Part shown: one piece after another, positions 1 to 64,000 of the stretch
How the letters are laid out: every line of letters begins with the position of its first letter
Position numbering within the stretch: the first letter of the stretch is position 1
NCBI RefSeq assembly: GCF_947568905.1
Contig: NC_079164.1
Coordinates: forward strand, 106,950,001 to 107,014,000
DNA from: Ostrea edulis
Taxonomy: Eukaryota
Reading direction: 5' to 3'
Length of the DNA stretch: 64,000 nt
Notes under the pieces: model-generated
Databases searched by the model: none
What the model saw: the letters and a program-made list of their open reading frames with translations, nothing else
What the model was told of the DNA's origin: nothing
Translations under genes and position numbers: made by a program

Positions 1-24460: not shown

Positions 24461-25993
24461 GGGACCGGTCAATATTTACTAGGGAGTTGGGACCGGTCAA
24501 TATTTACTAGGGAGTTGGGACCGGCGCAAAATGCGATAGGACACAATTTTTTGGGCTTACATACTGATAGGACTCCAAATTTTATTATTTTCAACACTGA
24601 TAGGATCCAGAATTTAACTAAGTCTAAACACGTCTCTAGTAATTTGATAGAGAATACTGAGATGTGAAAAATACTTCTACATGTAAATGTACATGAGACA
24701 ACGATTCATTAAAACAGTAACTTAAAAATATACAAAATGTAGCACTTTAAATACAAATTTAACAAAAGATAAATATAAGTTGAAAATAAAGAGATTGGTA
24801 ACTAACAAAGTAAATAAAAGTTTGAATCCATCAGTTGATATATCAATGGAGAGACATTTTAAGTGATAATATTATGAAAAACACCAGAGATTTTTAAAGA
24901 CTATTACATCTGATCTGTAACAATGATAATGAAGTGTTAACAAGAGTACCGCAAACGGTACAATATACACCCGCCGGACAGTGAAATTCAACCTTGAAGC
25001 ATAAATATGCACTCTGAATTGATACAACACATACAATTGAATAGAAAAACCTTAAAGTGGGTCATGGTGCACCAATCCACTGTCTGATTATGCAATTCTC
25101 TGAGAGGGAGGTTGTGACAGTTGATCTACTTTTAACTCTAAAGTAGTTCATGGTGCACCAATGAAGTTGAAATGCTTGAAATGTGAACTGATTATGTATT
25201 TCTATGAGAGGGAGGTTGTGACAAAATTTCAGAGCAATACCAGTGACCATACCGAAAAAAATCTGGAAAACTGTTTGACCTACTTCTACCCCTAAAGTAG
25301 GTCACAGTGCACCAATCCAGCTGAAATGCTAACTGCACTGGTCTTCCTCCAAGAGGAAGCCTGTTACTAAATATCAGGGCAATATCTGTATCCGTAATCA
25401 AAAATGCCCGGGAAACTGTTTGACTTATTTTAAGCCCAAACGTAGGTCAAGGACGGGCGAATCCAGCTGAAATGCAAACTGAACTTGTATTCCTTTGAGG
25501 GGAAGTTTATGTGTAAATTTCAGGGCAATCTGTATCTGTAACCCCCCCCCCCCCCCCAAAGTCCGGTAAACTGTTTAACCTACTTATAGCCCTAAAGTAG
25601 GTCAAGGACGGACCAATCCAGCTGAAATGCAAACTCACTCTTACACTTCTTGAGGGAGAAATTGTGACCAAATTTCAATGCCATACATGCAATGCATCTG
25701 TTTCGGAAAAAGGTCCGGAAAACATTACCTCAGACGGACGGACAGACAGACAGCCAGACGGACGAACGCACGGACAGGACCATAACATAATAAGTCCCGT
25801 CTAATGATGGGTGTGTAAAACTTGTTGTTTAATCACGCGTACATACTTATTTATTAGATAGGACACACACTTTTTTATTACACATCTGATATAGGACAGC
25901 AGCTTTTTTGTATTAGAAGATAGGACGTAGGTTTTTTTTAATGGTAATATGTGATGCACCGGTCCCAACCCCCAATAAATCTTGACCGGTCCC
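24461..25993. mobile_element. PIF/Harbinger- or Zator-like non-autonomous element, 1533 bp
   Basis: TIR gggaccggtcaa.attta; TAA TSD at 24458-24460 and 25994-25996. Confidence 0.82.
24939..25820 (+). mobile_element. HINE-like element nested in the 24461 element
   Basis: acaagagtaccgc start, diverged monomers, gacg/gaca microsatellite, terminal hairpin. Confidence 0.65.
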
Positions 25994-26811
25994 TAAATGA
26001 ACTGTATAAGTGCAAAAATCGAAGGAAATTAGCTGTGAGCGAGCACACCCTAAAATAAATTCTGAACCAAATAAGGAAAATAGGCATGACTTTTAATCGA
26101 ATTTTGTGAAAAGTGTGTAAAATGATTTTGTCGAGAAAAAAAATGAATTACTTCCATGTAATTTTGTTTCGGTCTTTGTTTTAATATAAACGGTAGAAAC
26201 TTTACGTCAACATTAAACAAAGGCTAGCAGGAAGTACCAATCGGTAATAAGACTTTGGGCCAATATGTCCGTTTAAGGTGTTGGTATATTTTAAAGAGAA
26301 ATAAATTATTTTTTTTTCAAAAAAAGGTGGAGTTGGGTGGTGGGTTTTGTTTTAAGGTTATCGTTTCTATGATGCTACATATTCATGATTCAGAATCGAG
26401 AAAAAAGTACTTGACGAAAAAGGCTTAGCGATGTTCCGGTTGCCAAATTTCCATGTGAACCACAATGACAAGCGTAGCTACCTATAAAGCGTAGATCTAG
26501 CTGCAGATCGAATTAAATTTTCGCATACATATGTACACAGTAAGAATATCGAACATGGATTAAGATTTTCGCATATACATAGCAAGATTTATCAGGATTT
26601 TTGCATATAAATTTTCGCATATATAAATATCACGATTATCGAATATAAATCAAGATTTTCGCATATGGATAGCAAGATTTATCGAATATAGATCAAGAAC
26701 TTGGTATATAATGCTCATAACGATCTTATTTACAAATACTGCACACTCTTTCAGTAAATTGAATGCTGTTTGACGTGTTTCAAAGGCCGCTCTTTACATA
26801 TCGATTTAATA

Positions 26812-27200
26812 CTCCGTTTACCTTATCAAGATATACAGGGCTCATGGCGGGAGTGACCAGTCAACAGGATATGCTTACTCCTCCTACACTGCACCTGATC
26901 CCACCTCTGGTGTGTCCAGGGGTCCGTGTTTGTCTGATCCCACCTCTGGTGTGTTCAGGGGTCCGTGTTTGTTTGATCCCACCTCTGGTGTGTCCAGGGG
27001 TCCGTGTTTGTCTGATCCCACCTCTGGTGTGTTCAGGGGTCCGTGTTTGTCTGATCCCACCTCTGGTGTGTCCAGGGGTCCGTGTTTGTCTGATCCCACC
27101 TCTGGAGTGTCCAGAGGTCCGTGTTTGCCCTATTCTTATTTTTACATTCGTTATAGATTTTTTAGATCGGTCACTGCTCTTCATTGTAACAGTTTACACA
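26812..27200 (+). mobile_element. LINE/SINE 3'-tail fragment with an internal 39-bp tandem array (6 units, 26895-27128)
   Basis: ccgtttacc..atcaagatat...gggctca.ggcggg.gtgacc...atgcttactcctccta..cacctgatcccacctctgg resembles a recalled oyster CR1/L2-type 3' end. Confidence 0.65.
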
Positions 27201-27858
27201 CTACACACAGAGACACCTACCGGCTTCCGTAGTATTCATACACCGGGGAGGGGGAGGGGGCTTTTTCCTGGAAAAACTTCGCCATATGATATTTCACCTT
27301 AATTATTGACTAATACTATTGTTTGAATTGATTTACTGTAGATGATCCACGTCCTGGATTTAGAATGCATGCTACATGTATTTAAAAGATAAATGAGCAA
27401 TATGGGAGTGAATGCATAATCTACAAATGTATATGCATAAATTCAAATGATTATAAAATATCGTCGGCCAAACGAAATCATATAAAACTTGATATCTCCT
27501 GTAACAGACTCGTGACTGCTAGCGTGACTGGATTGGGAAATTTGATCAAGCAAGATAAAAACAATTATAGATCTATTCTATCATGGCTGAGACTGCTCAG
27601 GAAAGTTCTTACGATAATCCGAATCTTGACGGTATGTATTTATATATATATATATAAATAGGTGGTGCGAAATATCACGGATCTTGTTTAGTATTTTTTT
27701 CTGGTAGATAGACAAGGAAGTGTTAAATCTGAGTAAACATGTTTTGTAAGTGAATTTACCTGACCTACCTTAACAAACGAAGAAAGTACGATGTCTGGCG
27801 GACCAGATCGAATCTTCGGCCCTTTGAATTGATTTGGGATATCAAACTGCCGTGAACT

Positions 27859-27862
<4 letters not shown>

Positions 27863-27920
<58 letters not shown>
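27863..27920. repeat. (GA)n microsatellite
   Basis: Seen directly. Confidence 0.95.
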
Positions 27921-27925
<5 letters not shown>

Positions 27926-29170
27926 ATGCACTTATCAATGTAATCTGAATGCCCTATAACCTAACAGTTTAATGTACATTGTTTTGCACCTTATAATCAG
28001 TGGTATAAGTGTAAACATACCAGTGCAGGTCTTGTGTACACTACAGGGACTAAGTCCGGACCGTCACCCGGTAGTCAGTCTTACTAGTTTGTCCCTATGG
28101 GTATGGCGAGGGGACCAAGACATGTGCAGTTAATATAGAGGTATTCTTTGTACGAATCAAAGATTTTAACGATGTCTAAATGTACATGATAGCACTGTCT
28201 CAAGTGTCAGGAAAATATTCAAGTTCCACAGATCATATACAGTGTAGAGAACAATGTTTCTTCTATGGAGCGCCAACATAAGCTCAAATAATTGAAAATA
28301 TCTGTAATTATTTGAAGATATCATTAATTCAAGGCGAAGAGAGCAATAATTCAATTACTGCGCGCATCAATTGAATTAATGATATGATTAATTCAATTGA
28401 AGAGAGTAATAATTCAATTATTGTAATATTGTATACATGTTATAAAAGTGTTTCCGTTTTATTCCTTTCTATACTGTGGTAAATAACAACTTGACACATT
28501 TCCATCCATCTATTTTCATTAGAATCTCTATAATGTATTGGCATTTTATCATGACTTTGACAATTTGCGCCATGGTAACGATTGGTCTATGACCTTGACC
28601 TTTCGACGTAAATTAGACTTAACGTATCTCTGTGATATCATTACCATCTTAGTATAAACTGAACAGGACTCCGGGTTGACTCAAGTTCACAATAAATCAG
28701 CAGAAGTAAAAGAACACAAACACTATACACTGGCCACTATATCCATGACAACTGTATCATCTCTGGTATAAAGTGTCCCCACAACATTTTCCATACATAG
28801 GGCCTATAATGATATAATTGTGATTATCTACAATGATTTATTTATTCCAAATTAGGGCCCTCTTGGGCATATAGCATACACGACTGTCAATAATACATAA
28901 GACAATTTTCAATGTGTAATTTTACTACACTAAAAAAAAATGCACTGTAGATCTCGGCCCTAATAGTACAGTCATAAATAGATATTAAGAACTCCAGGCT
29001 GTACTATTAATAAAATGTACTCCAACCAATTTTGTGACAAACTTCATTTGAAATTTTGTAAATCAATACTTGGGGTACACAAATCTGCAACAAATTTTGC
29101 TGTGTTTTCTGAATTGGGAAAATTTCCTCTACACTTTGACATTGTCAAATCGATATTAAGTTATTGGTAC

Positions 29171-29826
29171 TATGGAGCGCCAAATTAACATAAACTCAAA
29201 TAATTGAAGATATCTTCAATTATTTGAAGATATCATCAATTCAATTATTGCTCTCTTTAATTGAATTAATGCGCACATTAAATCAATTATTGCTCTCATC
29301 AAATGAATTAATGCGCGCTTCAATTCAATTATTGCTCTCATCAATTGAATTAATGCCAGTCTGATTAAAACCAGCCCCTTCTCCTATCGTCGTCAGGAGA
29401 GGGGGGGGGGAGGGGCTGGTTTTAATCAGACTGAATTAATGCGCGCATCAATTGAATTAATGAGAGCAATAATTGATTTAATGCGCGCATTAATTCAATT
29501 ATTGCTCTCTTCAATTCAATTGATGAGAGCATTAATTTCGTAGAAATATTGCTCGCAATAATTGATTTAGAGCTCGGTATAAATAATTTGATGATCTCTT
29601 TAATTCAATTGAAGATATCTTTAATTATTTACATTGCTTTTGTATAAGGAATTAATGCGCGCATCAATTCTTTTAAAGAGAGCAATAATTCAGAGTTGAA
29701 GATATCATTAATTATTTGAAGAGATCTTTAATTCAATTGTTGCGCGCATCAAATGAATTGATGATATCTTCAAATAATTGAAGATATCTTCAATTCATTG
29801 AGTTTATGTTAATTTGGCGCTCCATA
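29171..29826. mobile_element. IS3EU-like non-autonomous element, 656 bp
   Basis: 29-bp TIR tatggagcgccaaattaacataaactcaa; TAT...ATA termini; 6-bp TSD tggtac; partial relatives near 23950-24032 and 28262-28420. Confidence 0.8.
29357..29433. mobile_element. 77-bp hairpin MITE with 9-bp TSD
   Basis: Perfect 23-bp TIR cagtctgattaaaaccagcccct; TSD aattaatgc. Confidence 0.88.
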
Positions 29827-31564
29827 TGGTACAGACTTGAAAACCTTGGTCAATCTTTTCCACTATTGAATGGTGCATATTGTGAATCTAAGTCACTGTT
29901 TGAACAGAATGTTCCGACATGGTACAGTACCACCAAGTTTCTCATCAATAAGCTAGATAGTGTTCAGAATTTGACTTGTGCCAAAGTACATAAATTCAAA
30001 AGTGAACTGAAGGATTGTTTATTCAAAAATTATATTAAGGAATGGAAATCACAAGCTACTTCACAATACGACAAAAAATTAAATTGCTACATATCTTTTA
30101 AACAAAACTTTGGTCAGGAGAAATATTTAGAATTACTCAAAAACTTTGAGCAGAGGAGAAGTTTTACACGCTTTCGCATATCGGCACACAGATTAAATAT
30201 TGAAAGAGGCCGATACCAAGGCATTCCTAGACAAGATAGACACTGTACTAGATGTAATACCGATACACTTGATGATGAAAAACATTTTTTACTGTCATGT
30301 TCTCATAATGCGGAAGAAATAAATGTTTTATATGAATTGGTGAATAACTACTGTAAGAACTTTTGTAACATGAATAATGATCAAAAGTTGATCTGGCTCA
30401 TGACAAACGAAAATGCTCAAATACTCAAACAAATCAGTAAAATGATCTTCAAAACAGGGATATAGAATACTAAGGGTTGTATAACTATACTTGCATGTAT
30501 AATTTACTCCTTGTCGATTTCAAATAAACACATCTATAAATAAGCTAGCTGTCTCGAATACTTGGGGTACAAGACTGCCAGTCTGATTGACTTGGCAAAG
30601 GCACCGTCCCTTGGTACCCCCTGTATTCGTGACAACATTTTATAATACTGTTTCATTTTCCTACCCATGTAACATCCTTGTTGTACATCGCATTTTCAAT
30701 CAGTACTATAAGCCAGCTCAAGACCAACATCAATGTAGAAATGGTATACATCTGTTTATCGTATTGTGTAGTTCTATTTAATTGTATACAATACTCATGT
30801 AAGCTGTCTTGAATATATAACATCTGTATATGGTATGCATGTGTACATATTGTGGTATCATGTATTTATTTTTGGTATACTATAAATAAGCTGTCTTAAA
30901 TACTTAGGGTACAAGACTGCCAGTCTGATAGACTCGGCTCAGGCACCGTCCCCTGGTACCCTCTGTGCTTGTGACAACATTTTATAATATTGTTTTACTT
31001 TACTTCCCATATAGCACACTTATTGTACAGTACATTTCCAATCAGTATTGTGATGAGAATTCAATACCTATGTCAATGTAGAAACCCTTAACATGTGTTT
31101 ATGGTACACATGTGTAAATTGTCATATCACTCTAGTTATAATGTTTAATTGTTAATTGTTAATTTGTATATGCCCCCTGAGGGCCCTTGATTGGTGAATA
31201 AATAAATATAATAATATATAACGTTATTTTTGCGATTTTTAAAAATCACATGTCATGAAAATACAACCCATCCCTTTATTTATATTTGCACACACAAACA
31301 CACGGACTATGTACACAATCATTTCTACAGGTAGATCATGTATACAATGTGCATGGGTTTTTAATATTCAGCACTATGAAACACACCCCTCCCCGATTTT
31401 TGCAAATTATTGGTTCCGTCGTAGCATTTTCACAATATTTTTCTAAATCATGACTAAAATCAGGCCATTTCTAAAGATTTTGCGAGCGGATCTAAGAATT
31501 TGATTTAGAGATCCGCCTCTGCTGTCTGTAGGTATTTTTGCGCAATACTGTAGGGATAAAATGT

Positions 31565-31583
31565 TCACGTGATTGGTCATGTG
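31565..31583 (+). promoter_or_regulatory. CLEAR-like E-box TCACGTGA, overlapping ATTGG (reverse CCAAT), and M-box GTCATGTG
   Basis: ttcacgtgattggtcatgtg ends 12 nt upstream of the PIP4P ATG. Confidence 0.55.
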
Positions 31584-31595
31584 GTATATTACCAA

Positions 31596-31671
31596 ATGGC
31601 GGACGGGGAGGAAAGAGCTCCGCTACTTCGGAGCAATATATCAGGTCCTCCACCTGTGTACAGCTCACAAG
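31596..31671 (+). CDS. PIP4P/TMEM55 exon 1
   Basis: [25 protein letters not shown]; AAG|GTAACG. Confidence 0.88.
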
Positions 31672-34062
31672 GTAACGTTTAGACAGTTACTTTTATAAGC
31701 AGTACATTTTTCAAAAAGCAGAAACTGTGAGGTATTTGTATTTGTAGTGTGTACGGTGGACTTAAAAGGAGGAAGTTCAAAACTAAATACATTACCATTC
31801 TATAATTTATATACAGGCCTAGATAGGTGTCATCGAATCCCATACGGATATTGTGTATATAATACTAAATCTATAATGGTTTTGTAATCATTAATTCAAA
31901 ATAAAAACATTGATGATAACATGGCATGGAACCATGTTCAATTAAATAAATGAATTAAAAAAAAAAAACCTTTCAACTTTAAGAAACAAGACTATGATTT
32001 TCTCACTACTTATAATCATCAGCCTTCAAAATGAAGTTTTAAAAAACCCGTCTTCTATCAGTACCTAAAGCAATGGAACTTTACTTATAAGATATAAATC
32101 ACAAGTTGGAAATTGGGAACCTGTGTCAAGAATAAATTTCAATATTGGGCTTTAAAGGGACATGGACACGATTCAAGCAGAAAATTTTCATTTTTGTTGT
32201 TGTTGATTTTTAATGTTTAGAATGCTTAACTAAGATATTACTAATGATCAGCAAAATTTTGGATGTCAGTAGTCGAGGTACATGGGAGATACAGAGGTCA
32301 CAAGTCCTTGTTATGTAAACAAGGCTCGTGCCATGTTTTTGTTTACATAGGTTAAATAAACTAGTAAAAGTTTCGTTTAAAGCAGATATTTTTAGTTTAT
32401 AAGTGAATTCTTAACACAATTAAATATTTTCTAGTGTTTGGCACATCTCATTAAGGTAACTCCATACTCACAGTTTTATCTGATACAAGTTTTAAAAGTG
32501 TAATTATTTCCATTTATTAGAGTTAAAACTAATAAATTATCAAATAAAATATATAGGTCATCACACTTTTTAAGATGCGAGACATGCATATATAAAATCA
32601 TATATCAACGTAAGAAAATTACACTTTTCCTTAAACAGTGTTACCAAAATCTCATAAAAACTGGTTATGACGATATAATAGCATTCATAACAATTCCATG
32701 AAACTGTTTCTTCACAAAAATTCAAAAAATGTTGGTAAAAAATAAAGGAAATCTTTGCATAACAGACTTAAGAAAGTTAGCTCCTGAGCTTTTGAGTACA
32801 ACTGCGCAGGATGCCACAACTATAAGTATTCACTGATTCATTACTGATCCCATTAGTGCAAACATATTACACATCTATTACTGAACCCTATCCAGTTGAA
32901 AAAAAATTGTGTCAATTCAAATTTTGAAAGGGTTTGACAGGGACTATATTTTGTGGCGGAAGGATTCACTAATCAAAAAGTTCTAATTCTGCATGATATT
33001 ACAGTTTCTGTTTCATCCAATGTATCGTCTATTTTTATACCCCTATACGTGTATTTCAGTTTTATAATGTATGATACAGGTAGTTGAGACTTGGAACTAG
33101 TTCAAATGTTGTCATCTATTAACTTGGTTGATATATTTTTCCAAAGAGAACACGGATTCCTAAAAAAGTTTTAATTAATTTACTCGAAATTTTGTATAGA
33201 AATTCAGTATTTTCGCCAATAATTCCAAAATTTGATCTCCACTCCCCTCTTTTTTTAGTTGCATTTTAAATTGGAGGACCAGACCTTGAAAATTATGTAA
33301 AATTTTAGAAATTGACATTACTCCTATTATGTCATTTTAAACTCACAGTTTTGATATCATGAAGTTTTTCGTATATCAAGTGCAAAAAGATTATTATTTA
33401 TTTCCTTTACTAGTATTAATTTCTTTTTTCATCTGTAGTGTTAGAGGACATGACTAGGTATCTATTTTATGTAATGATTGATTTGTGTTGCTTATGTTGT
33501 GTTGACACTAACAGAAAAATCAAGTTTAATTGAATAAATTTTAAGTGCAAAAAGGTCATGTTTAGAACACTATAGCTCAATAACAAGTGTTGTGACCCCA
33601 GTTTTTCTTTTTAATTTCCTAATTCTTCTTCAATGTAGAAATCAAAAGTACACTTCCCAAAAAATTGACATTACTCCAAATGTCAGGTGTGAACCTCTTT
33701 AATCAAGAAATCCATAAAAACAGAGTTGTTGCCCTTGGGTTCAATATTTTGAAACATATCATTGATAATTCATCTATAACTTAGGCTTTTGAAATACTCA
33801 ATTTTTAACAAGATTTTTAACAATAGCTATTGGAAAAGACTATAACAAAAATTATGTTCCTATCATGCATAAATCTAAAATAACAAAGAATTGTGAGTGC
33901 TGTATCTCACTTATGACTAAACAACTGATATTAAAATTTTGGTTGACCATTAGAAATACTTTAGACAAGCATTGTAAACAATAAAAATGGAAAATCAAAA
34001 TTTGAAAATTTTCAGCTCAAATTGTGTCCATGCCCCTTTAAATTTAAAGGGTCTGATTCACG

Positions 34063-34096
<34 letters not shown>

Positions 34097-36451
34097 TTGT
34101 TTTTCACTTTAAATGATTAAAATCTATAGTCTAATATGTTTAGAAGGTTTCACAAAAGAATTAAGGTTGTTAATCATGACAGAAGCTCATTATAGAGAAT
34201 TTATTATTTGTTTTGAAAACAAAGATTGAGATGTGTTATTGTTTACAAAGTTTTCAAAATAAATTGATATTGATCCAAGTTTATTTTATGTATCACATTG
34301 CAAGTATACTTTAGGTAAAATTTGTCATTTAAAAGTCAAAATTTGTGAATGTACAAAAATTAAGATGATTTATATTACAAAATTAACATTTCACTGGTTT
34401 GTTTGACTCGTCGATCCTTTGTTTACATAACACATTACATTACACAGAAATCCCGTGAGGATCCGAGTGAGAATAGGTCCTCAGTACCCCCTTGCTTGTT
34501 GTAAGAGGCAACTAAATTGGGTGGTCCTTCGGATGAGACCGCAAAAACTGAGTTCCCGTGTCACAGCAGGTGTGGCATGATAAAGATCCCTCCCTGCTCA
34601 ATGGCCATAATCGCCGAGCATAGGCCTAAATTTTGCAGCCCATCACTGGCAGTGGTGACGTCTCCATATGAGTGAAATATTCTCAAGAGGGACATAAAAC
34701 AATATTCAATCAATCAAAACTCAGAATTAAAGCTGAAATATTGCTCTTATCCTTGCATTCAGAAGGTCCAAATTTTGGTTGTCAATATCAAATAAGTTAT
34801 ATTCTGAATCTTTAACTTCAAAAATGAAAAATATTTTTTTTCCAAAAAGGTGAACCAGTCCCCTTATTATAAGTAAACTCAGAGACTTTGTTATATTTTG
34901 TCTCTGAACATAATTTATTTTTCTTTCACTTATAAATAAAATTAAAACAAACATGTTTTGCTTTTGACTCTTGGAAATTTGTTTGGTATTCATCAGAATT
35001 TATTGGGGACTCACTAAATTTTTATGGGATGCGAGTTACTAGTAAATCATGAGTCCAGGGCCCACCTTGAAAAATTCCTAATGATATTGTATGTGTATTT
35101 ATTTTAGCAGGATTCAAATTTTAGTGGCTTTGTGAAGCAAAAGCGCTAATTTATAGTTGCACTAAAATATGAAATTCACTATTCATCCATTCTCATATAT
35201 ATAGAAGGGCCAAATCATGATTACATTAAATAGTGCATCAGCTCCAACTGAGCCAATTCAGGCCTGGATTTCACAGGCACTTCTTTCTGTAAATGACTTA
35301 TGACCTCTGTATACTAATAATGTCGGCCTTTTGAGCTTCCAGGGAATATGCGATCTTTCTATAAATAACTCTAACGAATTCCAAACGTAATTTTAGAAGA
35401 GTATGCTAGCCAGTCAAAATCGCCCACGTATTCTGCGCGGTATCAGTACATAGCACTTCGTGGTATAAAACGGAAAATCGAGCTGTAGACCCATGTTTTG
35501 TTGCAGTTTTTGGCGATAAGAGGCAATGAATGCAGTCTTGTCATACATGGTTTTTAAGTTGAATGATTGTACATTACAACAGTAGTAAATACATTTGCAT
35601 CGCACATTCCCTGGAAGCTCAAAAGGCCGACATTCTCAGGGGGTGCCATTCAGTGTCATTTGAAGTTAGGTACCTTGTGTTATTATTAATATACAGAGGT
35701 CATAAGTCGTTTACAGAAACAAGTGCCTGTGCTATTATTAGTATACAGAGGTCATAAGTCATTTACAGAAACAAGTGCCTGTGCTGGATTTCTCCAAAGA
35801 CACTTAAGTCGAATCTTGGACTTAAGTCTGGGATCTTTCTCAAATTTTGACTGCTCAAACAACAGATAAATCAAACTGTAAGTTTGAGATTTTTCCCAAG
35901 AACTCCAAGCCTGTACACTGTTACAGTACCAATGCTTTGTCCCGTGGTATCTCTTGCAATACAGTAACAAGTTTTGCTCCCTTCACAATTCTTTCTTTTT
36001 CAGTTATTATAGTACTATTAATATATATACATGTACATATATATATGTGTCTGTTTTACATTATGGTATGCAGTGGTGCTATAATATTGTGTTATAGATA
36101 AGGGAGGTGAAAAATCAGGGTTTAATTATTGCATTAATAGTCATTAAAAATCTAGATACATGAAGCACACATGGAAGATGAGTTAAAAAGAAATCTTATT
36201 ATTTCAGCACCACCACCTGGCCAGGCACCACAGCCCATTCTACCTGATGAGTTGCCACCACCATACACTCCCACCCCTCAAGGGGGGATCCCCATGATCA
36301 ACTGTAAAGTCTGCCAGGCATTGATCAATGTAGAGGGAAAGCAAAACCAGCATGTTGTCAAGTGTACTGTCTGCAATGAAGCCACCGTAAGCTCCGTTTT
36401 CAGTTTGTAAGGGAAAGATGGATAGGCTATTTAGCAGCAATAATTCTTCCC

Positions 36452-36504
<53 letters not shown>

Positions 36505-39500
36505 CTGACAAGAAAGTGTAGTTTTCAACTTTTGATGGACATTTATTTTGTATGATTACTTTTTTTTAGCCAATTAAGGGACCACCACCAGGGAAGAGGT
36601 ACATACGATGCCCCTGTAACTGTCTGCTGATCTGTAACAGTACAGCAAACAAGATAGCATGTCCACGACCAAACTGGTAATACAAGCAATACAGACATTA
36701 TAGTTGTTTTCAAAGTCAAAGATATATCTGAAACATTTGGAAAATTACACTGTAGAAAGTGAAGGGTTTATGTTAAAATATTTCCAGGATTTAAATTTTA
36801 GTATCTTAAATTTTTGTTTTGGTAAATAATCAGTTATGATTTTATTTAAAATACAAAATGAAATTATGGTACATGCCAATTTTTTTTCTTCAGCAAAAGA
36901 GTTGTCAATTTAGGGGGTCCAACTCAGGTCATCGTGCGCAATCCTGGAACAGAGAGATTTATCTGTGCATACTGTTCTCAGGTGTTTCTGGTAGGTCCAA
37001 GTCTCTGTATACATGTATCATCTGTCAATTATTCCCCAACTCAGTTGTTGAAATTCTATTTTCTTTTTAGGTGATATTTATCACATTTTTTACGAGGGAA
37101 AATAGCCTTAAAAACAGCTCAATTTAATTAAAATCCGATCTTCTTTAACCATAACCATTGCACTCCAGTGAAACAGAGAAGATCTGATTCTAATTAGATT
37201 GAAAAACAGCTGTGTATTTTTTTTTTTTATAGTAGTGGACATACATTTTTGTTAGAGCATGCTTTTGAGATTATCCAGATTCTGTAATTAGTCAAATTTG
37301 CAGCTTGCAACAGTGTACATTCAATATGATTCATAGTAACAACTTTCGAAAGTGATTGCAAACACAGGTTTTTGTAGCGTACTTGATTATTAAAAGTAGT
37401 CAGTGTAACTCGTGTAACAATGGTGCCCACTGACGCAGGATCACATCCTAAATTTCTTTTGCCTTTGAAGTATATAAAGTCCAATGAAAGTTTTTCAAAT
37501 TTTTCAGTACCACGTGGGTGGCTGGAGCCAGCTTACTCGCTGTCCTCACTGTCGCAAAGTGTAAGTACTGGGGAGAGGTTAAAACTGCAGTAGAATCACT
37601 CCAGAATCTGAACAAATCAAAATATGTCACATTAACCAACATGTCATTTAATTTGGTCAATAGTGCATATTTTCCTTTCATGTTTAGGTAAAACCAGGTG
37701 GAAGTAGATACCGGTAGACCTATATTTTCTGACACTCAGTCTGAACTTAAAGGGGCTCATTCATGTTTTTTGAAAAATAATTGTTTTCATTTTTTATGTT
37801 AAACAGTGGACTTAACTTAACGATCAGAAAAATCTCAGTGTTGCTGGATTGATCTTATTTAAATTCAGTACATGTAAAACCTACAAGTACTAATCTGTAC
37901 ACATACTAATCTGTACAAGTAATAATCTGTAAATGCACTAATCTGTACAAGTACTGATATGTTGGGAGGGGTATCAGGACAACTCGCCCCCAAGACAACT
38001 TGGCCTCTCTTTGGGACAACTTACCCTCTCTCAGGACCCAGCTCTACATGTTTTTTTATGCAAGATGAAAGATCTAATTTTCACAAGCCGTGAAAATCCA
38101 ATGTTTGGGTCCAGTAAATTCATCATGACTTATATGTAAAATATATGACAAAGTTGTCTTGAGGGCAAGTTGTTTAGGGGGCGAGTTGTCTTGAGGGCAA
38201 GTTGTTTAGGGGGCGAGTTGTCTTGAGGGCAAGTTGTTTAGGGGGCGAGTTGTCTTGAGGGCAAGTTGTTTAGGGGGCGAGTTGTCTTGAGGGCAAGTTA
38301 TTTAGGGGGCGAGGTGTCCAGCATTCGTTGGAGGATGTATCTGGCACTGCCTTGTGAGATTTCTTCATAAATGAAAAGTTTTAAAAATTTACTTAATGTG
38401 GCAATCATCACAATGGTTTTAATTTTAACATAAGTGCATTTTAAGATTTTAAAATACATGATGGGTATTGTAACAGTAATAGAAGCGTTTACCTGCAGTG
38501 TCAATGTGTGACAATGATTTGGAGAGCATAGAATTAGAACCACAGTGTAAAAATCTAACACCATGAAATTAGAATGACTTTCATATAGTATCTGATAATT
38601 TACACTATGCTTTCTTGAATATGTTCTCAGTTCCTGTCTTGTTGCAGTACAGAATATTGTTAACATTTGTCATGTATTTACAGTTCTTCTTGTGACGGTG
38701 CAAACCAGAAAACTCGCTGTGCCATTTATCTTATTCTGGGAATTATTTTCCTTGGGGCAGGAATTGGAGTCACGGTAATTATAGATGAAGTCACCTGAGT
38801 CACTCAATATGGTGTTTGTCATCTTATGTCAATATTGAAAGTCTGTATTTCATACATTTTTCTTTGGAAAGGTGTGATTTCACAGCCCACAGACTGCTTG
38901 TTGAATTCCCAATGTTATTGATGAAAGATTATTTTTATCCAATAGGATGACTTTAATGTATTATTTTAAAAATTCCAATTTTATTGCATGTTGAAGATTT
39001 TTATTAGTTCTTTACCAGCTTTGTAGATAGGGGACTTTAGGTTTGCACCCCGTCCATCCATTCGTCTGTCAGATCAGTTTTCCTCTCTTTTTGTCATGCT
39101 TTCAGATATTCATTTGATATTTGGAACATTACTTTACCATGACAAGTTACAAATGAAGTTTAAATTTTGTTCCAGTCCATTGATCTTTTTGCTGAGTTAT
39201 GGCCCTTTGACATAGAAAGTGTGGAATTTGAATCTATCATACATGGCTTTTATTTCATGGGACCTGGTTATTCTTGTACAAAAACTGTTGACACACAATT
39301 ATTCATGTAGAATACTACACAGACAACCTGACTTGGAGTCAGTAGGGGATATGTATTACTATGCAATACTTACAGAATGCTTGTTAATGCATGAGGTCAC
39401 TGCCCACTCTTTCCTGTAATTACATTTTACACCCTTCTTGAAAAGGGGGGCATCTGTTTGCATCTGTTGGTTGGTCAGTGTGTCTGTCAGTAGATGAAGT

Positions 39501-40492
39501 GTTTTCCACTCAACATCTTAAGAAACCTTTGTCTGACAGACATCAAACTTGTTATACTGGTTTCCCTAAACAGTAGATGATCCCTATTGATTTTGAGGTC
39601 AAAGGTCAATGGTCAATCTAATCCAGACATAGGAAGATATTGTATGCTTGATATCTTAAGAACCCTTTGCTTAAAAGACGTCAAACTTAGTACACTGACT
39701 CTGCCTAAGGAATGGATGACCCCTTTTGATTTTGCAGTCACAAGGTCAAGGGTCAAACTGGACTTCTATTTTGGACATAGGAAGATATCTTGAGAACCCT
39801 TTTCTTGAAAGACATCAAACTTGGCACACTGATACATCCTAGGGAGTGGATGACCCCTATTGATGGTTTTGGGTCACAGAGTTAAAGTTCAAGTGAAAGT
39901 ATTCTGGGCATAAGAAAATATTGTCTGCTCAATAGCTTATGAACCATTTGATGACCAACATCAAACTTGATATACTGGTACCGCCTAAAGAGTAGATGAC
40001 CCCCAATGGTTTTTAGTCACATGGTCATAACTCAAATGACAAGTTATTCAAAATGTTTGCTGAGTATCTTGAGAGATCAAACTTGATTTTGTGCTTGCCC
40101 CCAACTAGTAGATATACCATATTTTTGCACTATCATTATAGACATTCAAAATTTAAAGCTGATCCTTTTTCATGTTGACAATTGGTAGGCATATACATGT
40201 ATGTTCCTAAACCATTTCTTGTTTTTTTTTTATTCATCATGATTTCATTATATCATTAGGTTGGAACTTACGAGCTAGCGAGTGAATCGGGTGGAATCTA
40301 CACGGTGTGGATTGGTGAGTGGACAACGAGTCTTACTATATAAAGTTCTCTTTGCGGTGTAATACCCTAATTCCTGCTTACAATTCTGTTCCAAACTTCA
40401 TTACAGGGGCATTTGTGATTGGCATCTCGTTTCTCATCAGAGCTTGTTACATTGGGTCAATTAGGGTCAGTCAGAGAGCATCTCCTCACTAA
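31596..40492 (+). CDS. PIP4P1: Phosphatidylinositol 4,5-bisphosphate 4-phosphatase (PIP4P/TMEM55 family), whole gene (8 exons, 744 nt, 247 aa)
   Basis: [12 protein letters not shown]-terminus, [67 protein letters not shown] and two C-terminal TM helices. All junctions are GT-AG and in phase. The PIP4P1 versus PIP4P2 assignment cannot be resolved from this sequence. Confidence 0.93.
32156..34037. mobile_element. Kolobok-like non-autonomous element, about 1.9 kb
   Basis: TTAA TSD; ~35-bp imperfect TIR aggg(a/g)catggacac.att..agc.gaaaattttca. Confidence 0.8.
34048..34864. mobile_element. Kolobok-like MITE with a nested SINE
   Basis: ttaa|agggtctgattcacg ... gtgaaccagtcccct; inverted homologue of 19473-21404. 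Confidence 0.72.
34452..34717 (+). mobile_element. SINE, second copy
   Basis: Aligns end to end with 5177-5442; (AATC)n tail. Confidence 0.75.
35272..35783. mobile_element. MITE with long TIRs and 8-bp TSD (hAT- or Zisupton-like)
   Basis: cacaggcactt...gtgcctgtg; TSD ctggattt at 35264-35271 and 35784-35791; terminal 52 bp of the right TIR is tandemly duplicated. Confidence 0.82.
36208..36386 (+). CDS. PIP4P/TMEM55 exon 2
   Basis: PPPGQAP...CNEAT; phase 1 to 0. Confidence 0.92.
36455..36502. repeat. (GA)n microsatellite in PIP4P intron 2
   Basis: Seen directly. Confidence 0.95.
36570..36676 (+). CDS. PIP4P/TMEM55 exon 3
   Basis: [35 protein letters not shown]. Confidence 0.93.
36894..36990 (+). 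CDS. PIP4P/TMEM55 exon 4
   Basis: KRVVNLGG...[11 protein letters not shown]. Confidence 0.92.
37508..37560 (+). CDS. PIP4P/TMEM55 exon 5
   Basis: [17 protein letters not shown]. Confidence 0.92.
37969..38326. mobile_element. MITE with a 32-bp x5 array (38152-38311) amplified from its right subterminal region
   Basis: ggacaactcgccccc / gggggcgaggtgtcc; unit agttgtcttgagggcaagttgtttagggggcg. Confidence 0.72.
38684..38774 (+). CDS. PIP4P/TMEM55 exon 6 (TM1)
   Basis: [30 protein letters not shown]. Confidence 0.9.
39000..40200 (-). mobile_element. Two HINE-like elements in reverse orientation in PIP4P intron 6
   Basis: Reverse complements of the families at 54400-54615 and 49325-53546; hairpin plus ctgt microsatellite at the left end (about 39010 and 39425). 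Confidence 0.6.
40260..40314 (+). CDS. PIP4P/TMEM55 exon 7
   Basis: [18 protein letters not shown]. Confidence 0.9.
40407..40492 (+). CDS. PIP4P/TMEM55 exon 8 (TM2, stop)
   Basis: [27 protein letters not shown] then TAA. Confidence 0.9.
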
Positions 40493-40678
40493 GATCACCA
40501 CGGACATGAATTCGATGGATTCCTGATAAGATCACCACAAATATGAACTTGCTGGATTCCTGATAAGATCACTACGGACATGAACTTGATGGATTCCTGA
40601 TAAGATCACTACGGACATGAACTTGTTGGATTCCTGATAAGATCACTACGGACATGAACTTGCTGGATTCCTGATAAG
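40490..40678 (+). repeat. 37-bp x5 minisatellite starting at the PIP4P stop codon
   Basis: Unit taagatcactacggacatgaacttgctggattcctga at 40490, 40527, 40564, 40601 and 40638. Confidence 0.92.
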
Positions 40679-43299
40679 GGATCCAGACCGGATGTTCTTC
40701 TATTGCATGTACCTACTTTTTCTACAGTCCTTGAATAAAAATGACAAGGCAAAAACCATTAACCATTCCATTACATTGATTAGCTACAAAGAACATGTTA
40801 TAATTTTATGGAGCAGGGTACATATTTCTTTTTTATATGTGCAAGTGTTTTTCTATCTTGTAATATGAATTGGCTAATTAATGTTGATTTTGAAATAAAT
40901 AGACCTTTTTAAATGTATGCAGTTAGTCAAAGTGATAAAATAAGTGTGTCATATTATAGTATTTTTTGACTTAGCTTTAGGACATTGCCCCCAACCCCCT
41001 TTTCACACTTTTATCTACATTTTAAATGTCTTCTCTTTCATTAAACACTGCAAACATTGTACCTTAACTGTTAAAAATGTTTTGCATGTGATGAGAAATT
41101 GGACATAATCATACATGTATCTATACTATGTTAGATGACCTGTGATATAGATTTTTTTAAATGTTGTGTATTTTACAGTAATTACTGGTATGTATACTGT
41201 GTAAGAGTTGTGTTTCATTAGTGATTTGTAATAAGCCGATTATTTGTCTATAATTCCAATGTTATTTATTACAATTGTTTTGATTGGACAAAAATAAAGC
41301 TGAACAAGAGTTTACACATCAATAAATCCGAAAACGCGATGTATTCATACACGCCTGAAAACAAATAACATAGTGCGGGGAAACTATTCAAATTTTTGCA
41401 ATTGTTAATAAAGTGAATGAATTGGAATTATAAGAATCAAACATTCTTTTTGAAGAATATATTGATGTGTAAACTCCAGACATTTTACTCACAAACTTAA
41501 CATAAAAATACTTAAGTCATAAACTGATGCTTTGGTGCAATAGTCTACTGGTGTAGAGTTGTAATGATGATGATCCATCAAAACAAAGAACTGCACGGAG
41601 ATCAAATCCAATTTATTGTCCTGAAAGAGTGACTAAAATGGATACAAGAGAATTTTGAAAGTTTGTTTTTATTTCTGATTTGTAATTGATCTTTTATTAA
41701 GGATAGACAGGGCAATGGTATGGAAAAAATATTTGTCAATGAATTTTCCTAATACTGGGTAAAATTGTGGTAGGACCCTCAATACAAATACCATATAACG
41801 AGTATTTTCTGCTTGTGGAAATTATCTTGATTTGATCCCTTAAAAGTTAGTAAATTATATTCTGCGTTTTCAATTTTTGTTGTTGCATTATACCTACATC
41901 TATATATTTCCTCCCTGCAAAAAAATGAACAACCGTAGAAAATACCCATTATATGGTATGTTCTATGTGGAAGTTAAAGTCATTGTTAAGATTTTTGAGC
42001 TTGGAAGAGTAACCTTCCCTGAATAGCTGTGAAATGTTGAACGTTATCAGTGTTCTGCCTATCCTTAAAACTAATTGAATGTTTGATTTTTTAAGATGTC
42101 ATGTGACCAGGTTAAAAAATGTACAAATATATATATTTTCTTAACAAACTAACAAATTATAATCTTACAACTGTACGTATACTGTAGATTTCGTTCACTT
42201 TGTGCTCATGATTGTATATCAGTACAGAGACTGCTGACTAAAAGAGAACCAGAATAGAGTATAACATGTTTAATCTGGATATTGTAAAATCTGAAATAAA
42301 GGGGAAACTTAACACATATTTTGGAAGCAAACTTCGAACTGTGTCATTAGAAATATTTAATATTCCGGAGGTTGTCTCTTATCCAAAGATTTTTTTTCTA
42401 GCACCATGCTGGTCTGGATTAGACAACTTTCACTACGATTCTACCAAGAGCATACAGTGAAATACTATATACATTGTATATGCTTTTGTTATTATATTCT
42501 ATGTGCACCACAAAATACTTACAATTATTTGCATTAACATTTATTTGTACTAGCTTTTGTAGATGTGTTGTATTCCCATTAATGGATTATCTGAATTACA
42601 GGAATTGGCTCATGGTGGCTGTGATGATGTAAATAGAATTAAATGTACCCCATTACTATCATAACCAGACTGGTCAGATGCAGAATATCTTTATATAATG
42701 GTGTCTAAAGTTGTGTAGAGGTGGCAAGAACATTCTTAATTAAGCTCGTTAGTAAAACAAAATGTTGATAAGTATTTATGGTGCAACATCTTGTTTTGTG
42801 CCAAGTTTGCATAATGAACTTAGCAATCAAGTGTGTGCCAAAAATTCACAATAGTTAGAGAGTTTGAGCTTTTCAACCACTTAATCACATTGTTGGTTTA
42901 TGTGCTGTTGTTTATACACTGTGGGTTAAGTTGAATTTGCATTCTAGAACTAGTTAGTTCAAGAAATGTACTTCGAATGAAAGTGATTGGATGTTTTCTT
43001 CAAACTACTGAAATGTTTGTACAAAATAATTGAAATGGAATTTGAGCCAGCAATTTTGTTCCACAATAACTTGAGAAAAATGTCTTTGTTTATATGTTTT
43101 TGATGATTTTACCGATGACAGAATATTCCTATGTAGTTGTTTGTACTTTAGTAGGATTGCATGTTATAAATTCTTCTTCTTTTTTTTTAAGAAGTACACA
43201 TACATGTATACACATGAAAATAAATTTTATTATCTTGGCATGTGTTTTTGAATATATACATGTAAAATAAGGTCCTTATTTGAATACTGTGGAAGGAAA

Positions 43300-44116
43300 A
43301 ATAAAAGACAAATCATATACTCTCTATGCAATATGTTCTCAAAACTGACCAAGTTCAACAACCTGTAATTTTCTCAAAAATTGAAGAAAATCAAAATCCT
43401 TGCGCACGCGCACATCTTCCATACCCATACATAAGGTCCTCACTTGAAAACTGTGGAAGGGAAAACGGACAAATCATGTACTATGTAAAAATTCCTCAAA
43501 ATTGACTAAGTTCAATAACCTGTAATTTTCTCAAAAATTGAAGGAAATCAAAATCTTTGCCACATGCACACCTTCAATACCCAAATAAGCACTGTTGTGA
43601 AATACTAAAGAAGGTTCTCGCATGTGGGTGGAGTTCACCGAACAAATCGTGTACTCTCTTATATCTAATATTTCCTCAACATTTACTTAGTTCAACTACC
43701 TGTAATTTTCTCAAAAGTTGAAGAAAATCAAATTTCCTTGCTACATGCACATCTTCAAAATCCATACAGACACTCTGTAAAACAAGATGGTCCTCTCTTG
43801 AAAATTGTGGGAGGAGTTCGCCGGACAAATTATGTAGCCTCCATATAGCAACAATTTTCAAATAAAGGGGCAAAACTCCTGCAAGAGAGGTTGAAATGGA
43901 TCAAAATTGCAACGTGATCCACAAAGAAGCTACATCGTAAGTTTTAGCTTGATATGTGACAGAGAAATGAAATTAGAAACAGAAAACCCCAGACATATGG
44001 ACCGATGTACAGACAATGCTGTACCACAATACGTCCAGTCTAAAGACGGGCATAACATATGGACCGATGTACAGACAATGCTGTACCATAATACGTCCAG
44101 TCTAAAGACGGGCATA
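43300..44116 (+). mobile_element. HINE-like element with a tandemly duplicated 62-bp 3' terminus
   Basis: aacaacctgtaattttctcaaaa monomers; acatatggaccgatg...gacgggcata at 43993 and 44055. Confidence 0.7.
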
Positions 44117-45359
44117 GAAAAATTGTCTGCTCCATGTCTTGTGAACCCTTTGATAGCAAAAACATCAAACTTGGTACACTGGTACCCTTTTAAGAGTAGA
44201 TGATCCCCACAGATTCTCAAGTCAAAAGTCTTATCTCAAATGACTGGTTATTTAAAGATGTCTGCTCGGAAAGATCAAACTTTTTATTGTGGTTGCCCGA
44301 CTAGTAGATGACCCATTTTCATTGTCACTAGTCTAAATTTAAAGTTGGATCCTTTTCAATATAGCCACAAAACATTTCTTGTTAAACATTAAACTTCATC
44401 CTCCATGCAAGTCTGCACATCTGATAGTGGTCAGTGTGTTGTTTTCCCTGCTGCTTCCTTCATTTCCAGAATGCTCGAGCTGACCTTGCCGCGAGGTTAC
44501 AAGTCTTGCTGCGAGATCTAGGGAATAACTGTATCCTTGGTTCTATCTTTGTGGACTATACAAGACTGACTTTGTATGTAGTGAAATCAAAACGATGTCA
44601 TGTACAATTGCTTTAAGTCACATTCAAAATTTGCCACCATTGAACATGGTCACTCTGGGGGGGAATAAATTCCATTTCATCTTTTATATCTGAACAGATT
44701 TTAAATCATTTCATGCTCAAATACATCTGAAGTGAGAGACTGCACATTTCATGCAATGAGCTACTTCTACAAGTTTGATAAAAATTTGACATGTGGCTAA
44801 AATCTTCTGAATAAGGCAAAGAAATTATTACATAAACAAATTATGAATAAACTGTTCAATGGGCAAGTTACTACATCCACACACTACTGGTTTTAATGGG
44901 AGAGGATAATATATGTATGTCTAGCCCTCAGATATACCAAAGCCATATATCATTACTACAGTAACTTAATCCAAAGAATCAGATCTTGTTGATGGATACA
45001 GAGATCCTCAGATAAATCTCAACACTTTGCATCTTGTTTGATTTGATCTTCACCTGTCAATGAGAGATGATCCAACTTTTCGGATCAAGTTACTGTAGAA
45101 ATGATAAATCTATTGCATCTTTAAATACATTTTCAGATAATTAAAAATTAAGTAAAATCATTTTCTGTGCATTCACTTCCGAGTTGATGCATCGTGGTGT
45201 AATCAATTTCAGATAGGGGTTAAATCCCCATCAAGAAAACAAGTGTGGTGATAAGGAAAGTTGATTACGGTAACACTCCAGGAAAGCCACAGTATATATA
45301 ATAAATGCATTTAAAGTAAAACTGCTGTAAGATAATTTCTCTTGACCAATTTAGCCCTG

Positions 45360-45478
45360 CCCTGGGGTTATAAAATTCACATTTTGGGGTTAGTGACATC
45401 TGCCGTGGGGTTATAAAATTCACATTTTGGGGTTAGTGACATCTGCCCTGGGGTTATAAAATTCACATTTTGGGGTTA
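45360..45478. repeat. 43-bp x about 3 tandem repeat inside a degenerate HINE
   Basis: Unit ccctggggttataaaattcacattttggggttagtgacatctg. Confidence 0.85.
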
Positions 45479-46607
45479 GCAACATCCATGCTCATTAAAT
45501 GTATGCACTTGGTTTTCTATATTTCGAAAATCTTTAACCATCACATTTTAAAAAAGTTTTTACTACACCTATAGACCCCAAGGGGGCAGTGACCATGATA
45601 GGACTATATGACAAGGGCTCCATCTGCCCACCAAAATATATCATTCATGCTACTGTTTCAAATTAAATGTAATTTGTGCAAAGATCATAATGCAGCCCTC
45701 AGTTGTAATGGTGAACAAAATGACGCAAATCCTCGATTTTAACATCATAAAAATGTTTTGCTGCCATTTCAGTATTTCAACATAAAATGGCTATTTTCCA
45801 CACAGTTTTTCTTTTTTAAAAAGATCAAGCTCATGCCTGGACAAACTTTAAATATTCACACCATAGATTTACCTTGTCAATGCACATGCGAAATACATTT
45901 TTTTTGTTTGTCCATGGCAGCTAGACAAAATAAGTGAAGCTGACAAAATGAAATAAAATTCAAAAGATATGAAATACATGTACTATTCAAGGTTCTTTAA
46001 AGCTTTTGAGTTTAATGGGGGTCCAGATGAGCATCATACATATTCTTAGATGATATACTGTACAACAATTTTTACTGGATCAAACTGAATCTTTCACCAA
46101 CATAATGGTCAATGCATAGTCACTGAATGGAAGAACCTGGCTACAGAGCCACAAAACTTAGACGTAGTATCTGTGAAGCTGAAGATATTCTATGGAAGGG
46201 CATGGATAGTAATAGGCGACTCAGGTGACCTAAACATTACAGACAAAAATAAAAAACAAAGAATGAATTTGTACATTTATTTCCAAAATAAAATTTGTTT
46301 TGGCAATTAATAAACAGTCTGCAAAATGATATGTCAGCAAAAAGTAGAGTTTAATTTGTATTTAGAAAAATATCTTAATGATGATCACAATACTTCAGAA
46401 TTATATATTGAACAAGTATTAACATGTATCAGAAGATTGAAAACTTAAGTACATGCACACAAAACAATTCTGACTATAAATCTGAAAGAATAAAGATGAA
46501 ATTGATTACTAACATTGTAAGCAGAGTTACATGTGAGTACATGTAGTGTACTGTATACAATACTAAACGTTGGTAAAAGACATGAGTACAGTTTGATTCC
46601 TAAATCA

Positions 46608-47829
46608 ACAAGAAACCCACGGACCTCACTGCTCACCTGAGTCAACCTTGTCTTTCTGTTCATCAAGATTGAAATTTTTTTTACCCACTTTATTTACATG
46701 AAAAATTTTGAACCCATATATTTACAACCTCACCAAAGCCAAACTGGATCATGACTTAAATCCATAAAACACGGATGCCCTATATTCATGAACCATGTAA
46801 AATTTTATCCCCATCCTAACCTCATGGTCCATATTTCAAAAAAAGATTTTTAAAAACTCCCTCCCTACATTCTCATGTAAAATTTTGAATCCATATTGTG
46901 GCACAATATCCTACTCCCAGGGCATTGCTATGAATAAACTTGAATCTGCACTAACTGGAGAAGGGGGATCCTTGCATATTGATATGACAAATTCTGGCCC
47001 TGCTGCACTGAGAATAAGATTGTCAAAAGATTTATTCTCATGTAAAACTTTAAATCCCTTTCCCATAGATGCTATATGGCAAGTTTCTTTTCATATTAGC
47101 AGTGGTTCTAGAGAAGTAAAAAAAAAATGTGCAGAGCTTAGACACGGGCAGATGGACAAACACACCGATAGACAGATGCGCCAGACATTAGGTGATTACA
47201 TAAGTTTACTTGAGCTTATAGTTCTGTTGAGCTAATAAGTAATCATGGCCTTGCTGTTCAAGAGAAAGATATATTCTAACATACTACTTTGTTCCCCTGG
47301 TTGGCCCCAACCTATCCCCCATGGCCATGATTTGAGAAAACTTGAATCTGCATTATCTGAGGATGCTTGCATATTGATATTAATCTGCACTACCTGAGGA
47401 TGCTTGCATATCAATAAGACTAATCAAGGCCCTGCTGCTCTAGAGAAGAAGATTTATAAAAGATGTGTTCCTACATATCCCAATTTAAAACTTTGACCCC
47501 TTCAGTGGCCACACCCTACTCTCTTTGGGGCAATGATTTCAACAATCTTGAATTTGCACTCAGCAGTTCTTAAGAAGATTTTTAATTATCCCACCCTATT
47601 TTAACAAATCACTAATTATCTCCCCTTTCAAGGGAGCATGGATCCTGAAATGGACAAACTTGAAAGCCCTTTACCCAAAGATGCTTTGTACTAAGTTTTG
47701 ATCATATTGGCCCAGTAGTTCTGGAAAAGATGAGAATATGAAAAGTTTATGGACAGACAGAAGATAGATGGATGGACAAATGACAGACAGAAAAGCTTAC
47801 TACTTGAGCTTTCAGCTCAGGTGAGCTAA
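46608..47829 (+). mobile_element. Tandem HINE-like elements (two 3' ends, near 47235 and 47829)
   Basis: 5' gctcacctgag is an inverted repeat of 3' ctcaggtgagct; satellite monomers; gaca microsatellite. Confidence 0.7.
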
Positions 47830-49038
47830 TAATACACACAATGAAGTATTATAAAATGGATGTGAACTTCACAAGAATGTAATCAAATTTAACAAACAGA
47901 ACAAGACAAAATGCTTAAAAACATTTCACAACACATGGAATATTTTTTTAATGGAATCTGTTAACATTTATGAAAACAGCTATAGAATGGAAAACAAATG
48001 TAAACTTAAAAAAAATGTTGTACACATTGCAACTTGACTAGTTTTAAGTTTAACTGCTTTTTTTCCCTCCCAATAACAATATCAGACCACTACATGTAAA
48101 TAAAAGACTAGGAAAGTATGTTTTAAGGCTAGTTATGGATTTCATGTTTGGTTACCAAAATTAAAATAAAAGTCTCAATGAAATACATATGATTACCATT
48201 GTATCATAACAAATGAAGCTGTAATTTTGGGTTGGATTGTTGGAAGACATGCATAAATGCTGACATGTAATGAGAATTTGTGACTCTACATGAATACCTG
48301 TAACTTCATCAAATGGGGAAAGTTTGCATATACATGCCATTAAAAACCATATACAATATACCGAGTGGTGTTTTTTTTATGTTGGTAAAGGTTTTTGGGA
48401 ATGGCTGTCAAAAATTAATGTAGCCTGGAAAGAAGTGCACCGCATCTAACTGATCAGGACACTCACAAACTAAATTGTTATCTGCTGTCTGACTAGAACT
48501 AAAACTAAAAGACATGGGTAAAACACAGACATGCGTAAAACACATGGCTCAAAAGACGATACACCTGTCTGCTCAAAAACTGGTTCCACGGTGTCACTGA
48601 TCAGAATGGTTCCCCATTTTGTTGTGGATAAAAATGGTAGCTTGGCCAATCAACAACAGTTCACTTGGCACTAACTACCGTTAAATCCATGAGTATGTAT
48701 ATACACGCAATGTAGTTAATTGTGTGAAATCATCTGTTAAATGTCTAGATCATATGGAATTCAAAATTGTAACTTACTTAAAGTCCCATATTGTGCTCTA
48801 TACACACACTTTGGATACTCAAATCACAAAAGGTCTTCCCAATCCATTCCATGCAAGTTGTTTTGTCTGCATCAAATTGAGAAGTTACAATGTGGTATGT
48901 CCATCTGTTATTAACGTTAAAGTACAGAAGTCTTTCTTGCAATACCGGACATTGCTTCCAAATACAGATTTTTTGTCTCCAAACTTTTCTGTGGACCATC
49001 AAGAAAATTCAAAGCAGAACTCCTTATGGGTTCCAAAA

Positions 49039-49209
49039 TCAAATTTCTGTTCTGAATTTCTGAAATCCATTTCTTAAAAATTCATTACTTGTGTTGGGAA
49101 GCAATGGTCTTTCTGAATTGTGGGTCATCATTTCATATTTTTCCTTTCTTGCTCGAAACAGATACTCAGATGGCTCTTGCAAGTCTGCACTTGAGAAATA
49201 TTTCTCAAC
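49039..49209 (-). CDS. Gene 3 putative terminal coding exon (VEKYFSS...RTEI*)
   Basis: TTTTCTATTGATAG acceptor in phase 0; TGA at 49041-49039; possible frameshift at the A5 run 49076-49080. Confidence 0.6.
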   Translation of the reverse strand, partial: VEKYFSSADLQEPSEYLFRARKEKYEMMTHNSERPLLPNTSNEFLRNGFQKFRTEI

Positions 49210-52200
49210 CTATCAATAGAAAATTCACTTGATTATTCATGATTTTTTAAAAGATATACCTGGTCATAATCAATGGCACTTGTACACTGCAATACATGTG
49301 AATTCCAAGGTTATTTGAGCCACGACAAGAGATGTTTGTAAAACACATACCCCCCCCCCCCCCCCCCACCATGGTGCAAAATTGAAAAGGGTTATACACA
49401 CACATCATTTAATTGATAGTAGTATATCAATATATAAATATTGCATGTATTTGAGGGTAACATTGAAAATTTTCACCCCGAGAAAACCATTGTCAACCGA
49501 GGTGTAGCCGAGGTTGACAATGGTTTCTCAAGGGGTGAAAATTTCAATGTTACCCTCAACTGCATGCAATATTTGTTTTATTATACTGAATGTTATGTAA
49601 ACTGGAAAGCAGAAAAACTTACGTCTGTTTACATTTGATCAATCACTGTCGTGCGATATTTCGTATATCGATGCGGGTACTCGCGTTTATTACAAACGCT
49701 CAAACGACGTCGTCTAGCAATCTACGGCGAACCGTACGCGCATAAATTTGACGCATGTGATAATTTTTTATAATATCACCCGTTGTCAAGTACTGTTACC
49801 CGTTGCTAGATACTATCACCCTGGGTCGCGTGTTTTCTGTTCTCAGAGGGTAACAATATGTATTTTCAAATGTTTCTCGACCAATCAGATTCGAGTATTT
49901 TACATGAAAGTATAATAATTCAAAATATTGAGCAGACAATATCTTCCTATGCCAAGAGTGGATTGACCATGTGACCTAAAAATCAATAGGGGTCATCTAC
50001 TCCTTATGCTGTACCAGTGTACCAAGTTTGGAGAGTATCAAGCAAATAATTCTTAAAATATAGAAGACAATATATTACTATGTCCAATTCAACCATTGAC
50101 CTCAAAATCAATATGGGTCATCTCCTGAAGATGTACCAGTGTACTAAGTTTGATGTCTGTCAAGCAAAAGGGTTATCAAAATATTGAGTGGACAGTATAT
50201 TATTATGTCCAGTTTGACCCTTGACCATATGACCTCAAAATCAATAGGAGTCATCTTCTCCTGAATATACACCAGTGTACTAATGCCTCGTTCACACGAA
50301 GAATTTAATTCACATTAAACGTAAGTTAATGCGAATTAAATCTGAACCGCGCTCACACGGTAATTTTAATGCGCATTAGTTTACTTCGAATTAAAATTTA
50401 TGTAGCTCTGTGTGAACGCAAAGCGAAGCTAATTTGCATTAAATGTACATGCATGCGTAATGGCAAATTTGGGTCACATGCATCATACCCGTGGTCAGCT
50501 ATATATATTAGTTTTAGTTTTATGCGAAAAACTAATCAAAATGATAATAATCAATAAAAAAAAATGTACAAACAGTATGTCATTGGATAATGTCAGACGT
50601 AAATCTGTGTTCTGCATAGCATACTGAGCAATACACATGGAAGGAATTGCATTTAAATACGACAAAAATGTTTTAAATAAGTGATAATATGATTTTCTCT
50701 TTTACGTTTTAACAAATATGCTGCTCATTGTTATTTATTTTTTTTTTTTTATATAATATGACGTCATAGTAGACTTATGATACGTATCAGTAATTAAAAA
50801 TTACGTCACAACAGTAGTCAGCAATAATATATATAGGCCTAGTGTTTTGAACAATGAATTCTGTATCAACACATAATTCATTAAAATATCTATAAAATAA
50901 TTTTCAATAATATAGTCTATCCTTTAATTTAGACATGCATACGAATTTAATGCGCATTAGTTTCCCTCGCATTAAATATTACGGCCGTGTGAATGTTATC
51001 TAATTCGAATTAATTTAATGCGCATTATTTTACTTCGCATCAAATTTAATGCGAAGTAAAATTCAATGCGCATTCGTGTGAACGAGGCATAAGTTTAATG
51101 TCTGTCAAGCAAAGGGTTCTCAAGATATTGAGCAGACAGTATATTCCAATGTCCAGGTTGACTCTTGACCTTTAAACATGTGACCTCAAAAGCAATAGGC
51201 ATCATCTCCTGAAGATGTACCAGTGCAGTACGGCTGGGACGATTCAGGGTTAGCTCGATTCGGTTCGGTTTCGATTCAGATCAGAACGGTTCGGTTATTT
51301 TCGATTCGGGTCATGTTAGGTCCAATTTATCTAATGACAGCACAAAAATTAACAATTTTAATGAGTAGCATATTTGATTTGATTTTATTCAAGTTATATA
51401 ACTATGCCGTCATTTGTAAACATCATATCTATCTATAATGGCATTTTATAACTTTGATAGAAAAAAGAAAACACTGACAGTCTATTAAAATTTGTTATAT
51501 TAATGTGCTGCATAAGTTTTGGAATATTAAACAAATCTATAGTGAATCAAAAATGAATATGATATTGTTTTCATTGATATGTAAAAATTCAACAATTCTG
51601 TCAATTGAGAGTCTGAAAATTTCTCCTTTATTGATTTACTTCTCTCATCTTAACTGTCAAATCTGTGTCATTACCTATGATGTTGATTTACTCCACCATT
51701 GACAGAAATGCTATATGTCATGTAAAGATATTCTGTTGGTATCTGAGTGGCAAAAAATGCCAACTCTCAACACAGTAGTGATTTAAATCTCTGTTGCATA
51801 AAAAAACACGTTCTGCACAACACTCGGACGCCATGTTAGTTGTTTTGGTGTATGTAAAATCAAAACCGAACCAAACCGAAAACTGGAATTTGTAATCGGT
51901 GCATCGAATCGAATGGTATGAATCGCGATGCATCAAAATTTCCGGTGCACCGCATAGTCCTACAATATACCAAGTTTGATGTCTGTTAAGCAAAGGGTTC
52001 TCAAGATATTGAACAGACAGTATATTCCTATGTCCAGTTTGACCTTGACCTTTGACCATGTGACCTCAAAATCAATAGGGGTCATCTTCTCCTGAAGACG
52101 TACCAGTGTACCAAGTTTGATGTCTGTCAAGAAAAGGGTTCTCAAGATATTTAGCGGAGAGTATATTCCTATGTCCAGTGTGATCCTTGACCTTTGACCA

Positions 52201-55200
52201 TGTGACCTCAAAATCATTAGGAGTCATCTTCTACTGAAGATATACCAGTGTACCAAGTTTGATGTCTGTTAAGCGAAGGGTTCTCAAGATATTGAATGGA
52301 CAGTATATTCCAATGTCCAGTTTGACCGTTGACCATGTGACCTCAAAATCAATAGGAGTCATCTTCTACTGAAGATATACCAGTGTACCAAGTTTGATGT
52401 CTGTTAAGCGAAGGGTTCTCAAGATATTGAATGGACAGTATATTCCTATGTCCAGAGTAGATTGACCCTTGACCTTTGACCTTTTGAACTGAAAAACAAT
52501 AGGGGTCCTCTTCTACTCATAACCAACCCACATATGAAATATCATAATCATCAAGTGAATGGTTCTCAAGATATTGAGCGGACAACATGTGGTCGACCAA
52601 CCGACAGATGCAAACCAATATGCCCCTCTTCTTTGAAGGGAGGCATAATTAAGTATACCTAAAAATTCAAAAATAGTATCACAGAAAGCGTATACAGTGC
52701 CCCCCTCCCCCATTATAAAAAATGGCCAAAAGATGTACCGCCACAAACATCTGCTGTTTAAGATTTAGTAGTATTTAGTGTTGAGCCCCATTATCCTTTA
52801 AGGGTCCTCTAGATATCAATTTAAGTTTACAGTTGGTCTACTAAATAGAAGTCCATTTTCTGAAAACAAGTATGTCTTTCTTTACACTTTCATGGTATAT
52901 TTTCCTTCATAGAGTGCACATAATATATTAGCACAGACATCTGATTGTACGACGACCCTTGACCTTTGACCATGTGACCTCAAAATCAATAGGGATCATC
53001 TTCTCCTGAAGATGTACCAGTGTACCAAGTTTGATGTCTATCAAGCAAAGGGTTCTCAAGATATTGAGTGGACTGTATATTCCTATGTCCAGTTTCACCC
53101 TTGACCTTTGATCATGTGACCTAAAAATCAATAGGGGTAATCTTCTCCTAAAGATGTATCAGTGTATCGAGTTTGATGTCTGTCAAGCAAAGGGTTCTCA
53201 AGATATTGAGCAGACAGTATAATTCTATGTCCAGTTAGACCCTTCACCTTTGACCATGTGACCTCAAAATCACTTGGGGTCATCTACTCCTTAGGATGTA
53301 CTAGTGTACCAAGTTTGATGTCTGTCAAGCAAAGGGTTCTCAAGATATTGAGCGGACAGTGTCTTCCTGTGTCCAGAGTGGATTGAATTTTTAACCTTTT
53401 GACCTGAAAATCAATAGGGGTTCTCTTCTACTCGTAACCAACCCATATATGTAATATCATTACGATGAAGTCAATGGTTCTCAAGATATTGAGCGGACAA
53501 CATGTGGTCTACCGACCGATCGACAAGTGCAAAGCAATATGCTCCTTTCTTTAAAGGGGGGCATAAATATGAGAGCCCAATCACTCACCATTCAAAAGTT
53601 ATGAGCAAAGTTCAAGCTTCAGACAAAGTGGACAAAAACAATATGCCCCCCACCCCCCTGACTTAAGTCACAGGGCATAAATAAATTTAATCATCATAAC
53701 TTGGAACCATTTGCATGATTTAGTATGGTCCTGCTATTCTTTGAAAAAAGAATTTGTTTTAATTTCCTGTATATTCCAACATCATACTTCAATCTCCTAT
53801 TATGACCCACAGCACCTTACCTCTGGGGCTCCTAAATTGAACAAATTTAAACTATAGATTGTTTTTATGAAAAACAGTTGTCTCCCCAGCTTCCCAAATT
53901 GGAAGTGCTCCAAATGAAACCTCCTCCCTTTAATGTACTGCATGGTATGGAGGAGAAAGCATGAGCAGGAACATAGACAATATGAACTTCAATAAGCCAC
54001 ATAGGAGAAATGTGCACAAACTATTTTACACCCTCCACCCCTCAGATGCAATATAACTTTAAGGACAACAATTGGATCCTCCTGTCCCTGCGAAATGCAC
54101 ATCTGTAAATGGCATTGAAGTATCATACAAAGTTTCAAATCTTATCGGATAAGCTATATAGGAGAAGAAGCGTTCACAAGCTATTTTAACATCCTCCACC
54201 CCCCTCAGATTCACTTTAACTTAGGAAAATAATTAGATCTTCCTGTCCCGAAAATATGCACATCTACAAATGGCAATGAAGCATTGTACAAAGAAGAAGA
54301 CGAAAATGTGAAAAGTTTACAACGCCGACAACGCCAACAGACAAATTTTGATCAGAAAAGCTCACTTGAACCTTTGGCTCAGGTGAGCTAAATAGTCTGG
54401 AAAACTGATAGTTCATGCTATTTATCTAAGTCCCAGGGCTATAAAGAAGTGAATAATCAACGGACCGCGACCAAATTCAAACTTGAACTGTAACTTGTTA
54501 TGGCAAAGCAATGTACCAAATATCAAATATCTGCAAGAACAGAGATAAAAGTGCGAAAAACTGAACTGGCGGATGGAGCACACACCTAAAGTCGCCATTG
54601 TCGGTAGGGAACTAATAATTTAAAGGTTCGTAACTTTCTACATTAAAGTCCTCCAGAAAAATTTGCCTGTTGCATTAATATACATGTATATGTACGTGTT
54701 TTTTAACCTTGTTAAGACAGACATCTGGGAACAGTTTACACAGGTATGATGCCTCTGTTGGCTTTTGCTTGGATAGAGGATTATCTGCCAACTTCAACAA
54801 TTCCTTACGACTGTACACTATTGGATCCACCTCCTCCAAGTCATCAGAATCTACAATATCCCTCCACAGAGCTAGAAACCAGACAAAATTTGTAAAGCTC
54901 GTCATGGTATAAATAACATTTCAACAGATCAATGAGAGGCCCATGAGCCTAATAGTCACATGAGTGTGCACATTGTTTACTCTTTAGACTGGCTACCTAC
55001 CATGGCTACACCAAGAAACAAAATCATTTGAAGTTGCGAGTTTTCAGGTCCCTTGGGGCTTTAATGAATGCTTAAAGGTGTGTTAGGCACTAGTGGAAAA
55101 TATGTTAAAAAGACCTGAACAAGACACATTTTTTTCTGCATGATAAATCTAAGGTTTTTATAAGGGGTGGATTTGTAGCTCTCTGGTATGTCCCAATATT

Positions 55201-57196
55201 TTCCCAGAGAGCTACAGATCTGCAGCTAACTTAACCCTACTCTGGGGTCATAAATTTCAGTTTTGGTATACGGATCATTGCTCTTATAATGACTGCTTGA
55301 TGTCCAAAAGTAAAGAATAAAATTTATAAGATATAATGCATTTTCAACCAACTCAGCTCCACCCTAGGGCCTGAACATTGAGGTCATAAATTTCACAGTT
55401 TGGGTATAGGGGTCATATCTCATTACAATCATTACAACAGTTTGACTGATTGATGTCCAGAAGTAAAGACAATTTCAAAGATACAATGCATTTTCTCTGT
55501 CCAACTTGGCCTGAACCCCCTAAACCCAGGGGTCATGAAATCCACAATTTTAGTAAAGGGTTCATTGCTAACTGCAATGCAGATAGTTTGACTGCTTGAT
55601 GTCCATGAGTAAAGAAGAAGACTTTTGAATTTGATAGTTTTAGTAACACCCCTCAGGCCCCCTGGAGGCATGGTCCATGGAATTTACAATTTTGTTTCCC
55701 TTAACCCAGATATTAAACACTAAAATTGGTTGAAATTCGTTTAGCTGACCCAGAGAAGCTGAAAACATTTTTAAAAATCCCAACCGATGTACAATAACTA
55801 ACAAAAACAGTCATAATAGGTCACCTGAGTGATTCAGGTAACCTAAAAAGCAATCTTTTTTTTCAAACTTTAAGCAGAATAGTAGATATAGAATTTAAGA
55901 AAAATATAATGATTATAAGAAAGTTTTCACCCTGTTTCTGATGTGAATACAGTGCTCACCTAATTCCTCAATACACACAGCGGTATTATACTTCTTGAAC
56001 ATCCTTCTTCTTCCAGAGGCCGAGTAAATACTTTTGGGGAGACCCTTCTCCACATCAGCTATAAGTGAAGGATCACTTCCAGGTCCTAAAGGATTTCTCT
56101 CCACTACAATCTAAAAATTCAAAGCACGTAAAAGATTCATCTTTTGGGCAGTTAAACCATCATTGTAGAATATTCTGTAAAGGAACAGATATCATCTTCA
56201 CTGTTTCTTATTAGATATGAATCCCCCCCCCCTTTAAAAATTGCAAAGAAACATATTAAACTTGAACTTTCGATTACATGTGTATTTTTAAAATATCAAT
56301 ACAAGTTAACAATTTTTTTTAAACATAAACAGTGTCCCTTGTTTAAACAGAAAACTTCACATTACCTTTGCATTTCCACCTTCAAAATGCACTTTGTGAA
56401 TAAGATGTTTTGGTCGCTGGTGAACAACAGTTGAGTTGTCACTGCCATCTTCCCCAGACACCGTGGAAATTCTGCCTGGGATTCCAAACCCATGACAAAC
56501 AGAAGGTTTCCTCCAGGAATCCTGATCAGCACCATTTAAAGTAGGAAACAGTCTACTTTCATTTGTCCTTCGGCTGAATTTCTCATCTTGTCCCCTTGTC
56601 CATTTATCTGTCCTATCATTAATCACTCCAAACCCTGTCCTTGTGTGATATCTTTTCATTTCATTGTCTTTGAGTTTGGTGAATTCTGTACTTATGCCTT
56701 GACAGATCTCGCTGATCTTATTCTGTTGTCTTACTGTCTCACTCCGGTGCGATTCTGTACTTATGCCTTGACAGATCTCGCTGATCTTATTCTGTTGTCT
56801 TACTGTCTCACTCCAGTGCGATTCTGTGGAATACAGCGACTGATTGTCTTCCTTTGGTGTAGGTTGTCCAAAATGTTTGGACAGAAATTCATGGCTATCC
56901 TGGAAAATGGAACTACATTGCATATAACTTCATAATGTTTTTTTCAATTTACTCAGATTTAAGACACTTTACTGTAAACTACAATTATTTTCTTGTTAAG
57001 GTGTGGTAATCCACCTTGGTTTTGCACATTAAATATCAACTACACAAGACTAAAACATGGCAATTTTGAAAAGATCACCTTAGCATTTAAAACAATAAAC
57101 ATGCTGTGCTATGCCTTTGTACCAATACCCTATGTGGGGTCCATTGCACATTTGAACTCCATACCTAAGATATTGAATCTATCTAATTAATTTATT

Positions 57197-57240
<44 letters not shown>

Positions 57241-57431
57241 CTTCCGAAGATGGCCAAGGTCACAAGGGCAAATATTTTGGTACCAGTAGAAAGATCTTGT
57301 CAAAAGAAATGCTCATGTACAATATGAAAACTCTAATATTTACCATTTAGAAGTTATGACCAATGTAAAAAAAAAATTAAGAGGTCAAATGTCAAGGTCA
57401 AAAGGTTCAATACCAACGGAAAGATCTTGTA

Positions 57432-57465
<34 letters not shown>

Positions 57466-57471
57466 TCTCTT

Positions 57472-57539
<68 letters not shown>

Positions 57540-57652
57540 GGGGTCAAAAATGTTGGTACCCACGGAAAGGTCTTGTCACAAGGAATACCCATGAGAAATA
57601 TCAAAGCTCTATCTCTTACTGTTCAAAAGTTATTAGAAAGGTTAAAGTTTTC

Positions 57653-57685
<33 letters not shown>

Positions 57686-57763
57686 GGGGTCAAAATTGTT
57701 GGTACACACGGAAAGGTCTTGTCACAAGGAATAATCATGTGAAATATCAAAGCTCTATCACTT

Positions 57764-57800
<37 letters not shown>

Positions 57801-60800
57801 CAGAATGACAGAATTACAAAATGACAGAATGACAGACAGGATAAAAACAATATGCCCCCAGATCTTCTATCTCGGGGGCATAAAAAGTAATGGGTTATGC
57901 AGAAATTCTGCAACATCAATCAATATCATAAATCTTTACACTGTAGGGTGTATATATACGTGTGTGTGTGTGTATGTGTATGTGTGTGTGTATATATATA
58001 TATATATATACATGTATTATTAAAAATAATATCTATAGATCGAAAATATTTTCACTATCAATGGATATACCCAGCCCTGAATCTCCAACCCAGGGGGCCA
58101 AGAATTTGATACAGACCTCTCCAAACTCAAAACATTTATGCATCCAGTTTATTTGCAAGACATTCAAGAGAAAAGAAATAAAAAACTGGCTTGAAATTCA
58201 ATCTCTAAATGTTCTTGATCTCTCAAAGTATCCCCATCCTAATTTCTTCCTCTATACAAGTAAGCAAATTCTTCTTTCTCTCATTCTCAAAAGTCCTGCT
58301 ATACATAATCTCTTAAAATTTACTCAAGTATGTATTTGTTACCTGGAGATGATATTTGTTTACACCAGCTTATGACTGAATTGGCACTGCATAGACCATA
58401 CCCCTGGGATTACCATTGCTTTGAAAAGGTAAGCTTAGTAGGGCTTCATAAGCAATGCTTCCTCAACAGGTACCCCAACCTGGGGATTAATTGGCATGTC
58501 AAATGATAAGCTGCAATTATCAATCCACCAAAGCAAATTTTACATCACTTTGTGTGCAAGTCTCAAGCTTTACAGGCCTGCATGGGTAATGAATTATCAC
58601 TTTTTTTCGTAATTTTCATTTAAAAACACAGAATAACCCTCCCAAAAATTTAGAAATTTTTTGTAAAATCGTGATGTTTTGGATGAACAAACTAGTTAGA
58701 AGCCACAAAAATATTCCTGCCATACACTGGTAATCTGCTCATACAAGAACATTATAGCCATTATCATAAATACCAATGTTTACTCAACAATTCGTGTAAT
58801 TAAAAGGTTTGCAAATCAATGAATGATCTGCGAAGATTCACGCCTGCATCCTAAAAGCAAAGCATCTGGTTTTATGCCTGCATACAAATCGCAGAATTTC
58901 AAACATGTACCTTACAGACAAAATGGGATTTCTTGAATCTGTGGAATTTTGACCCCACAGAAATAAGTACATCTATAGTAAACCCACTTCATATCTACTA
59001 TATCTAATGGCTCTTGAGAAGTTGAAAAAGTTGAATGTGAAAAGGTTACAGATAATAGAGCCACCAGAGTCAGAATCAGAAAAACTCACACAAGTGTTGG
59101 ATTCAGGTAAGCTAAGAAGAAATCTAAACCAAAATTTTCTATACCTTCCCCAACTCTATCTCTTGAGTTTGGTTTGACAGCACACTGGTTGCTTTTGTCC
59201 CTAAATCATCTGGAAAGCAACAAAACATATTTATATAACATTCCACTACTCTATCAAAGTCTAAATTCACCATTCTGTAATGAAAAGTCTTACCTTGTTC
59301 TAAATTTTCAACATGTTGTGTCTTCCTGCAATTAACAAAACAGTATACACATTTCACACCACTGAAAAAAGGTATTGTATACAATTTTTTAATTTCAAGC
59401 TTAAGAGTACATTTTGATACATTACTACAATTTCATACACTTCTGCTGTACTGCAGTATACTTGCTTTGAAGACTAAAATTAAACAAAGAATATGCATTG
59501 CCTGTGGGTAATAATGACTCCAGACAGACAGACAGACAGACATACCCTGGACAAAGTTATTCCTGTGCATCCTCCATGCTATTCTGACAACACATGATGT
59601 ACCTAATATTTTTCAGCAATAATATCTCTGTGTCAATGTATAAGATTGCATGACAAAAAGCTTTCTAGACCAAAGTATACCCAACAAAAACTACTCACAA
59701 ATTCTCATAAAGGTCCTGAATAAACGAATCCTCACTGTTCCAGAGGACGGTATCATCCAGGTCCCCATACCCGGAGTCAACACTCTATAAAATAATCAAT
59801 TTCATATGTCTGCAATAAAGCCCCCCTGTTTTTCTCTCATATGACAAGGTAATCTTGGTGAACTATTAATTGTAACAATATCTTGGTGAACTATGTTAAA
59901 AAGTGCATGTACTTACAATTGCTCGACAAACTTCCTTTTCCTTAGTTTGACCTCCATTTTCCAGCATCCTAGTTGCATCAGACACTGTTTCATTCCTTCG
60001 ATCATCCTGCTATAAAAATCTTAGTTAGAAACACAATGACCAGTTGTTTCTCACAATTTGGATACTTTGCTGATCTTTTCTGTATATTTATAATGAAAGG
60101 TTTCACTTTAACATTCATACATCATGTAAAGGAAATTCTTCAGGTATTGTAGCCCATACTCTCTTCCTTATTTCCAATATCTGCTCTACTGCTTTCTTCA
60201 ACAATAAAGTAAAACAAGATACTGTTAAGCTTCACACTGTGGGAAAGTCCCATTATTGCAAATCTGATATTAACATCTGACCTTTGGCCCCTCTATTTTC
60301 ATTTTGTTGCTGTGGCAATATTGCCTCATATCATTTGAAATTCAAATTCTTTACACATCTGATTGTGTTAGATATTTTGTCATCAATTCTGTCTCCATAA
60401 ATGAGTACTGAATGATAGGAACACCTAATTACTTCACGGTAGCACTTTATCTGACATAATGATAGGAACACCTAATTACTTCACGGTAGCACTGTATCTG
60501 ACATAATTTTGATGAACACCTAATTACTTCACGGTAGCACTGTATCTGACATAATGATAGGAACACCTAATTACTTCACGGTAGCACTGTATCTGACATA
60601 ATGATAGGAACACCTAATTACTTCACGGTAGCACTGTATCTGACATAATGATAGGAACACCTAATTACTTCACGGTAGCACTGTATCTGACATAATGATA
60701 GGAACACCTAATTACTTCACGGTAGCACTGTATCTGACATAATGATAGGAACACCTAATTACTTCACGGTAGCACTGTATCTGACATAATGATAGGAACA

Positions 60801-62806
60801 CCTAATTACTTCACGGTAGCACTGTATCTGACATAATGATAGGAACACCTAATTACTTCACGGTAGCACTGTATCTGACATAATGATAGGAACACCTAAT
60901 TACTTCACGGTAGCACTGTATCTGACATAATGATAGGAACACCTAATTACTTCACGGTAGCACTGTATCTGACATAATGATAGGAACACCTAATTACTTC
61001 ACGGTAGCACTGTATCTGACATAATGATAGGAACACCTAATTACTTCACGGTAGCACTGTATCTGACATAATTACTTCGCGGTAGCACTGTATCTGACAT
61101 AATTACTTCGCGGTAGCACTGTATCTGACATAATTACTTCGCGGTAGCACTGTATCTGACATAATTACTTCGCGGTAGCACTGTATCTGACATAATTACT
61201 TCGCGGTAGCACTGTATCTGACATAATTACTTCGCGGCAGCACTGTATCTGACATAATTACTTTGCGGTAGCACTGTATCTGACATAATTACTTTGCGGT
61301 AGCACTGTATCTGACATAATTACTTCGCGGTAGCACTGTATCTGACATAATTACTTCACGGTAGCACTGTATCTGACATAATTACTTCACGGTAGCACTG
61401 TATCTGACATAATTACTTCACGGTAGCACTGTATCTGGCATAATTACTTCACGGTAGCATTGTATCTGACATAATTACTTCACGGTAGCACTGTATCTGA
61501 CATAATTACTTCACGGTAGCACTGTATCTGACATAATTACTTCACGGTAGCACTGTATCTGACATAATTACTTCACGGTAGCACTGTATCTGACATAATT
61601 ACTTCACGGTAGCACTGTATCTGACATAATTACTTCACGGTAGCACTGTATCTGACATAATTACTTCACGGTAGCACTGTATCTGACATAATTACTTCAC
61701 GGTAGCACTGTATCTGACATAATCTTGGCATCAGAATATGTAGTGTTTTCTTAAGTAGTTTGAAATCTTAGCTCTTTGGCACAATTTTACTTGTATGAAT
61801 AGAGATTTTGAAATCTTAGCTCTTTGGCACAATTTTACTTGTATGAATAGAGATTTTGAAATCTTAGCTCTTTGGCACAATTTTACTTGTATGAATAGAG
61901 ATTTTGAAATCTTAGCTCTTTGGCACAATTTTACTTGTATGAATAGAGATTTTGAAATCTTAGCTCTTTGGCACAATTTTACTTGTATGAATAGAGATTT
62001 TGAAATCTTAGCTCTTTGGCACAATTTTACTTGTATGAATAGAGATTTTGAAATCTTAGCTCTTTGGCACAATTTTACTTGTATGAATAGAGATTTTGAA
62101 ATCTTAGCTCTTTGGCACAATTTTACTTGTATGAATAGAGATTTTGAAATCTTAGCTCTTTGGCACAATTTTACTTGTATGAATAGAGATTTTGGTGCTT
62201 CTAATTTTGGCAAAATATCCTCATCCACTAAACAAGCCAAACTTTTCCTACACCAATATTTGAAAACAAAACACTTTCAGTTAGTTGTTTGATTATACAA
62301 AGGGAAATCTCGAATCATATGACATTAGATAAAGAGTGAATTGGCACTGCTGTATAGTTGTTTGATTATACAAAGTGAAATCTCGAATCATATGACATTA
62401 GATAAAGAGTGAATTGGCACTGCTGTATGGGACAGTTTGCTGTCTTGTCAGGATACTTAAAGAAAAGTTGATTTTCTGGACAAATCATCAAAACATATAC
62501 CAACTTAGGGAATCTAAATCTATTTGCATACAAAAGAGAAACATAAAACAACTTTCAGTGACTTGTCATGCAACTTTTCTGCAGAAACGGACAAACATTG
62601 TACAAACCTCATCTGAGCCTTTGGTTACAGTGAACAAAGAACCAACAGAAAGCATACCTTATTATTTATGGTCAATTTCTCTGAGCGTTGACTTTTTGAT
62701 TGTCGATGCAGATCTAACGTTTGTTGCAACACAGAGCGAACACCATCATCAGCACCATCTCTTTTTAAAAACTCCTCAATACATGCTAAGCAGCTTCTGA
62801 TGAAGG
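49039..62806 (-). CDS. Uncharacterised multi-exon gene, candidate eIF4E-binding protein (5' end probably outside the window; 5' exons contain in-frame TGA)
   Basis: Phase-consistent GT-AG chain: 62806-62658, 62247-62175 (TGA), 60407-60282 (TGA), 60221-60121, 60009-59917, 59784-59699, 59325-59294, 59209-59145, 56899-56366, 56110-55960, 54871-54708, 49209-49039. The frame is open from 60330 to the stop at 49039. Confidence 0.65.
49433..49918. mobile_element. Crypton-like non-autonomous element with a ~135-bp palindrome (49438-49572)
   Basis: ~60-bp arms around tcaaccgagg..tagccgaggttga; ttattatac...gtataataa; the family assignment is from recall. Confidence 0.6.
50284..51089. mobile_element. 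PIF/Harbinger-like MITE, 806 bp
   Basis: Perfect 17-bp TIR tgcctcgttcacacgaa; TAA TSD. Confidence 0.88.
51229..51962. mobile_element. hAT-like MITE, 734 bp
   Basis: TA.GG termini; ttcggtt/aaccgaa subterminal repeats; degenerate 8-bp TSD derived from the host cagtgtac. Confidence 0.7.
52930..54615 (+). mobile_element. Head-to-tail stack of truncated HINE-like elements (3' ends near 53546, 53683, 54392 and 54615)
   Basis: Four separate microsatellite-plus-hairpin termini belonging to different families. Confidence 0.68.
54708..54871 (-). CDS. Gene 3 exon with YxxxxLPhi eIF4E-binding motif (YSRKELL at 54815-54795)
   Basis: LWRDIVDSDDLEEVDPIVYSRKELLKLADNPLSKQKPTEASYLCKLFPDVCLNK; TTTCTAG acceptor; AAG|GT donor. 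Confidence 0.8.
54931..55849 (+). mobile_element. Degenerate HINE-like element
   Basis: gagaggcccatg..gtcacatgagt start; ggtcacctgagtgattcaggtaacc hairpin end. Confidence 0.65.
55960..56110 (-). CDS. Gene 3 exon (IVVERNPLGPG...VCIEEL)
   Basis: TTTTTAG acceptor; TAG|GTGAGC donor. Confidence 0.78.
56366..56899 (-). CDS. Gene 3 534-nt exon (DSHEFLSK...GGNAK)
   Basis: Within ORF 56357..56923; TTTTCCAG acceptor; AAG|GTAATG donor. Confidence 0.78.
56684..56821. repeat. In-frame 69-bp tandem duplication inside a gene 3 exon
   Basis: STESH(W/R)SETVRQQNKISEICQGI x2; one mismatch between the copies. Confidence 0.93.
57198..57886 (+). mobile_element. HINE/Helentron-like element with a 146-bp central repeat (about 3 units)
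   Basis: Very similar to 23249-23780 but with one extra monomer. Confidence 0.88.
57960..58010. repeat. (TG)n(TA)n compound microsatellite
   Basis: Seen directly. Confidence 0.9.
59145..59209 (-). CDS. Gene 3 exon (DLGTKATSVLSNQTQEIELGK)
   Basis: CTTTCCAG acceptor; AAG|GTATAG donor. Confidence 0.7.
59294..59325 (-). CDS. Gene 3 32-nt exon (KTQHVENLEQ)
   Basis: TTGCAG acceptor; AAG|GTAAGA donor; phase 2 to 1 fits both neighbours. Confidence 0.7.
59699..59784 (-). CDS. Gene 3 exon (SVDSGYGDLDDTVLWNSEDSFIQDLYEN)
   Basis: TTTTATAG acceptor; TT|GTGAGT donor. Confidence 0.75.
59917..60009 (-). CDS. Gene 3 exon (QDDRRNETV...EVCRAI)
   Basis: TTTTTATAG acceptor (NAGNAG); ATT|GTAAGT donor. Confidence 0.75.
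60121..60221 (-). CDS. Gene 3 exon (SCFTLLLKKAVEQILEIRKRVWATIPEEFPLHD)
   Basis: AACAG acceptor; GAT|GTATGA donor. Confidence 0.65.
60282..60407 (-). pseudogene. Gene 3 exon with in-frame TGA at 60333-60331
   Basis: LIYGDRIDDKISNTIRCVKNLNFK*YEAILPQQQNENRGAK; phase 1 to 1; the following intron is only 60 nt. Confidence 0.4.
60412..61721. repeat. Composite minisatellite: 14 x 47 bp (60412-61070) then 21 x 31 bp (61071-61721)
   Basis: The 31-mer attacttcacggtagcactgtatctgacata equals the 47-mer minus atgataggaacaccta. Confidence 0.95.
61759..62190. repeat. 48-bp x9 perfect tandem array spanning a putative exon/intron junction
   Basis: Unit tttgaaatcttagctctttggcacaattttacttgtatgaatagagat. Confidence 0.95.
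62175..62247 (-). pseudogene. Gene 3 exon with in-frame TGA at 62223-62221 (frame uncertain)
   Basis: GTGTAG acceptor and CAA|GTAAAA donor. The phase-consistent frame reads EKFGLFSG*GYFAKIRSTKISIHT; an alternative open frame reads KSLACLVDEDILPKLEAPKSLFIQ. Confidence 0.4.
62283..62428. repeat. 73-bp direct duplication
   Basis: agttgtttgattatacaaag at 62283 and 62356. Confidence 0.9.
62658..62806 (-). CDS. Gene 3 exon (FIRSCLACIEEFLKRDG...TINNK)
   Basis: Pyrimidine tract plus TAG acceptor; AAG|GTATGC donor. Confidence 0.65.
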
Positions 62807-63711
62807 CTAAACATGCAGAAAGAAAAATATTTTCAATTGATGTTAAAGTAAGATTGTAATCTAGTCTCTGATTGGTCAAATATGAACTAGATTATGCAAT
62901 TTACTTTGTATAATATGGTGTGCTATGGGGACAAACCCCATGACCACCAGCATCCAGAACTACTTTTCTTTCTTACTTTATATTTTACATTGCAGCACTG
63001 TTGCAGGCCTTCTATAAATGGAAAGTCCACGTGTGCAATAAGATACTTGTGTTTGATAAACGAATTGTTCTCTCAATGTCAAGCAAGATGTATAGAATCT
63101 ACTCACTATCGTTATATTTCCTGTATGATATTTGAATAGTAGATTAAAACAAAGATAGTATATTGAAATTAAAGGTATATAAAGTATTTCAAAATTTTGT
63201 CCTGTTCATTTTGAAATACATTTCTCACTGGGAAGGGGAATTGCTTGATCTGCCTCTCAAGGGAAAATTATTTTATTATCAGATGCTGTCACCTAAAATT
63301 GACTCGTGGATCACGATTAGACATTTGCTTATATATGTGCAAGATTTAATATTGGCTAGAATGTTGCATGCAAGGGTAAGTTTTACTATAGTGAAAAACT
63401 TCCATAAAATCAATGTGCTTGATGAAGGTGCCAGTAATATACATTATGGAGGTTGCATGCTAATTTTAGTGCTTTTTCATTTCAGTCTATAGCAATTTGC
63501 TGTGGTTCATAGGAAATAAAAATGACTGCCGACTGAATGTCTACAGGATCTAAAAGTTACGTCACACACTGTCTTCATTTTAAAGTTATAATCTGGGACA
63601 AATCATTCTAACCAATGACATTGGCAGACACTTTGGTCCACTCTGAATCTGGACACACTGTCTACTTTACAAAGGATTCTCAACTACGCATCAGTTAAGT
63701 TACCCAATAGG

Positions 63712-63838
63712 AAAATTACATCAGTTTATGCGGCGAATACAATACTATATTCTGACATCATTTATCAGTATCAAAATTACATCCGTTTGTGCGGCGAATA
63801 CAATACTATATTCTGACATCATTTATCATTATCAAAAT
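63712..63838. repeat. 61-bp direct duplication
   Basis: aaaattacatc...gcggcgaatacaatac at 63712 and 63773. Confidence 0.9.
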
Positions 63839-64000
63839 TTTCAAAAAGAAAATCTGAGTGCATACATTCATGTAGTTCACAAGATTCCCTACTAGGTACA
63901 ACTTGTGCATTGATCATGTGACTAACACATCATGTGACAGCGGCAGACCTTTAAGTTGTCATCAAGAAAACACAATAGTGCAAGGGCATACCCAATTCAA

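Follow-up and report, generated by a model that had tools for sequence, protein, structure and literature searches.

eIF4E-binding proteins decide which capped mRNAs are translated, stored or destroyed, and they are central to oocyte and embryo biology. Outside flies, worms, yeast and vertebrates, few have been defined. In Mextli (Mxt; Drosophila CG2950 and its C. elegans orthologue), the eIF4E-binding region sits at the C-terminal end, and a MIF4G-like domain followed by a KH domain, both highly conserved, is the defining feature of the family (PMC4573856). In eIF4G the order is different: the eIF4E-binding motif (4E-BM) precedes a full MIF4G domain and is followed by MA3/W2. The 4E-BPs (4E-BP1-3 and Drosophila Thor) are small proteins of about 120 aa, whereas 4E-T (EIF4ENIF1) and Cup are large, mostly disordered scaffolds with a bipartite 4E-BM, which lies at the N-terminus in 4E-T. 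Here we describe an uncharacterized gene of the flat oyster Ostrea edulis whose protein carries a putative bipartite 4E-BM near its C-terminus together with a predicted half of a MIF4G-type helical domain. Literature searches for eIF4E binding in bivalves and for the gene identifier found no paper on this gene or on a protein of this kind, and searches for Mextli in molluscs found nothing relevant.

We examined a 64,000-nucleotide stretch of O. edulis contig NC_079164.1 (positions 106,950,001 to 107,014,000; hereafter the window), which contains no N. The original prediction placed an eIF4E-binding module, resembling those of Mextli and 4E-T, in a minus-strand exon here called exon C (Table 1). 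This observation was confirmed. Exon C is open between an AG acceptor (tttctag/CT) and a GT donor (AAG/gttaaa) and encodes ..LWRDIVDSDDLEEVDPIVYSRKELLKLADNPLSKQKPTEASYLCKLFPDVCLNK. It is spliced in frame to exon D, which follows tgatag and begins VEKYFSS, and the reading phases fit with upstream exons A and B. The gene is annotated as LOC125667385, named only "uncharacterized protein", with seven predicted isoforms of 638-691 aa that match every exon piece exactly. In addition, a 2045-nt assembled contig of a public run (run X6), whose kind is not recorded, lies on 54853-54705 and then directly on 49206-49000, joining exons C and D in a spliced form that uses the second of exon C's two acceptors, at 54850. 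We found no run on record as RNA.

Table 1. Features of LOC125667385 within the window (positions are those of the window; all on the minus strand)
Position	Feature	Encoded sequence	Remarks
49039..49209	Exon D, last coding exon	VEKYFSS...; family-invariant Tyr at +39; poorly conserved tail	Stop codon at 49041-49039
54708..54871	Exon C, predicted eIF4E-binding module	Acidic lead-in; canonical helix Y-S-R-K-E-L-L-K-L-A; elbow D-N-P-L-S; linker; non-canonical S-Y-L-x-K-L-F-P-D-V-C	Two acceptors: 54871 (isoforms X1, X2, X4, X5, X7, adding ALWRDIV) and 54850 (X3, X6 and the run X6 contig)
55960..56110	Exon B	Conserved "GPG box" (V-x-R-x-P-L-G-P-G ... G-R-R-x-M-F-x-x-Y)	Just upstream of the predicted eIF4E-binding module
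56366..56899	Exon A	Residues 353-530 of isoform X1	Fast-evolving, predicted disordered; 69-bp in-frame tandem duplication at 56683-56827
59145..59325	Two small exons (about 59325-59294 and 59210-59145)	Residues 321-352	Boundaries good to 1-2 nt
59699..59784	Exon	Residues 292-320; conserved acidic motif D-S-G-Y-G-D-L-D-D-x-V-L-W-x-x-E-D-x-F	Most conserved island of the protein
59917..60009	Exon	Residues 261-291	
60121..60195	Cassette exon	25 aa	Skipped in isoforms X4-X6
62658..62807	Exon	Residues 186-235; last helices of the predicted MIF4G-like HEAT domain (F-I-R-S-C-L-A-C-I-E-E-F-L-K...)	Residues 1-185 lie beyond the window end

To determine how widely the module occurs, we searched 1.84 billion representative proteins with the 54-aa exon using phmmer. 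Conservation of the motif in other bivalves had been set beforehand as a test, and the search found only bivalve proteins (Ostrea, Saccostrea, four Mytilus species and Pinctada), two bivalve-like exon fragments and one spurious bacterial repeat protein. Word-index protein searches reached only close relatives: exon A found one metagenomic exon fragment, a four-sequence alignment found only Ostrea and Saccostrea, and the Mytilus C-terminal region found only Mytilus. The apparent restriction to pteriomorph bivalves therefore rests mainly on one single-sequence search with a short query and is weak evidence of absence elsewhere. Within the family, which spans three bivalve orders and proteins of 633-902 aa, 17 of 58 module positions are invariant in 9 sequences from at least 7 species. 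The module is one of five conserved islands in an otherwise divergent protein, and dN/dS of the exon is 0.17-0.18 at dS about 1, indicating purifying selection.

The family-invariant residues fall in the register of solved eIF4E-binding peptides. Counting from the motif tyrosine, Y0, R+2 and LL+5/6 (Y593, R595, L598 and L599 in isoform X3) lie in the canonical helix. P+12 matches the elbow tip (Mxt P593, Thor P66), S+14 matches the elbow end (Mxt S595, Thor S68), and L+24 and V+31 match Mxt M605 and I612, the main lateral-pocket contacts (PMC4573856). The invariant stretch S-Y-L-x-K-x-x-P-x-V-C lies at +22 to +32, where a hydrophobic non-canonical motif is expected 15-30 residues downstream of the canonical one. 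The register with Dm Mxt is gapless from Y0 (Mxt Y581) to +31; the Dm Mextli sequence used in the original prediction agrees with every residue number quoted in PMC4573856, 13 positions in all, P599 and P610 not among them. AF2 predicts helices at 595-603 and 613-620, although confidence in the module is low (pLDDT about 40-60). In the extended canonical consensus, position 2 is an invariant Arg, but position 9 is an invariant Ala instead of R/K/Q, and in Dm Mextli the loss of R/K at this position weakens competition with eIF4G.

We next asked whether the similarity to known eIF4E-binding peptides could arise by chance. In the six-frame translation of the window (128,000 residues), plain YxxxxL-Phi occurs 213 times, so the bare motif means nothing. 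However, Yx[RK]xxL-Phi followed by P at +12 and S/T at +14 occurs once, at exon C. Pfam gave sub-threshold hits confined to the 4E-binding motifs of EIF4E-T (PF10477; E 0.073, 12.4 bits over profile positions 1-20, cut-off 28.5) and eIF_4EBP (PF05456; E 0.13, and E 0.013 for Saccostrea over profile positions 48-99; 12.6 and 15.8 bits, cut-off 24). Although the single exon gave no hit at E<=10 in a phmmer search of PDB sequences, a family profile searched against 177,635 PDB sequences gave 11 hits, 9 of them peptides crystallised on eIF4E: 4E-BP1 four times, a designed 4E-BP, Dm eIF4G twice, Mextli 5abu_B (E 0.87, scoring below 4E-BP1) and the Leishmania peptide 5wb5_B, from a Leishmania eIF4E-interacting protein. 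Every hit to a known 4E-BP is individually non-significant (E 0.07-1.8) and is driven by the canonical helix plus elbow. A profile of the elbow plus non-canonical part alone found nothing in the PDB, and one from +3 onward found only plant LRR receptor kinases at E 0.19-1.8. We reject an LRR reading because a single repeat cannot fold and the LRR Asn position is Ser in the other species.

The original prediction described the region upstream of the motif as roughly 350 low-complexity residues with no recognisable MIF4G or KH domain. In isoform X3, 592 residues lie upstream, and they are not only low-complexity. A folded domain is predicted at residues ~133-227, mostly outside the window, and the statement on MIF4G appears to be wrong at fold level. 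Residues 127-227 match the C-terminal half of MIF4G domains, which were the top 8 of 48,161 chains in a structure comparison (Z 10.4-11.2 with the full-length model and 10.6-11.3 with the domain model, rmsd 1.8-3.7 Å), although Z of about 11 lies within the range seen for generic helical repeats. The best Foldseek hits are eIF4GII, CWC22, SLIP1 and DAP5 (probability 0.99-1.0), and the language-model neighbours are clusters of MIF4G and of Pfam CNOT1_CAF1_bind, CNOT1's MIF4G-type domain. Only about 90 residues (4-5 helices) of a roughly 200-residue MIF4G are present, and there is no sequence-level signal. A profile of the domain against PDB sequences showed no MIF4G, only a weak "MI domain-containing protein" hit at E 0.064; Pfam scans gave noise; and an Atlas fold search gave generic HEAT/TPR rows. 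ESM Atlas feature searches gave no usable hit with the exon and only unnamed arthropod clusters at 0.75-0.78 with the whole protein.

The absence of a KH domain, in contrast, was upheld. No KH family was found by Pfam at E<=1 in the Ostrea, Saccostrea, Mytilus or Pinctada proteins, and the AF2 model contains no KH-like fold. We considered a degenerate KH in the GPG box, but L-G-P-G-S is G-x-G rather than G-x-x-G and no helix precedes it. A degenerate KH in the Mytilus I-V-G-E-D-A stretch was also rejected, as it is too short and gives no Pfam signal.

Compared with Mextli, the oyster protein has the same order of parts, with a predicted MIF4G-like fold N-terminal and the putative 4E-BM at the C-terminus, a non-canonical part that is predicted helical, and a small residue at position 9 (S590 in Dm Mxt). 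It differs in lacking a KH domain, in having only a predicted half MIF4G fold, and in its own conserved motifs: a twin basic N-terminal motif, an acidic W/F motif and the GPG box. Its Arg at position 2 is shared with the bipartite Ce Mxt, whereas Dm Mxt has Ile there. No significant sequence similarity was found outside the motif, with no full-length Mextli sequence in the comparison. The 4E-BPs and Thor give the best PDB and Pfam matches and share Y-x-R-K-x-L-Phi, the (S/N)-P elbow, T/S at +14, Pro at +18 and an acidic residue at +20. Ser-Pro occurs at +11/+12 in 8 of 9 family sequences, where counting along the aligned 4E-BP1 peptides places the regulatory S65-P66 site; O. edulis itself has Asn instead of the elbow Ser. 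4E-T has a similar canonical motif (Y-T-K-E-E-L-L against Y-S-R-K-E-L-L) and shares P-x-S-K-Q-(K/R)-P, and 4E-T and Cup suggest a possible role in mRNA storage or repression. However, nothing else of the 663-position EIF4E-T profile matches, the full-length proteins give no EIF4E-T hit, and no Cup-homology domain was identified. Like eIF4G, the protein combines a putative 4E-BM with a predicted MIF4G/HEAT-type domain, and Dm eIF4G peptides are among its PDB hits. Relative to eIF4G, however, the order of motif and HEAT domain is reversed, the HEAT domain is half-size, and there are no MA3 or W2 hits.

Given these results, we favor the view, with a probability of roughly 0.65, that LOC125667385 encodes a mostly disordered scaffold of a family found so far only in pteriomorph bivalves, with a bipartite eIF4E-binding region near its C-terminus and a Mextli-like layout but no KH domain, and that it is probably an undescribed regulator of translation. 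In this model, residues 593-602 form the canonical helix that docks on the dorsal surface of eIF4E, with Y593 and L598/L599 making the contacts and R595 at position 2. The A602-S607 elbow, with P605 at its tip and S607 at its end, would turn the chain downward, and the S-Y-L-x-K-Phi-F-P-x-V-C stretch, with L617 and V624, would engage the lateral hydrophobic pocket. The protein would therefore compete with eIF4G for eIF4E on the mRNAs it is brought to. The predicted HEAT domain, the twin basic motif, the acidic W/F motif and the GPG box presumably recruit partners that decide whether the bound mRNA is silenced or translated in an eIF4G-independent, Mextli-like way. Our analysis establishes the gene structure, splicing, conservation, motif register and fold prediction; eIF4E binding itself, competition with eIF4G and the direction of the effect on translation are inferred. 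The original interpretation, a lineage-restricted eIF4E-binding regulator and possibly a highly diverged Mextli relative, is thus supported, and the predicted MIF4G-like domain strengthens the Mextli idea. Three of its points are not: the gene is not unrecognised, the upstream part is not only low-complexity, and membership of the Mextli family fails on the KH domain.

Among the alternatives, the one that survives best, although it remains doubtful, is that the gene is the true bivalve orthologue or paralogue of Mextli. In this view, it descends from a MIF4G-like + KH + C-terminal 4E-BM ancestor, has lost the KH domain and half of the MIF4G domain, and acts like Mextli as an eIF4G-like activator. 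The order of parts, the fold-level MIF4G matches and the gapless register favor this reading. The missing KH domain, the half-size fold without sequence-level support and the low score of the Mextli peptide argue against it. It is also unlikely, but possible, that the C-terminal block is a short linear motif or folding element for a partner other than eIF4E and that the Y-x-R-x-x-L-L resemblance is convergent or coincidental. The sub-threshold hits, the failure of the post-canonical part alone to retrieve a 4E-BP, Ala at position 9 and the frequency of the bare motif are consistent with this. However, several coincidences would be needed at once: nine of 11 PDB hits being eIF4E-bound peptides, invariant Pro +12, Ser +14 and hydrophobic residues at +24 and +31 at the structurally defined positions, and an mRNA-metabolism type HEAT domain in the same protein. 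A diverged paralogue of 4E-T or of the small 4E-BPs is very unlikely, given the C-terminal motif, the protein length, scores below the Pfam cut-offs and the lack of any match elsewhere in the EIF4E-T profile.

A more speculative and, on present evidence, unlikely possibility is that bivalves possess a KH-less Mextli-type scaffold that seizes eIF4E through its bipartite motif and, through its half-MIF4G domain and private motifs, assembles an alternative cap-binding complex independent of eIF4G. Such a complex would control stored maternal or gonadal mRNAs. This would extend the Mextli principle to Lophotrochozoa and show that the MIF4G + 4E-BM core can work without the KH domain.

A conserved bivalve family that joins a predicted Mextli/Thor-type eIF4E clamp to a predicted truncated MIF4G domain offers a testable candidate for translational control in commercially important oysters and mussels. 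It also provides a name for a set of "uncharacterized protein" entries in at least seven genomes, and a natural experiment on which parts of the Mextli and eIF4G layout are dispensable.

On the minus strand, exon C is an open exon between an AG acceptor and a GT donor, and it encodes exactly the peptide of the original prediction, so the observation holds. Exon D begins in VEKYFSS and runs to a stop codon, and the upstream exons A and B join in phase, with exon B ending in a single G and exon C supplying CT. The window contains no N. To identify the gene, we searched 1.84 billion representative proteins with the 54-aa exon using phmmer, which returned a 684-aa protein with 98% identity. Its cluster names it Ostrea edulis LOC125667385, an "uncharacterized protein" with seven NCBI isoforms of 638-691 aa. 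Exact-match mapping places residues 186-691 of isoform X1 on ten minus-strand exons, whereas residues 1-185 lie beyond the window end. The gene is therefore annotated but without an assigned function, and the estimate in the original prediction of about 350 residues upstream of the motif is an undercount.

Features of the LOC125667385 locus and of its surroundings (positions are those of the window)
Feature	Position	Strand	Description
Coding exons of isoform X1	62807-49042	-	Ten exons, residues 186-691
Exon with the end of the predicted MIF4G-like half domain	62807-62658	-	Last helices, residues 186-227
Intronic satellites	60411-62194		Three long arrays back to back: 47 bp x14, 31 bp x22 and 48 bp x9 (98-100% matches)
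Cassette exon	60195-60121	-	25 aa, variable among isoforms
Acidic motif	59784-59699	-	Residues 292-313; D-S-G...V-L-W-x-x-E-x-x-F
Exon A	56899-56366	-	Upstream exon
Tandem repeat in exon A	56683-56827		69-bp unit repeated 2.1 times, in frame
Exon B, with the GPG box	56110-55960	-	GPG box at residues 533-572, ending G-R-R-x-M-F-x-x-Y
Exon C	54871-54708	-	Acceptor tttctag/CT, donor AAG/gttaaa
Alternative acceptors of exon C	54871 and 54850	-	21 nt apart; add or drop ALWRDIV
LRR-like stretch of the module	54745-54800		Residues +3 to +27
Intron between exons C and D	49210-54707		5.5 kb, packed with tandem 125-142-bp units of a very high-copy repeat
Exon D	from 49209; stop at 49041-49039	-	Preceded by tgatag/; reads VEKYFSS...
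CNOT10 gene	13560-17323	-	Neighboring gene for a CCR4-NOT subunit
Long ORF	12153-12788	+	Looks like a mobile-element remnant; DUF6451 match (E 1.7e-14)
Long ORF	29782-30462	+	Looks like a mobile-element remnant; BTG hit just below threshold (22.0 bits against a cut-off of 23)
Long ORF	2495-2812	+	Looks like a mobile-element remnant

The isoforms differ by the 25-aa cassette, by one Gln at an exon start, by the seven-residue insertion just upstream of the acidic lead-in to the canonical helix that results from the two exon C acceptors, and, in X7, by an alternative last exon. All of them keep the motif. Exon A carries an in-frame duplication that gives a 23-aa repeat in the oyster protein and is absent from the Saccostrea orthologue. 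The assignment of the neighboring gene to CNOT10 rests on a first-exon ORF that matches the N-terminus of human CNOT10 (8bfi_B, E 3e-6), and ORFs downstream of it give weak TPR hits.

We next looked for transcripts. Although no run on record as RNA was found, one sequencing run (X6) contains 89% of the sampled words of exon A but only 27% of those of the exon-plus-intron stretch. When aligned to positions 49000-54950, its 2045-nt contig 25 lies on 54853-54705 and continues directly on 49206-49000, with three-letter overlaps at both joints that are ambiguities (TAG and GTT). The contig therefore shows the 54850 acceptor and the 54708-to-49209 splice. Because the kind of run X6 is not recorded, we regard this as probable rather than certain RNA evidence. 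Within the intron that is removed, contig depths of the repeat reach about 10^6 in the aligned runs, and many internal joints are seen.

Relatives of the protein are 633-902 aa "uncharacterized" proteins of Saccostrea echinata, Mytilus edulis, M. galloprovincialis, M. californianus, M. coruscus and Pinctada imbricata, together with exon fragments on unlabelled contigs. In an alignment of nine sequences, 17 of the 58 module positions are invariant. They read Y-x-R-x-x-L-L-x-x-A-x-x-P-x-S-x-x-x-P-x-E-x-S-Y-L-x-K-x-x-P-x-V-C, followed by a Tyr at +39 that lies in the next exon, consistent with the continuation into VEKYFSS in the original prediction. Along the protein, conservation is concentrated in five islands (residues 1-25, 91-110, 171-210, 285-315 and 525-640), and the rest is at 10-25% identity. 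Comparing exon C with the two fragment loci gives a dN/dS of 0.17-0.18 at a dS of about 1, indicating that the frame is under purifying selection. The fragment loci start the exon at D-S-D-D-L-E-E, so the short acceptor is the shared one, and only the short form is seen in the X6 contig and in the orthologous exons of other species.

To ask whether the motif is more than chance, we counted its occurrences in the six reading frames of the window. Plain YxxxxL-Phi occurs 213 times, so the bare motif carries no weight, but the form with R/K at +2, Pro at +12 and S/T at +14 occurs once, at this exon. Pfam gives only sub-threshold hits, yet these fall precisely on the 4E-binding motifs of EIF4E-T (profile positions 1-20, E 0.073) and eIF_4EBP (positions 49-74, E 0.13; for Saccostrea, E 0.013 over positions 48-99). 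A profile of the module searched against 177,635 distinct PDB sequences gave 11 hits at E 0.23-1.8. Nine of these are peptides solved in complex with eIF4E: 4E-BP1 four times, a designed 4E-BP, Dm eIF4G twice, Mextli 5abu_B and 5wb5_B, a Leishmania eIF4E-interacting protein deposited as "Uncharacterized protein". None is significant individually, but as a set the enrichment is far beyond chance. However, a profile of the elbow plus non-canonical part alone finds nothing in the PDB, and one from +3 onward finds only plant LRR repeats. The statistical signal therefore comes from the canonical helix plus elbow. Without its Tyr-x-Arg start, the module profile resembles one plant-type leucine-rich repeat (L-x-L-A-x-N/S-x-L-S-x-x-x-P-x-E-L) and hits BRI1-like kinases at E 0.19-1.8, a resemblance that we judge to be chance.

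We then compared the module with the structural description of Dm Mextli (PMC4573856). There, Y581 is followed by I583 at position 2 and by L586/L587. The elbow starts at S590 (position 9), has P593 at its tip and ends at S595, equivalent to Thor R63, P66 and S68. A non-canonical helix spans 602-608, and M605 and I612 make the main contacts with the lateral pocket, with an equivalent Ile in Ce Mxt and Cup. Counting from the Tyr, the oyster family has invariant Pro at +12, Ser at +14, Leu at +24 and Val at +31, in the same gapless register. Position 2 is Arg, as in bipartite binders, and position 9 is Ala, a small residue as in Dm Mxt. The same study describes non-canonical motifs in general as hydrophobic, sometimes helical and 15-30 residues downstream, and the family fits this description. 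AF2 predicts helices at 595-603 and 613-620, though at low confidence. In 8 of 9 sequences the elbow reads S-P, which by counting along the aligned 4E-BP1 peptides is the position of S65-P66, whereas O. edulis has N-P there.

Outside the module, Pfam finds no domain in four members of the family. An AF2 model built from a nine-sequence alignment has a mean pLDDT of 44 but shows one confident region, at residues about 141-220 (pLDDT 79-89), which is helical. A domain-only model reaches a mean pLDDT of 77.5. In an exhaustive structural comparison against 48,161 PDB representatives, both models place MIF4G domains in the top eight positions: SLIP1/MIF4GD 2i2o, CWC22 (three entries), DAP5, yeast and human eIF4G HEAT1, and UPF2 MIF4G-2. 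Z is 10.4-11.3 and rmsd 1.8-3.7 Å over 79-103 residues, and all eight align to the C-terminal half of the MIF4G domain. Paip1 is also among the top eleven. Foldseek independently ranks eIF4GII, CWC22, SLIP1 and DAP5 first, with probability 0.99-1.0, E from 0.011 and rmsd 1.6-2.1 Å. Language-model features of residues 125-235 point to clusters of MIF4G and of Pfam CNOT1_CAF1_bind, the MIF4G-type domain of CNOT1, at 0.84, which is a lead only. Sequence profiles do not see MIF4G, and a Z of about 11 is within the range of generic helical repeats. We therefore call this region a predicted MIF4G-like half domain with moderate confidence. Only its last helices lie in the window, which is why it could not be seen in the original prediction. 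Three further short motifs are family-invariant: a twin basic R-A-P-R-x-x-K-L-x-K-P-x-P at residues 9-22 and 93-107, outside the window, the acidic motif and the GPG box.

Taken together, the analysis, which is entirely computational, establishes the gene structure, the conservation of the module, its register and the fold prediction, while eIF4E binding and any effect on translation are inferred from them. On this basis the core interpretation of the original prediction, a lineage-specific eIF4E-binding regulator or a highly diverged Mextli relative, is supported as an inference. The literature searched contained no paper on this gene or on molluscan proteins of this kind, and all database names are "uncharacterized" or "hypothetical". 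The layout is a predicted MIF4G-type domain, then a long disordered region and a C-terminal putative bipartite 4E-BM. Among known proteins that is the layout of Mextli, and the reverse of eIF4G. However, the Mextli family is defined by highly conserved MIF4G-like and KH domains (PMC4573856), and the KH is absent here. We therefore do not assign the family to Mextli, and common descent with it is a possible but unlikely sub-hypothesis. The inferred effect of the protein could lie in either direction: repression or storage would resemble 4E-T and Cup, whereas activation would resemble Mextli.
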